The position numbers were made by a program, and so were the translations under genes. 64,000 nt of DNA from Phycisphaerae bacterium (GTDB lineage Bacteria > Planctomycetota > Phycisphaerae > UBA1845 > Fen-1342). The stretch spans positions 96,001 through 160,000 of the forward strand of contig CAXXWX010000010.1 in the NCBI GenBank assembly GCA_963675745.2, written 5' to 3'. Shown piece by piece: positions 1-64,000 of the stretch (its first letter is position 1; each line of letters opens with the position of its first letter). Below the pieces are notes generated by a model. The model was given only the letters and a program-made list of their open reading frames with translations, was not told the DNA's origin and searched no databases.

Positions 1-657
1 GAAGGCAGCGGTTCCGGCGCCGTAGCGCTCAGTGCAGCCATCAACGAGGCGCACGTGGTGGCGTTCGCGACCTCCGAAGCCACGTTGGCTGCGTTGAGCG
101 AAGCGGTCCGCGCTTTAAGGCCCGGCATGCGCGCCGGGGCCGGACTGCAGGTGGCGCGGAGCGGTTTGCTGATTCGCGTGGACCGCAGTGAGCACGACCG
201 CTTCGACGCGACAAACCCGGCGCTGAACCATGCCGCGGAGGCGGCGCTAGTGTACGCCGCGACGCAACGCGCACCCCAGGCCCGGCATCGGCTCGTGGTG
301 ACGGGCTGCGGCTTGGCGGACAATTGGTTCTCGCACTGGCACGCTGAGGCACGCACGACAGTCGTATCGCTCTTCGATTGGCACCGTGTGGCCGCCGTAC
401 CGCCCGCCGCCTTCGTCGCGTGCGAACTGCTTGTGCATGGCCTGCAGGCCGCCTCGGACGACTATGACCCTGAGCGGCTGTTCCACCGGTCGACGCGCAA
501 TTGTCTGTTTGACTTCTGCGCGAACAAGCCGGACATCGAGGCAAAGCTGACGACCGGGCGCATGTGTGACGAGTGCCGGCGCGCGCTCCGGCAACACGAG
601 GTGGTGGAGCGAACATTGATGCAAGTGCTGCCCATCATCGCTCGTTTGTGCCAGTAG
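1..657 (+). CDS. Hypothetical protein (5'-partial) with a degenerate archaemetzincin-like, Cys-rich C-terminal domain
   Basis: Frame is open from base 1. C-terminal FHRSTRNCLFDFC...DI...GRMCDEC resembles the Cys cluster of archaemetzincin-like domains, but there is no intact HExxH. Confidence 0.45.
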   Translation, partial: EGSGSGAVALSAAINEAHVVAFATSEATLAALSEAVRALRPGMRAGAGLQVARSGLLIRVDRSEHDRFDATNPALNHAAEAALVYAATQRAPQARHRLVVTGCGLADNWFSHWHAEARTTVVSLFDWHRVAAVPPAAFVACELLVHGLQAASDDYDPERLFHRSTRNCLFDFCANKPDIEAKLTTGRMCDECRRALRQHEVVERTLMQVLPIIARLCQ

Positions 658-1149
658 AGGGGCGTCGGAATGATCGGCCAACGCGTGGCGGAGTATGGCT
701 GCGGAGGAAGGTGACGTGGGAAAGCCGAAACGCCAGCTCCGCCGCGCGTTGGGTCTGGACGACTACGGCGAGCTCTGGCTGCCCAGGAAGCGCAGCAGTG
801 CCATCCTCGCCGGCATTGAGCACCATCGCGAACGCGGCTGCTGGTTCGACTTCCGGCACGGGCGAGACACCAACAACGCGACGCTTCTCAAAAACCGCCG
901 CTCGTGAGAGCACCATCGCCGGCAGCAGTGGCGAATTCGGTGAGCCAAAGGTTGTTTAGGCGGTCCCGCCTGGGGTCGCTGATGTTTGCCACACGACCGG
1001 ATTGGAGAATCAGCGGCATCCTCGACCTGGACACGTACAAGATTGGCAAGGGTCCGGCGGACCCCGTCTTCAATCTGGCGGCGTCTTGCCGCACGATGCC
1101 TCCGCGAGAGGAGGCCTGGCGCCTGGGCAAGCTTGCAGTGCGAGGTTTG

Positions 1150-1290
1150 CGGAAGGAAGCGGTGTGGCGGCGCAGCCTGAGTCGGCAGGCCGAGAGCGGA
1201 CAGTCAGTCTCAGGCTGGTGTCGCGAGCGCGGAGTCGCGGAGACGGCGTTCCAATGGTGGCGCAAGGAACTGGTTCGGCGTGTCGCTGAG
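1150..1290 (+). mobile_element. IS66-family accessory protein TnpA remnant
   Basis: EAVWRRSLSRQAESGQSVSGWCRERGVAETAFQWWRKEL matches the IS66 Orf1 HTH pattern; no tnpB or tnpC follows. Confidence 0.6.
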
Positions 1291-1338
1291 ATCCGGGCGT
1301 CACTGAAGAGAATGGTGAGCTGAGTGAGAGGGTACGAC

Positions 1339-1480
1339 ATGCGTCTGATCTTGGCGGCTCAAGACGCCGATATGCGGGCTGCCTGGGCCGAGCACTTCGC
1401 TGTAGAGGTGGACGTCACGATCAGAGACACGGATGTTGGTGACGTCGCTTGCGATGCAGTTGTAATTCCGCTTAACGGTC
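1339..1480 (+). pseudogene. Truncated macro-domain (Appr-1-p processing-like) gene
   Basis: MRLILAAQDADMRAAWAEHF...DVACDAVVIPLN resembles a macro-domain N-terminus; similarity stops before the expected GFMDGG-type loop. Confidence 0.5.
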
Positions 1481-1820
1481 CGGATCCGCGTGCCGACGCG
1501 ATGAACTCGCTTCCGAAGGCCCCGCTGGATACCTGCTTGTTGTCGGGGACCTGTACATTGGCGGTGATGTTCGATGCCCGGTGTTCATGCGCGATGCAGA
1601 AATCCCACCGGTCGTTGCGGCAGTTCAGATACATCCGGACGGGTTATACCTCACAAAAGCCAGGACTGATGTACGATTACGAGTTGATGACAGAGACATT
1701 GATTCGGGACAATCGGAACGAATCGAGCTTCCCGTGCAGTTGTCGTGTGGCCGTTACGCGTGCACGATGCGTGTTGCGAGCATCAAGGACTTCACGGAGT
1801 GACATGAAGGCGGCGATCTG

Positions 1821-2048
1821 ATGACTGACGAACGTGCTGAACTTCCTTCGGACCCGCGGACCGATCAGCCATCGCATCTGACTTCGGAAGGCTGTAACCG
1901 GTGGCAGAGCATCGGTGACGAGAAGACGCTTCCGGACGAAGGGCATCTTGACAGCGATCGCCTGACGCTGATCAAGCAGCTTGGTGAAGGCGGGATGGCT
2001 GTAGTCTGGCTGCTGCAACGAGACGAGGGATCGATCGCAAGGATGTGA
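1821..2048 (+). pseudogene. Ser/Thr protein kinase N-terminal fragment
   Basis: Glycine-rich loop LIKQLGEGGMAVVWL is followed by a stop; no VAIK, HRD or DFG motifs. Confidence 0.6.
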
Positions 2049-2066
2049 CGGCGCTGAGAGCGAATC

Positions 2067-2467
2067 ATGAAGAAGCACGCACTGCTTGTCGGAGTTGAGG
2101 AATACCGGGATTCGATGATCTCGCGGCTGCAGTTTGCGCGAGCGGATGCGCCACGCTTGCCGAGCGGCTCGAGACCCGTTGCGGGTTCGACCAGGTTCGG
2201 GTGCTGGCCGACACGAACGGTGAGAACGAGCCGGCATTAATCAACATCGTGGCCGCTTTGCGTGACACGGCCGGAGAGCTGCGGAGCGATGACCTGTTCC
2301 TGTTCTTTTTCGCCGGCCATGGCGTGGAAAAGGAGGGCCACGGCTACCTGATGGCGCGCGACAGTCTGCAGGCCTTCCCCGAGCACGGCAGCCTGTCACT
2401 GGAGCTTTTGCGCAAGACATTTGGACAGTTCGGCGCGGGTAAGCCGTACGGAGAGAAATGCCAGTAA
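2067..2467 (+). pseudogene. Caspase-like (peptidase C14) gene, frameshifted and truncated
   Basis: ATG 2067 gives MKKHALLVGVEEY...ARADA. After an apparent 1-nt loss near 2151 the next frame reads TLAERLETRCGF...FLFFFAGHG. It ends before the catalytic DxC motif. Confidence 0.75.
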
Positions 2468-2772
2468 TTCGGGCAGCAGTTGTTGCGTTCCTGGCTGAGT
2501 CCGACGGCGCTCTTGTGCTCGCCCAGCACGAGCGTCTCTTTTCCTTTCCGATGCGCGGTCAGCGGATCTGTGCAACCAAAATCGACCCGATTATGCGGGC
2601 GGTCTTCTTGCTCCCAAACCCGCGCCTCAGGGTAAATATGGCAAATGCGCTCAACGATGCTCCGACGCTGCGGATTGGACCGGCTTCCCTTCGTCAGAAC
2701 GATCCGCTTTCGGGAAATAATGGGGGGACTTCGGGGCATGTAGTGTTCGGTGTACGCAAAGAGCCCGCCCAT
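2445..2772 (-). pseudogene. Spore-photoproduct-lyase-like radical SAM protein, N-terminal fragment
   Basis: ...HRKGKETLVLG...CCPNYWHFSPYG breaks off just before the expected CxxxCxxC and abuts the caspase fragment tail to tail. Confidence 0.5.
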
Positions 2773-3340
2773 ACTCTCTTCCGCAGCCCTCATTCGCATG
2801 CCGCGTCTCCCTGGCGAGTGGAACTGGTGAACCCTAACACGCGGCTAACAAGCGGTCAATCATGTCGAGAAGGACCAGTGGCTTTCTTCACCCGCCATCG
2901 GATTCGAGGTGCCGCCATAGCATTCGGGATTCTCCCGGCAACTGGGCCGAATGCTACGTAACATCCTGTTATGCCGCCAGTAACGCCTCGGCGACGGACT
3001 GCGGCAGGCGAACGGCGCCCGCGGCAAAAAGTCCTAACCGTGTCCGGTCACTTCGATTGATCGCAAGTCTCGCCGAGCGCACGGATTGGCGAACCTGCCC
3101 GACGCCGGGCCGTGCGGCACGATGCCTGACTCCGCGCGGACCATAATCCACGCCAGGTACACTGGCGCGGCACATGGCGAAAAACCGCAATTCCTGAACT
3201 ACCGCACACACGCCGTCCCGGCATGAACCCGTCGATGGCGGCGTGCGCGACTTGGCGTTTCATTACAACGGCGATGCGGCGTCTGACTGCTCTGTGAGCC
3301 GTGGCACACAGCGAGGCAACGCACCACAAGCGATGGTAGG

Positions 3341-4264
3341 CTAGCTCCGTACCCGCCGACACAGCGCTTCGGCCAGGCGCTCCGCGGCGTTTGGACCATG
3401 GCGGAAGAACAGCGACGGCTCCACCAGCTCCAGCTCGCTGAGCCGCAGCTCGCCGTGGGCGTCGCGCAGGAAATCGACGCGCGCGTATAGCAGCTTGTCG
3501 GCGTCGTGAGGCGCAGGTGTCTGTCTATCCGGTAGCCGGCCGGCCATGGCTTCGGGCACCAGGCCGACGATTCGCCGGGCCGCGTCGAGCCCGTCGCGTG
3601 CCATCACGGCGGGCTCATCGCTCGCTCCAAAATCGTCCTGAACACGGTAATCGCCGGGCACGGGAATCTTGCGGACGGTGTGCGTGATCTCGCCGTCGAT
3701 GAAGATAACCGACAGCTCGCCAGCCGTTTCGACGCTTTCCAGGTATGGCTGGATCATCATGTCTTCATGCGCGAGCAGTCGCTTAAGGTGCGACTCGGCG
3801 GTGGCGAGGCCGGCCGGCGTGGCGTCAAATCGCAGTGTTTCGCGTGCTGTTGCGCCGATCAGCGGTTTGAGAAACGCCCGGCGCCAGCCATGCTCGGCCA
3901 ACACGGTCTCCAGATCGACCGTCGCGCCGCGCGCGAGCCAGACGGTTGGCGTCAGCGGCGCGCCCAGTGCCTCCAGATCATGCAAGTAGCTCTTGTGTGA
4001 ATTCCACCGGACGACGTCGGCCGCGTTGAACAGCCGCGTCAAGCCGCCGACGCGTGCGGCCCAGTCCGCAAACGCGTCGCGCTTCTCCTGATAGTCCCAG
4101 GTTGTGCGAATCAGGCACGCGTCAAACGCCGTCCAGTCCGCGCGCGGGTCATCCCACACGAGTTGGGCGTACTCCACGCCGCGCCGAGCCAGCGCGGCGT
4201 GCAGCGGCCGATCATCGACCTCCCAGTCGGGCAGGTTCGAGCAGGTTGCCAGCGCGATTCGCAT
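3341..4264 (-). CDS. ATP-grasp (RimK/glutathione synthetase-like) ligase
   Basis: Motifs IRTTWDY, WNSHKSYL, FLKP, QPYL, GELS, DYRVQDDFG, LYARVD, ELELVEPSLF; start taken at MRIALAT. Confidence 0.85.
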   Translation of the reverse strand: MRIALATCSNLPDWEVDDRPLHAALARRGVEYAQLVWDDPRADWTAFDACLIRTTWDYQEKRDAFADWAARVGGLTRLFNAADVVRWNSHKSYLHDLEALGAPLTPTVWLARGATVDLETVLAEHGWRRAFLKPLIGATARETLRFDATPAGLATAESHLKRLLAHEDMMIQPYLESVETAGELSVIFIDGEITHTVRKIPVPGDYRVQDDFGASDEPAVMARDGLDAARRIVGLVPEAMAGRLPDRQTPAPHDADKLLYARVDFLRDAHGELRLSELELVEPSLFFRHGPNAAERLAEALCRRVRS

Positions 4265-4346
4265 GGCCAAAAGCCTGATCGCGGGAGCACGCGGTGTCAA
4301 TCCGATCTGGCGTGACGCTGCCGCGCCGACACGCTAGCGCAGTCGA

Positions 4347-5609
4347 TCAATCCAGCGGGGCGATCCAGAGGTTGCGGAAGCGAACGCGGTTGCCGTGGTC
4401 CTGGAGCAGCAGCGGGGCGTCGTTTGGGGCTTCGGGCAGCCCGAAGCCGGTCTGCTTGGGGATTTCAACGTTGCCGTGGATGCGCGTCCCGTTGTGGTAG
4501 ACCGTGATGTGTGCGTTGGCGATTTTCGTGCCTTTCGCATCCCAGCGCGGCGCGCGGAACTCGATGTCATATGTCTGCCACTGACCGGCGGGGCGGGCCA
4601 TGTTGAAATCGGCGGCCTTCACCTTGTAAATCGCGCCGCAGATGTCATCAGCCGGTTCCTGGCCGCACGAATTCAGGATCTGCACCTCGTAGCGTCCCTG
4701 AACGTACACGCCACTGTTCCCGTTAGCCTGCCCCTGCTTCTGGTTGTCGTCTACGCAGAACTCGATGTGCAGCCGGCAATCGCCGAACGGCTTTCGTGTC
4801 ACGATGTTGCCGGTGCCGGGCTCGACCTCAAGCGCCCCGTCGGCGAATCTCCATTGGACGCGCGAGCCGGGCTTGCCCGCGTGTTCCCACTTGGAGAGGT
4901 CGCCGCCGGCGTCGAGCAGCGTCACAGCGCCGGTGGACGGCCGGCACAACGGATCGCCGAGGTCCTTGATGCGCAGCTTGCGCCAGCGCACCTCCATCGG
5001 CTCGGCTTCGTTCGTGCCGTGTACCTGGAGGCCGACAAAGCCGCTACGAGTCAGATCGTCGCGCAGGTCCGCCGCCGCCACGCCGTTCAGCCACGTGCGG
5101 ATGCGATCGCCGTGGGCTTCGACGCGCACGTGGTTCCATTGGTTCTGGCGCAACGCCCGGCGTGCCGACTCGTTATCTTTCAGGTCACACAGCCAGCCGC
5201 GCCGGCCCTCGTCATAAATGCCGGCCGTCCAGGCACGCTCGGACGGATCGATCTCAATCTGATAGCCGTGTACCAGGCCGTTCTTGTATCCCGCGACGCT
5301 GTTGCTGCGAATCTGCACGCCCGAATTCAGCTTCGGGTCCACCTTGAATTCGTATTCGAGCGTGAAGTCGGCATAGTCGCGCTCGGTGCAGAGAAACGAG
5401 TTGGGCGTGTTCGGGACCGAACGGCCGACGATCTGCCCGTCCTCGACGGCGTATTCCGCCTTGCCGCCGCGCTGTACCCAGCCGTCAAGCGTCTTTCCGT
5501 CGAACAGCTCCCGCCACCCCGGCTCTCCCCGCTCGTCGGCGAGTGTCGGCACGTGTGAAAGAAGCAGAGTACAGGTGATGCACGCGAAAGCGAGGGCTGC
5601 TCTGAACAT
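4347..5609 (-). CDS. Secreted protein with two DUF1080 (3-keto-disaccharide hydrolase-like) domains
   Basis: Signal peptide; LFDGKTLDGW, NSGVQIRS, GYQIEI, LQVH; second domain GNSGVY...YEVQIL...LQDHG. Confidence 0.9.
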   Translation of the reverse strand: MFRAALAFACITCTLLLSHVPTLADERGEPGWRELFDGKTLDGWVQRGGKAEYAVEDGQIVGRSVPNTPNSFLCTERDYADFTLEYEFKVDPKLNSGVQIRSNSVAGYKNGLVHGYQIEIDPSERAWTAGIYDEGRRGWLCDLKDNESARRALRQNQWNHVRVEAHGDRIRTWLNGVAAADLRDDLTRSGFVGLQVHGTNEAEPMEVRWRKLRIKDLGDPLCRPSTGAVTLLDAGGDLSKWEHAGKPGSRVQWRFADGALEVEPGTGNIVTRKPFGDCRLHIEFCVDDNQKQGQANGNSGVYVQGRYEVQILNSCGQEPADDICGAIYKVKAADFNMARPAGQWQTYDIEFRAPRWDAKGTKIANAHITVYHNGTRIHGNVEIPKQTGFGLPEAPNDAPLLLQDHGNRVRFRNLWIAPLD

Positions 5610-5804
5610 GATGTTGCCTCCTGCCGCGTATCGTACGACGCGTGGCCGATCAGGTCACCACGCCGGCAGCTCGTGGCCGCCCGCCAGCATGGGCTCAGTG
5701 ACGTCCGCTTCGTCCGCGCGAACATGGGGCTGCCGTGCTGTAATCGAGAGCAGTCTCGCCCTCCGGGTTCCGAGCGCATGGGCTGATCGGTACCGGCCGC
5801 GCTA

Positions 5805-6365
5805 TCAATCGCCGTCATGCTCCTGTTCGTGTTCAAGCTCACCGAAGACAGTCGCACCGGCGGTCGGCGGCGGCGGCGTCTCGGCGACCAGCGCCTGCAC
5901 GCCGAATTCATGTACCAGCCGGCCGCCTTCGTGGGCGGCGTTTGCCAGCAGGATGATCCCGCCGCTGTAGATCAGCAGGTACGCGATCGTGACAATCGTG
6001 CCGGGCAGGCGTTTGAGAGGCCGCCGCACCGCGTGTGGAATCAGAGTGATTGCCGCAAAGAGCAGCGTCGATCCCAGAAAGACCCACTGCGTCGTTTCCG
6101 CGAGCTCCTCATGCCTTGCCAGGACCGGGTTGATCTCCGGCGAGCGCATCACGAGCTCCGCGCCGGCTTCGCCGGTCAGAACCGCAACGAACGCCGCGGC
6201 CGTGCCGAGTGTCATGATGGCCAGTGCGGCGATCGCGAACCACAAGTATTGCCGGTACATGATCAAACCCAGCACGACAAGCACGGGGGCGACAATCAGC
6301 AAAGCGATCGGAAAGTGCACCACGAGCGGGTGCAGCCCGTCCCAACTCGGCATTGGCGGAAACAA
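5805..6365 (-). CDS. DUF2231-like membrane protein
   Basis: LHPLVVHFPIAL, four hydrophobic segments, HEELA and AHEGGRLVH; AAGGAG RBS before a TTG start. Confidence 0.8.
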   Translation of the reverse strand: MFPPMPSWDGLHPLVVHFPIALLIVAPVLVVLGLIMYRQYLWFAIAALAIMTLGTAAAFVAVLTGEAGAELVMRSPEINPVLARHEELAETTQWVFLGSTLLFAAITLIPHAVRRPLKRLPGTIVTIAYLLIYSGGIILLANAAHEGGRLVHEFGVQALVAETPPPPTAGATVFGELEHEQEHDGD

Positions 6366-6467
6366 AGTACCACTCCTTGTTGTGAGAGAAACTAGCGCAA
6401 GAGAAACGCAACGTGGCGGTCGCGGTTCCCCCGGACGACCGCAATCACGCTGCGTTACCGAGGCTGG

Positions 6468-7103
6468 CTACTGAACCGCCTCGTACTTCTCCTTTGGATC
6501 GAAGCAGGACGGGCACTTGTCGAACGTGAAGTCCTTCTTCGCGACCGTGTAACCGCACGTCGTGCAGACCATGTAAGTCGCCTTCTCGGCGCCCTTGAAC
6601 TGATCGAGGTGATCGGCGGCGTACTGATACAGCTTGGCGTGTTCCGCCTCGGCCGTGCGGGCGAAGTTGAACGAGCGCATCGCATCGCGATTGCGTTCCT
6701 TGCGCGCCGTCTTCATGAACGCCGGATACATCTTGTCGCGCTCATAGCTCTCGCCGGCAACGGCGGCCAGCAGATTATCCTTGGTCGTTTTGATCTCCGG
6801 CAGTTTGATCTCCGCTTTCGGCGTGCCGCCCAACGCCTTGATCACCTTGGCGTGGTTTCCGGCGTGGATTTCCTCGGCTCGCGCCGTTGCCCGAAACAGG
6901 CTGGCGACGGGTGCGTAGCCCTCCTCTTCCGCCTTTTTCGCATACGCAAGGTACTTCGCATGGGCATTGCTCTCGCCGTTATAGGCCTCCATGAGGTTGT
7001 CGAGCGTCGAGTTCTTCTCCCAGCGTTTGGCGTCTTCTTCGCCGGCCAGGACAGCGGCGGGAATCAACAGAGCGACGAGCATGGTGGGTACGAGTTTCAG
7101 CAT
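6468..7103 (-). CDS. rbr: Rubrerythrin-family protein with an N-terminal signal peptide
   Basis: NL..AYNGES.A..KY, AEEIHA, GESYE, AEAEHA diiron motifs and C-terminal CTTC...CPSC. AAGGAG RBS precedes MLKLVPTMLVALLIPAAVLA. Confidence 0.88.
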   Translation of the reverse strand: MLKLVPTMLVALLIPAAVLAGEEDAKRWEKNSTLDNLMEAYNGESNAHAKYLAYAKKAEEEGYAPVASLFRATARAEEIHAGNHAKVIKALGGTPKAEIKLPEIKTTKDNLLAAVAGESYERDKMYPAFMKTARKERNRDAMRSFNFARTAEAEHAKLYQYAADHLDQFKGAEKATYMVCTTCGYTVAKKDFTFDKCPSCFDPKEKYEAVQ

Positions 7104-7164
7104 CACAGCATTCTCCTTGGAGCGAGTCGTGGTTGTTAGCATGGTACGCCCTCGCTCACCCATG

Positions 7165-7181
7165 TTGCACACACCGTGCCA
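7165..7181 (-). promoter_or_regulatory. Sigma54 (-24/-12) promoter of the rubrerythrin gene
   Basis: Minus strand reads TGGCACGGTGTGTGCAA, with exact GG-N10-GC spacing. Confidence 0.85.
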
Positions 7182-7198
7182 TACTGGTGCTAGAAACG

Positions 7199-7211
7199 CA
7201 AATAGTTGATA
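7199..7211 (-). promoter_or_regulatory. IHF-like binding site
   Basis: Minus strand TATCAACTATTTG fits WATCAANNNNTTR and lies between the promoter and the palindromes. Confidence 0.65.
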
Positions 7212-7256
7212 TCAAAGAACTTATGGGCCTCGTCAAAAAGTGCCCCTGATGCGGCG

Positions 7257-7304
7257 GTTCAAAATCTGGAACCTATCACGCTTGCGCAGTTCAAAAATTC
7301 GAAC
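7257..7304. promoter_or_regulatory. Two palindromic upstream activator sites (GTTC-N8-GAAC)
   Basis: GTTCaaaatctgGAAC at 7257-7272 and GTTCaaaaattcGAAC at 7289-7304, 32 bp apart. Confidence 0.7.
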
Positions 7305-7318
7305 GGCGGTCTGGGCAT

Positions 7319-8728
7319 TCAGCCGTTCGGCTCGCCCAGCTTCCTGAGCTTGTAACTGAGGTCACTCTTGGAGATGCCCAACTGCCGAGCCGCCTGGGCC
7401 TGCACGCCCGCCGCCTCATCGAGCGCCCGGCGGATCAGCGTCGTTTCAATCTGCCGCAGCGCGTCGCGCAGCGTCCCGTCACGCGGCAGAAGCTCGCGCC
7501 ACCACTGCGGCACGTCGATACACGGCGGCGAAACGCCGCACGCCCCGACCGCGGAATCCTCGGCAGGGATTACGAAGTCGCTGGCGCCCAACGTGTCGCC
7601 GCGCGCCAGGATATAGGCACGTTCGATGAGGTTACGAAGTTCGCGCACGTTGCCTGGGAAGCTGTATGCCGTTAGCCGATCGATGGCGTCTTTTGTGATC
7701 TGGCGATAGGGCATCTTGAGATCGGCCGCAACACGCCGCGAGAAATGCTCCACCAGCGCCAGCAGATCCTCCCCGCGGGCGCGCAACGGCGGGATCTCCA
7801 GGGGTATGACCGCCAGGCGATAGTACAGGTCTTGTCGGAACTCGCCGGCTTTCACGCGCTGAGCCAGGTTGCGATGGGTTGCAGCCAGGACACGGACGTC
7901 AACCTTGCGCGCCGCCCGCGCACCAACGCGCAGCACCTCGCCGTCCATCAACACACGGAGCAGCTTTGCCTGCAACCCGCCGGGCATCTCGCCGGCCTCG
8001 TCCAGGAACAAGGTTCCGCCGTGAGCCGTTTCAAACAGGCCGGGGCGGGCGCGGTCGGCGCCGGTGAACGCCCCTTTTTCGTGACCGAAGAGCTCGCTCT
8101 CTAGTAGCGACTCAGACAAGGCGGCGCAATTGATGGGGACAAATGGTTGCTCAGAGCGCGGGCTGCCTCGGTGAATCGCCCGGGCCACCAGTTCCTTACC
8201 GGTCCCGGTTTCGCCGCTGATCAGCACCGTCGCATCGGTTGGGGCGACGCGTTCAATCTGCTGGCGTACGAGTTGCATCGCCGGACTGTCGCCGACCAGT
8301 CCGTCCGCCGCGCCGAGGCGGCGCACCTCATCCCGCAGCCGCTCGTTTTCGCGTTGGAGTGTCCGGCGTTCGCAGGCCTTGCGTATCACGGACAGCACGT
8401 TTTCCGGCTGGAATGGCTTCGGCAGGAAATCGAACGCGCCCCGCCGCATCGCCTCGACGGCCAAATCGACGCTCGCATACGCTGTGATCACCACTACCGG
8501 GATCGTGGCATCGGCTCCCGCGACGGCGTCGAGCAGCGTGAGTCCGTCGCCGTCGGGCAGCTTCTGGTCGGTCAGCACCACATCCACCGGTTCGGTGCTC
8601 AACAACTGCCGAGCGGAGGCGAGGTCACCGGCTTGCAGCGCGGCGTGGTCGCCGGCCGCCAGCAGCGAGCTCAGCACCTGCCGCATCGAGGGTTCATCAT
8701 CGACAATCAGAATGCGCGCCATCGTCAT
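7319..8728 (-). CDS. Sigma54-dependent response regulator (NtrC family)
   Basis: REC domain, GETGTGKE, ESELFGHEKGAFTGA, FPGNVREL and a C-terminal Fis-type HTH. Confidence 0.95.
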   Translation of the reverse strand: MTMARILIVDDEPSMRQVLSSLLAAGDHAALQAGDLASARQLLSTEPVDVVLTDQKLPDGDGLTLLDAVAGADATIPVVVITAYASVDLAVEAMRRGAFDFLPKPFQPENVLSVIRKACERRTLQRENERLRDEVRRLGAADGLVGDSPAMQLVRQQIERVAPTDATVLISGETGTGKELVARAIHRGSPRSEQPFVPINCAALSESLLESELFGHEKGAFTGADRARPGLFETAHGGTLFLDEAGEMPGGLQAKLLRVLMDGEVLRVGARAARKVDVRVLAATHRNLAQRVKAGEFRQDLYYRLAVIPLEIPPLRARGEDLLALVEHFSRRVAADLKMPYRQITKDAIDRLTAYSFPGNVRELRNLIERAYILARGDTLGASDFVIPAEDSAVGACGVSPPCIDVPQWWRELLPRDGTLRDALRQIETTLIRRALDEAAGVQAQAARQLGISKSDLSYKLRKLGEPNG

Positions 8729-10137
8729 TCTCTGTGCGAGTCATGCTCGCCGCCGCCCGGCAGCAGTAACTCGAATCCTACTCGACCTGGCTCGTTGGTG
8801 GCCAATCGGAGCGAGCCGCCGTGCGCCGCCGCTATGTTGCCGGCAATCGCCAATCCGAGCCCCGTGCCGCCGGGCTTGGTCGTGAAGAAGGGCTCGAAGA
8901 TCTGCGTGGAGAGGTTCTTGGCGATGGGCTCACCTGTGTTTATGACGCGGAAGGCGACACCGCTCTGAGGCATGGTCTCGGCCAGCAATACGACCTTCCC
9001 CGAGGTGCCGGCGGCCTCTACTGCGTTCAGTGTCAGATTCAGCAACGCCTGATGTACCTGAAAGGCATCGAACTCGGCTTCGAAATCCCCGTCAACCTGA
9101 ACGTCCACGTCGACCATGAGCTCGTCCGCGCGGGGCCGCGCCAGCCCGCGTACATACTCCAATGTCGTTCGGACCGAAGTGGGCTGAAGCAGCGGCGGCT
9201 TCCGCCGGGCATAGCTGAGAAACTCATCCGTGAGCCGCCCCAGCCGACTCGACTCCTTCTCGATAATCTCGCACATCTCATCCCGCACCGGAGGTTCGAA
9301 CTGGCACTGCTTCGCAGTCGCAACGGCGCTCGTGATCATCGCGACCGGGTTGCGAACCTCATGGGCGATCGCGGCGGAGAGGCGTCCAACCGCCGCCAGC
9401 TTCTCCTGCTCGACCAGACGATCGCGCGTCTCGGCCAGTTCGCGCAAGCTGCGCCGCAGCGCCTGTTGCTTCTCCCGGAGACGCCGCGCGACCAGGTGAA
9501 CGAAAATGGCAACCGCCGCGTACACCAGCACGACGGTGGCGGCTTCGAACATCTCGGCCGTCCGCGCGCCTTCGGGGAACTTGGCGTAGTGCATCCGGAC
9601 CTCGAGGAGGGTGTTCGCGCTGGCGATCAGCGTGATGGCGGCCGTTCCGAGCCAGCCAAAACGAAAGGCCGCCGTGATTGTCGGCAGGACGAATAAGACG
9701 ACGTAGTGACTATGTTCAAGGCCCGAGGCCAGTGATGCGGCCGACGCGAACGCGAGGTGGGCGACCACGGTGCCCACGCCGTACGTGCGAGTCAGAGCCG
9801 CCGACAGCGGACGCGTCCAACCCTGTAGCCATACCAGTTCCAGCGTCTGCCAGGCGAATCGCCCGGCGAACAACCCGACAATCAATGCGGAGGGCTTACC
9901 CGGCTGCGACTGAAAAAGCACATGGATGACGACGAGCGCGGCCAGGATCAACAAATTGAGCAGGATGAACACCGATTCCTGGCTGCGGATCTCGTCGAAC
10001 AAATCCACCGCACCAGTTTCAGCGCGGATGCGTCCCGGCGGATCGACCGTACCGCCGGCCGCTGGTTCTGCGTCGGCGAGGGTTTCGTGCTGCAAGCTGA
10101 CCGGGCCTTTCGCGGGTTCCGACATGCGGGCGAGCAT
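8725..10137 (-). CDS. Membrane sensor histidine kinase
   Basis: Several TM segments, AHEVRNP H-box, FEPFFTTK and GTGLGL; overlaps the regulator start. Confidence 0.93.
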   Translation of the reverse strand: MLARMSEPAKGPVSLQHETLADAEPAAGGTVDPPGRIRAETGAVDLFDEIRSQESVFILLNLLILAALVVIHVLFQSQPGKPSALIVGLFAGRFAWQTLELVWLQGWTRPLSAALTRTYGVGTVVAHLAFASAASLASGLEHSHYVVLFVLPTITAAFRFGWLGTAAITLIASANTLLEVRMHYAKFPEGARTAEMFEAATVVLVYAAVAIFVHLVARRLREKQQALRRSLRELAETRDRLVEQEKLAAVGRLSAAIAHEVRNPVAMITSAVATAKQCQFEPPVRDEMCEIIEKESSRLGRLTDEFLSYARRKPPLLQPTSVRTTLEYVRGLARPRADELMVDVDVQVDGDFEAEFDAFQVHQALLNLTLNAVEAAGTSGKVVLLAETMPQSGVAFRVINTGEPIAKNLSTQIFEPFFTTKPGGTGLGLAIAGNIAAAHGGSLRLATNEPGRVGFELLLPGGGEHDSHRE

Positions 10138-10437
10138 CGCCGGAGCGCCCTGGTTGTCAAGCCATCCAGACCCGGTTTTGGGTACCTCGCACGACGATCG
10201 CGTAGCCTCACGTCTTGCGCCGCAGCCTTGAAACGTGGTTCCAAGCGGCGCGTTTTCCCTCCCGCCTTCCCTCAGACTGGCGTTATTGGCTTGATCCCGT
10301 CACGGCCGCAAGGCGGTGTTCAGCGGTCGGCGAGTGTGTTAGATTTCTGCCACGGCGCGGCAAGTGGCCACTGGTCGCCGCCTCGCCAATGTCCCCGGTC
10401 CCGAGCCCACTTCGAAGTCACGTGAGGACACCTGGCC

Positions 10438-13400
10438 ATGACCTCCATTTCCAGCAGCGCCTTCATCACCGCCGTCGCGTTCGCCACGATCACTCTGCTT
10501 GGGGCCGGCTACGCCGCAACCGGTCGGCAGGGCCAGGCCGGCGGACATGAGTACAACGGAGCCTACGTCGGCGCGCACCTCAACCGCGTCGCATTCCCCA
10601 TCGGCGGCATCGGTGCCGGAATGGTCTGCCTGGACGGGACCGGCTCGATCTCGCACGTCTCCGTTCGAAACCAGATGCAGTTCTTCAACGAGCCGCATTC
10701 GTTCGCCGCCATTTGCGTCCGAGGGCCCGACGGCAACACAGCCAAAGTTCTTGAAGGGCCCGTGCCGGACTGGAAGGTCTTCGGCGGCGCCGCGACCGGC
10801 AACGGGGCGGCGGGCACGACGTACGGGTTGCCGCGTTTCGACGAGGCGACGTTTTTGCCGCGTTTTCCGTTCGGCACGGTGACGCTCAGCGATAAGGAGA
10901 TCCCACTCCAGGTGGAGTTGACCGGCTGGAGCCCGTTCCTGCCCGGATGTGCTGATGACTCGAGCTTACCCGTCGGAGCGCTTGAGTATCGCTTCAAGAA
11001 CGCCGGCCGAGAGACCGTCGAAGCCGTCTTCTCGTACAACACCAAGAACTTCATGGCCACCGGCGGCAGCGGCGACACCATCCTGCCGATCGACAACGGC
11101 TTCGTGCTCTGGCAGGCCGGTACCGAAGAAAACCCGGAACACGAAGGCGGATACGCCGTGTTCGTCGACGATGCCAAAGCCGTCGTGGATCATTGCTGGT
11201 TCAAGGGCGGCTGGTGGGACGCGGTGACGCTCGCCTGGCGGAACGTCCAGGAAGGGCGACTCGTGGACAACCCGCCGCAGCAAGGGCGATGTCCGGGCGC
11301 ATCGCTGTTCGTGCCGTTCACACTGCGACCGGGCGAGGAGCGCACCGTTCGCCTGATGATCGCCTGGTATGTTCCTCGCACGACGTTGCGTCTCGGGCGC
11401 GACGCGCCCGGCCCGGCGTTTGCCCCCGGACCGTCGCACGGCACCGCGACAGGCCAGCAGGAAGTCACCGGATTTGTCGGCGCGGGACTGGTCAACACGT
11501 TCGATCCGTCGGGCGACGAGGCGATCGGTACACTGACCTCACCCGTGTTCGAGCTGACGCGCGACTACATTCAGTTCCTCATCGGCGGCGGAAGCCACAG
11601 CGGCAAGACTTGCATCCAGGTGCTGATCGGCGACGAAGTCGTCCGCTCCGCCACGGGCAGGAACACCGAGGGGCTGGAATGGACCACGTGGGATGTCGCC
11701 GATCTGAAGGGGAAGCGCGCCCGCATCCGTATCGTCGACCAGGAACGCGGCGGCTGGGGGCACGTCAATGTCGACCAGATCGTGCTGACCAACAAGCGCT
11801 GGCTCGATGCCGACGAGCTTATGAAGAGCAAGGCCGCATGGGATGACACCGTCACGGTGCTGGCTGATTTCGAGGCCGCCGATTATGGCGAATGGGTCGC
11901 GGAAGGGCCGGCGGCGCCGGATGCGACCACGTGCTGCCCGGTCGCGGAGCATCACTCGCCCTGGTACGCCGGCCGCTTCAAGAGCATCAACGAAGTCGCG
12001 AAGTACTGGCGTGATGACTATGACCGGCTGCGCCGCGAGTCGGCACTGTTCCGTGACACGTTCTATGACACGACGCTGCCCGCCGAAGTGATCGAGGCAG
12101 TGGCCGCCAACCTGACGATTCTCAAGTCGCCGACCGTGATGCGACAAACCGACGGTCGCCTGTGGTGTTTCGAAGGGTGCAGCGACGATCACGGCTGCTG
12201 CCACGGCTCGTGTACGCACGTCTGGAACTACGCCCAGGCCATTTGCCACCTGTTTCCCGACCTGGAACGCTCGCTGCGTCAGACCGAGTTCCACGAGAGC
12301 CAGGACGAGCGCGGGCACCAGATGTTCCGTTCCTGCCTGCCGATCCGGCCCGTCGCCCACACGTTCCACGCCGCCGCCGACGGCCAGCTCGGCGGAATCA
12401 TGAAGGTCTACCGCGAGTGGCGCGTATCGGGCGACAGCGCCTGGCTGCGGGCAATCTGGCCACAGGTCAAACAAAGCCTCGACTATTGCAGCAAGACTTG
12501 GGACCCGCGCGGGCGCGGCGTTTTGGAAGAGCCGCACCACAACACGTACGACATCGAATACTGGGGCCCGGACGGCCATTGCTCGAGCTTCTACCTGGGA
12601 GCCCTGACCGCCGCGATCGAAATGGGTTCGTTCCTCGGCGACGACGTGTCACACTATCGCACGTTGCTGGACAACGGCCGCGCGTTCATGGAAACGAAGC
12701 TCTACAACGGCGAGTATTTCTACCAGCAGGTGCAGACCGAGGGGCTCGACGCGAAGTTCGACGCGCTCGATGTGTCGGCCAACGGGCCCGGCTACGGCGA
12801 GATCATAGCCGCGCTCAACGAGCAGGGGCCGAAGTATCAGTATGGCACCGGCTGTCTTTCGGATGGCGTGCTCGGCTTCTGGATGGCGCGGGTCTGTGGC
12901 CTGGATCAAGACATTGTCGATGCGGCGAAGGTGCGCAGTAATCTGCTGGCGATTCACCGCTACAACCTGCGGCGTGACCTCTCCGATCACGCCAACCCGC
13001 AACGGCCCGCGTTCGCCCTCGGCCGCGACGGCGGCCTGCTACTGTGTACGTGGCCGCACGGCGGCACGCCGGCATTGCCGTTCGTGTACAGCGACGAAGT
13101 CTGGACCGGCATCGAGTACCAGGCCGCCGCGCACATGATGATGGTCGGCCTGGTCGACGAGGGTCTGGAGATCGTCCGCATCGCGCGCGACCGCTACGAC
13201 GGCCGCGTGCGCAACCCGTTCAACGAGTACGAGTGCGGCCACTGGTACGCGCGGGCGCTGTCGAGCTATGCGCTGCTGCAGGGACTGACCGGCGCACGCT
13301 ACGACGCGGTCGACAAGATTCTGTACATAGACTCGCGCATCGGCGACAGCTTCCGCAGCTTCCTCGCCACCGCGACCGGCTTCGGCACAGTTGGCCTGGA

Positions 13401-13539
13401 GCGCGGCAAGCCGTTCCTCGATGTGAAGCGCGGGCACATCGACGTGGAGAAGGTACTCGTCTCTGGCCGACCGAGTTCGCTGAAAATGAGCCAGGGGATG
13501 GCGGCGCCAGCGACGCGCCCTGGGGAGCCCGGTCGGTAA
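10438..13539 (+). CDS. GH116-family glycoside hydrolase with an inserted beta-sandwich module
   Basis: FPIGGIGAG, FEG...CCHGSCTHVWNYAQ, AADGQLG, HNTYDIE, YSDEVWTGIEY, RNPFNEYECGHWYARA. Confidence 0.88.
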   Translation: MTSISSSAFITAVAFATITLLGAGYAATGRQGQAGGHEYNGAYVGAHLNRVAFPIGGIGAGMVCLDGTGSISHVSVRNQMQFFNEPHSFAAICVRGPDGNTAKVLEGPVPDWKVFGGAATGNGAAGTTYGLPRFDEATFLPRFPFGTVTLSDKEIPLQVELTGWSPFLPGCADDSSLPVGALEYRFKNAGRETVEAVFSYNTKNFMATGGSGDTILPIDNGFVLWQAGTEENPEHEGGYAVFVDDAKAVVDHCWFKGGWWDAVTLAWRNVQEGRLVDNPPQQGRCPGASLFVPFTLRPGEERTVRLMIAWYVPRTTLRLGRDAPGPAFAPGPSHGTATGQQEVTGFVGAGLVNTFDPSGDEAIGTLTSPVFELTRDYIQFLIGGGSHSGKTCIQVLIGDEVVRSATGRNTEGLEWTTWDVADLKGKRARIRIVDQERGGWGHVNVDQIVLTNKRWLDADELMKSKAAWDDTVTVLADFEAADYGEWVAEGPAAPDATTCCPVAEHHSPWYAGRFKSINEVAKYWRDDYDRLRRESALFRDTFYDTTLPAEVIEAVAANLTILKSPTVMRQTDGRLWCFEGCSDDHGCCHGSCTHVWNYAQAICHLFPDLERSLRQTEFHESQDERGHQMFRSCLPIRPVAHTFHAAADGQLGGIMKVYREWRVSGDSAWLRAIWPQVKQSLDYCSKTWDPRGRGVLEEPHHNTYDIEYWGPDGHCSSFYLGALTAAIEMGSFLGDDVSHYRTLLDNGRAFMETKLYNGEYFYQQVQTEGLDAKFDALDVSANGPGYGEIIAALNEQGPKYQYGTGCLSDGVLGFWMARVCGLDQDIVDAAKVRSNLLAIHRYNLRRDLSDHANPQRPAFALGRDGGLLLCTWPHGGTPALPFVYSDEVWTGIEYQAAAHMMMVGLVDEGLEIVRIARDRYDGRVRNPFNEYECGHWYARALSSYALLQGLTGARYDAVDKILYIDSRIGDSFRSFLATATGFGTVGLERGKPFLDVKRGHIDVEKVLVSGRPSSLKMSQGMAAPATRPGEPGR

Positions 13540-13895
13540 TGCAGGCGCCGGTCAATCGCCCGCGTCAACGCTTGAGCTTCTATCGAGGAGATCTCCTGGT
13601 GGGTGTGTCTCGCCGAGCGGCCCGCAATCACCGAATGCGCGAGATCAGACTGTTGAAAACGGGCCGCCCGAGGTGTGTGGCGTTGGTCCGATTGGCGAGC
13701 TTGGCGAGATTCCCGGTATCACGTCGTCACCACGGCTGAGTCTCATCGCGCGCTTTGGAATCGCCTTTGATGATGGCATGGATTTCGGCAGGCGGCACGA
13801 CCACGCCTTCAGCGAATCACCGCGGTTCGCTTTTCCCTCTCCCCATTCACCCCGTCTGTTGCACAGCAATTTGACAACGCTACACTTAGTCCATC

Positions 13896-13968
13896 GCCAC
13901 CGTAGCTCAATTGGCAGAGCAGCGGTTTTGTAAACCGCAGGTTTTCGGTTCGAGTCCGATCGGTGGCT
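13896..13968 (+). tRNA. tRNA-Thr (anticodon UGU), CCA not encoded
   Basis: Acceptor stem GCCACCG/CGGTGGC, D-arm, anticodon arm GCGGT-TTTGTAA-ACCGC and T-loop TTCGAGT. Confidence 0.97.
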
Positions 13969-14217
13969 ATCCTGCCGTACGCCGCGCCGGTTTGCTCGGC
14001 TTCGGGCTCAGATTGCCGGGGCCATTGCCGGGCGTCTGCGGGGGCGCGTTTGGGGAACGTACAACTTGAACGCAACGCCCCGACGTCCCTGTTCCAACGC
14101 AACTTACTCTCGGTCTTATGGTCCCATCTCAATCCGTATGCCGTCACCGGATCGGCGTGCCATTGTTGCTCCAGAGCTCATTTGGCGTGCTGGAGATTGG
14201 TGCGTTGTCATCAACAG

Positions 14218-14625
14218 TCAAGTTGGAGGGCATGAGTCGTCCACTTCACCACTGTCCATACCCCGTAGATGCTGCTCGACTTCCTCCGCGAACGAATACG
14301 GATTAATGGGTTTCTCGATATAGCCGTTGCAGCCGGCTGCAAGAATCCGCTCGCGATCCCCAGCCATGGCGTACGAGGTGACCGCGACGATGGGGATTCC
14401 GTCGAGGCCCGGGTTGCTGCGCAGGGCGCGCGCCACGGCGTAACCGTCCATCACGGGCAATTGTATGTCCAGCAGGATCAAGGCCGGCATGATCTCGCTC
14501 GCCAACGCGATGCCCTCGCGACCGTCCCGGGCCGGGACAACCTCATGACCGTTCTTCTCGAGAATCCGAGTTACCAGGTAGAGATTCTGCTCATTGTCTT
14601 CGACGACCAGGATGCGATGAGCCAT
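14218..14625 (-). CDS. Single-domain response regulator (DivK/CheY-like)
   Basis: ILVVEDN, LLDIQLPVMDG, AVTSYAM, YIEKPI; start overlaps the upstream stop codon. Confidence 0.92.
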   Translation of the reverse strand: MAHRILVVEDNEQNLYLVTRILEKNGHEVVPARDGREGIALASEIMPALILLDIQLPVMDGYAVARALRSNPGLDGIPIVAVTSYAMAGDRERILAAGCNGYIEKPINPYSFAEEVEQHLRGMDSGEVDDSCPPT

Positions 14626-17600
14626 CACATACTCCCCGTGTTTGTCACCGGAATCGCAAAAGTGAACGTGCTGCCGATGCCCCACTCGCTGTCGACTTCA
14701 ATGTTGCCGCCGAGCATCTCGACCAATTTCCTGCAGATCGACAGTCCCAGACCGGTCCCCTCGGCCTTGCGGGACAGTCCGTTGTCGAGTTGGTGGAACG
14801 AATCGAAAAGGCGGCGCATATTCTCGCGTTTGATGCCGATGCCGGTATCGGTGACGCGTGTCTCCAGGCGATCTCCTTGAATGGCGCAGGTGATTCGCAC
14901 GCTGCCTCGTTGGGTAAATTTGATGGCGTTGTTGACCAGGTTGATCAGGATCTGCTCGACGCGCCGCGCGTCGCTGCAAATCCGCTCGACGCCCGGCGCC
15001 ACGGCGCCTTCCAGCGTCAACCCTCTCTTGTCAGCCAGCGGTTGCAGGGTTTGTACGACCCGGTCCACGATCTCGGACACATCAAACGGCTCGATACGCA
15101 GTTCCACCGCCCCGGCTTCGATCCTGGACAGGTCGAGGACGTCGTTGATCAGACTCAAGAGGTGCTTGGCACTGCGCTCCACCATGCCCATCTGTGTGGC
15201 CTGTTCCTCGTTGAGCGGGCCGTCAAACTCCTGCAACAGCATCCCCGTGAAGCCGATGATCGAGTTCAGGGGCGTGCGCAGCTCATGTGACATTGCCGCC
15301 AAAAACGCTGATTTGAGCCGGTCGGATTCCTCGGCCCGGTCCTTGGCAACCGCCAGTTCCGCCGTGCGCTCCTCCACCAGATCCGCGAGATGTTCACGAT
15401 GCCTCGTCAGCTCCTCCTCCGCCAGCTTGCGCTGTGAGATGTCTGTGACGAACGCGAGTAGCAGCTCCTCTCCGTCAAACTCGAAGTAATTCGTCGTTAT
15501 CTGTACGGGAAACACGTGGCCGTCCTTGCGGCGATGGCGCGACTCGAAGTCCAGCACGCGGGCGTCTTTCAGTTTCCGCCACCCCGCGGACCAGTAGTCG
15601 GCCGGCCAGTCCGGATCGAAATCGGGAACGGACAGGCTGAGCAGCTCTTCCTTCGTGTATCCCAGTTGTAGACACGTCGCCTCGTTCGCGGCCGACAGGC
15701 TGCCATCCGGGCGAATCAAGTAAATGGCCGTGCCGCAGTTGTCAATGGCGTACTGGGTCAAACGCAGCGCCTGCTCCGCCCGCTTCGCGTCATCGAGCAG
15801 GTTCAGGGCAGCCTTCCGCTGCGACTCAAGCTCCCCCTGTTTTCGCCGCAGCGCTGCCAGGCTGTTCTCCGCCCGCAGCCTGGCGACGCCCAACACGCCC
15901 GACACTTCCGCCACACTGGTTAGAAACGACAGTATCGGCGACAGCCGCTCGGCCGTAATCACCGGCGCCTCGCGCACGGCGCGGAGGTAGTCGCTCTCGT
16001 CGAAACCGTATTCCCGCGCCTGCGAACGGAACATCTCCTCATCCGGTTCGCTGCTGTGGAACTGCCCGACGAAGGCGTTGGCGACGTGACGTCCTTCCAC
16101 CATGATGGGCGCCGCGGCGTCCGTCATTCCGTTGCGACATTGGTACACCGCGTACGGCTTGCCTTCCTGGACCAGGTTGGCGAGGCAGGTGTCGCTCTCG
16201 ATGCACCTGCTGCAGGTGGCCTCGTTCACTCGGTGGTAGTCCGTGCAGACCCGCTGCCAGTTGGCGCTGCACAGCACGCTCCCATCCAGGTCAATGATGG
16301 CCGACGAAACGCCGACGACCTTGCAGAAGCTATCGAGGACGTGCTGCAGGGCGGTCACGTTGAGCCAGTTCTTGAGCTCCGTACCCACGGCACCGGAGGG
16401 TGGCGCGGGCGGCCTCTCCGGGTCGGCCGGCCTCTCCGGGCTCTTGTCGTAGACCGGCCCTCGGCCCAGTTCGACGGACAGCGCGTTCACCTCTTCCTTC
16501 ATCTCCAACAAGCGTTCTTCGCGCCCGACCATCGCCCGGTTGAAAGCGGCGAGATCCTCCTCGGCCTTCCTGCGCTTGGTGATGTCTCGCCCCGATTCGA
16601 TGATCTGAACCACGTTGCCGTTCTCGTCGAAGACCGGCACCGCGACCAGCTCGACCGTAGCGGGTTTGCCGCCGACCTCATGGTGGACGTGCTCCACCAC
16701 GACTGAGGCCTTCGTCGCTATGACTTCTTCGAGCGGGCAGGGTGATTGGCTGCCGCGACACGGAGTCTCGCTTCCATGGCACAGTTGATGGCACTTGATG
16801 CAGGAAGAAAGCGTCTCGCCCGTGGCGCACCGGCTACGTAATATGCGGTTGGCCATTGCGATTGTGTGGTCGCGATTGATGACCATCAGGCTTTCGGGCA
16901 GACCGTCGATGACGGTCTGCATCACGGCCGCGGCACGCTCGCGCTGCTCGCGCGCCAATACGGACTGCGCCAGTCGCGCTTTCAGACGCACCATCCGCAA
17001 CGAAAAGAGAACGATCAGGATCATCAGGAGAAAGATGCTGAGCAGCCAGAGTCCGTACTGGCGCAGCATATTGCTCAGCGTGACTTTCCCGTAGTCCTCG
17101 TAGGGAGACACACGGAGGTCCATCAGGCATTCGCGGACGGATTGGTAGCTTTGAGGGATAGTCCAACCTCCGCACTGGGCGGCCTGAGCCGCCGGGCTCT
17201 GCGCCGGCATTTGCAGCAAGGCGACGGTGACCTGCTCGGCCAGACTGTCCCGGGTGTATGGCGATTTGGCCATTGGCCATTCCGGGTAGTGCGGCGTGGA
17301 GTGTATGAACTTGACTTCCCCGTCGCAGCCCTCGTGACGCATCAGGATCCGAAAGTCGTCCAGCCGGATGCTTCCCTCGTGCGCCATTCGCTCCAGAGTA
17401 TCGCTGCGCACGCAGCCCGCATCGACTTCCCCGTCACTTACCGCGTGGACGACGGCGTCGTGGGTGCCGCCAAAACGCAGTTCCGCGAAAGCGCTGTGTG
17501 GGTCGATGCCGCGCCGTTTGAGCTCACGCCACACCATGTGCCAACCGCCGAGCGAGCGCGGATCGACTGCCATAAACACGCGGTTGTTCAGGTCTTCGAT

Positions 17601-18215
17601 TTGCTGGAGGTCATCGCGGTCGGCACGACAGAAGATAACCCCGGCAAAGAACTTGTGCGTCGTACCGGATGAATGCAGATTGCGCAGCGTGGCGATGCGC
17701 CTGGCGCCGAGGCGAACCTCCATGTCGACGTAGTAGGAGGGGTTTGCCAGAAAGAACTCCACTTCCTCTCGAATCACTGCGTCGCGAATCTCGTCGAATT
17801 CGAGCGGGACAATGACAAACCTGTGGTCGGGGATAGCCGCGGAGAGATACTCGGCCGTAGGCCCCCATTGCGTGAGACACCGCGCACTCCCCCGTTTGGC
17901 AAGCACTCCAATCCGGACGGGCTGATCCGGCCGCTCAGCTTTCGCAGCGTCCTCTTGTCCAAGTGCGCATGCGTGACTCAATGCGAGGCAAACCGCGGCG
18001 GACAGCACCGTGGCTCTCGTCCTCGTACGATTCGATGGCGATCCCACGAGTCTCTCCGTATGAGCCGCCGCGCGCGGACAAACGGTCGAGCATTTGGTGT
18101 GGGCCGAGAGGGTCTCGGCCGGGAACTCGCCTGGTCCCTGACCGATCTTCGGTCCCGCATCCCCACAGCAAGGCTGAATCTCAAATGTGGACACCGAATC
18201 GCGCATGTGCGTCAT
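14625..18215 (-). CDS. Histidine kinase with PhnD-like solute-binding, PAS, PocR and PAS domains
   Basis: PhnD-like VRIGVL...GTHDAVV...DAG, one TM segment, PAS, PocR (C..YHR...CIESD...YQCRNGMTDAAAPI), PAS and MSHELRTPLN. Start uncertain. Confidence 0.88.
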   Translation of the reverse strand: MTHMRDSVSTFEIQPCCGDAGPKIGQGPGEFPAETLSAHTKCSTVCPRAAAHTERLVGSPSNRTRTRATVLSAAVCLALSHACALGQEDAAKAERPDQPVRIGVLAKRGSARCLTQWGPTAEYLSAAIPDHRFVIVPLEFDEIRDAVIREEVEFFLANPSYYVDMEVRLGARRIATLRNLHSSGTTHKFFAGVIFCRADRDDLQQIEDLNNRVFMAVDPRSLGGWHMVWRELKRRGIDPHSAFAELRFGGTHDAVVHAVSDGEVDAGCVRSDTLERMAHEGSIRLDDFRILMRHEGCDGEVKFIHSTPHYPEWPMAKSPYTRDSLAEQVTVALLQMPAQSPAAQAAQCGGWTIPQSYQSVRECLMDLRVSPYEDYGKVTLSNMLRQYGLWLLSIFLLMILIVLFSLRMVRLKARLAQSVLAREQRERAAAVMQTVIDGLPESLMVINRDHTIAMANRILRSRCATGETLSSCIKCHQLCHGSETPCRGSQSPCPLEEVIATKASVVVEHVHHEVGGKPATVELVAVPVFDENGNVVQIIESGRDITKRRKAEEDLAAFNRAMVGREERLLEMKEEVNALSVELGRGPVYDKSPERPADPERPPAPPSGAVGTELKNWLNVTALQHVLDSFCKVVGVSSAIIDLDGSVLCSANWQRVCTDYHRVNEATCSRCIESDTCLANLVQEGKPYAVYQCRNGMTDAAAPIMVEGRHVANAFVGQFHSSEPDEEMFRSQAREYGFDESDYLRAVREAPVITAERLSPILSFLTSVAEVSGVLGVARLRAENSLAALRRKQGELESQRKAALNLLDDAKRAEQALRLTQYAIDNCGTAIYLIRPDGSLSAANEATCLQLGYTKEELLSLSVPDFDPDWPADYWSAGWRKLKDARVLDFESRHRRKDGHVFPVQITTNYFEFDGEELLLAFVTDISQRKLAEEELTRHREHLADLVEERTAELAVAKDRAEESDRLKSAFLAAMSHELRTPLNSIIGFTGMLLQEFDGPLNEEQATQMGMVERSAKHLLSLINDVLDLSRIEAGAVELRIEPFDVSEIVDRVVQTLQPLADKRGLTLEGAVAPGVERICSDARRVEQILINLVNNAIKFTQRGSVRITCAIQGDRLETRVTDTGIGIKRENMRRLFDSFHQLDNGLSRKAEGTGLGLSICRKLVEMLGGNIEVDSEWGIGSTFTFAIPVTNTGSM

Positions 18216-18370
18216 GTCCGACACCCCCTTGCGGCTCGACTCCAGTTCATCGTCGATCGGCTCGACAGGGCGAGCCGCCGGCACTTCCTACTCGAATGCT
18301 GCAACCGCCAGGGGGCAGGGGAGTCGCCGGACCGAATCGTGCTATGCAACGCAAGCGTGCACGCCGTGGT

Positions 18371-20137
18371 TCAGACGTCGCTCGCGGTCGCACCACCGAT
18401 GGTTCGTTGGCTTCCCGCTGCCTGGTCCGAGGGTGCTGTCACACGCTTCGGCTCGTCCAGTGTTTTACGTACGCAACGCAGGAGATCTCGGCGACCAAAC
18501 GGCTTATCGAGGATCCTGACATTGTGAGCCAGCGCCCCCATATCGGCAAGAACGTCAGACGCGTACCCTGACATGAATACGGTCTTGAGGCGCGGGTACA
18601 GAGCTTCCATTTCCTCCGCCAACTGTCGGCCGTTCAATCCCTGCATAATGACGTCGGTAAGCAGGAGGTCGATCGGCTTGGTACACGTTCTGGCCAGTTG
18701 TAAGGCCGGCTCACCTCCCTCAGCGACAACGATCGTATAGCCCGCCTCCTGGAGCATCTGAACCGTCAGTTGGCGTACGAACTCGTCATCCTCACAGACT
18801 AAAATCGTCTCTGTGCCCCCTTGTACGGGCAGTTGATCGCGGGCCACTTCCCCTTCGTCTGGCTGCGTCTCCGAAACGGGGAAGTAGACCTTGAATGTGG
18901 TCCCCTTGCCAGGCGCTGTATCGAACGTCATATGACCACCAGCCTTGCTGATGATGCCGTAGACCGTCGCCAATCCCAAACCCGTTCCCTCGCCAACCGG
19001 CTTGGTGGTGAAGAACGGCTCCAGAGCATGTACGGCCGTTGCCTCGCTCATGCCGTCGCCCGTGTCGGTTACCGTGAGTAGGACGCGCGGCCCTACACGC
19101 GCTTCGGGATGGGTGCCGGCATATGCATCGTCGACCACTACGTTCGACGTCCGCAGAGTCAGCGAGCCGCCGCTCCGCATGGCGTCACGAGCATTGACGA
19201 CAAGGTTCATGATGACCTGTTCAACTTGTCCCGCATCGGCGTATATCCGCTTGAGGTCCGACGCGCACACCATCTCGAGCGAGATTGCCTCGGGAATCAG
19301 TCGCCGAAGCATCGGCTCGAACTCCGTGAGAAGGCGGTTGAGATCCAATACTTCAGGACGAGCGGTATCCCGGCGGCTAAAGATGAGCAATTGCCGTGTT
19401 AACGACGCCGCGCGTTCAGCACATAATTGAATCTGCTCAAGCCCATTGCGCACCACGGCAGGGTCTGGATCAGAACAACGCAGTATGTTCAGAGTAAGTT
19501 CCGCATTGCCGAAGATGGCGGTCACAATGTTGTTGAAGTCGTGGGCGACACCGCCGGCCAGGCGCCCGATGGCCTCCATCTTCTGCGCGTGTCGCAGTTG
19601 CGCTTCCAATTCGGCGTTCTGTTCTTCGGCACGCTGGCGTTCACGTATCTCGGACTCGAGATCGCGGACCTTCTTCTGGAGCTTGCGTGCCAGGCTCGCC
19701 GCGTGTTGCCGCTCAAACTCCTCCGCGCCGCTTGCCTGTGTGCCCGGAGCGGATGAGTCCGGCCGCCCGCTTCCAGCGACGGTTTCTTCGATGAGCGCTA
19801 ACAGTTTCTCGGGAGGTTCCGGCTTGATGACAAAGCGATCTGCTCCGAGGCTGAGAGCGAACTCCTCGTCTTTGGAATCCGTGTATGTCGCTGTGTAGAA
19901 GACGAATGGCGTGCCCCGTAACAGTGGATCGGTCTTCCACCGGCGGCACAGCTCGAAGCCGTCCATCTCCGGCATGAGGATGTCGGTGACTATGACATCC
20001 GGTGTGTCGCCCTCCGCCCGCGACAGCGCTTCCACGCCGTTCGATGCCGTGATCACCTGGTGCCCATGCCCCTCCAACAGCGACCGCAGCATGTACCGAC
20101 TCTGCTCGTTGTCGTCCACAATCAGTATGCGACTCAT
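18371..20137 (-). CDS. Hybrid kinase REC-HisKA-HATPase-REC
   Basis: N-terminal REC, GGVAHDFNN, EPFFTTK..GEGTGLGL and C-terminal REC. Confidence 0.92.
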   Translation of the reverse strand: MSRILIVDDNEQSRYMLRSLLEGHGHQVITASNGVEALSRAEGDTPDVIVTDILMPEMDGFELCRRWKTDPLLRGTPFVFYTATYTDSKDEEFALSLGADRFVIKPEPPEKLLALIEETVAGSGRPDSSAPGTQASGAEEFERQHAASLARKLQKKVRDLESEIRERQRAEEQNAELEAQLRHAQKMEAIGRLAGGVAHDFNNIVTAIFGNAELTLNILRCSDPDPAVVRNGLEQIQLCAERAASLTRQLLIFSRRDTARPEVLDLNRLLTEFEPMLRRLIPEAISLEMVCASDLKRIYADAGQVEQVIMNLVVNARDAMRSGGSLTLRTSNVVVDDAYAGTHPEARVGPRVLLTVTDTGDGMSEATAVHALEPFFTTKPVGEGTGLGLATVYGIISKAGGHMTFDTAPGKGTTFKVYFPVSETQPDEGEVARDQLPVQGGTETILVCEDDEFVRQLTVQMLQEAGYTIVVAEGGEPALQLARTCTKPIDLLLTDVIMQGLNGRQLAEEMEALYPRLKTVFMSGYASDVLADMGALAHNVRILDKPFGRRDLLRCVRKTLDEPKRVTAPSDQAAGSQRTIGGATASDV

Positions 20138-20230
20138 TCCGTTCCTCCCTCGACGTGCTGGCCTACGGGCGCGTAACCGCGTGGTAGCTCTGCTCGTTGT
20201 CGTCCACTGCCCCTATCCTGTCCGCCTACT

Positions 20231-22774
20231 TCATTCTGATTGCTGATCAGCCCACACTTCTGGAAGCGAGAACGCGAAGACACTACCGACTCCCCACTCG
20301 CTTTGCACCTCGATGTGCCCCCCCAGTTGCGCCACGAGTTTCTTGCAGATCGACAGTCCCAGACCTGTTCCATCGCGCCTTCGCGACAGCCCGACGTCAA
20401 TCTGCGAAAAGGTCTCGAACAGCCGATCCATGTCCTCATCCTTGATGCCGATCCCGGTATCCGCCACCTCAACATGGATCATTGCACCGCTGCCTTCGCC
20501 GCCGGCGCGGCGTTCGGCGCGCAGGCGGACGCCGCCTCGATCCGTGAACTTCACCGCGTTGCTGAGGAGGTTTATGAGGATCTGCTCGACGCGCTTTGAA
20601 TCACTCTTGATTTCGCGCACTTGCGCCGCTATTTCGGTCTCCAGCGTGAGACCCTTTTGGCTGGCAAGTGGCGCTACAGTGTTGATCACCTTTTCAATGC
20701 TCTGGCGAAGCGAGAACCGGCGTGGCAACATCTCCAATTGGCCAGCTTCGATCTTCGAGATATCCAGCACATCGTTGATCAGATCAAGCAGGTGGGTTGA
20801 GCTTCCCTGCACCATTCCGAGCTGCTTTTGCTGCTCCGCATTAAGCGGCCCCGTCAAACCCTGGAGCATGATCCCGGTGAATCCGATGATCGAATTGAGC
20901 GGGGTGCGCAGCTCGTGTGACATGGTCGCCAAGAACGTGGATTTGAGACGGTCGGCTGATTCGGCCCGTTCCTTCGCTTTCTTCAATCGCGCCTCAACCT
21001 GAAGCCTGCGATTGATCTCACGCCGCAGCCTGCGAGCCCAGAGCAGCGCTGTCAGCCCCCCGATGCCCAACAGCCCGACAATTGCGGCACTCCACTGTAG
21101 CACACGCCTCACATCTTGGCCGTGTTCAAAACGCACGGCAACCCACTTGGCTCGAATCGCGGCAGCCTCATCTGGCGTGATGGACCTCAGGCCCTTGTTT
21201 AGGATACTCACGAGTTCGGGCCAGTCCTTGCGTACCGCCATGCGAAAACCCGCGGTTTCCCCGTCCAACGGCGCGGCAACTTTCAGATTCGTGAAACCAA
21301 GCTGTTCGATGGCGTACGACCCCTGAGCCAATGTGTCGACGTATGCATCGGCGCGGGCAGTCGCCACCGCCTGCAGCGACTCGTCCGTTGTCGAGAACAA
21401 CTTCAGCCGGAGTTGCGGATAGTCGCGTCGGAGACGGTCAAGCTGATGCGAATCCTCCTGCAGTGCGACGGTTTTGCCGGCAAGATCCAGCGCGCCACCA
21501 ACAAACGGCGCGCCTTTTCTCGTAAAGATCATCATTGGTGACGTGACGAAGACGTCGGTGAATGCCAGATACGCTTCACGCGGATCGGTTCGCACAGCCC
21601 CAGCCAGGACGTCTGTCTCACGCCGCCTCGCCAGCGCCAGCGCATCGTTCCACGTGTCGGCGGGAACCACCTCTATGCTGAGACCCACGCGCTGACCGAT
21701 CAGAACCAGGTAATCCCCGGAGATCCCGGCCAGTTCATGGTTTTTCGTGATGAATGCAAATGGCTGATGGTAGGGATCAGCGCTTGCGCGTATCGTGGGG
21801 TGTGCCGCGATCCAGGCACGCTCGCGCGGCGTCAAGTCGATCGTCACTTCCTCCGCTTCACGGTAGCGTGCTTCAACGTCAACAAACCAGCGTCGCTCGA
21901 TCTCCGCGCGTTCGTCCGGAGTAATGCGCTCTAGACCGGTGTTAATCTGGTGGATGAGGTCAATGCGTTCTTTCCGTGTCGCACCCCGGTACCGCCTCAC
22001 GAAGAGCGGCTTTGCCATGACGTAGTGAAACAGATCGTCGCAATCGTGCTCATTGCAGTGGTAGAACAGGTTGACGGCTGGCGAGACGAACACACTGAGT
22101 TCACCCTTGATAACGGCGTCGTAGAGCGAGGGATAATCCGGATAGAGCCTCAGATCGGCATCAGGGAACTCGCGTCTCATGAACGACTCGGTGAAACCGG
22201 CTGCCGGCGCACCCACCGCGACCCCCCGCAAGTCTGTCGGGTGGTCGGTGTGTCGATCGCGATCATGCACGATGACTCGATAGGCGAGGTCGCATATCGG
22301 TTCTGTGAAATCAAGTTGCCCATCTCGTTCATCAGAGAAGAACAGCCCGGCGTGGAGATCAGCCTCACCGTCGCGCACCATTCGGACCGACTCGGCGAAA
22401 TCCGCGGTGCGAAACTCGACCGGAACACCGGTCTTGTCGGACCACAAGCGCCACACGTCGATGAGCAAGCCGGCGGCCTGGCCGTTCTCGTCACAAAACT
22501 TCAGCGGGGGGTTGTTCCGATTGCTGGCGATGATCAACCGCTCGAGCCGCGGAACCTCCGGCGCGTATTGCTGCGATGGTTGCCGCGTACTCGACTCTGT
22601 TGAATCCGGCTGGCCAAACGCTGCCAGCGGGGCCAAGAGCAAGATGACCAGCATGCTCGCGACAGCGCCGGCGGATGCCACGTTGGCCGGCATCAAACGA
22701 CGTTGCACAGCAAAGGGGCCTGCGCCCGTGATCATCGAGACCAGAGATTCAGCGTGATCGAACCAGCGTGTCAT
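20231..22774 (-). CDS. Histidine kinase with two periplasmic solute-binding (SBP family 3) domains
   Basis: Two SBP repeats (LTPRERAWIAAHP...), one TM segment, MSHELRTPLN and GTGLGL. Confidence 0.9.
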   Translation of the reverse strand: MTRWFDHAESLVSMITGAGPFAVQRRLMPANVASAGAVASMLVILLLAPLAAFGQPDSTESSTRQPSQQYAPEVPRLERLIIASNRNNPPLKFCDENGQAAGLLIDVWRLWSDKTGVPVEFRTADFAESVRMVRDGEADLHAGLFFSDERDGQLDFTEPICDLAYRVIVHDRDRHTDHPTDLRGVAVGAPAAGFTESFMRREFPDADLRLYPDYPSLYDAVIKGELSVFVSPAVNLFYHCNEHDCDDLFHYVMAKPLFVRRYRGATRKERIDLIHQINTGLERITPDERAEIERRWFVDVEARYREAEEVTIDLTPRERAWIAAHPTIRASADPYHQPFAFITKNHELAGISGDYLVLIGQRVGLSIEVVPADTWNDALALARRRETDVLAGAVRTDPREAYLAFTDVFVTSPMMIFTRKGAPFVGGALDLAGKTVALQEDSHQLDRLRRDYPQLRLKLFSTTDESLQAVATARADAYVDTLAQGSYAIEQLGFTNLKVAAPLDGETAGFRMAVRKDWPELVSILNKGLRSITPDEAAAIRAKWVAVRFEHGQDVRRVLQWSAAIVGLLGIGGLTALLWARRLRREINRRLQVEARLKKAKERAESADRLKSTFLATMSHELRTPLNSIIGFTGIMLQGLTGPLNAEQQKQLGMVQGSSTHLLDLINDVLDISKIEAGQLEMLPRRFSLRQSIEKVINTVAPLASQKGLTLETEIAAQVREIKSDSKRVEQILINLLSNAVKFTDRGGVRLRAERRAGGEGSGAMIHVEVADTGIGIKDEDMDRLFETFSQIDVGLSRRRDGTGLGLSICKKLVAQLGGHIEVQSEWGVGSVFAFSLPEVWADQQSE

Positions 22775-23224
22775 TCCGTGATTCCCGAGGAGCCGTCAGC
22801 AGTCCAGCGACAGGCATCCAGCGGAGCCGTGCAATAGGCCCTCTCCCTATCACCTCGAATGACGAGCACATCTCGATCGCGGCCACCACCTCGACCGGTT
22901 AGGGGAACGACGCATCGCTGACGGCATGTGCGCAGATCCGCGACCCAGGGCTCTCAGACTTGCCCAGCCAACCTCCCAATCCAAGCGACAGGATCCAACC
23001 GGCTGTAGCCGGCATATCAGTATTCCGATCCCCCGATGTGCGTCCACCCCGCTCGTCGCACCTCGTGCGAACACCGTCACCTCCTGTGACTTCGCAGTTT
23101 GCCAGATGGGCCGGCTTCGGTACCGCGATCGGCAATTGCTATCCATAACTGCCGAATATGGCTTAGTTTATCGTCTGCCCGCCAGCAGATCAAGCCGCCC
23201 TCGGGGAACCGCGGGTCAGACTTG

Positions 23225-24577
23225 TCAGCGCCCGCCCTGTCCGAAAGCGCGTTCGATGAAGTGCGTATCAACATCTCCCTTGACGAAATCAACGTGCTCG
23301 AAAATCTTCATGTGCAAGGGGATGGTCGTCTTCAACGGGCCAATCACGAATTCGCTCAGCGCTCGCCGCATCACCTTGATGGCTTCCTCGCGCGTCGGCC
23401 GGTGTACGAGGAGTTTGGCGATCATCGAGTCGTAATGGGGGCTGACGACATAGCCGGCATGGGCATGGGTGTCGACGCGCACGCCCGGGCCGCCCGGCAC
23501 GATGTAATGCTCGATTCGCCCGGGGCAAGGGCGGAAGTTGTCGTCGGGTGATTCGGCGTTAATGCGACACTCAATGGCCGAGCCGCGGGATTTGATGTCG
23601 GCCTGCGCCAGGCTCAGTTTTTCGCCGGCGGCAATCCGCAATTGCCATTGCACGAGGTCGAGGCCGGTCACCAACTCCGACACCGGGTGCTCGACCTGGA
23701 TGCGTGCGTTGATCTCCATGAAATAGAAGTTCTCATTCTCATCGACCAGGAACTCACACGTCCCGGCGGAGAAATAGCCGGCGGCCTTGGCGAGCCGCAC
23801 CGCCGCGTCGCACAAGCGCCGGCGCGTGCGCCCGCTGATATGCGGCGAAGGTGATTCCTCGACCAGCTTCTGGTGTCGGCGCTGGAGCGAACAGTCACGC
23901 TCAAGCGTGTGGATCGTGTTACCCTTCTTGTCGGCGAGCAACTGCACCTCGACGTGCCGCGGCCGCTCGATGAGCTTCTCGATGTACAGCGTGCCATCTC
24001 TGAACGCGGCCTCAGCCTCGGCGTGCGCGTTGCGAAAATTCGTACGCAGCGCGGCCTCATTGTGCGCCGGGCGCATCCCGCGGCCCCCGCCTCCCGCGGC
24101 GGCCTTGATCATCACCGGATAGCCGATCTTCGAAACCAGTTCAACGGCCTCTTCCTCATCGGCAACCGGACCATCCGTGCCGGGCACAATCGGGACGCGG
24201 GCCTTCTTGGCCAGCTTGCGGGCCTCGACCTTGTTTCCCAACAGGCGCATCGACTCGGCGCTCGGGCCAATAAACTCGATGCGGCAGTCCCGGCACATCT
24301 GCGCAAACGTTGGGTTTTCGGCGAGAAAACCATACCCGGGATGGATAGCCTGTACGTCGGCGATCTCAGCGGCGGAGAGAATCGCCGCGGGATTCAGATA
24401 CGAGTGTGAGGCCGGTGCCGCACCGATACAGATCGCATCGTTTGCTTGATTCAGGTAGGCGGCACCCTCGTCGGCCTTGCTATAGACCGCGATCGCCTCG
24501 ACGCCCAAATCGCGACACGCGCGGATAATCCGCAATGCGATCTCACCACGGTTGGCAACCAGTATTCGGCTGAACAT
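23225..24577 (-). CDS. accC: Acetyl-CoA carboxylase biotin carboxylase
   Basis: [47 protein letters not shown]. Confidence 0.97.
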
Positions 24578-24605
24578 CCGGATCGGATCCCCAACGCCGC
24601 GCAGC

Positions 24606-25067
24606 TCAGGCGGGCTCGATGGCAAACAACGGTTGGTCGTACTCGACTGCCTCGGCGTTCGTCACCAGCACCTTGGTGATCCGGCCCGAAGCCTCCGCCT
24701 TGATCTCGTTGAACACCTTCATCGCCTCGACGATGCACACGACCGTTTCGGGATCGACGACGCTTCCAACGGACACAAAAGGCGCCGCCTCGGGCCCGGA
24801 AGCCGCATAAAACGTGCCCACCATTGGCGAGCGAATGAGTGTCTCATTCGACTCGGGCGGCGCTTCCGCCGATGCGCCTGGCGTGGGAACCGATGCCGTG
24901 GGCGTGGTGGCCGGTACAGGTGGGAGTGAGGCCGGCGGCAGGGGGCCGGCCACCACCGACTGGCCGCGCTTGAGCAGCACGTGCGATTCGCCCTCTTGAA
25001 TCTCGATACGGCTGAGGTCGTTTTCAACCATCAGCTCTATGAGCTCTTTGATGCGTTGCGTGTCCAT
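24606..25067 (-). CDS. accB: Biotin carboxyl carrier protein
   Basis: SPMVGTFY and the EAMKVFNEI biotinylation motif. Confidence 0.97.
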
Positions 25068-25115
25068 ATGGATCTCGCTGGCGTCCGCTGCGGGACGCCC
25101 GTCGCTCCCAGGTGA

Positions 25116-26213
25116 TCAGCGTGGCAGATCGAGCGGTAGATCTGAGAGCACTTCGCAGCCGGTTTTGGTCACCAGCACGTCGTCCTCCAATCTCACGCCG
25201 CACACTCCGGGGATGTAAATCCCGGGTTCGATTGTCACGACCATGCCGGGCTTCAACTCGCCGGCCGCGGTGCGTCCAAGGCTTGGCGCCTCGTGTACAT
25301 CCAGCCCGATGCCATGTCCGAGGCCGTGGGTGAACTGCTTGCCGAAACCCGCCTTGCGGATGATGTTTCGGGCAACCTTGTCCACGTCTGCCGCCTTGAC
25401 GCCGGGACGTACGGCATCGATCGCACCATCGTGCGCCGCTCGTACGACGTCATACAGCTTCCTGATGCGGCGGGGGATGCTACCGATCCACAGCATGCGG
25501 GTCAAGTCGCTGACGTACCAGTCAACTCGCGCCCCCCAGTCGATAAGCACAGGTTCGCCGTCACGCAGATTCCGACTTCCAGGCTCGTAATGGGGTAGCG
25601 ACGCGTTGGGGCCCGATGCGACGATGGGCGTAAAGCTGGGGCCCTCGGCTCCCAGCGCCTGCATCTCGTAGATCAGCTTTGCGGCGACCCGGCGCTCCGT
25701 CAGGCCGGGACGAGCCCATTTCTCGATCTTGCGGAACGCACGCTGGGCGACGTCGATGGCGTGGCGGATTCTCTTAACCTCTTGTGGCGACTTGATTTCT
25801 CGCATCGCGCCGACGAGATTGCCGGCGGCCATCAGCCTTGTAGGCGCGAGCAGACGCTTGAGGCCGTTGAACACCTGCACGGTCATGTGGCCGGGGTCAT
25901 ACCCCACGCTCCGTAATCGGTAACGGTGGATTTCCTGGACGGTTGCTTCGGGGCCGCGTTTTTTGCGGATGATTTTCTTTGCAAAGGGTGCCTCGCGGGT
26001 GGCCGTCTCGCCGAACCGTCCGTCCGTGAGCAGGACGATCGCGCGAGGCGTCAGGAGCACACCACCGTCCTCGCCGGTGAACCCGGTCAGCCAATACTGG
26101 TCCTGGCGGTTTAGAATGAGGTAGCCATCGAGCTTATGCCGCTGCATCTGCTCGCGAACCTGGGCGATTCGCTTGGCATACAGGCTTGGGATTCGCGCTG
26201 GTTTCTTGCTCAT
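25116..26213 (-). CDS. Xaa-Pro aminopeptidase (M24 family)
   Basis: Creatinase-like N-domain, DWGA...SDLTR, HGLGHGIGLDVHE, TIEPGIY, GVRLEDD. Confidence 0.93.
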   Translation of the reverse strand: MSKKPARIPSLYAKRIAQVREQMQRHKLDGYLILNRQDQYWLTGFTGEDGGVLLTPRAIVLLTDGRFGETATREAPFAKKIIRKKRGPEATVQEIHRYRLRSVGYDPGHMTVQVFNGLKRLLAPTRLMAAGNLVGAMREIKSPQEVKRIRHAIDVAQRAFRKIEKWARPGLTERRVAAKLIYEMQALGAEGPSFTPIVASGPNASLPHYEPGSRNLRDGEPVLIDWGARVDWYVSDLTRMLWIGSIPRRIRKLYDVVRAAHDGAIDAVRPGVKAADVDKVARNIIRKAGFGKQFTHGLGHGIGLDVHEAPSLGRTAAGELKPGMVVTIEPGIYIPGVCGVRLEDDVLVTKTGCEVLSDLPLDLPR

Positions 26214-26418
26214 ATGCCTCGCTCAATGGTGTCTGGATATGCCGGCGACTCGCCGTTTGCAGCGGGCAGTCTACCACCGGACGTCCGATACTGCCAGCAT
26301 CCGCGAGTTGCAAAGCTGCCCCCGGCGATTGACCGGCGGCGGCTTATCTGGTAGCGTAAGTGGCTCGCATCTGTCGGCGGCAGATGCCGTTAGTGCGTAA
26401 ATCAACGAGGAAATACTC

Positions 26419-26688
26419 ATGGCTCGCATATGCCCTTTTACCGGCAAGCGGACAGTGGCGGGACGCTCGATCGCTCGCCGTGGTAAGGCGAAGTACCTGG
26501 GCGGTGTCGGCCGCAAGGTCACCGGCATCACCAAGCGGAAGTTCAAGCCCAATATCCAGAAGGTCCGCGCGGTCATCGACGGGCGCATTTGCCGGATCCG
26601 TGTGAGTGCCAAGGCAATCCGCATGGGGTTGATCGTCAAGCCGCCCCGGCGTCAATGGTCAAAGCCGGAAGAGCCGACCGAGTCCTAG
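26419..26688 (+). CDS. rpmB: 50S ribosomal protein L28
   Basis: MARICPFTGK...GGVGRKVTGITKRKFKPNIQ. Confidence 0.95.
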   Translation: MARICPFTGKRTVAGRSIARRGKAKYLGGVGRKVTGITKRKFKPNIQKVRAVIDGRICRIRVSAKAIRMGLIVKPPRRQWSKPEEPTES

Positions 26689-26769
26689 TGCTGTCTCACC
26701 GTAGTGGTACCCGGTCGCGCGGCTTTTCGGCTCAGGGCCGATTCGCATCGACCACAGCGGGGCAACGTC

Positions 26770-27075
26770 ATGTCACAGGCGATCGACGAAGCCCGTGTAC
26801 GCCACATCGCCAAGCTCGCCCGACTCGCGCTGACCGATGACGAAGTGCGGCTCTTCTCCGGGCAGTTGGCCGAGATCGTCAACTACTTCAAACAGCTTGA
26901 TGAAGTCGATACGGACGGGGTCGAGCCGATGGCCCACGCCTTGTCTGTGATGGATATCCAGCGCGATGACTGCCCGCGCGCGTGGCTCGATACGGCGGCC
27001 GCACTGCGCAACGCGCCGCAGCAACACGAGTCGTTTTTCCAGGTGCCGCCGGTCCTCGGCGGCGGCGGCGCATAG
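26770..27075 (+). CDS. gatC: Asp/Glu-tRNA amidotransferase subunit C
   Basis: [10 protein letters not shown]...[11 protein letters not shown]...NAP...FFQVP. Confidence 0.95.
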
Positions 27076-27164
27076 ATGATGAAGCGCGCCCGACCATTGA
27101 TGGCGCGCCGCGGGCCTCAGCCCGCGCGGCACGTCGATTGCGAGCGTGGTGCCCCAGAAGACAC

Positions 27165-28643
27165 ATGAGCACACCTGATTCGGCACAACTGATCGCGGCG
27201 GATGTGGCGGCGGCACGCCGGCGCGCTGTTGACGTCTGCGCGGAAGCGCTGGAGCGCATCGAGGCGTGTGACAGTGCCACGGGGGCCTTTATCGAGGTGA
27301 CGCGCGCTCACGCGCTGGACGCGGCCGCGCGCATCGATGGCGATGTCGCAGCCGGCAAGTCTGTCGGGCCGCTGGCAGGCGTGCCGGTCGCCATCAAGGA
27401 CAACCTGTGTACGCGTTTCAGCCGGACCACGTGTGGGTCGAAGATGTTGGCGGCTTTCGAGTCGCCGTACGACGCGACCGCTGTCGAGCGACTCGAACGC
27501 GCCGGCGCCGTCATCGTCGGCAAGACAAACCTCGACGAGTTTGCGATGGGTTCGTCGACCGAGACCAGCGTGTTCGGCCGCACGCGAAACCCCTGGGATC
27601 TGCAACGTGTTCCCGGCGGCTCATCGGGTGGTTCGACCGTGGCCGTCGCGGCACGCATGGTGCCCATAGCGCTTGGAACCGACACGGGCGGCTCGATACG
27701 CCAACCTGCCTCGTTGTGCGGCGTCGTCGGCATGAAACCGACCTACGGGCGCGTTTCGCGCTTCGGCCTGGTGGCGTACGGCTCCAGCCTTGACCAGATT
27801 GGGCCGCTGGCGACGTGCGTTGACGATGTGGCGGTTGTACTGACGGCGATCAGCGGGCATGATCCGAAAGACTCGACCTGCGTGGACCAGCCCGTGCCGG
27901 ATTACCGCGCGGCGCTGATGGATGACAATCTCGCGCAGCGCGCATCAGGATTGCGGATCGGCATCCCGCGGGAATACTTCGGTGAGGGGCTCGACGCGCA
28001 GGTCAGCGACGCTGTCAAGCAGGCGCTCGACGTGTACCAGACGCTCGGTGCAGAGTTGGTCGACCTCTCACTGCCACACACCCGATACTGCATCGCCGCC
28101 TACTACGTGGTCGCGACGGCGGAAGCGTCCAGCAACCTGGCGCGCTTTGACGGCGTGCACTACGGGCATCGGGCTGAGAAACCATCCGGCATCGTTGATC
28201 TCTACAGCAGATCGCGCGAGGAGGGCTTCGGCCCCGAGGTCAAGCGTCGCATCATGCTGGGGACCTTCGCGCTGTCCGCGGGCTACTACGACGCGTATTA
28301 CAACAAGGCACTCAAGGTCCGCCGGCTGATCAAGCAGGACTTCGACCGGGCGTTCGAGCAGGTTGATGTGCTGGCGTGCCCGGCGTCGCCAACGCCGGCG
28401 TTTCGACTGGGCGAGAAACTCGACGACCCGCTCCAGATGTATCTGGCCGACGTCTACACCATCGGCCCGAACCTCGCCGGCCTGCCGGGCATCGTCGTGC
28501 CGTGCGGATTCAGCGGTGGGGGGTTGCCAATTGGATTGCAGTTGATCGGGCCGTTGTTCGGCGAAGCGGCGCTTCTTCAAACCGCGCGATTACACGAGCG
28601 CGAGACTGATTGGCACACGCGCCGGCCGCCCGATATCGGGTAA
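27165..28643 (+). CDS. gatA: Asp/Glu-tRNA amidotransferase subunit A
   Basis: Amidase signature [46 protein letters not shown]. Confidence 0.97.
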
Positions 28644-28744
28644 CCAGCGCCGCCTCAATCCAACCGCCCCGTCAGGCGTCCGAGTCGGGCCGGTTTCACC
28701 AGCGTGCATTCTCGCGAAGTCACGGCCGACTCGGGGGGCGGCCG

Positions 28745-28892
28745 CTAGAGCGGTTTCAGTAAAGACGCGGTGGCTTACACTGTCGGGGTGGGTCGGGCGT
28801 CTCGCCCGACTTCGACGAAAGCAGTACATGGGCGGGTGGGACGCCCGCCCCACCCGCGTATGGGCAACGGATTGTTGTTGAAACCGCTCTAG
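28745..28892. repeat. 148-bp MITE-like element with 14-bp terminal inverted repeats
   Basis: CTAGAGCGGTTTCA at 28745-28758 and TGAAACCGCTCTAG at 28879-28892, with internal GC-rich hairpins. Confidence 0.6.
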
Positions 28893-28910
28893 GCTATAAG
28901 GCAAAACGCG

Positions 28911-30359
28911 CTATCGACGAATCGTGCGCAGAAACTCCTGCACTTCCGGTATCTCCCCCTGGTAGATGAGGTAGCCGTTGTAGGGTTCGCGCTCGGTGAT
29001 GTCGTTGCAGATCGGCGTGAGCATGATCCGTTGGACTTCGGCCGGGTCGGACGACTGACCCAGGGCCCAACAGAGTTTCATATACGCGACTTCCGGCAGC
29101 ATGTTCGCCAGGGGGACAACGCCGAGCTTCATGATCTCGCGTCCCGTTTCATAGACGTACATCTGCACATAACCCCAAAGCGTTTGGACGGTCATGTAGA
29201 TGTGTACGCCGGCGTCCGTCGCGCGCTTTAACGCCGGGTACAGCGGTTTGTTTACGTGGCCGAGTCCGGTGCCGGCGATGACGATGCCGCGGTAGCCCTT
29301 CTCGACAATCGCATCAACAATGTCGGGCTGCATCCCGGGGTAGTAATAGAGGATCGTCACCTTCTCCTCGAACGTCAGTTTCAGTGTCACGTTGCGGTCG
29401 AGACGGCGGCGACGGAAGTCGTCGCGCAACGGCGACACTTCCTTGGGCGAGATCATGGCCAGAGGCACATCACCGATCGTGCGAAATGTGGACCGGTAGC
29501 TCGAGTGCATCTTGCGCACGCGCGTGCCGCGGTGCAGCAGGCAGTATTCATCCGACGTCGGCCCGAACATGCAGACCATAACTTCGGCAATCGGCCCCTC
29601 GGCGGCGGCTTTGACCGCGTTGATCAGATTGATCGCCGCGTCGGACGACGGACGATCGGAGCTGCGCTGCGAGCCGACCATTACGATCGGAACGGGTGAG
29701 TCCTGCACCATGAAGCTGAGCACTGCGGCGGTGTGGTGCATGGTGTCGGTGCCGTGCCCGATTACGACGCCGTCGACGCCTTCCGCGATCGCCTCGCCGA
29801 CCCTTTTGGCCAATGCCAGATAGTTCTCCTTGGCCATGTTCTCGCTGAACACGCCGTAGAGCTTCTCGGTGCGCAGATTGCAGATGTCGGCGAGCTCGGG
29901 CACGGACCCGTAGAGCTCGCCGGGTGAGAACGCCGGAATGACGGCGCCGGTGCGGTAGTCGAGCCGACTGGCGATTGTGCCGCCGGTGCCGAACAGGACC
30001 ACGTTCGGTTTGGCCGGGTCGCGCGGGAACTCCTTCTCGGGGATTTTGTAGTGCGCCTCGCGGCGGCCGATTTCGGTGATGTTTGTAATCGAATCGGCGG
30101 CAATGCCGACGTTGTAGCCGCTGCTCAGCTTGATCACGATATGGCGGTCATCGGCGGTTTCGGAGCGCGGCAGGATGATACCCGCGAAAATGCCGTTGTT
30201 TGAGTCAAGCTTTACTTCACTCCACACGCCGACATTGTATTGCTCGAGAACTGCGGCGCCGGGGCCGCGGTAGCTTTTGCGTGGCGAATCATCGTTCGAC
30301 GCAGCCCGACGTGCCTCGGTGGTAGCCTTGTCAGAATCCATTTCCAGATCATCCTGCAT
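28911..30359 (-). CDS. gatD: Glu-tRNA(Gln) amidotransferase subunit D (archaeal type)
   Basis: GatD N-domain (IKLSSGYNVGI), GTGGTIASRLDYRTGAV, HGTDTM, GSQRSSDRPSSD, VRKMHSSYR. Confidence 0.93.
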   Translation of the reverse strand: MQDDLEMDSDKATTEARRAASNDDSPRKSYRGPGAAVLEQYNVGVWSEVKLDSNNGIFAGIILPRSETADDRHIVIKLSSGYNVGIAADSITNITEIGRREAHYKIPEKEFPRDPAKPNVVLFGTGGTIASRLDYRTGAVIPAFSPGELYGSVPELADICNLRTEKLYGVFSENMAKENYLALAKRVGEAIAEGVDGVVIGHGTDTMHHTAAVLSFMVQDSPVPIVMVGSQRSSDRPSSDAAINLINAVKAAAEGPIAEVMVCMFGPTSDEYCLLHRGTRVRKMHSSYRSTFRTIGDVPLAMISPKEVSPLRDDFRRRRLDRNVTLKLTFEEKVTILYYYPGMQPDIVDAIVEKGYRGIVIAGTGLGHVNKPLYPALKRATDAGVHIYMTVQTLWGYVQMYVYETGREIMKLGVVPLANMLPEVAYMKLCWALGQSSDPAEVQRIMLTPICNDITEREPYNGYLIYQGEIPEVQEFLRTIRR

Positions 30360-30452
30360 TTGACCAAGTACTGCATTGTCCGGCAGGCCTCCGGCCGCCC
30401 ACGCTGACTTGCGGATGGAGGCGACCAGGTCTGTCGGAGTCCACGCGAGCGA

Positions 30453-32444
30453 TTACACCGTTGAGTGCTCAGCCGGGCCGGGTGTGGTACTGCAATCCAG
30501 GCGCTGCCGCACCAGCGCCGCCAGGTGGCGCCCTTCGACGCGCCCGATCAATCGGCTCATCAGCCGGCCCATCACCCAGCGCTGCCGCGCATCGATCGGT
30601 TTATCGGTGCGCGGATTCGCGTCGAGTTCTCGAAGCGCCTCGTCGACTTCCGTTTGGACCACCTTGTCGTTGACCGGCTCACAGGTAAGCGCGCTGGTGA
30701 CTTCGGCGACGCGCGCCACGGGGAACTGCGCTGCCTCACTGTCGCTCAGCACTTGTTCGATCACCAGCGTAACGCCATCGCGGGTTATCCGTCCGTCTGC
30801 ATGCGCCCGAAACGCCTCATACAGGCACTCGTCACATAGCCGTTGCGGTCGGAACCCGGCGCGCCATAGCGCTTTCATGCGTTGCACGAGCACAACCGCC
30901 GCGAATGTGGGGTCTATCTTCAGCTCTTGCACCAGCCGATCAAACAGGCCGATGCGTGGCGAGACCATCAGGGGCTGCAGTGTGTCATGGGGGACGCCCA
31001 GCCTGGCGAGCTCGGCCTCGCGCTCCCAGACATTCACGGGTAAGAGGGATCGGATCTGCTCGAGCCTGGGACGCGTGATCTCCAATGGCGGCAGGTCGGT
31101 GTCTGGGTACATACGCTCGGCGCCGGGGAGCACGCGCTCGAATCCGGTTGTGCCGTCGGGTAGCGCCTGGCGTGTATCATGCGGCACGCCTTCCGTCGCC
31201 TCGCGGGCCCTGATCACAATCTCTTCACACGCCGTCTCGGTGTCGTCACGATCGCCCCACACCAATACGAGCGCGTCGCCGGCCTTGGCCCTGGTTATGC
31301 GATACAGCTCTTTCCAATCGCGCGCCGTCAGGGCCTCGGTCGCCGTGTCTGAGTGCACGATATTGGGCATCTTCGACAGGCAAGCGACCACGCGCACGCG
31401 GTCGGCGAACTCCTTGGCAAAGGTCGTGTGCTCCTGCGTGGTCTCGTTGAGCAATCCCGCGAAACCACGCAGCGCGACGCACATGACGCGCAGCCCGTCG
31501 GCAAGCGCCGCGCGGATCGGGTCATAGCGCACCTTTGTCACCGCGCGCGTGACCTCGTGTTTTGAGTACGCGAAGGAGTCCGGGGTAACTCCGCGTTGCC
31601 GCAACATCTCCCGGATGCGCAGCAGGGCGCATTGCCGCATGGCTTCGTTATAGGTCAGACGCGGGATGCGCCAGATCTGCGGCACGCCCTTGATCTCGAC
31701 GCGCGTACCACCCCGCACGCTCACGTTGACATCCTCGCGCGCGGCGCCATACCCCGTGCGGACTTTGCCCGTGCTGCGGGCCAGCATCCGCAGGATCTGG
31801 CAAACCTCGGCCGCCTCTTGCGGCGTGCGCATATCGGGGTCGGTCACGGTCTCGGTCAGCGGCATGCCCAGCCGGTCCGTCAACAGCACCCGATCGTGCC
31901 CGGTGTCGGAAACCTCGCGACAGGAATCCTCTTCGATCGAAAGCTGGGTGATACCGATGCGGCGGTCCTTGTAGGGAATCCACCCTCCGACGCCGATGAT
32001 CGCCGTACGTTGAAAGCCAGTGGGGATCGATCCGTCCAGATACTGCTTGCGCGCGATGTGCAGTTCGCCGACGATATTCAATCGCAGCAGCAGCGACAGT
32101 TCGAGGGCGATATCGAGGGCGTGGTCGTTGATGAAGAATGGAGGTGTGTCGTCAAACTCGTATGTGCAGACGGTTTCGCGGTGCAGGCGGTAATAGATGT
32201 TCTTCCGCGTCTTCTTCTCCATCAATGCCGTGCCGTCATACTCGCCGAGCTCGGATAGTGTCGGGCGCATGTGGCGCAGGATCTCGGCATCGTAATCGTT
32301 GCTGTAGTGGCCGGCGGGGCAACGGCAGAACAGCTTTGTGTTGGTCAGCAACTGCTGGTGGATTTCGAGGCCACACTTGAATCCAAGGCCGGCGTAATCC
32401 TCTGCAGTCATCTCGTTGAACGGTTTCAAAGGCGGCTGCGTCAC
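30453..32444 (-). CDS. gatE: Glu-tRNA(Gln) amidotransferase subunit E (archaeal type)
   Basis: GLEIHQQL, DGS.PTGFQRT, DRLGMPL, DVNVS...RVEIKGV, GAD-like insertion (HSD), LPGAERMYPDTD. Confidence 0.93.
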   Translation of the reverse strand: MTQPPLKPFNEMTAEDYAGLGFKCGLEIHQQLLTNTKLFCRCPAGHYSNDYDAEILRHMRPTLSELGEYDGTALMEKKTRKNIYYRLHRETVCTYEFDDTPPFFINDHALDIALELSLLLRLNIVGELHIARKQYLDGSIPTGFQRTAIIGVGGWIPYKDRRIGITQLSIEEDSCREVSDTGHDRVLLTDRLGMPLTETVTDPDMRTPQEAAEVCQILRMLARSTGKVRTGYGAAREDVNVSVRGGTRVEIKGVPQIWRIPRLTYNEAMRQCALLRIREMLRQRGVTPDSFAYSKHEVTRAVTKVRYDPIRAALADGLRVMCVALRGFAGLLNETTQEHTTFAKEFADRVRVVACLSKMPNIVHSDTATEALTARDWKELYRITRAKAGDALVLVWGDRDDTETACEEIVIRAREATEGVPHDTRQALPDGTTGFERVLPGAERMYPDTDLPPLEITRPRLEQIRSLLPVNVWEREAELARLGVPHDTLQPLMVSPRIGLFDRLVQELKIDPTFAAVVLVQRMKALWRAGFRPQRLCDECLYEAFRAHADGRITRDGVTLVIEQVLSDSEAAQFPVARVAEVTSALTCEPVNDKVVQTEVDEALRELDANPRTDKPIDARQRWVMGRLMSRLIGRVEGRHLAALVRQRLDCSTTPGPAEHSTV

Positions 32445-32600
32445 GCGCTCTCTCCGATCCTGGCAGTCGAAACCCCCATGTTAGAATAGCCATCGGGGCC
32501 CCGCAACCTGCCAGATGCTCGACTCGCAGGCACCCGGCCGGGGCACGTCTGCGTGGGCGGAAGCCGCCGGCGGCGAGGAGACAAACGTGCGCACGGGAGG

Positions 32601-34916
32601 CTATTCCGGGGGGGATAGCCGGGAGATGCGTTCGACGGCATCCGCGTACCAGACTGGCGGCGGCGAGCCAGCCAAGTCTACCGCCCGGCGCAACGCACTG
32701 ACCGCTCCCCCCTCGTCGCTGAGCTGTTCGCGCGCCAGACCCAGGTGATAGTGCGCGCCGGCGTGCTCCGGTGCGATGGCAACGGCTCGCCGTAGGTGCT
32801 CCAGAGCGTCACGCGGGCGGCCGCCCCAGCTTAGCACGCAGCCCAACGTATCCCGGAAATTCGCGTTATCGGGCTCAAGTGCTACCGCGTGTTCCGCGTG
32901 TCGCAGGGCCGCTTCAAGATTGTCGCCCAGCTCATAACAGGCCCAGGCGGCGTTGTTCATGGCAACCGCATCGTCCGGGTCGCGCCCAATCAACGTCGTG
33001 TATACGGTGAGGGCCTGAGCGTAATCGCCGCTGAGTTCCAGTATCTCGCCGAGTGCCAGCGCGTATTCACGGTTTGCGGGCGCGCTCCGGCAAGCCCGTC
33101 GGAGCAGCGGCAGGGTAACGTCCGGTGCATTGCCCCGACGCGAAAGGGCCAGCGCCAGATAGAAATTCGTGCCGGGGTCATTGGGATCCACCCGTCGTGC
33201 CCGCTCAAGCTGTTCCTCCGCTTGTGCGAGTTCATTCGCCCGCAGCGCGGCGACGCCCAGCCGCAGGGGTACCTGCAAGTCAAGCGGCGACGGCAGGCGC
33301 GCCGGGGCCAGTTGCTCCAGCACCCGGCTGATTTCACCCCGCGCGTCCGGCTTGGTCAGCAGGTGCAGGCTGAGTTGGATTGCGCGGCCATTACCCGGAT
33401 CGGCGGCGAGCACGCCCCGCAGGAGCTGCGCAGCGCTCTGTGGATCATCGGACTCGATGGCCAGCCGCGCTCGGTCAATCTCGCGATGCAGCGCGACCAT
33501 GTCCTTGGGGTCGGCCAACTCGCCGGCCGGCGGCACGCTCCGCGGCTCTCCGCCCACATACCCCAGGGCTTCGAGCTTGCGGCGCGTCTCATCATCGACG
33601 GCGAGCCGCTCGGCCGCCAGGGAGGGATAATCCAGCCTCGAATCGCGAATCAACGATAACTCATCCCGCAACGCCGCGCTCCGCGCACTGCCCGGTTCGT
33701 ACAGGTTGTTCGCTTCCAGCGGATCGGCATCGAGCGCGTAGCGCTCGGGACGTGGCGCCTCGATGAACTTCTCGTTTCCGAGTAGCACGCCCGCAAGGGG
33801 GCTCCAGCCATACGCCTCCAGCGGCAACTGCGACTCGAAGTACAGGGCGCGCGCCGCAGCGCTGTTGGCATCTGCATCCGGCGTTTCTCGCGGCAGAACG
33901 CGGCCGCGCGTCTCGTGCGGCGGTGCGATGCCCAGCCACGCGAGAATCGAAGGGTATATATCGACGAGCGATACGGGTGTATCAATGATGCGGGCGCGGC
34001 TCGGCGCGTCGGAAGGAAACCGTACGATCAGCGGCACGTGCAGCGTGTCGTTATAGGTGAATAGCCCGTGCGTCGGCTCACCGTGATTCCACAGGCCCTC
34101 GCCATGGTCCGCTGTGAAGACGATGAGCGTCTCGCGGCCAGTTTCCGCGTCGATCTCGCGGACGCGCGCGAGCAGCCGCCGGAGTTGCTCGTCGGCGTAG
34201 GCGATTTCCGCGTCATAGGCCGCCGCCCGGCCCGGACTGCCCTTGTATCCCGGTGGTTCATATGGTGCGTGCGGGTCGAAATAGTGTACCCAGAGGAAGT
34301 ACGGCCGCGGCCCGGCGGTGGCGAGCCAGGTTACGGCGGCGTCGGTCACAACCTCGGCATTACGTTCAACATAGAAAAACGAGGACTGTGCCGAGCCGGA
34401 TGAAAAGTCCTCGTCATACGAATCAAAGCCCTGATCCAACCCGAATTTCGAGTGCAGCACGAATGCGGCCACAATGGCGGCGGTGCTGTATCCCTCGGCT
34501 TGCAGCAGTTCCGCGAGTGTCGCCGCGCTGTCGTGCAGCCGACCCGCGCCGTTTATGCGCAGCGTGTGATCAAACGGATACAATCCGGTCATGATCGATG
34601 CGTGGGCCGGTAGAGTAAGCGGTACCGGGCTGTAGCAGCGCGAGTAGCGGATGCCTTCCTCGGCGAGTTGGTCTATGGTCCGCGTGCGGGTGTGCTCGTA
34701 GCCGTAACAGCCAATACGATCTGCACGCGTGGTGTCCAGGGTGATCAGCAGTACGTTCCAGCGCGGGGGCGCCGACTCGAGCGCTGTCCATATCTGCATG
34801 TGCGTAAGTACCGCGATGAGCAGCACGACCACGGCGAACACGGCCACGGCTCGCCACGACAACTGTCGTCGCGGCCTTTCAGTTAACGGGCCATCCCGCG
34901 TCGTCGATGAGTTCAC
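32601..34916 (-). CDS. Sulfatase-like (alkaline phosphatase superfamily) protein with TPR repeats
   Basis: LITLDTTRAD, TLPAHASIMTG, HYFDPH, ADHGEG and C-terminal TPRs. Confidence 0.88.
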   Translation of the reverse strand: MNSSTTRDGPLTERPRRQLSWRAVAVFAVVVLLIAVLTHMQIWTALESAPPRWNVLLITLDTTRADRIGCYGYEHTRTRTIDQLAEEGIRYSRCYSPVPLTLPAHASIMTGLYPFDHTLRINGAGRLHDSAATLAELLQAEGYSTAAIVAAFVLHSKFGLDQGFDSYDEDFSSGSAQSSFFYVERNAEVVTDAAVTWLATAGPRPYFLWVHYFDPHAPYEPPGYKGSPGRAAAYDAEIAYADEQLRRLLARVREIDAETGRETLIVFTADHGEGLWNHGEPTHGLFTYNDTLHVPLIVRFPSDAPSRARIIDTPVSLVDIYPSILAWLGIAPPHETRGRVLPRETPDADANSAAARALYFESQLPLEAYGWSPLAGVLLGNEKFIEAPRPERYALDADPLEANNLYEPGSARSAALRDELSLIRDSRLDYPSLAAERLAVDDETRRKLEALGYVGGEPRSVPPAGELADPKDMVALHREIDRARLAIESDDPQSAAQLLRGVLAADPGNGRAIQLSLHLLTKPDARGEISRVLEQLAPARLPSPLDLQVPLRLGVAALRANELAQAEEQLERARRVDPNDPGTNFYLALALSRRGNAPDVTLPLLRRACRSAPANREYALALGEILELSGDYAQALTVYTTLIGRDPDDAVAMNNAAWACYELGDNLEAALRHAEHAVALEPDNANFRDTLGCVLSWGGRPRDALEHLRRAVAIAPEHAGAHYHLGLAREQLSDEGGAVSALRRAVDLAGSPPPVWYADAVERISRLSPPE

Positions 34917-37570
34917 GGTCGCTCCCCGGACTCGATCACGCCGAGCTGGAAACGCATCTGCCCCGCGTCCGCCTGGGTCGGGTCCAGTTCGAGGCTTGTT
35001 CGCAGGTGCGTCATCGCGGCCTGGGTCTGCCCCATATCCAGCAGCGCCGCACCCAGGTGCTTGTGCGCGAGCGCGTAATCAGGCTTGACGCGGACGGCAC
35101 GACGCAACAGTGCGCAGGCATCCTCCACGCGGCCGTCGCGTAGGTAGTACGTGCCAACGTTTGTCAGCGCGATGGCGTTGCTGGGATTGACGCGGATCGC
35201 CTGCCGGAACCGGGCGATCGCGTCATCTTCGCGCCCCTGCATGAGATACAACTGGGCGAGGTTGACATACGGCAGATCCAGCCGGGGATTGCACTCAATC
35301 GCCTCTTCGTATTTCTCCTCGGCCAATTCGAGTTTTTCCTGGCGACGGTAGGTGAGCGCCAGGTTGTTTAGCGCATAGCCGAACCTGGGGTTCATCTCGA
35401 GGGCGCGTCCCAGCAGTGTCAGTGCATTATCGTATTCTCCCTCGTCGCTCAGGATGCCGCCGAGAGTCGCCAGGGCGCGCGCGTTTGCCGGCTGAAATCG
35501 GAGGGCGAGGCCCAATTCACGCTTGGCGTCTTCGTAGTTGCCTTCCTGAATCAGGATGCGCGCCAGGCCGTCGTGGGCGTCACCGTTCAAACCGTCGATT
35601 TCGATGGTCCGGCCGAACGCAGCGCGGGCCTGCTCGAAACGTGCGGCCTGGAAGTGAATCTCGCCGCGAAGGTTGCAGGCGTGTGGCCCGGCTGACCCTG
35701 GGTCGAGCTCGACCGCGCGTGCCAACAGCGCAAACGCCTCATCCTCGTTGTTCTGGTACCAGGCCAGGCGCCCCAGCAAGACGTAAACATCGCCGTGCTC
35801 GGGGTCCAGTTCCTGTACGCGTTTGGCCGTCTCGTGTGCCTTTTCCAGCCGGCCCAGGGTCATGTACATGTTGGCCACCCCCATGTACAGCCCCGTGTCG
35901 TTTGGCGACAACTCCAGCGCGCGTAGAAACGTCTCGAGCGCCTTGTCGGGTTCGCCGTGTGCCGCGTAGGCACCACCCAGGATCTGCATGGCGAAAACGT
36001 CGCGCGGCACGGATTCAACACACGCGGTCAACTGTTTGATGGCGCCGGCGATGTCGCCGAGGTTGCGCATGGCGACGGCCTTCTGTACATCCTCCCAGTG
36101 GTAGATCATCTCTTTCGGGTCTGGGAGCTGCTCTAGGCTGTCCGCCGGTCCATCATCTGTCGGCGTCGAGGATACATAGCCCAGTGCTTCCAGGCGGCGG
36201 ATGGCGTCCGGCTTAAGCTCGGCGTTCTGCGTGGCCCGCGCCGCCAGCCAGGGATCCTCGCCGACAAACGTAATCAACTCCGCGCGCAGGTCCATCGCCG
36301 GGTCGCTGTGCGACTCGTACAGGTTGTCGAGCTCATGCGGATCGGCGCGCAGGTCGTAAAGCTCCGGCTCTGGTGCCAGGATGAACTTGTAATCGTCACG
36401 CCTGACGCCCAGCAGCGGGGCCCACCCGTGCAGCGTCATGGTGGATAGGGTCTCGACATAGACCGGGCGCGGCGTCGACGGGGCCGCCTGGAGCAGACTG
36501 CGGCCGTCGAGGTTGCCCGGGGGATGCACGCCCAGCATCTCGAGCAGCGTGGGCATCACGTCAACGAGCGACACCTGGCTTTGTAGCACCTTGCCGCCTG
36601 GAATGGCGCCGGGCGCGCTGAAGATCATGGGCACGTGCAGCGTGCCGTCGTAGATCAGCAGCGAGTGTGTCTGTTCGCCGTGCTCACCCAGTCCCTCGCC
36701 GTGATCGGCGGTAACGATGACCAGCGTGTGGTCGCGTATGCCGAGCTCGTCCAGGTAGCTCAGCAAATCGCCGATCTGAGAGTCAACATATGCGATCTCG
36801 CCGTCGTACAGGTTCTGGCTGTACTTGCTGCGAAACGGCTCGGGCGGGAGATATGTGGCGTGCGGATCAAAGAAGTGCGCCCAGTAGAAAAAGCGTTGAT
36901 TGGCGTTGTCCTTCAGCCAGGCCTTGACCGCCACGTTGGTCAGCTCGGCCGGGCGCTCCCGGAACATCTGCGGCGCGTGCTTGACCCCCATGGTCAGGTC
37001 GTCGTGATACTCATCAAACCCCTGGTTGGTGCCGAACTGTCCATCGAGCACGAAGGCCGAGATTGCCGCCCCCGTACGATAGCCCTGTTCCTTGAGCACC
37101 TCGGCCAACGTGACGTTCTTCTCGTCGAGCTTGAATGTCCCGTTGGCCCGCGCGCCGTGGTTGAACGGATAGAGCCCGGTCAGTAGTGAGGAATGTCCGG
37201 GCAACGTGGCCGGAGATGGCGTTACGGCCTGGGCACACAGCACGCCGCTACGGGCCAACTCGTCGAGCACCGGCGTCTCGATGCCGCGGTTGCCATAGCA
37301 CGCCAGGTGGTCGGCGCGCGTGGTGTCGGTCGTGATGAGCAGGACGTTCCAGCCGCGCAACGCGGCCGGCTCCAGTTCGATCCGCTCGCAGGCAACGAGT
37401 TCGGGCATGATCTCGCCGGTGATCGCACCGCTCCCCACATCAATCCAGCGGAACCAGGACATGCGCAGCGCGCCGAAGAGAAAGAGAATGATCGCCACGG
37501 CATAGATGAGATACTGTGACCAGCGAGAGTGGCGGGGGTGCTTGGTGGACGCGTCGACTTTCTTCTTCAC
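34913..37570 (-). CDS. Sulfatase-like protein with TPR repeats (paralogue)
   Basis: LITTDTTRAD, TLPGHSSLLTG, HFFDPH, ADHGEG and many TPRs. Confidence 0.88.
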   Translation of the reverse strand: MKKKVDASTKHPRHSRWSQYLIYAVAIILFLFGALRMSWFRWIDVGSGAITGEIMPELVACERIELEPAALRGWNVLLITTDTTRADHLACYGNRGIETPVLDELARSGVLCAQAVTPSPATLPGHSSLLTGLYPFNHGARANGTFKLDEKNVTLAEVLKEQGYRTGAAISAFVLDGQFGTNQGFDEYHDDLTMGVKHAPQMFRERPAELTNVAVKAWLKDNANQRFFYWAHFFDPHATYLPPEPFRSKYSQNLYDGEIAYVDSQIGDLLSYLDELGIRDHTLVIVTADHGEGLGEHGEQTHSLLIYDGTLHVPMIFSAPGAIPGGKVLQSQVSLVDVMPTLLEMLGVHPPGNLDGRSLLQAAPSTPRPVYVETLSTMTLHGWAPLLGVRRDDYKFILAPEPELYDLRADPHELDNLYESHSDPAMDLRAELITFVGEDPWLAARATQNAELKPDAIRRLEALGYVSSTPTDDGPADSLEQLPDPKEMIYHWEDVQKAVAMRNLGDIAGAIKQLTACVESVPRDVFAMQILGGAYAAHGEPDKALETFLRALELSPNDTGLYMGVANMYMTLGRLEKAHETAKRVQELDPEHGDVYVLLGRLAWYQNNEDEAFALLARAVELDPGSAGPHACNLRGEIHFQAARFEQARAAFGRTIEIDGLNGDAHDGLARILIQEGNYEDAKRELGLALRFQPANARALATLGGILSDEGEYDNALTLLGRALEMNPRFGYALNNLALTYRRQEKLELAEEKYEEAIECNPRLDLPYVNLAQLYLMQGREDDAIARFRQAIRVNPSNAIALTNVGTYYLRDGRVEDACALLRRAVRVKPDYALAHKHLGAALLDMGQTQAAMTHLRTSLELDPTQADAGQMRFQLGVIESGERP

Positions 37571-37763
37571 TGAAGCCGCCTCCCGTCAATTGGAGCAAAG
37601 CCGGAGGCTCGCACAGCCTGGCACGCGAGCCCTCGCCCGCCCCATGCCTCCGTGTCATGCCGCCGCCACCACACCCCAAAGTGAGTCCGGCGACGTTACC
37701 TGGTGGCAACGTCGCCGGTTGATGATACCCTCAAACACGTTTTGTTGAACGTGTCGGTGCTAC

Positions 37764-38546
37764 TCAGGCGCGCCGACGGGCGTAGATCAGGCCGCCCACG
37801 CCCAACAGCATGCACGCGGCCGCCGCGGGCTCGGGCACGTGTTCGATCCCGACGCCGGCTACGTTGTTGATCCAGTTGTTGGTGGCCACAAACGCGCTGG
37901 CGGGAATGAACGTGGTTCCGTCGGCGGGATTGTGGAACCAACGGCCCTGACCGGGATACGCCCAATCGATGCCGTTGACTGTCTTGTAGAAGTAGTCGCT
38001 GGCGGCGATGTTGTACGACGCCGACTCGACGATGTGCAGAATCTGCCAGACACTCGCTGTGATGTCGATGTCGCCGTTGTTTGCAATGGTCGTGTTCTTT
38101 GCATGGAAGTCCAGATTGAACAGCGGATACATCGAGCTCGAATTGACGTTAATCCCTGACGCGGCGGCCCCGGGCACCCAGACCGCCAGCGGAAAGACCA
38201 CTTGCCAGTCACTCTGACTGCCGGGGAACTCCCAACTGTCATACAGCCCCGTCGTGTCCGGCACCTCCAGCTTGTTGTGCGGACCTGCTGGCGAGACAAT
38301 GACTTGGCTCAACTCGTGGCTGTCATACTGCAAATCAAACAGCATGCCCGCGTAGTTGGTAAACGCGTAAGTAACGTGCATACCCCAGGTCGTTGTGTAC
38401 CAGTCCGAATCCTGTAGCGGGGGGGTGTACACATCGTCAAACGAGTCGATGCCGTCATAGCCTCCCACCGGACCGGTCGAGTCCGCCAACACGGGTAACG
38501 CGCAAAGCGTCCCGGCGGCGAGCACGACAATGAACTTCTTCAACAT
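37764..38546 (-). CDS. PEP-CTERM sorting-domain protein
   Basis: Signal peptide; C-terminal VPEP, TM segment and RRRA; AGGAGG RBS. Confidence 0.88.
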   Translation of the reverse strand: MLKKFIVVLAAGTLCALPVLADSTGPVGGYDGIDSFDDVYTPPLQDSDWYTTTWGMHVTYAFTNYAGMLFDLQYDSHELSQVIVSPAGPHNKLEVPDTTGLYDSWEFPGSQSDWQVVFPLAVWVPGAAASGINVNSSSMYPLFNLDFHAKNTTIANNGDIDITASVWQILHIVESASYNIAASDYFYKTVNGIDWAYPGQGRWFHNPADGTTFIPASAFVATNNWINNVAGVGIEHVPEPAAAACMLLGVGGLIYARRRA

Positions 38547-39038
38547 GATATCATCTCCTCCTTGCGCCTGACTCCAGACCGGCCCGAACACGACTGCCAC
38601 AATGCCTGGATTCTCAGGCAACTCAGGATCTGTCACCCCCGTAACGCCCCGCCGGTTACCTACCTCCTTCCTGGCCGACGCTTGGATTTCCCTCGTTCCG
38701 GTTTACGTCAGTACATGTGTCGCTCTGGAGCAAGCCCTCGGCCCCCGCATTGGCCCTGCACAACTGCTGACTGGTCACAACGCCGATGTGTTACGTCTTG
38801 CGGCACTCACATCTGCGTCGGGGGCACGCTCCGCCTCCATTGCGATGGTCGCGCGCGGGGGGACTGCAGGTCAATAGGTATAATTCGAGCGCCGATACAG
38901 AAAGTGTCCAGGGTTTGCGATAGCACGAGTCGCGGTCTGTTATGTCGAGTCACACCAAGGGCGTACGCGCGGTTGGATTGCTGTGCGATGCCGGACGCCA
39001 TTACGCGTTTCCGCCGCCTGCGCCTCGGCCACGGCCCG

Positions 39039-40676
39039 CTACGGGGCGCGATACAGAATCAGGTGTGATTCGGTCTTATGAAACGGAGCCCACGTCTTGC
39101 CGCGCCCTTCGTTGATATACGGGTCAAGCGTGTACTCAATCTTCAGCTCGCGCCGATCATCGATCAGCCGCGTGACTTCAACTTCCCATGGGCGGACCAC
39201 GTCGCCGGGTGCCCAACCGGCGCGATCATACTTCCACGTGCCGCCTTGTGGCCGGCAGGGGTTCAGATAGTTGTCCGTCTTCCACAACACATTCTGGTGC
39301 GCCTCGCCGTTGACTGTCAGCGTGCGTCCGAGTGGCATGAATTCGCCGGCGTTGTTCGAGTTTGGAAACATCCCGTGGCCGGTGACCACTGAGCGGACCT
39401 TGGCAAACGCGGCCTGCTCATCGAGCGGCACGACCCGCGGGGTGTAAAACTCCTCGACCGGTTTGTCGGGATTGCCAATCTCGGGGCTGCCTGACCAGAG
39501 GTTGACGATCTTGTACGCCAGCCGGTCGGTCTTGCCTGGATAGAAGTCGAACTTGACGGTGACGACCCACCCTTCTCCCTGCGTGCCGCAGGATTGCTCG
39601 ATGCGCCGCTTGCCGCGCAGCAGCGGTCGGAAATCGGTCACGTCCATCATCCACTCGTGTCCGCGGTGGTACGGCGTGATATAGCGCAGGATCTCGAAAC
39701 GCTCGCCGTCGTCGGCGTAGGCATTGATCTCCGCCAGCCGATCCCACGGGTCGAAACGCGTCTCCGGTTTGTCAAGCCGCAGCGTGCAGATGATGCGGGC
39801 GAAGCGATCCGTGTTCTCGGGGAACTCGACAGTCGCTTCGTTCTTGGCGTGTTTCGCATCATTCAACTGGTGGTCTATTGCCACAACCGAAAGCGGTGGC
39901 TCGGGCGTTGGAATCGGTTCGCTGCATTGGATGCGCAGGTCGTCGATCAACACATCCCCCGCAGTGTCCCCGTTGCGCCCTCCAAAGGCGGGGCGCCCGA
40001 CGTACGCAGTCATCGAGGGAATGAAATACCGCTCAAAGACGGGCGTGGCATCGATCCGGATGGTGACCTCGGCGCCGCCGGTCACGAACTCGACGCGCAC
40101 TGCGACATCGTGAGGCTTCTCGTCGCGGAAGTCCATCGGCGTGGTGCGCTTGACAATCTCCATGCCGTTCCAGTGCAGTGAAACTTCGTGTTGCGGGCGA
40201 TCGTAGGCATTCCCGGAGCCGCGAAAGGGGTCGCGATTGGGTGGGTTGGAGGCATCGAAACCAACGGCGAACGAGGCCGGAATGCCTGGCGCCTCCCATT
40301 GCTCGACGGCGGGGGCTTCGCCGCTTGGGCCGTGCTCCGCAACGTTGAGCCAGGCGAAGCCGGCGCCTTCCGTGCCGGTATTCATGGTCATCTTCCACGA
40401 CACTTCGACAATGCGCACGGTTGTCTCGGTCGGGGCGGGAAAAGCCGCCGACGTGTTGAATTTCCACCAGGATTCCAGCAGGTAAAGCTGCCCGTCGGCG
40501 ATCTTGGGTTTGGAGTCGTGGCGTGTGCCTTCGCCGGTGGCGGTTATGGAAAACGGCAGCGGTTCTTCGGGCGCGTCGAAACGGTATTCGGTGGTGGTCT
40601 CAGGAGCCGCGCCGATCGCTTGTGTCGCCGTCAAGCATAAGACCACTACCGACAGACAGATCACTCTGATGATCAT
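39039..40676 (-). CDS. Peptide-N-glycosidase F-related secreted protein with an N-terminal lectin-like domain
   Basis: DPWDR, EILRYITPY, VTGHG...AGEF, QGGTWKYDRAGWAPG. Confidence 0.75.
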   Translation of the reverse strand: MIIRVICLSVVVLCLTATQAIGAAPETTTEYRFDAPEEPLPFSITATGEGTRHDSKPKIADGQLYLLESWWKFNTSAAFPAPTETTVRIVEVSWKMTMNTGTEGAGFAWLNVAEHGPSGEAPAVEQWEAPGIPASFAVGFDASNPPNRDPFRGSGNAYDRPQHEVSLHWNGMEIVKRTTPMDFRDEKPHDVAVRVEFVTGGAEVTIRIDATPVFERYFIPSMTAYVGRPAFGGRNGDTAGDVLIDDLRIQCSEPIPTPEPPLSVVAIDHQLNDAKHAKNEATVEFPENTDRFARIICTLRLDKPETRFDPWDRLAEINAYADDGERFEILRYITPYHRGHEWMMDVTDFRPLLRGKRRIEQSCGTQGEGWVVTVKFDFYPGKTDRLAYKIVNLWSGSPEIGNPDKPVEEFYTPRVVPLDEQAAFAKVRSVVTGHGMFPNSNNAGEFMPLGRTLTVNGEAHQNVLWKTDNYLNPCRPQGGTWKYDRAGWAPGDVVRPWEVEVTRLIDDRRELKIEYTLDPYINEGRGKTWAPFHKTESHLILYRAP

Positions 40677-40816
40677 CGCGCTATCCTCGCCATGCGCCAG
40701 GTTCATGTGAACGCCGTTGCGCAAGAGTACGGCTGTTCGGACAACGCTGCCAGCGTGGCGGTGCAAAAGGGACAGCAGCGGCTTTCATGACGGGTTGCCA
40801 GGGGGGGGAGATTGCG

Positions 40817-41140
40817 CTATGCGAATATCCCGTGTAGATACCACCTGTTTTCATTAAGCGCCCGGAAAATCCAGAATTGCTCGCCGGTGTCGGTTTCAAC
40901 ACGAAAATAGTCGCGACGAACATCGGAGCTACGCCACCAGGCTGTTTCAACGCGTTCGGGGCCCACCGATCGTGTGATGATGTGCTCGCGACCCTGATGA
41001 CAAAACCACGTGGGCGGACCGGCGGGCATCAAGGCGATCACGCGTATTGGAAGCGGCTTGGAAAAGAGCTTCGTCGGCCGCGCCCCTGCGGCACCCGGCC
41101 CTCTGGGATAAGGTGTTGACGTGGGTGATGGCACCATCAC
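40817..41140 (-). CDS. Detached ImuB C-terminal domain
   Basis: RPTKLF...GPERVETAWW...RDYFRVE...WIFR...WYLHGIFA; lies in a different frame from imuB with a GTGA overlap. Confidence 0.7.
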   Translation of the reverse strand: MMVPSPTSTPYPRGPGAAGARPTKLFSKPLPIRVIALMPAGPPTWFCHQGREHIITRSVGPERVETAWWRSSDVRRDYFRVETDTGEQFWIFRALNENRWYLHGIFA

Positions 41141-42612
41141 CGGTCTCCCGCTGCGGGCCGCGAAGCCGGTGGCCGGCCAGCGGTCGTAAATCGCCGGGGA
41201 TACTCCACCCGTTCGGAGGGTTGGGGACGGAATCGAAGGTGGGAGGTTGGCTTAAGGAACAGTCCGCCCACCAGCCCTCGAACGGATGGGGTACCCTCTG
41301 TGCAATGGCGGTTTTCCGGATCATCCGGCGCAGTGACCGCTGTTTTCTCGCTGATCTCGGGCGGCGTGTCGGCGGCGCCGTCTTCAGCCGAATCATCTCG
41401 AGCTTTGCAACCGGCTACCGACACCGGGACGTAATTGAACGAGAATTCGGGTTGGTGATCATCGACCAACTGTGGTCGAACAACTGCATCAGGTCCCAAC
41501 CGGTTCGCCAGTCGGTCAATCAGGCAGCCCAGATCTTCATCGGCTCGTGGATCGTGGTACTCGAAAAGGTCGCCCTGGCCGGGTTGCCATCGGGCGGTCC
41601 GGCGTGCGAGCAGTAAGAGACCGGTGATGCCGGAGCCGAGATCACTCGACTCGATCCGACCGCGTATTAACTCGTCGATGTGCTGCCAGGCGCGCGACGG
41701 GCGGGACAGATTTACCCGCAACGTAACCGGTGGCGCATGTTCGTGATAAACTACCAGCTCCAGGCACTGCACGCCCAATCCGCATCGCTGAAGCTGGTCG
41801 GCGATTTCATCGAGCATCTGCCGTGCCAGCGCGGGAAGCGGGCGCGCATCTGTGATTGGAGCTTCGAAGCTCAATCGCGTGGCCGGTAACGGTTTGTACG
41901 GCTGGGCGACAAGTGGCTCGATAGTCTCGCCGAGCGCTTGCCGCAAACGCTTGACCAACCCTTGACCAAAGCGGGCCGGCAATGATGCGCGGGGCAGATC
42001 CAACAAGCCGCCGATTGTGCGAATGCCCAGCGTAAGCAGTTTTTCGAGTGTGCCGTCATCGAGACGTAAGGCGGCCGGCGGTAACGGCGCGAGGTGGGCA
42101 CTGATCTGACCCGCCGACACAACCGTTGTCTCACTCGGGCCGGTAGTCGCCAGTGCGTACGCGGCGCCGACGGTGTCGGCGATAGCCACCCGCGCGCTGA
42201 ACCCCCGGTGTGCCAGGCCGTGGTACGCCTGATGCGCGATGTTCTCCTCTCCTCCGAAGAGCTGTTTACAGCCGGTGATATCGACCAGCACACAATCAGG
42301 CTCATAGGGCTGAACGGTCGGGCTGAAACGCAAAGCCCAGTTGGCCAACCCGCGAAGCTGTTGACGATCACGAGCGGGGTCAAACGGCAGTGCCATCAAC
42401 TGTGGCACGGTTGCCTGTGCCTGCCCCAGTGAGACGCCGGCTTCGATTCCGCCGGCACGGGCCCGCGGGCAGCGACGCGCCACCACCTGTGACTGGTTGA
42501 CCCGCTCGACAAGCACCAGCGGGCGTCGCGCGTCAGCCGGCGCTATGGCGTTGTCGCACCGCAACAGGTCGGTCGACAGGTATGGCAGATGCAGGCACAG
42601 CACCCGGCGCAT
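41137..42612 (-). CDS. imuB: ImuB, inactive Y-family DNA polymerase-like protein
   Basis: MRRVLCLHLP, RFSPTV, DITGC..LFGGE, LPPAALRL, LIDRLANRLG; directly downstream of imuA. Confidence 0.85.
   Translation of the reverse strand: MRRVLCLHLPYLSTDLLRCDNAIAPADARRPLVLVERVNQSQVVARRCPRARAGGIEAGVSLGQAQATVPQLMALPFDPARDRQQLRGLANWALRFSPTVQPYEPDCVLVDITGCKQLFGGEENIAHQAYHGLAHRGFSARVAIADTVGAAYALATTGPSETTVVSAGQISAHLAPLPPAALRLDDGTLEKLLTLGIRTIGGLLDLPRASLPARFGQGLVKRLRQALGETIEPLVAQPYKPLPATRLSFEAPITDARPLPALARQMLDEIADQLQRCGLGVQCLELVVYHEHAPPVTLRVNLSRPSRAWQHIDELIRGRIESSDLGSGITGLLLLARRTARWQPGQGDLFEYHDPRADEDLGCLIDRLANRLGPDAVVRPQLVDDHQPEFSFNYVPVSVAGCKARDDSAEDGAADTPPEISEKTAVTAPDDPENRHCTEGTPSVRGLVGGLFLKPTSHLRFRPQPSERVEYPRRFTTAGRPPASRPAAGDR
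41201..41293. repeat. Imperfect inverted repeat (arms of about 33 bp) inside the imuB 3' end
   Basis: TACTCCACCCGTTCGGAGGGTTGG pairs with CCAGCCCTCGAACGGATGGGGTA. Confidence 0.65.
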
Positions 42613-43777
42613 CGGGAAACTCCATCGCAAACGGTTCGCCGGGTATTCCTTCCCGCAGCTTGAGCACCGTTACCAACATGCGGCGCGCCTCCGCGCGGCC
42701 TTTCAGGGGATCAAACCGCAGTCGAGTGGCGGCGAACGTTTTCCCACCAACATCATTACAGCGCAACAACAAGCCCAGGCCCGCGCCGGCCTCGGCGGCC
42801 AGTTGCAGACGCCGGGAAAGCCGCATATCCAGCTTGCGAACCGTGGCGACCACGGCACCGAACGCGCGGCAGCGCAGACTCTGTTCACAGACCCACAACA
42901 CATCGGCGTGACGATGCGCGCGGATGATGAGCAAGCGCCCCAGCGGCATTCCAAGCAGTTTCGCCGCGGGCGGGTAAAAATCCTCCGCGGCATCGATGTA
43001 CATGATCCAGCGTCCGGTTGGCGTGGCCTGGATCGCGGTGTGCAGTACCAGCGAGTGTACCGCTACCCCGGCACTACCAGCGACGAACTCGTGGACCGCT
43101 CCGCGGACAAACCCACCACCAAGGACGGCGTCGAGCGGTGGAAAACCGCTGGGGCAACGCTCGGTTGACGGACGATAGTGTTCCCTCAAACGGTCAATCC
43201 GTCGCTGTAGTTCGGCAAGCTGTGAATCACCCGGCTTGGTGATCCTGTGCGTAAGCCCGCTGGCGGCTGACGGGGCGGTGGGTCGAAAACCCGTAACGAC
43301 CTGAGTCCCTGCAACGGCCGATGTCTTTGTCGGACGTGGGACGCCGGTACGCGCACGAACGCGCGGCGGCTTTGGATCGCACTGCTCAAGAGCAGTGGCA
43401 CACGTCTCAGTAGCGGCCTGCGCCTCGCAGGCCGTTGGCGTTAAGCAGGCTTTCCCATGTTCGACGGCCGGCGGGGCGCCGGCCGCTACATTTGTGGGAC
43501 CGACTACATTTGTGTGGCCGACTGCATTTGTGGGACCGGCTACACTTGTGGGACCGGCTTCCAGCCGGTCAGGTCGGTCAGGTCGGTCAGGTCGGTCAGG
43601 TTGGTCAGGTTGGTCAGGTCGGTCCAGTCGGTCAGGCCGGCCAACGAGAATGTCGGTCGCTGCATTACCTTGCGCCGTCCGCGATTTCCGCGCCGGATTA
43701 TTGACGATGCGCGAATCGCTCAAATTGTCAGCGCACCAGAGGCGCTTGGCCGATTGTCGGCACACAGACGACGACAT
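42533..43777 (-). CDS. imuA: ImuA (RecA-like) with a long repeat-derived N-terminal extension
   Basis: SGFPPLDAVLGGG..RGAVHE, FYPPA, LWVCEQSLRC, RRLQLAAEAG. Start uncertain. Confidence 0.8.
   Translation of the reverse strand: MSSSVCRQSAKRLWCADNLSDSRIVNNPARKSRTAQGNAATDILVGRPDRLDRPDQPDQPDRPDRPDRPDRLEAGPTSVAGPTNAVGHTNVVGPTNVAAGAPPAVEHGKACLTPTACEAQAATETCATALEQCDPKPPRVRARTGVPRPTKTSAVAGTQVVTGFRPTAPSAASGLTHRITKPGDSQLAELQRRIDRLREHYRPSTERCPSGFPPLDAVLGGGFVRGAVHEFVAGSAGVAVHSLVLHTAIQATPTGRWIMYIDAAEDFYPPAAKLLGMPLGRLLIIRAHRHADVLWVCEQSLRCRAFGAVVATVRKLDMRLSRRLQLAAEAGAGLGLLLRCNDVGGKTFAATRLRFDPLKGRAEARRMLVTVLKLREGIPGEPFAMEFPDAPGAVPASAIPVDRPVAVRQRHSAG
43410..43640. repeat. REP-like palindrome pair plus 18-bp and 9-bp tandem repeats
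   Basis: GTAGCGGCCTGCGCCTCGCAGGCCGT at 43410-43435 with an inverted copy at 43464-43489; four units resembling CTACATTTGTGGGACCGA; about eight GGTCAGGTC units. Confidence 0.8.
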
Positions 43778-43836
43778 GATCAGTTCCCACTGATAGAAAT
43801 CAGCAAATCACGTGGCATCACGCCCGATCACCACAT

Positions 43837-43892
43837 ACCTAACATAACCCGAAAATAAATGGAAAGCAAATGCAATTCGGAATTTGTTAGGT
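43837..43892. promoter_or_regulatory. Candidate operator upstream of imuAB
   Basis: ACCTAACATAACCCGAA and TTCGGAATTTGTTAGGT form a 14/17 inverted pair around an AT-rich spacer. Confidence 0.55.
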
Positions 43893-44009
43893 AAATCGTC
43901 TCGCGGATTATTCCACGCCCGCTAGAAAGGGAAAGTTCGCCCCCAAAGCGCCTATCAACCGGCTATTGAACGCTTTTCAAGTCGGACATCGGCGGTGCCG
44001 GGCCGGCGA

Positions 44010-44447
44010 TCAGTGATGATCCTCATGCCCCACGCCGGCCGGAGCAACCACGTAAATGTAGCGCATGATCTCGGTGCCCGTGTTGAACACGTTGTGCCGC
44101 GTTTGCGGCGGATTGTACGCGTATTGTCCGGCGGCAAGCGGGCGCCGTGGGCCGTCGCCGCACGCCACTTCGCCGGCACCGGCCAGGCAGATAATCATCT
44201 CTTCGTAGTTCTCGGTGCTGTGCCAGCCGCAATCCTTGCCCGGCTCCAGAACCACGAATCCGGATCGCATCCCGACGGTGTCCGTCTTGCCCAGCAGACG
44301 GGCCGGTTCCTGCGTGTCCGGCACAGACCGGACAAAGCCCTCGCGCTGAGGAGTCTGGCTCATTTGTGGTCCTCTTTCCGTACAGCCCAAAGCCGCCACA
44401 ATCGGCAGCACGCCCACGATACACAACAAGCACTTCCCACGGTTCAT
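44010..44447 (-). CDS. Cupin-domain lipoprotein-like protein
   Basis: Hydrophobic leader ending in ALGC; WHST...EE...G.G...PP.T.H cupin motifs; HEDHH tail. Confidence 0.8.
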   Translation of the reverse strand: MNRGKCLLCIVGVLPIVAALGCTERGPQMSQTPQREGFVRSVPDTQEPARLLGKTDTVGMRSGFVVLEPGKDCGWHSTENYEEMIICLAGAGEVACGDGPRRPLAAGQYAYNPPQTRHNVFNTGTEIMRYIYVVAPAGVGHEDHH

Positions 44448-44503
44448 CTGCCAGCCTTCCCGCACTGCCCGGTCTTTCCGCACCCAGCGGGCGCGGCTTT
44501 CGT

Positions 44504-44923
44504 TCAGCGCAAAGCCTCTCCTGTTGTTGCCATACTCACCGATGCGTGGAGTACGCCACGCTGTTTGCCCATTTCGTCGGCCAGCCGCTGGATGCGGGCG
44601 CGCTTGCCGCGCACCATGATCATCTCGGCACACATTTCGTGCGACAGATGCACATGCGTCGAAGCGAGGATGTGCTCGGCGTGCTGGTGCTGGATATCAA
44701 CCAGACGATCGAGCAGTTCACGCGCATGGTGGTCATACACCAGCGTGATCGTCGCCACGACGTCCTGGCGCGCATCCGCCCACTCCTGCTGGACGACGCG
44801 CTGTCGGATGAGGTCCCGCACGAATTCCGAACGGTTGGTGTACCGGCTGCCGCGGGCCAGTCGCTCGAGTTGCTGCGCCAAGCTCGCTTCCAACGAGATG
44901 CTGATACGCACCAGATCGGACAT
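44504..44923 (-). CDS. nikR: Nickel-responsive regulator
   Basis: RISISL ribbon-helix-helix, YTNRSEFVRDLIR, YDHH, QH, HVHL...C.E. Confidence 0.96.
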   Translation of the reverse strand: MSDLVRISISLEASLAQQLERLARGSRYTNRSEFVRDLIRQRVVQQEWADARQDVVATITLVYDHHARELLDRLVDIQHQHAEHILASTHVHLSHEMCAEMIMVRGKRARIQRLADEMGKQRGVLHASVSMATTGEALR

Positions 44924-45037
44924 CCACCTATCCTCACACGATCACCCGCAACCTGGTCGCGGCGCAGCCCGATGACCAGGCGTCTAATACCACCCACGCG
45001 GCAAGCACACATCGCATCCGCCGAACGGCGCCGCTGC

Positions 45038-45083
45038 TTGACTAGAGCCGGGCATAATATTACGATTTTGAAGTACGTATTAC
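45038..45083 (+). promoter_or_regulatory. Sigma70 promoter overlapped by a putative NikR operator
   Basis: TTGACT-N17-TACGAT at 45038-45066; ATATTAC-N13-GTATTAC at 45057-45083. Confidence 0.7.
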
Positions 45084-45223
45084 CAGGGAATGGTCCGCCG
45101 TATTCCGGATCTGCGCCGCGCACGCCCCGGGCGGGGCTGTTCGCGCACCCTTCAGGGTCGTGTTTGACCCTGTCGTGGTGGTCCGGCTTATGAGAAACCC
45201 CACAATCGAAAAGGTGACGCCGC

Positions 45224-46189
45224 ATGCACATCCCCGATGGCTTCCTGGATGGTAAGACGGCCGTGGCGACCGGGGCCCTGGCTGTGACGGGGTTGGCGGT
45301 TGCACTGCGGCACGCCCGGGTACACCTGCCGCCGCGCAGCGTACCGCTGCTGGGTCTGGCGGCGGCTTTTGTGTTTTCCGCTCAGATGATCAACTTCCCT
45401 GTGGGCGGTGGCACCTCGGGCCACCTGATCGGAGGCGTGCTGGTGGGCGCGCTGCTGGGGCCGAGTGCCGCCGTCATCGTCATCTCGGCGGTACTGATCG
45501 TGCAGTGTCTGATGTTCGCGGATGGCGGCATCTCGGCGTTGGGCGCCAACATCTTCAACATGGGGCTGATCGGCGGCGTCGGCGGGTGGGCGATCTATAA
45601 TGGCGTGAGCCGCACGGTCAAGGGGCTTTTCGGCTGCGTACTGGCCGCCGCCTTCGCCGCCTGGTGCAGCACGGTGCTGGCCTCTGTTGCCTGTGCCGGT
45701 GAACTGGCTGCTTCTCACACTGTTGGCTGGTCGGTGGTTCTGCCGGCAATGGCTGGTACTCATATGTTCATCGGCATCGGCGAGGGGCTGATCACGGCGC
45801 TGGTGCTGGCGGCCATCGCGCGCACGCGCCCGGAGTTGCTCCGGCCGGCCGCCGCGCCGGAGCTGAAGCCGGCTTACGGTACACTGGTGGTTTATGGTGC
45901 GCTGCTCGCATTCGGGCTGGCGTTGTTCGCCTCGCCGTTTGCTTCGCAATCGCCGGACGGCTTTGACAAGACGGCGGAAGTGCTCGGCTTCAGCGACCGG
46001 GCCGCCGAGTCGGTCGTCCCCGCGCCGATTCCTGATTACGAGATGCCCTGGATTCACTGGAGTGTGCTCAGCACGGCCGTGGCGGGGGCCGTGGGAACGG
46101 CGGTTATGTTCGTGCTGGCGTGGTTGCTGGCGCGCATGCTGGTGCCGGTGACCAACCGCGGAGATGCCACCACGCCGCAAGCGCTGTAA
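45224..46189 (+). CDS. nikMN: ECF nickel/cobalt transporter substrate component, NikM-NikN fusion
   Basis: MHIPDGFL N-terminus, GTSGHL, FADGG..ALGAN and a PDGLE-like domain (ASQSPDGFD). Confidence 0.9.
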   Translation: MHIPDGFLDGKTAVATGALAVTGLAVALRHARVHLPPRSVPLLGLAAAFVFSAQMINFPVGGGTSGHLIGGVLVGALLGPSAAVIVISAVLIVQCLMFADGGISALGANIFNMGLIGGVGGWAIYNGVSRTVKGLFGCVLAAAFAAWCSTVLASVACAGELAASHTVGWSVVLPAMAGTHMFIGIGEGLITALVLAAIARTRPELLRPAAAPELKPAYGTLVVYGALLAFGLALFASPFASQSPDGFDKTAEVLGFSDRAAESVVPAPIPDYEMPWIHWSVLSTAVAGAVGTAVMFVLAWLLARMLVPVTNRGDATTPQAL

Positions 46190-46200
46190 TAGAGCACCGG

Positions 46201-46812
46201 ATGCGACACGACTTCCTGGACCGCTACAGCCGGCTGGATTCTTCCATCCATCGCCTGCACGCTGGGGTGAAGCTCGCGGCGGCCCTGGCGGTGGTTGTGA
46301 CGGCGCTGCTGGTGCCACCCTCTCGGCCAATCTGCTTGGGCGTCGTGGCTGTCTTTCTGCTCGCCGTTGCGGGATTCAGTCGGATTCCGTGGGTCTTCCT
46401 GCTCCGCCGGTTGCTCCTGCTGGAACCCTTCGTGCTGGGTGTGGCGCTGCTGGCGCTGTTCCAGCCGGACGGATGGCGGCTGTTCCTCTTCCTGGTCGCC
46501 AAGTGCACCCTCTGCCTGCTGGCCATGATCCTGTTGTCCAACACGACTCCGTTTTCGGATCTGTTGCGCGTGTTGAAGGCTGCGCGAATGCCGGCGTTGC
46601 TGGTGACGACGTTGTCGCTTATGTACCGGTACCTGTTCGTGCTGGTGGACGAAGCCCAGCGCATGAAGCGGGCGCGGCTGAGCCGCACGTTCTCACCCCG
46701 CCAAAGCCGGAACTGGCGCACGCTTGCCACCGTCATTAGCCAGTTGTTCATTCGCAGCAGCGAGCGCGCCGAACGAATCTACGCCGCCATGTGCGCCCGG
46801 GGGTGGCGGTGA
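46201..46812 (+). CDS. nikQ: ECF transporter T component
   Basis: SIHRL...KL, MYRYLFVL..E..RM..AR..R, RAERIYAAMCARG. Confidence 0.9.
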   Translation: MRHDFLDRYSRLDSSIHRLHAGVKLAAALAVVVTALLVPPSRPICLGVVAVFLLAVAGFSRIPWVFLLRRLLLLEPFVLGVALLALFQPDGWRLFLFLVAKCTLCLLAMILLSNTTPFSDLLRVLKAARMPALLVTTLSLMYRYLFVLVDEAQRMKRARLSRTFSPRQSRNWRTLATVISQLFIRSSERAERIYAAMCARGWR

Positions 46813-47558
46813 GCGCGGCCATCGAAATCAGAGACCTGCACTTCCGCTACGGTGAAGGCACGGCCGCGCTGCGCGGCGTCAGCTTCTCTGTCGCCGAAGG
46901 CGAGTGTGTTGGGCTGATCGGTCCCAACGGCGCCGGCAAGAGCACGTTGCTACTGCACCTGAACGGTTTGCTGCCCGAATCCTGGACGGGCGTGAGCGCC
47001 GTGCTGGTGGGGGGGCGCGCGCTCACCAAGGAGAGCCTGCCCGAGGTTCGTCGCCAGGTGGGGCTGCTCTTCCAGGATCCCAACGATCAGCTCTTTTGCC
47101 CCACGGTATTCGAGGACGTCGCGTTTGGTCCTCAACAACTTGGCCTTGGCCGGGCCGAGATTCGTGAGCGCGTCGGGCGAGCGCTCGACCAGGCCGGGCT
47201 GCCGGGGTTTGAGGAGCGTGCTCCCCACCACCTGAGTGTCGGCGAGAAGCGTCGCGTTTGCCTGGCGGGTCTGTTGGCTTGCGATCCGTCGATTCTGGTG
47301 CTGGACGAACCCACGAGCAGCCTCGATCCGAAGGGCCGCCGGGATATCAAGGAGCTGCTGCGGCGGATTCCCATCACCAAGCTCATCGCCACCCACGATC
47401 TGGAGTTTGTGGTTGAGTTGTGCTCACGCGTGATCGTGCTGGACGGGGGCACCGTCGTGGCTGAAGGGCCGACGGTCGAGCTGCTCTCGAATGAGGAGCT
47501 GATGCGGCGCCACAGCCTGGAATGCCCCCACGTCCTGCGTCATCTGCACCCGCACTGA
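46809..47558 (+). CDS. nikO: ECF transporter ATPase
   Basis: GPNGAGKS, FQDPNDQLF, LSVGEKRR, LDEP. Confidence 0.92.
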   Translation: MSAAIEIRDLHFRYGEGTAALRGVSFSVAEGECVGLIGPNGAGKSTLLLHLNGLLPESWTGVSAVLVGGRALTKESLPEVRRQVGLLFQDPNDQLFCPTVFEDVAFGPQQLGLGRAEIRERVGRALDQAGLPGFEERAPHHLSVGEKRRVCLAGLLACDPSILVLDEPTSSLDPKGRRDIKELLRRIPITKLIATHDLEFVVELCSRVIVLDGGTVVAEGPTVELLSNEELMRRHSLECPHVLRHLHPH

Positions 47559-47604
47559 AGCGAACACGTGACCCAAGTTCCGGTGAGCTTGGTCTCCGGT
47601 TGCC

Positions 47605-48360
47605 CTATTCCCTTACGTGATTGAGACGTTGCTGGAATTCCTCGTACGCGACCGGCTCCACCGTGATCAGTCCGGGCACGCGATCAAAGAGTGCGTCCTG
47701 GACCATGGCCAGCATCGCCATGCGATAGCGCTCAGCGTCGGCGGCGCTCACCGAATCCGGATCATGATCGAAAGCCAGCTCGATCTTCCACAAACTGTCC
47801 ATGGCGTCATGACCGATCAGCAGGTGCTTGCGATACACGACACGGACGGCGGCTCGCGCCGGCGGGTAGGCAATGTAGTAGTGGTATTCACGCCGCGGCG
47901 CCGTGATCGAATCGTCGATGAAATACTGGCTGCGCTCAGGGTCCGCGCGGCGGCTACAGCCGAGCACGAACGCGATCACATCACTGACCGTATGATCACG
48001 GCTGCTGATCAACAGAAAACCGCCACGCTCCGGCGGCGCGTCGCCCTCAGAAAGTGCATCAACGACTTTCCCGGCGATGCGAAAGCCGCCGGCGCCGCAC
48101 AGGCACACATGCCCGAGCTGGGCACAGACGTCGTCGAACTCAACCGCTACCGTTTCCACGTTTTCAGGATAGCTCCCCGCGAGCACGCCGTGGTCGTAGT
48201 GGAACGTGATCGGCGGCACGGTACTGACATAGGCGTGTCGCTCGTGCCAGCGGGTGGCAAGCGCCGGCCGCGGCGTGTGGCAGCCGGCCAGGCAGATTGC
48301 CGCCATGACGACCACGCCGGTGCAAGCTGTCTCCATTGCTCTTGTGATGTGGATTGGCAC
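47605..48360 (-). CDS. FmdE-like lipoprotein
   Basis: Lipobox LAGC; LGHVCLCGAGGFR resembles the FmdE HGHxCxG motif. Confidence 0.5.
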   Translation of the reverse strand: MPIHITRAMETACTGVVVMAAICLAGCHTPRPALATRWHERHAYVSTVPPITFHYDHGVLAGSYPENVETVAVEFDDVCAQLGHVCLCGAGGFRIAGKVVDALSEGDAPPERGGFLLISSRDHTVSDVIAFVLGCSRRADPERSQYFIDDSITAPRREYHYYIAYPPARAAVRVVYRKHLLIGHDAMDSLWKIELAFDHDPDSVSAADAERYRMAMLAMVQDALFDRVPGLITVEPVAYEEFQQRLNHVRE

Positions 48361-48553
48361 GCATTCACCTCCTGTCGCGGCCTGTGGCCGGCCGCTGGGG
48401 TCCCGTGTGGTGGATCATGGCTACGATAATGCCGCCAACACGAACTCGTCAAAGGGGGGCGAGTGGCATTGCGAGCACTGCCACGCGGCGCGTGCCAACA
48501 TGTCATTGTGCGGAGGTGTGTTACAATGTGCGCACGCGCTCAAGGAGGTCATC

Positions 48554-50074
48554 ATGTCCCGCGCACGATCCCGCAACGTATTACGAACCGGCAAGCGCCC
48601 CTCTGTTCACCGGGTATTCTGGCTGTTGCCAGCTCTGGCCATGCTCTGGTGGTCGAGCTGTGTGTCGCTGCCGCCGGAGCTGATCGACCAGGCCGAGGAA
48701 GAGCTGCGCCGCGAGCTCGAAGAGATGAACGCCGAACCCGAGCCGTTTATCCCGCCCGCGCCGACAGAAATCACGTTCCACGCGGTCTACCAGAACGTCA
48801 TCGACGAAGATCGGCTCGGCGACACGATCGGGCCCTGCGCCATGTCAACCGACGGGCGCAAGATCGCCTTTCGCAATCGCGGCGGCATCGGCGACGAGCT
48901 CAACCGCGTCTATCTGATGGACACCGACGGCACCGGGCTCGAGGGCTTTGACGTGCATGGCGACCTCGGCCCGCTCTCATACGTCGCGATCAGCGGCGAC
49001 GGCACGCGCGCCTATTTCGCCACCTCGTTCAACCAGACTATTCTCAAGCTCGAAAGCGGAAACATCTCAACATACGATCTTACCGGCGATGATGGTCCCG
49101 ACGGAATCGACACGCTGCGAACCACCACCACCGGCGACTATGTGTACTTCCACGGTAATCGGGACAGCAACGTCTGGCGGCTGCGCCACGACGGCACCGG
49201 CTTGCAGCGCGTCGTCGACGTGGACGATCCCGCCATGCCGCCCAATGGCGCTGCTGCGTTCGACATTTCGGCCGACGCATCGGTGCTGGTCTTCAGCCGC
49301 TCAATGGGAGGCGAGATCTACAAGCTCGCCGGCGGCGGGATCACGCAACTCACCAACGAAGGCGGCTATGGCACGCCGCGGATCACGCCCGACGGCAACA
49401 CCGTCTACTACCGCGCATCGGCCAGCGCCGACCAGCCGGGCTGGTGGTTGATGAGCGCGTCCGGCGGGGCGGCAACATGGATGTCAAACTGGCCCAGCGG
49501 CCTGAATCTCGCCGCCAGTGAGGACGGGGCCACTCTCTTCGTGGGTGACACGCGCGCCAAGCCGGACAACACTGCTTTCGCACTGTTTCCCTCGACCGGT
49601 CTCGCGGACTTCTCCTACTCGATGAGTAGCGACGGGGCATTGATCTGTTTCCGCCCGGACTTCGGCAAGATCTACGTCGGGCACATCGCAGCGCCCGACG
49701 TCGTGCTCGACGTGCCGGTGGTGGAGTCGATCGGGTTTGATCCGTCCCGCGTGCCGCGCGGCGACCCGAATGCGCAGGTCGTCGCTGTTGTGAAGGCGTC
49801 GGCCGAGCACGGCCTGGAGCCCGCGATGCTGGTCAGGGTCGCGGAGCTGCTCGACGGTCGCATAGCGCGCGAACACGCGGCCCCGATCGTGTTTCCAGAC
49901 CTGTACGACCACAGTTATTCGCCGGACGGTGTGGCTGATGACGGGGTTTTCAGCGGCATCGGGAGTATCGCGGACGGCATCGATGCATACGACTCGGTGA
50001 CCGTGCGCATCTCGGCATATGACACGATCGGCAACATAGTCGTTGCCGACGCCGTGTTGCCGATCGGGGGTTAA
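48554..50074 (+). CDS. TolB/PD40-like beta-propeller exported protein
   Basis: AAGGAGG RBS, hydrophobic leader with Cys, and repeated S.DG..(I/V).F blades. Confidence 0.7.
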   Translation: MSRARSRNVLRTGKRPSVHRVFWLLPALAMLWWSSCVSLPPELIDQAEEELRRELEEMNAEPEPFIPPAPTEITFHAVYQNVIDEDRLGDTIGPCAMSTDGRKIAFRNRGGIGDELNRVYLMDTDGTGLEGFDVHGDLGPLSYVAISGDGTRAYFATSFNQTILKLESGNISTYDLTGDDGPDGIDTLRTTTTGDYVYFHGNRDSNVWRLRHDGTGLQRVVDVDDPAMPPNGAAAFDISADASVLVFSRSMGGEIYKLAGGGITQLTNEGGYGTPRITPDGNTVYYRASASADQPGWWLMSASGGAATWMSNWPSGLNLAASEDGATLFVGDTRAKPDNTAFALFPSTGLADFSYSMSSDGALICFRPDFGKIYVGHIAAPDVVLDVPVVESIGFDPSRVPRGDPNAQVVAVVKASAEHGLEPAMLVRVAELLDGRIAREHAAPIVFPDLYDHSYSPDGVADDGVFSGIGSIADGIDAYDSVTVRISAYDTIGNIVVADAVLPIGG

Positions 50075-50172
50075 CCAGGGGCGGCAATTGTGCGCAAAGA
50101 TACCGCCCGGCCGCGTGGTTTGAGCGCGACCGGGCGGAAGTGCTTGCTAGACAATGCCTCACGCTGCGCGGC

Positions 50173-51291
50173 TTACGGCTCGGTCGCGTAGTCGTGGCTG
50201 TCGGTGGCGTCGGTGAACGGTGTGGCCACGCGCACATCCGCGTCCTGGGTCCACGACATTATCCCGAACTTCAGGTTGGTCGCGTTGTAGCCGAGCATGT
50301 TCAGCGCGGTGGTCGCCAGGCCGCCGGTGTGACCGGTGTAGCAGTAGACGACGATCGGCTGATCCGCGGGGATCTTCTGGAGGTTTTCAACCAGGGCGAT
50401 CGTCTTCCACGGAATGTTGATCGCGCCCGGAATGTGGCCCAGCGCGTAATGCTCGGCCGAACGCACGCTGATGATGAACGGATCGTTAGTGGCGTCGCCA
50501 TCATTCAACAGGGCGAACAGATCGGCGGCCGTGGTCGTGGGCGGCGTGCCCGCATCCAGGTACGCCTTGCCGGCGGCCCGGACAATCTCCATGTCGTCGG
50601 TCGAGGTGGAGACATCCAGCGTCGGCAGATCGTTTGTCGCCGAGCCCGGGTTGTCCGTGGTCTCGACGTCGTAGTCGTGCGAGTCGACAGTGTCGTCGAA
50701 CGCCGCGGCAACGCGGATATCCGTGTCGCGCGTCCAGGCGCCCATGCCGAACTTCATGTTGACAGCGTCATAGCCCAGCGCGCCCAGGAAGCATGTCGCG
50801 ACGGCGCCCGTATGCCCGGTGTAGCAATACACCACCACTTGCCGGTCGGTCGGCACATCGGCGAGAACGCCTTCATCCGCGACCGTGCGCCAGGGAATGT
50901 TCACCGCGCCCGGCACGTGCCCCAATGCATAATGCTCGGCCGACCGAACGCTGATCACGTACGGCCTGTTCAACTCGTTGGCGTCATTCAACGTCTCAAA
51001 GACCGTCTGTGCCGCGATCGCCCCTGCCGGATCGCCGGCAAAATACGTCGCCAGCGCCGTGCGCACGACCTCAAACTGGTCGATGGTCGTGGTGTTCGGA
51101 TCGACCGTATTCGGATCGACCGTGTTCGGGTCAACCGTGTTCGGATCGACCGTGTTCGGGTCAACCGTATTCGGATCAACCGTATTCGGATCGACGTTGT
51201 TTGGATCGTCCACCGGCACCGTTGGGCAGCCACCCAACATGCACAGGCCGATGCCTGTGAGGATCAGCAGCGTTAGATAGTTCTTCTTCAT
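50173..51291 (-). CDS. Tandem rhodanese-domain lipoprotein
   Basis: Lipobox LGGC, (DPNTV)n linker, and two domains each with SVRS.EHY..GH.PGA.NIPW and an active-site loop CYTGHTG. Confidence 0.9.
   Translation of the reverse strand: MKKNYLTLLILTGIGLCMLGGCPTVPVDDPNNVDPNTVDPNTVDPNTVDPNTVDPNTVDPNTVDPNTTTIDQFEVVRTALATYFAGDPAGAIAAQTVFETLNDANELNRPYVISVRSAEHYALGHVPGAVNIPWRTVADEGVLADVPTDRQVVVYCYTGHTGAVATCFLGALGYDAVNMKFGMGAWTRDTDIRVAAAFDDTVDSHDYDVETTDNPGSATNDLPTLDVSTSTDDMEIVRAAGKAYLDAGTPPTTTAADLFALLNDGDATNDPFIISVRSAEHYALGHIPGAINIPWKTIALVENLQKIPADQPIVVYCYTGHTGGLATTALNMLGYNATNLKFGIMSWTQDADVRVATPFTDATDSHDYATEP
51088..51208 (-). repeat. 15-bp coding tandem repeat (DPNTV, about 8 units)
   Basis: Repeated (T/G)TTCGG(A/G)TC(G/A)ACCGT-type units. 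Confidence 0.9.
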
Positions 51292-51341
51292 AGTGAGTCT
51301 CCATGATCTCGTGAGTAGCAATCCCAAATGACCAAAGCCAC

Positions 51342-52775
51342 CTAGTTCATCTCCGGCGGCTCATTGACGACAACAGATTCGTTGGCGGTAATCTCCGCCT
51401 CGACCATCAGTCCTTCGTCCACCAGCTCGGCCAGGTATGCCGAGGTCAGGAACAGATCCAAATCGCCGTGGCACTCGGCGCATGATGCCGTCTGCGGCGT
51501 GCTGCGCTGAATGTTGTGCGGCGTCGCCGGCCGCCAAGTGGGCTGGTCGGCGAAGTTCGCCAAATCGATGTCCCAGTCCTCAAACGTATCGGGCGCAATT
51601 GGAATGTGCCGCAGCAGGACATACGTGTACGGTTGTGTGGCCGTCACGTTTGGATTGCGGCCAATGCGGAAGTCCATCTCCGACGGCAGTTGCAGGCCCT
51701 GCGTTTCCAGCTCCACGTGGCACTGATAGCAGTTCTTGTATGACATCGAGTGGCAGACCTGGCAGGCCACCGTTCCGGCGTGGCTGCTGTGGTATATCGA
51801 GCTCGACGTTGTCGACGCGGCGTCTGCGTGGCAATCCGGGCACTTCGGGCCGGCATCATTCGCATAGCGGTGGGCCGGCGTGGTGCCGTCGCCGTGCAGC
51901 TCGATGTCGTCGTGGCAAGCCATGCAGTTCATGCCGCTGCGCCAGTGGACGTCTTCAGCGATACCGGCGTTCTTTCCGAGGAACTCGTCACCGACGCGAC
52001 TGCCGTGACAGGACGTGCAGTTGTCGGTGAGCGACGGCGTTTTGTAAAAAGTGTGCCCGCGCGTCAGACCGCCGCGCACGGAACTTGGCCGGCTGATATG
52101 GCATTGGCCGCAAGTGCCGTGGCAGCTCTCGCAGCGCGCGGCAAACATCGCCGCGTACTGGGCGTCGTCGGCACCGGCGTCGCTACGGTTGGCGAACGCG
52201 GTGAAGTAGCCCATCTGTGTCGCGTGCAGACTGTTCTGCACCTTAGCCGCAATCTCGGCGTGGCAGCCTTTGCAGGCCGGCGCGTCGCCGGCCGAAGGGT
52301 CAATCACCATGCCGACGTGGGCCGCGGCCTTTTCGTTCACCCCCTCCGCGCCTCCGTGGCACGTGCGGCAGCCGATCGCGCCGTGAGTGGTGCTGGCAAA
52401 GCCACTGGCAATCAGAACACGCTCCCATACCTCCAACTGAGGTACAGAGCCACCTCACCCCTCGCCCGTGTCTTCGACCTGTGCCTCCTCCTCGCGAGCG
52501 ACGGCCTTCAGCAACGTCTCATCGGTGTGACAGCCGATGCAGTCGCGCGCCAATGACGTCGGGTCGCCAGGCTGGTTGGGATCAGCCGGTGTATTGGGGT
52601 CAGCCGGCGTATTGGGGTCCGTTGGCGTGTTGGGGTCGTTTGGATCGCCGGGCGTGGTTGGTGTCGTCGGAGGGCAGCCGACGATCAGCAGCGTCAGCAT
52701 CAGCAGCGCCAGCATCGGCGGCGCGCCGGCACGTGGACAGCGTCGTAGCGGATAGGGTGGTTTCGGCGGGTGCAT
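51342..52775 (-). CDS. Predicted selenocysteine-containing 11-heme c-type cytochrome lipoprotein (Sec at codon 107, UGA 52457-52455)
   Basis: GGAGG RBS, lipobox IVGC, one CxxCH, then in-frame GEG-UGA-GGSVPQLEVWERV and ten more CxxCH; SECIS-like hairpin directly after the UGA. Confidence 0.82.
52421..52450 (-). promoter_or_regulatory. Bacterial SECIS-like hairpin
   Basis: mRNA GCUCUGUACCUC-AGUUG-GAGGUAU(G)GGAGC: 12-bp stem with one bulge, 16 nt between UGA and loop, G then U at loop positions 2-3. Confidence 0.78.
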
Positions 52776-53118
52776 CGTGAACCTCCAAGGACGGAACGCA
52801 CAGAGATCGGTCATTACCGGTTCAGCGACAGATGACGGTACAGGAATGTAGACCGTCGGCGCCATTCTAGCGAGCGAAACGACAGCGACAAGGTTAGAAA
52901 CGGGAGCGGATGGAGGCCGGGAATCAGCAGCGAGAAATCGAACGTCGCCGTGCGCGCCATGGGGCGTGCGGATCGTCGTTTCCATCGGCAAACGTGTCTT
53001 CTAATCAGTATCATGAGTGTACGATATCGACGCTCGAATCAGCACCGCAAGCGACCGGCATGCTGCCACCCAACGCCGCATGCTTTCGTGCAGGACGCTC
53101 CGCCAGTATCCTCTCAAC

Positions 53119-53973
53119 ATGCAAAACACCGCCCGCCTGCTGATTGCCTGTCCCGACGGTCCGGGGATTGTCGCGGCCGTCGCCGGTTTCATCGCCGAGC
53201 ACGGCGGAAACCTGCTCGATGCCGACCAGCACACCGACAAGGACCACGGTGAGTTCTTCATGCGCTGCGCGATCGAACGCGAGGGCTTTCACCTCAACGT
53301 GGACACGTTTGACGATGCGTGGCGGCCACTCGCCGATCGATTCCGCATGAACTGGACGATTCACTGGGGCACGTCACGTAAGCGCATGGCGATCCTGGTC
53401 GGCAAGCAGGGGCACTGCCTGTCGGACTTGCTGTGGCGCTGGAAATCCGGCGAGATTGAAATCGACATCCCCCTCGTCATCAGCAATCACCCGGACCTTG
53501 GTGATGTCGTTCATGACGCCCGCGTGAACTTCGCCGTCTGCCCCGTGACGCCCGAAACGAAGGCGCAACAGGAGCGCAAGCTGATCGAGCTGCTGCACGA
53601 CGCGCGCGTGGACTTCGTGGTTCTGGCGCGTTACATGCAGATCATCTCGCCGGCTTTCATTGCCGAGTTCCCCAACCGGATCATCAATATCCACCACAGC
53701 TTTCTGCCGGCTTTTGCGGGGGGCATGCCTTATAAGCAGGCTTACGACCGCGGCGTGAAGATGATCGGCGCGACCAGTCACTACGTCACGGATGAGCTCG
53801 ATGCCGGCCCGATCATCGCCCAGGAGGCCGCACCGACCAGCCACCGCGATACGGTGCGCGACCTGATCCGCAAGGGGCGTGACCTGGAGCGCGTCGTCCT
53901 GGCGCGCGCCGTGCGCCTTCATGTGGGTGACAAGATCCTCGTCAGTCAGAACAAGACCGTCGTCTTCGAATAG
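53119..53973 (+). CDS. purU: Formyltetrahydrofolate deformylase
   Basis: ACT domain (CPDGPGIVA), HCL.DLL.R, VLARYMQI, INIHHSFLPAF, GVK.IGATSHYVT. Confidence 0.96.
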   Translation: MQNTARLLIACPDGPGIVAAVAGFIAEHGGNLLDADQHTDKDHGEFFMRCAIEREGFHLNVDTFDDAWRPLADRFRMNWTIHWGTSRKRMAILVGKQGHCLSDLLWRWKSGEIEIDIPLVISNHPDLGDVVHDARVNFAVCPVTPETKAQQERKLIELLHDARVDFVVLARYMQIISPAFIAEFPNRIINIHHSFLPAFAGGMPYKQAYDRGVKMIGATSHYVTDELDAGPIIAQEAAPTSHRDTVRDLIRKGRDLERVVLARAVRLHVGDKILVSQNKTVVFE

Positions 53974-54010
53974 CGCGCCGCAGCGTGCGGCCGCGCAAGC
54001 GAGGTGAACA

Positions 54011-54622
54011 ATGGGCCTGCTCCGCGGCGTCTTTGGTCCCAGCCGGGATGAAATCTGGCGGCAGCTTGCCGATCAGGTCGGTGGGCAGTTTGTCGAGGGT
54101 GGATTCCTCGGCAACAGCAAGGTGACCGCCAGCGTTGGCGAGTGGATCATCACGCTCGATACGTACACCGTTTCCACGGGCCAGGTGACGGTGACCTACA
54201 CGCGCATGCGGGCGCCATATGTCAACGCCGACGGCTTCCGCTTTCAGATATCCCGCGCCGGCTTTTTTACCGGGCTCGGTAAGCTGCTCGGCATGCAGGA
54301 TATCGAAGTCGGCCATCTCGACTTCGATCAGGCATTCGTCATCAAGGGCAACGATGAGGCGAAGGTGCGCCGGCTCTTCGCCAATCGCCGCATCCGTCAC
54401 TTGCTGCGCGAACAGCCCGCCGTGAGCCTCACCGTGAAAAACGATGAAGGTTGGTTCGGCAAGCGTTTTCCAGAGGGCGTCGACGAATTGCACTTTCAAA
54501 GAAGCGGCGTGGTCAAAGACCTTGATCAATTGCACGGGCTATTCGAGCTCTTCGCCGAAGTGCTCAACCATCTCTGCCACATCGGCTCCGCGTACGAGGA
54601 TGACCCGCAGATCGAGCTGTAG
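54011..54622 (+). CDS. Conserved hypothetical protein (DUF3137-like)
   Basis: GAGGT RBS, coding-like codon usage, FGPS..EIW.QL and GMQDIEVG..FD..F motifs. Confidence 0.65.
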   Translation: MGLLRGVFGPSRDEIWRQLADQVGGQFVEGGFLGNSKVTASVGEWIITLDTYTVSTGQVTVTYTRMRAPYVNADGFRFQISRAGFFTGLGKLLGMQDIEVGHLDFDQAFVIKGNDEAKVRRLFANRRIRHLLREQPAVSLTVKNDEGWFGKRFPEGVDELHFQRSGVVKDLDQLHGLFELFAEVLNHLCHIGSAYEDDPQIEL

Positions 54623-54704
54623 CTGGCAGCGCGCGACGAGGGATTCCACGTGCGTCTGCACGTCGAATCCCTCGTCGCGTTTCAACCTCTATGCCCTGTC
54701 GCGC

Positions 54705-56099
54705 TTAATCCTCGTCAGGAATCGTCTCGGCCCGCAGGTCGCCGTAGATCACCCGCACGTGCTTGGCGTCGAGGTGCCAGGTCAGCAACACTTCGTCAGC
54801 GTCGCCCGGCAGGACGTAGTCACCGTTGTACTCCGGTTCGAGGCCGTCGCGCACCAGTTGACCGAAGAAGACGCAGCCCTGCGTGATGCCCATGACCGAC
54901 TGGGCCAGCCCGCCGGCAAACGGATTCTGCGGATCGATCTCCATCTGCTCCGACGTCGCCAGCTTGATCGAGAACTGGGCGCCGACTTGCGTCGGGTCGA
55001 GCGCGGCGGGGTAGCTGCCCACCACCTCGGCGAACTCACGCAGCCCGTCGATCAGCGTCTGCTCGGTCGGCGGCGGTACGACCATGTCCACCTGCCGCGC
55101 ATCTTCGGGGATGTCTGGATCAAACAGCGCCGCGTCGAGTCTCACGTCCCACTCGAACCGATCCTGCACGACCAGTATGTGCATATGGCCCACGCCGAAC
55201 GTGTGCGTGACCAGCTCGACCTCGATACGGGCGGGCAGGCGCGTGTCAATGTCTACCCAGATGCGCATCGCGGCCCGCGGCGTGTCATCTTCGCCCGCCG
55301 GTGGCGGCGCCAGCACGAGGCCGAGCTTCTCGGCGCCGAGTTCGAAGCCCTCCACTTCGCGCCCGTCGATCACATCGCGACCCAGGCGCCGATCGGCATC
55401 ACCCGTCAGCTCGCACAGACGCCGGATATACTCATCGGGCGAGTTTGTATCACCATCGGGGCTGGAGTTCTCCATGCCCTCCACGCGCATTACGGTGTTG
55501 AACTGTGGCATGTAGATCAGCGCCGGCCCTGAGGGGCTGCGCCAGATCGTCTGCTGCTGGCCCGGCAGACTTTCCATGTCGATACGCGAACCGAACGTGT
55601 CCGACATGCGAATAGTGCCGGTCGTCATGGGTTCGTCGGCATCGTTCATGTATGTTTCAATCTGGCAGACGATCGTCTGTGCCGCGCGCATGCGCTCGAT
55701 GACGGCGGCCAGGGCGATATTGTCGCCGGGCATCAGGAAGAAGAGCACGCCGGCGAGGATGCAGGCCGCCGGTACGATCACCGCCGCAATGCGCCTGGTG
55801 GCAGTCGTGTTCAGACTCATGGCTAGTTCTCCACAGCGACGCCACACCCGCAGAACCGGTCCGCCTCTCGCGGGGGGATCCGCAGGCAACGCCGCCATCA
55901 GTTGCTCGCGCAAATCATCGTGGTCGCGGTCAAAGGTCTCATACATGCGCACACGCTCGGCATGTGCGCGGCGAGCCGCGAGAAACTGTGCGCGGCAGTT
56001 TTCGTCGGTGCGCGCCAATTCGAGCAGCCGCTCCGCCGCGGCGTCTTCAAGCGCTCCCATGACCAGGAGATCCCAATCTTCGGCGCCGGGCGTCTTCAT
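54705..56099 (-). CDS. Putative anti-sigma factor (one TM segment, LolA-like periplasmic region)
   Basis: Overlaps the ECF sigma stop; single TM; RIWVD..T.LP.RIE...F.WD..LD..LF.P.IP pattern. Confidence 0.65.
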   Translation of the reverse strand: MKTPGAEDWDLLVMGALEDAAAERLLELARTDENCRAQFLAARRAHAERVRMYETFDRDHDDLREQLMAALPADPPARGGPVLRVWRRCGELAMSLNTTATRRIAAVIVPAACILAGVLFFLMPGDNIALAAVIERMRAAQTIVCQIETYMNDADEPMTTGTIRMSDTFGSRIDMESLPGQQQTIWRSPSGPALIYMPQFNTVMRVEGMENSSPDGDTNSPDEYIRRLCELTGDADRRLGRDVIDGREVEGFELGAEKLGLVLAPPPAGEDDTPRAAMRIWVDIDTRLPARIEVELVTHTFGVGHMHILVVQDRFEWDVRLDAALFDPDIPEDARQVDMVVPPPTEQTLIDGLREFAEVVGSYPAALDPTQVGAQFSIKLATSEQMEIDPQNPFAGGLAQSVMGITQGCVFFGQLVRDGLEPEYNGDYVLPGDADEVLLTWHLDAKHVRVIYGDLRAETIPDED

Positions 56100-56671
56100 A
56101 GCCGCACCTCCTGCACACACATCAGTCTCCGCAGCCGCTTCACCGCGGACGACAGCACGCGATAAAATCCCGATCTTGACAGGCCCAGCACCACGCGGGC
56201 CTCTTCGACGTTACAACCCTGTAGGTAGAAAGCATGCAGGGCCACGCGCTCGCGCGACGAAAGCGTGTCCCCGGCGCTGTTTCCCCGCTCGTTGGGGACG
56301 GCGATGATCTCTCTCAGCGCAACGAGGCGTGGATCAGGGGGCTCCTGTCGGGTTGTCCACCGATCCTGCCGTGCGGCCAGGGTCGCCGCACGCCGCTCGT
56401 CGCGCAAGTGTCGCCGTCGCCATTCCCGGCACACCTGGCGGGTAATCCCCGTCAGCCATGCCGCGAATCGATCCGGGTCTTTCAGTTTTCCCAGGTTTCG
56501 AAATGCGCGCAGGAACGACTCCTGGGTGAGATCGGCGGCGGTGTGAAGGTCGCGACACGCGTCGTAGCAGACCGCGCGGATCAGGCGTGCACGGCGGTCG
56601 TACAGCTCGGCAAAAGCCGACCTGTCGCCGTTGAGCACGCCCAGCACGAGTGTTCCATCCGTCGGACCCAC
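56096..56671 (-). CDS. ECF RNA polymerase sigma factor
   Basis: GD..AF.ELYDR, A.DLTQESFLRAF..L..L....F.AWL, and a region 4 HTH. Confidence 0.9.
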   Translation of the reverse strand: MGPTDGTLVLGVLNGDRSAFAELYDRRARLIRAVCYDACRDLHTAADLTQESFLRAFRNLGKLKDPDRFAAWLTGITRQVCREWRRRHLRDERRAATLAARQDRWTTRQEPPDPRLVALREIIAVPNERGNSAGDTLSSRERVALHAFYLQGCNVEEARVVLGLSRSGFYRVLSSAVKRLRRLMCVQEVRL

Positions 56672-56869
56672 GATACGTCCTCCAACCGCTGATCACCGGT
56701 CATATTACCAGTGGCCGGTCACGACGAATCGTCCAGCGAAAAATCGGAATTTCCCCCCTCGGAGCATCGACCCAGATGGAGGCAACCCGCCCGCTCGCGC
56801 AACAAAACGGGGATCGTCCCCGGCCACCTGCCGAAGACGATCCCCTGAAAGCTCAAATCAAATGTGCTG

Positions 56870-57196
56870 TTACTTGGCTGCCTTTTTGGCGGCAGCCGGT
56901 TCGGCGTCAGGCTCCGGCTGGCTCTTCAGCCGGATTGCCCGCCGTATGCCGGTCGCACTGCTGTCACCATCCTTGCGTTTAGGCATCGTGACGATGCGAG
57001 GTTGCCCGATAAGATCGTCCTTGCCGCGTGGGTCGGCAAGCCAATCCAGCACGCTGTCCTCAAGGCTCTTGGTGACCGGGATCTTGAACTTCTTGCCGCA
57101 CGATTTACACCGCGCAGACCGTCCCTGAGCTTCTTGTGGCAAGCGGTACTTGGCCCCGCAATGCGTGCAGGCACACTTGATGTATTCGCTCATCAA
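56870..57196 (-). CDS. Small zinc-ribbon protein
   Basis: CTHCGAKYRL...CKSCGKKF. Confidence 0.75.
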   Translation of the reverse strand: MMSEYIKCACTHCGAKYRLPQEAQGRSARCKSCGKKFKIPVTKSLEDSVLDWLADPRGKDDLIGQPRIVTMPKRKDGDSSATGIRRAIRLKSQPEPDAEPAAAKKAAK

Positions 57197-57483
57197 CTCA
57201 CCTCACTCGCCAGATTTCGGCTGGACCCGGGCGCAAAACCTGCTCCCGCGGAGCCGAAACCGCTCCAAAACACCGTTTTCACCAATTGTCGGCTGAGGAC
57301 AAACGGTATGAGCGAGATGAGTGCCGTCAAGACCGTTATGATATTATGCGGATAGGTGTTCAGCCTTACACCTTCCAGTACATAGACTATCGTCCGTCAG
57401 ACACTATTTCAAGAGCCTTTCGCGATCGCCAGATGACGGATATTCGTCACCGGAGGCGCGCGATTTGCGCTCAACTCGGCAGG

Positions 57484-59127
57484 TCACGGACGGAACCACT
57501 CGTGGCACGCGGCGCACCGCGGGTAGTCGGCCAGGTCGAGGCTCCGCTGCGCCGCCCGCAAGTCGCCGAGCGCCGCTGCCGACCAGACGCTCTTCAGATC
57601 CTGTGTGTGCCAGTTGCCCACGGGGTGGTCGCCGGTGACGTCCTGGTCGCACGCGGGCACGGTTCCGTCCGCGAGCAGCACCAGGCGCCGATCCAGCCGT
57701 CGGCATGCCTCGCGCACGGGGGGGGTTGTTTCCATCAGGTCGTCGGGAGGCAGCGCCCCGCCATGCACGCTGTAGCCCTCGATCAGCGCCCAGCCGCCTG
57801 CGGGGATCCAGTGGTCGTAGAAACCCTCCATCTCGGCCAGCGTTGCGGCGCAGCGCGTCAGCGAGCAAGCGACAAGTGGCCGCGGCTTGCTCTGTTCGGT
57901 TCGGGCGCGCAGCAGGCGGTTGACGTTGGCCGTCACCTGGTCGTAGGTATCCCGGCCGTGTACACGCATATAGCCCTTGCGGCTGTGTGCATCCATCCGG
58001 ACCTGCACCAGATCAACCGGCACGCTGAACAGGCTCTCGAACTGCGTATCCGTCAGCTCGACCAGCGATGTTCTGACCGCGAGCCCCAGCACGCCGGCGT
58101 CACGAATGATGCGGCAAACCTCCGCAAACCGTGGGTGCAGCAGTGGGTCACCGTGCCCGCCCAACACCACCAGGCGGTCATCATACTCGGCTAACTCGCC
58201 CGCGAGCTGAGCAATGCGATCCACGTCGGTGAGCTGTCGCGGCGGAACACGCGTGCCGCGCGGCCTGACGACGGTGTCCGGCAGTGGATCATCGGTGGTC
58301 AGCTCGAGCTCGATTTCGAGCGGCAGTGGGCCGGCCACGCCTTGCTCGTGTCCGCCCAGCCATTCGCACAGAGCGACGGCGTCCGCATCTTCACCCAGAG
58401 CGTCAAAGGCCGCCGTAATCAGCTCGCGCGAACGCCGCGTATCGCCGGTCAGCCGCGCGGCGGTCTGTGAGAGCGCATTGGCAACCTGAAAGCAGGGGGG
58501 GCGGTTGAGCGGATCGCTCTGCGGAATCTCCGGCCGATAGGTGAGGCTGATACCCAACGGCAGGTTCTGTTCAATGAGCTCCTGGAGTTTGGCGCGTGTG
58601 AGGATCACGCCCGCCGTTCCCGGCGGCGCCTGCGAAAACGTGTAGGACGCCTCGGATTCGCGTTCTACATGCTGCTGTACCATCTGTGTGGCCAGTTGTG
58701 GGTCGAGCGTGGGCTGGTGACCATCAAGGCACAGGACCGCTTCGCAGCCGTAGTGTTCGGCCACGTGCGCCACCAGCGGCGGATCCACGAACTCATCAAA
58801 CCAGGTGGTCCCGAGAGGGCTTCCGCGCCAGGCGTGAATGTTCCAGATACGTCCGGCACTCAACAGCTCGCGCCGCGGGTTGGGACGCGCGTTCAAGGCG
58901 AGCACTTCGATCCGCTCGCGCAAGCCGCAACCATCAACCGCGGCCGTTGCGGCCGGCACATCGCGCTCGCTTACGACCACGGCGCACTTGTGCAACCCCT
59001 CGACGCGCGCCAAGCGCGCAAGCGTGTGCTCAAGGACGGTGCGCGTACCGAGCGGCGTCGTAAGTTGCGCGCGGCCGCCCAGAAATGTGCGTTCGAAATC
59101 GGCAAAGACGGCGGCACAGATCTTCAT
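57484..59127 (-). CDS. Spiro-SPASM-like protein (cytidylyltransferase-like, degenerate radical SAM and SPASM domains)
   Basis: N-terminal NTP-transferase-like region; ELTTDDPLPD in place of CxxxCxxC; GHGDPLLHP; C-terminal C...ADG.VPACDQD...CAAC. Confidence 0.7.
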   Translation of the reverse strand: MKICAAVFADFERTFLGGRAQLTTPLGTRTVLEHTLARLARVEGLHKCAVVVSERDVPAATAAVDGCGLRERIEVLALNARPNPRRELLSAGRIWNIHAWRGSPLGTTWFDEFVDPPLVAHVAEHYGCEAVLCLDGHQPTLDPQLATQMVQQHVERESEASYTFSQAPPGTAGVILTRAKLQELIEQNLPLGISLTYRPEIPQSDPLNRPPCFQVANALSQTAARLTGDTRRSRELITAAFDALGEDADAVALCEWLGGHEQGVAGPLPLEIELELTTDDPLPDTVVRPRGTRVPPRQLTDVDRIAQLAGELAEYDDRLVVLGGHGDPLLHPRFAEVCRIIRDAGVLGLAVRTSLVELTDTQFESLFSVPVDLVQVRMDAHSRKGYMRVHGRDTYDQVTANVNRLLRARTEQSKPRPLVACSLTRCAATLAEMEGFYDHWIPAGGWALIEGYSVHGGALPPDDLMETTPPVREACRRLDRRLVLLADGTVPACDQDVTGDHPVGNWHTQDLKSVWSAAALGDLRAAQRSLDLADYPRCAACHEWFRP

Positions 59128-61064
59128 GACATCCTCTCGCGCACGCGCTCAATCGACTCGGGCAGGATGCTCTCGAGGTACTCGCACCCCTCGATGAACG
59201 CGCTCACAAACTCACGGTCGCGTTTCAGCCGTCGCAGTGCGGTCTCCGCCGTCTCCTGTTTCACCTCCCCCAATCGCCGATCGGCGGAGTAGCGGCGCAG
59301 CTCGGCGAGTTGCGAGACGCCCACGACCACCTTGTATGTCTGGTCGTATTTGCGAATGCGCGTGCGCGAATCATCGACGCGCGCGACCAGGCGATTGAAC
59401 TCCCCCGGCTGCTCGACCAGGCCCTCCAGCCGCTGAAGCACGGTAACGGTCGCGCGCGCGATCTCACGCATCGCGCGAACCTCATCCAGCCGCGTTTCGA
59501 GCTGGGCGATGGCCCGGTCTTTCAGCCCGGCTGGCGTTTCGCGCCCGGGCCCAATATCGAAGAGGTCGCGGGGAACGGCACGCGTGCAGAACTGCGCGCC
59601 GGCCTCGGCCAGTGTCATGATCTCCATGCCTTCAATCCGCATTCCGCCCTCGCAGGCATGGATGATCCGCCGATCGCAGCGGGCGAAGTCCGACTCGAAT
59701 TGCTCGGCGTATGTGAACATCTGATCGTCGGTGTACGCCGGTCGGCCGTGAATGTCCTCGGCGGGGCGCAGGATGCCGCGATTGCGCATCACGCGTTCCC
59801 ACTGCTTCATTTCCAGTGTGTTGAACAGGCCCAGCTCCGGTTGCCACATGCGTTCCACCGGCATGCCCGGGCTGTAATACAGCCCCTCGGTGAACGATAG
59901 ATCCTGCCCGAGAAAGATGACCGGATCGCACCCCAGGTATTCCGCCAGGTAGAAGCACAGGTGCGCGACCGTCGAGCCACCCTTTATCGCGTCGTGCGGC
60001 GGCGCGTCGCGGCGCAGCAGATCCTCGTGCAGCCGATGCCGCAGGAGGTGCATGCGCCCCGGGAACAGGTCGGGCACATACCAGGTGGCCTTGGGCTCGG
60101 CGACCAGAATCGACCGGCCGACCTCGCTGATGCCGCGGAAGAACTGCGCCGAGATCTCGTTGTAATCCAGGCTGGTGACGAAGTGCGGGGGCATGCCACG
60201 GGCCAGCAGATTGCGGAACACCGTTTGGACCGCGATGACCACGGCCCGGTCGGACCAGTGCGGCAGTTGGTCGATGTTGCGCGCCAACGACGGTCCGGCC
60301 GCCACGACAATCGCGGGAAACCCGCGGGCCCGGTCCTTCAAGACTTCAACGCCGGGATTCGAAAGGTAGGCCGCCAGGTTGAAAGCGATGTTCTTGGTCG
60401 TCACGCGCGCGTTGCGCAGCACGGTGACAATCTGGACCTTGCCGAACGCGATATAGTCGGTGATCAACTCGCGAATCTGTCCGTGAAACTGCACGTGGCA
60501 GCGCGTGCCGAACGGGGGGACCAGGTAGTGCAGCCCGAGCATGAGATCGGTGTTGATGCGCGTCAGTCGTTCGTGCAGGTGCGCCTTGTTGGCCATCGTT
60601 AGGAATGTCAGCCGCCCGTCCCCCAACGCCGCCGTCAGGTCAACCACGCAGAGTGCGGCCTTGATGAGCCGCAGGTCATCCTCGGCGACGATCAGCAGTG
60701 GGTGGTCATAACGCTCCTCCAGCGCTTCCAGGTGGTATCCGAGGCCTATCCCGGTCACCAGGAATGCGGGCAATTCGAGCGGCGGCTGGGCGTCAACCAG
60801 CCGCCGGGCTTCCTCGCGCGGGTGGTAACGGCTGTGGGCGTAAAGGCCGCGCTCGTCATCGGCGACCAGCTTGACGGTCAGGTTGCCGTCGCGCGTCCGC
60901 TCGAGCGGTGGAAGCTGTGCGAACGGCAGCTCGTCCACGCGCAGGGCCAGTTCCGGGTCGCTGCGATACAGCCGCGCCAGATTCGCCGCGTAGCATGACG
61001 TCAGGCGTTCGATCGAGCCGGCGTCTTTGGAGGCTTCGAGTTCCTTTTCAGCCATGCGCGCCAT
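59124..61064 (-). CDS. Motility-associated factor (Maf/DUF115) family protein
   Basis: HSRYHP..EA, G.GLGYH, IVVAAGPSLARN, GGSTVAH...LAEYLGCDPVIFLGQDLSF. Confidence 0.85.
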   Translation of the reverse strand: MARMAEKELEASKDAGSIERLTSCYAANLARLYRSDPELALRVDELPFAQLPPLERTRDGNLTVKLVADDERGLYAHSRYHPREEARRLVDAQPPLELPAFLVTGIGLGYHLEALEERYDHPLLIVAEDDLRLIKAALCVVDLTAALGDGRLTFLTMANKAHLHERLTRINTDLMLGLHYLVPPFGTRCHVQFHGQIRELITDYIAFGKVQIVTVLRNARVTTKNIAFNLAAYLSNPGVEVLKDRARGFPAIVVAAGPSLARNIDQLPHWSDRAVVIAVQTVFRNLLARGMPPHFVTSLDYNEISAQFFRGISEVGRSILVAEPKATWYVPDLFPGRMHLLRHRLHEDLLRRDAPPHDAIKGGSTVAHLCFYLAEYLGCDPVIFLGQDLSFTEGLYYSPGMPVERMWQPELGLFNTLEMKQWERVMRNRGILRPAEDIHGRPAYTDDQMFTYAEQFESDFARCDRRIIHACEGGMRIEGMEIMTLAEAGAQFCTRAVPRDLFDIGPGRETPAGLKDRAIAQLETRLDEVRAMREIARATVTVLQRLEGLVEQPGEFNRLVARVDDSRTRIRKYDQTYKVVVGVSQLAELRRYSADRRLGEVKQETAETALRRLKRDREFVSAFIEGCEYLESILPESIERVRERMS

Positions 61065-61319
61065 TGACCCGCCTGGACCCCGCGTCGTCAAGGGCAAAAG
61101 CCATACATCATCACGCGCATGATCGGCGCCGCGGGGCCGGCGACCGCCTGATCCGCGTATTCGACGTGGGGAAATTCCCGCCCGATTTCCACTCAAAGGA
61201 ATCCGCCGTCCTGCCGATGGGATATACGTCGTATTCTCTCACATGACGCCGCACGGGGCGTGTGCGCAGTGCGCCCGATCATTAGTCACTGCCAGAGACG
61301 ACCGCTGGAGATCAACGCG

Positions 61320-61598
61320 ATGACGACGGGAACGCCGACGGCCGGATGCATGCCGGTCACCAACGTGGGTGCCACGATACCTTTTGACGCGATTACCACG
61401 CCGGGCGCTTATGTGTGCGACTGGAGCGGTCACCTGTTGCGTGTTCCTGAAGAAGGCGTGTCGCCGAGCTGCACACCGATGATCAACATCATCGGCAACG
61501 CGCCACTGACCGTGACCAAGATCAGCGACAACCCGTTTCTGACAATCAGCAAAGCGAAGCTGATCGCGTCGAATTACCACCTCAACGTTGATTTCTAG
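61320..61598 (+). CDS. Small hypothetical protein
   Basis: GGAG RBS, 92 aa, coding-like codon usage, followed by a terminator. Confidence 0.7.
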   Translation: MTTGTPTAGCMPVTNVGATIPFDAITTPGAYVCDWSGHLLRVPEEGVSPSCTPMINIIGNAPLTVTKISDNPFLTISKAKLIASNYHLNVDF

Positions 61599-61635
61599 AC
61601 ACAGTCCTTCGCCACAGGCTCCCCAGCTGTGGAGT

Positions 61636-61671
61636 GGCCGGACGCAGGTTGGATCGCGTCCGGCTCTTTTT
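61636..61671 (+). terminator. Rho-independent terminator
   Basis: GCCGGACGC-loop-GCGTCCGGC followed by TCTTTTT. Confidence 0.75.
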
Positions 61672-61925
61672 ATGCGCGCCGAGCCCGTCTCGGCGACGCC
61701 GAACGAGCCGGGGGCCGGCGCCTTGGCGGTTCACGTACGACGGCCTCGGCCGGCTGATCGAGGCCTTGACGCCGCGCCGGTGTCCGCTGAGTGTCCGTTT
61801 TTGGGAGTCCAAAACAGTAAAAACCGTGTGAGAGTAGTAAACCACGGAGACTCGCCAAATCCCGATAGCCACGCGATGTAAGCCGTAAGTGGCGCTCCAG
61901 GAACAACTTAGCAACACGGGCCCGA

Positions 61926-61944
61926 TCGAATCCCGCCCACTCCG
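61926..61944 (+). other. Isolated tRNA 3'-end fragment (Ser-like), att-site remnant
   Basis: TCGAATCCCGCCCACTCCG is a T-loop plus 3' acceptor strand, with no 5' half upstream. Confidence 0.55.
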
Positions 61945-62160
61945 ATTACGTTTTGGGAACGCCAACCGCAGCGCGAAATGCCCGCACCGGGCATGACTCG
62001 CCGGCGTGATTCCGAGCTTGCCTCGCGCCAACGATGCTCCGTCGATCTGGTGCCCAAGGGGGTTCAATTCCATGGCACGCCGTCGGATCGCGAAGATCGT
62101 GTACAATTGGCACACGTCCGCGTCGGCGTGGAACGCCACGGCGACGGTGCCGTGGGACCC

Positions 62161-63071
62161 GAACGCCGGCTGGGCCATGGCCTGCAGCCGTTTGTTGGCG
62201 CCGATGCCGAACGTGTACGTCAGTCGGTTTTTCTCGCAGATTTTGTACATCGATGGCACGCCGAAGCCGCTGTCGCCGCGAACGTGAATCGCAAGGTCGC
62301 CGCGGGCGGCGTGCAGACGCTCGACCACGAATTCCAGGTCATCGTCGGCACCGTGAGCGGCGTGCACACTGCCCGGCCGCAGGGTGGCGTAGAACACGTG
62401 CTGCGTGGTCGGCTCGCTGATCACGATCGGGAAGTACTGGTGTTGCTCGTAGTAGCCGTGGAACAACGCCAATTGCTGCTGCCCGTGCGCCGGATCGTCG
62501 GTGGCGTCGAGATCGAGCGTGAGGCGATCGGGCAGTTGGCCTTCGTTCTTCTCGCGCAGCCGCTCGATCCCGGTCGCGACCAGGAAGTCGAGCGTTTGCC
62601 ACAGCGTGTCGATCGTGACGGCGTTCTCGAAACGCGATAGCGTGGGCTGGCTGGCGAGCGGATCGTCTTCGGGCAATCGATCGGCGACGATCTTGAAGAT
62701 CGGATCATCACGGAGCGTGTCGTGATCATTGCAGTCTTCGTAGTCGGCCAGGATTCCGTAGAGCCGCTGCCGCAGCATCTCGAGTTGCGTGTGCCGCGGC
62801 TCATGGCGATCGTCACGTAACCCCGCCGCCAGCCGCTGCGTAAACCGAAGCCGCTGATCCAACTGGCGAACCGGCAACAGCCCGGCGTCCGACGAGATTT
62901 GGCCGACATGACGCTGGACAACCAACTTGCGATCGGCGAAAAACGGCAACGACAACTGAGCATCACTGTGTTCAAACACCGGCGGCCTCCGTGCACGGTT
63001 CAACTCGTTCGGGCAAAACAAGTTAAACCACACGAAGGCCGCTCTTTCAACTCAACCGTGAATAATCCGGG
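62161..63071 (-). mobile_element. IS1380-family element, 3'-truncated (transposase from GTG 62979)
   Basis: SSDAGLL, GILADYEDCNDHDTLRDDP, LASQPTLSRFEN, LDLDATDD.HG.Q, VRGDSGF; left end CCCGGATTATTCAC at 63071; similarity lost below about 62160. Confidence 0.88.
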
Positions 63072-63109
63072 TTAGTGTCGTTTTCGGTCGAGCGTCTCGC
63101 GCGTGCGGC

Positions 63110-63135
63110 GTAGCGGCCTGCGCCCCGCAGGCGGT
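63110..63135 (+). repeat. REP-like palindrome (third copy)
   Basis: GTAGCGGCCTGCGCCCCGCAGGCGGT, near-identical to 43410-43435. Confidence 0.7.
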
Positions 63136-63270
63136 CGCTGTGGAACAGTGTCACCGACAGCCCAAGGCCGCCGTTGTGACGCAGCGTTCCCGACACCGGG
63201 CGGCCGGCTAGGCGCCGGGCTTCAGCTCCCCCTCTGGACCCGTGCGCCGAAATCCACTATCAAACGACAC

Positions 63271-64000
63271 ATGTTCACGCAGACTATCGCCAGCACAATG
63301 ACCGCCGCCGCCAGCTCCGTGCCCGCGCATGCAGATGAAGCCTCACGGATCTTGATCCAGAATCCCGCGGGCGTTCTGGCCGCACTGCTGACCTGTCTGG
63401 CGGTGATTTTCTGGCTCACTCAGCACCGGGTCTTCGGCAAAGTCTTCAAGGTTGTGCCGGCACTGGTCTTCTGCTACTTCGTGCCGACAACGCTGACCTC
63501 GCTGAGCATCATCCCCGCCGAGTCGCCGCTGTATAAGTGGATCAAGGCATTCGTGCTGCCCGCCGCCCTGTTGCTGCTGATCCTCGCGCTTGACGTACCC
63601 GGAATCCTGCGGCTGGGCCCCAAGGCAATCATCATGCTGCTGGCCGGGACGACCGGCGTGGTTCTGGGCGCGCCGTTGGCCCTGCTGATCTGCAAGGGCA
63701 TATTGCCTCCCGACGCTTGGCGCGGCATGACGGCGCTGTCCGGAAGCTGGATCGGTGGGGGCGCCAACTTTGTTGCGCTGGGCGATATCGCCGGCGCAAG
63801 CAGCAGCATGATGGCCATCATGGTCATTCCCGATGTGCTGGTTGCCAGTATCTGGATGGGTGTGTTGCTGTACCTGTCCGGGCAACAACACACGATTGAT
63901 CGCTGGACCGGGGCAAATGCCGCCGCGATTCGCGACCTGGAGACCCGACTCACCGACTTCCAGGAGCGCGTCAACCGCGTTCCCAGTCTGCCCGACCTGA
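63271..64000 (+). CDS. DUF819-family membrane protein (3'-partial)
   Basis: Frame is open from ATG 63271 to the window end: FKVVPALVFCYFVP, LPAALLLL, LGPKA, GSWIGGGANF. Absent from the ORF track because it has no stop. Confidence 0.85.
   Translation, partial: MFTQTIASTMTAAASSVPAHADEASRILIQNPAGVLAALLTCLAVIFWLTQHRVFGKVFKVVPALVFCYFVPTTLTSLSIIPAESPLYKWIKAFVLPAALLLLILALDVPGILRLGPKAIIMLLAGTTGVVLGAPLALLICKGILPPDAWRGMTALSGSWIGGGANFVALGDIAGASSSMMAIMVIPDVLVASIWMGVLLYLSGQQHTIDRWTGANAAAIRDLETRLTDFQERVNRVPSLPDL

Follow-up and report, generated by a model that had tools for sequence, protein, structure and literature searches.

A predicted selenocysteine-containing undecaheme cytochrome c lipoprotein with a probable rhodanese partner in a Phycisphaerae bacterium

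Background

MccSep (ExtKL), encoded by GSU2937-2936 of Geobacter sulfurreducens and covered by NCBIfam model NF040886, carries a selenocysteine (Sec) beside a heme that reduces or cleaves polysulfide, and selenite is a substrate too, according to the accessible part of the paper describing it (PMC13510729). The same part gives it as a soluble periplasmic tetramer with 5 hemes, with U325 in a C-terminal Ig-like domain and a separate heme-ligating Cys239, and its reference list names ExtH, a rhodanese-like lipoprotein of the ext series. Within the literature searched, MccSep is the only Sec-heme enzyme described experimentally. The cytochrome-type selenoprotein entries in the accessible part of PMC13188914 are ExtKL, GSU2204, and an octaheme tetrathionate reductase (OTR) family protein. 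The GSU2204 family (NF041027), also a CXXCH selenoprotein in Table 1 of that source, is described there as an MtrB/PioB-type beta-barrel; the OTR-family (TIGR04315) entry is a GenBank-annotated Sec form, WP_331457571.1.

OTR itself, from Shewanella oneidensis (1sp3, TIGR04315), has eight hemes and a Cys-bearing insertion before heme II. Catalysis takes place at heme II, in a pocket lined by residues that follow heme IV. Heme II is ligated by Lys56 (PMC3769277).

We analyzed a 64,000-nucleotide stretch of a Phycisphaerae genome (hereafter the window), in which a preliminary description had proposed an undecaheme selenoprotein hidden behind 2 annotated genes. Like MccSep, the predicted product is an exported multiheme cytochrome c in which a UGA, followed on its 3' side by a SECIS element, encodes a single Sec; its gene is split by annotation, and Sec and Cys variants exist. 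In contrast to MccSep, it has 11 hemes, places U107 between hemes 1 and 2, has no extra Cys in the mature protein, and carries a lipoprotein leader. With OTR it shares fold and heme order, but it has three extra hemes (1, 2, and 10), its family is without the Cys-bearing insertion, and its Sec lies in an N-terminal loop that does not belong to the OTR-like region. It is probably like MccSep in its action without being a member of that family, and OTR-like in fold without being an OTR. MccSep appears to be the best functional model, and the query probably works in a similar way on an unrelated, OTR-like scaffold.

One reading frame through an internal TGA

Translation of the minus strand from 52775 to 51342 gave 477 aa; the only internal TGA is codon 107, in the context EDTGEG-U-GGSVPQLEVWERV. 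The frame has 11 CxxCH motifs, 1 N-terminal and 10 C-terminal to the TGA (Table 1). Apart from Sec107, the only cysteines outside these motifs are Cys13 and Cys34, both in the leader. The pieces called under code 11 are 52455..52991 and 51342..52436, of which the second starts with TTG. The view that these 2 pieces share one frame and encode one protein was borne out. The accompanying claim that the downstream piece has only a TTG start held in part: the TTG does sit inside the hairpin loop, but it is not the sole possible start, and the database call for this piece (P0002) starts further in, missing one heme. The downstream piece was rightly described as leaderless; further, the inspection that found GGAGG ahead of the ATG found no Shine-Dalgarno-like stretch 5' of the TTG. 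One membrane-anchored protein underlies both apparent genes. A promoter and terminator scan gave signal no better than chance.

The leader, the heme motifs, and a cytochrome c assembly gene in the host, which also has more than 20 other multiheme ORFs, suggest export, attachment through a lipid anchor, and maturation to a cytochrome c with 11 hemes. The Pro/Thr/Asp-rich tether that follows the leader is common to other proteins of the host genome (tblastn).

Table 1. Features of the cytochrome locus (window coordinates)
Feature	Coordinates	Strand	Basis or remark
Undecaheme cytochrome c lipoprotein gene, 477 aa, predicted Sec107	51342..52775	minus	Translation, homolog columns
TGA codon of predicted Sec107, in frame, context G-E-G-U-G-G	52455..52457	minus	Translation, homolog comparison
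Shine-Dalgarno-like GGAGG, 6 nt 5' of ATG	52782..52786	minus	Sequence inspection
Signal peptide, lipobox-like IVG-C34	52674..52775	minus	Read by eye; similar leaders in most homolog loci
Pro/Thr/Asp-rich tether	52557..52673	minus	tblastn matches on host C27, C15, C6
Heme 1 motif CIGCH (C79-H83), before TGA	52527..52541	minus	Invariant in 13/13
Putative bacterial SECIS hairpin	52421..52450	minus	Loop AGUUG 52438-52434, conserved G 52437
Decaheme core, hemes 2-11 (hemes 3-11 OTR-like)	51342..52436	minus	Piece that gene callers give alone
Heme 4 motif CESCH (C215-H219), aligned to OTR Lys-ligated heme II	52119..52133	minus	Candidate active-site heme, inferred
Arg260	51996..51998	minus	Conservation across family forms
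Tandem-rhodanese lipoprotein of 372 aa with two CYTGHTG sites	50173..51291	minus	50 nt downstream of cytochrome

The TGA column across homologs

Homologous loci were taken from GTDB genomes, where 6 of 9 loci were true homologs, from metagenomes, where 8 of 9 were, and from whole-genome searches, which were positive in 3 of 301 genomes of the host class and in 6 of 201 and 4 of 10 genomes of two other phyla. After removal of duplicates and of loci not reaching the Sec column, 22 loci including the window were compared; related genomes among them are not independent samples. The column holds TGA in 19 of the 22 and Cys (TGT/TGC) in 3; TAA and TAG do not occur there, and the frame is the same in every locus, so that the retention of TGA or Cys at one column and in one frame, on which the preliminary description had staked its case, is what the homologs display. 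The two states stand side by side in one pair of loci, GECUGG in L036 vs GECCGG in L037. An in-frame CxxCH lies 24-33 residues before the column in 20 of 21 homolog loci; the exception, L044 (G514:C48), has a TAA two codons ahead of the TGA with leader and heme 1 otherwise intact and in frame, and this TAA is an error or marks a pseudogene.

A search of 1.84 billion proteins with a profile running from heme 1 through the Sec column to heme 2 had 142 matches. Cys stands at the column in 38 of these; 36 extend across it but have no Cys there (3 of them misassigned by the script), 47 begin just past it, 15 stop exactly there, and 6 are others. The downstream piece has 1167 homologs, and the N-terminal part is absent from 118 of the top 120. 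In GenBank, such a split is exemplified by MBT4500765.1 (77 aa, stopping at GEG) and MBT4500764.1 (346 aa); public annotation calls the two pieces "hypothetical protein" or else mislabels the family's proteins as sulfurtransferase.

Relatives with neither Sec nor Cys, which the preliminary description did not mention, any more than it did the rhodanese partner or the OTR-like fold, have W, H, S, Y, or other residues at the column. Trp is found there in P0203, P0211, P0227, P0231, and P0240, which is consistent with a TGA-to-TGG change. In a quick tree of 52 rows (after removal by hand of 6 partial or misaligned rows, and of 2 rows in which the anchor motif was missing and 15 of the 25 fused ones), the state without Sec or Cys requires at least 3 changes, and Sec/Cys is therefore dispensable in part of the family. 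One such protein, P0236, retains a fused tandem rhodanese. No relatives of the cytochrome were found in viral contigs.

SECIS hairpin and selenocysteine machinery

A hairpin begins 4 nt 3' of the UGA. Its 5-nt loop, AGUUG, lies at a distance of 16 nt from that codon and has G at position 2. The bacterial SECIS model, as given in the accessible part of PMC13188914, has a 3-9 nt loop, an upper stem of 4-16 bp, a G in the first two loop positions, a spacing of 16-37 nt, and a minimum free energy of at most -7.5. With its loop of 5 nt, upper stem of 6-7 bp, spacing of 16 nt, and -16 kcal/mol, the hairpin fits that model in loop length, stem, G position, spacing, and energy, as had been proposed. 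For the 37-nt segment, the folding energy of -16 kcal/mol corresponds to z -3.1, and 1 of 200 shuffles was as good; longer windows gave z -1.4, 0.1, and -1.3, none significant.

The loop G (nt 21) is a wobble base, standing third in an apical-loop codon for Gln, Pro, or Glu, and is present in 19/19 TGA loci vs 0/3 Cys loci, against a background frequency of G at the third position in TGA-type genes of 0.10-0.76 for Pro and a higher 0.38-1.00 for Gln. In an alignment of 12 loci, pairing in the upper stem of 7 bp is 86.9%, and 4 of the 7 pairs show double changes; slid controls were 33-56% paired, and the covariation score was matched by 2 of 500 shuffles, scores that relatedness inflates. Weak hairpins occur at L002 (-5.1) and L005 (-3.3). 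On the evidence of these alignments, the hairpin is under selection.

The host has selA, selB, tRNA-Sec (selC), and selD, the last containing a TGA of its own, and the expectation that sel genes accompany the TGA was upheld. Kinship with L001/G215 places the host in the Phycisphaerae. A selA match above the cut-off was present in each of the 14 distinct TGA-type genomes, host included (G301 and G215 being the same), and selA was not found in either of 2 Cys-type genomes. As selA occurs in 46 of 121 genomes of the host class and in 15 of 16 sampled in the host order, only the co-occurrence across phyla is informative. The host selB is frameshifted in the assembly (G000:C7 about 47995; L011:1308-1311). 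Contigs of run X1 omit two letters at this position, so an assembly error is likely, though not proven; runs X2 and X3 gave no such row, and no contig bridging the frameshift was among those listed. An alternative genetic code was rejected, with TGA ending 372 of 769 long ORFs and tRNA-Trp(CCA) present. UGA107 is almost certainly decoded as selenocysteine, to judge from the column, the putative SECIS downstream of it, and the host machinery.

Fold, heme ligands, and family identity

Pfam recognized only generic heme-motif families in the protein, and NCBIfam 20.0 held no fitting model for it or for any of 120 members. The preliminary description had set the protein apart from ExtKL, and rightly so: NF040886 had no match to the query at E<=0.01 and matched 0/120 members at E<=0.001, the locus is not among the NF040886 matches in the host genome, and 11 hemes stand against 5. 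NF041027 matched neither the query nor the 120 members; TIGR04315 did not match the query and matched 11 of the 120 members weakly (best E 2.4e-6). Membership in ExtKL, OTR, ExtM/N/O, and DmsE was ruled out on weak scores. Atlas matches were unnamed cytochrome clusters, mostly from Chloroflexota and Thermodesulfobacteriota.

An AlphaFold2 model of residues 74-477 had pLDDT 91.7 and pTM 0.88. The Sec loop, proposed to be flexible, is indeed the least confident region of the model, but at pLDDT 73-78 it is not disordered. Foldseek retrieved nothing from the PDB for the model at E<=0.001, and a second look gave no match with Z>=5. In a structural alignment against 48,161 chains, OTR 1sp3 ranked top (Z 9.6, 265 aligned, rmsd 4.3) and was covered along its whole chain, the runner-up chain reaching Z 4.6; it also came first in a search of the sequence profile against the PDB (E 2.4e-5). 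MccSep was not among the structural-search matches, and the libraries may not contain it. The modeled core resembles octaheme tetrathionate reductase plus three extra hemes, a modest match.

In the alignment, hemes 3-9 correspond to OTR hemes I-VII, heme 4 falling on heme II, and heme 11 would, in our reading of the motif order, be OTR heme VIII. Ten non-motif histidines are conserved (131, 153, 184, 241, 277, 294, 329, 332, 390, and 420); as ten serve eleven hemes, one heme is left open or otherwise ligated. To go by its alignment with OTR heme II, this is probably heme 4. The partly conserved M210 (74%) or M282 (82%) could provide the missing ligand; no conserved Lys was found between R197 and C215, where the alignment is loose. 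Relatives without Cys at the Sec column retain every His ligand. Arg197 and Arg389 are invariant and Arg260 near-invariant. Arg260 is present in 12/12 of the Sec-type and 25/25 of the long fused proteins; among 17 Cys-type proteins its frequency is 71%, and among 21 no-Cys proteins it is 38%. It is frequently lost along with Sec/Cys.

We did not find the family in the 2026 inventory, which covers 119 families of selenoproteins, the part of the BSepDB supplement available to us (PMC13326102) has no "cytochrome" row, and no description was found in a literature search with most subscription journals outside its coverage. It is an unlisted, widespread family of multiheme selenoproteins, and the gene in the window is very probably decoded with Sec.

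Probable rhodanese partner and gene neighborhood

The tandem-rhodanese lipoprotein encoded just downstream is a probable sulfur-carrier partner of the cytochrome. A rhodanese match was identified at 20 of 25 cytochrome loci (L024 and L026 possibly being one organism); of the five without, L002, L005, and L030 end at or just past the gene, and L036 and L037 have none in the available DNA. Further, 73 of the 76 homologs longer than 637 aa carry a fused Pfam rhodanese, the others having cytochrome b (2) or more hemes (1). All 76 begin just after the Sec column, from which an upstream TGA is inferred for the rhodanese-fused members. A complex prediction for the Cys-type L041 cytochrome with its tandem rhodanese scored 0.00 and carries no weight either way.

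A regulator of ArsR-rhodanese type, possibly a sulfane-sulfur sensor, lies directly upstream in L039 (238-981) and L042 (209-928) and, by eye, in L038. At L002, L004, and L005 the cytochrome follows an MtrA-like decaheme cytochrome and/or a probable porin. P0122, P0125, P0252, P0250, P0126, and P0241 are fusions with cytochrome b, NapC/NirT-like, mono-heme, or extra multiheme modules, which would link them directly to the membrane electron chain. As a separate observation, L027 has two cytochrome paralogs (1-960 and 2310-3425) on either side of one rhodanese gene, and G385 has two cytochrome copies.

Discussion

The tight rhodanese linkage and the fusions point to sulfane sulfur, and we lean toward an extracytoplasmic sulfane-sulfur or polysulfide oxidoreductase, by analogy with MccSep, working most plausibly as a reductase. 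In such a scheme, the rhodanese partner would take polysulfide sulfur as a Cys persulfide, and the Sec selenolate on its Gly-rich loop would attack the S-S bond near the single heme without a His sixth ligand, probably heme 4; the remaining hemes would supply the electrons, and HS- would be released. The retention of costly Sec across phyla and the loss of Arg260 with it suggest catalysis. We know of no natural Sec-ligated heme, and the proposal that Sec107, or Cys in Se-free hosts, is the sixth or a swinging ligand of the heme without distal His is a tentative one that we hold doubtful.

The family adds a widespread selenoprotein type that we did not find in the 119-family inventory or in NCBIfam 20.0, and would be a second Sec-heme architecture, on a scaffold different from that of MccSep. 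As Sec, Cys, and no-chalcogen versions occur naturally, the role of Sec is directly testable. Should the enzyme be a polysulfide reductase, it would mark sulfur respiration in Phycisphaerae, Chloroflexota, Desulfobacterota, and candidate phyla. A search of the host genome (91% complete) found neither dsrA nor MccSep. If Sec is indeed a heme ligand, the protein would have a natural His/Sec-ligated c-type heme fed persulfide by a dedicated rhodanese, and would be a second, independently evolved Sec-heme enzyme of sulfur respiration, built on the OTR scaffold and spread over many uncultured anaerobic phyla.

A selenoprotein acting on another oxyanion (tetrathionate, thiosulfate, selenite/tellurite, or nitrite), with the rhodanese as an accessory, is unlikely. 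Such a substrate would suit the OTR-like fold and the anion-binding potential of Arg197, Arg389, and Arg260, and the accessible parts of the sources have MccSep reducing selenite too and OTR-type enzymes being promiscuous; however, the close rhodanese linkage and the fusion favor sulfane sulfur, and the family is without the OTR insertion that holds a free Cys before heme II.

We consider it quite improbable that the protein works oxidatively (on sulfide or persulfide, or in detoxification) or mainly as an electron relay in which Sec, as a heme ligand, serves for tuning or redox sensing. Which way electrons flow is not readable from sequence. The complete set of His ligands in no-Cys relatives, the MtrA-like cytochrome and probable porin ahead of L002, L004, and L005, and the cytochrome b or NapC-like fusions would all accord with such a role, whereas the argument for catalysis from Sec and Arg260 speaks against it.

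That the TGA is a true stop (two proteins, a pseudogene, or a sequencing error) or encodes Trp or another residue is very improbable, since the 2 database genes, the Trp in some relatives, and the nearby TAA of L044 are outweighed by a frame and column conserved in 19 loci with Cys counterparts, the SECIS-specific wobble G, the co-occurrence of selA, the use of TGA as an ordinary stop genome-wide, and a downstream piece without leader or ribosome-binding site.

Wider genomic context

Near the locus, the window encodes a cupin, NikR, and a CbiM/Q/O-type Ni/Co transporter (44013-48360), together with an uncharacterized exported protein (47605-48360). A large lipoprotein-like ORF on the plus strand (48254-50074) is convergent with the rhodanese gene and has no Pfam match and a weak TolB-propeller resemblance. 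On the minus strand, we identified an ImuA/ImuB-like pair with RecA-like and IMS domains (41137-43777), the IMS ORF seemingly continuing in another frame (40817-41140), and an IS1380-type transposase (61582-63033) whose match ends at 258/435 and which is probably broken. Elsewhere in the host genome, large multiheme ORFs include G000:C26:165465-170879 (46 CxxCH), C6:156945-159818 (23), and C26:790894-794130 (20).
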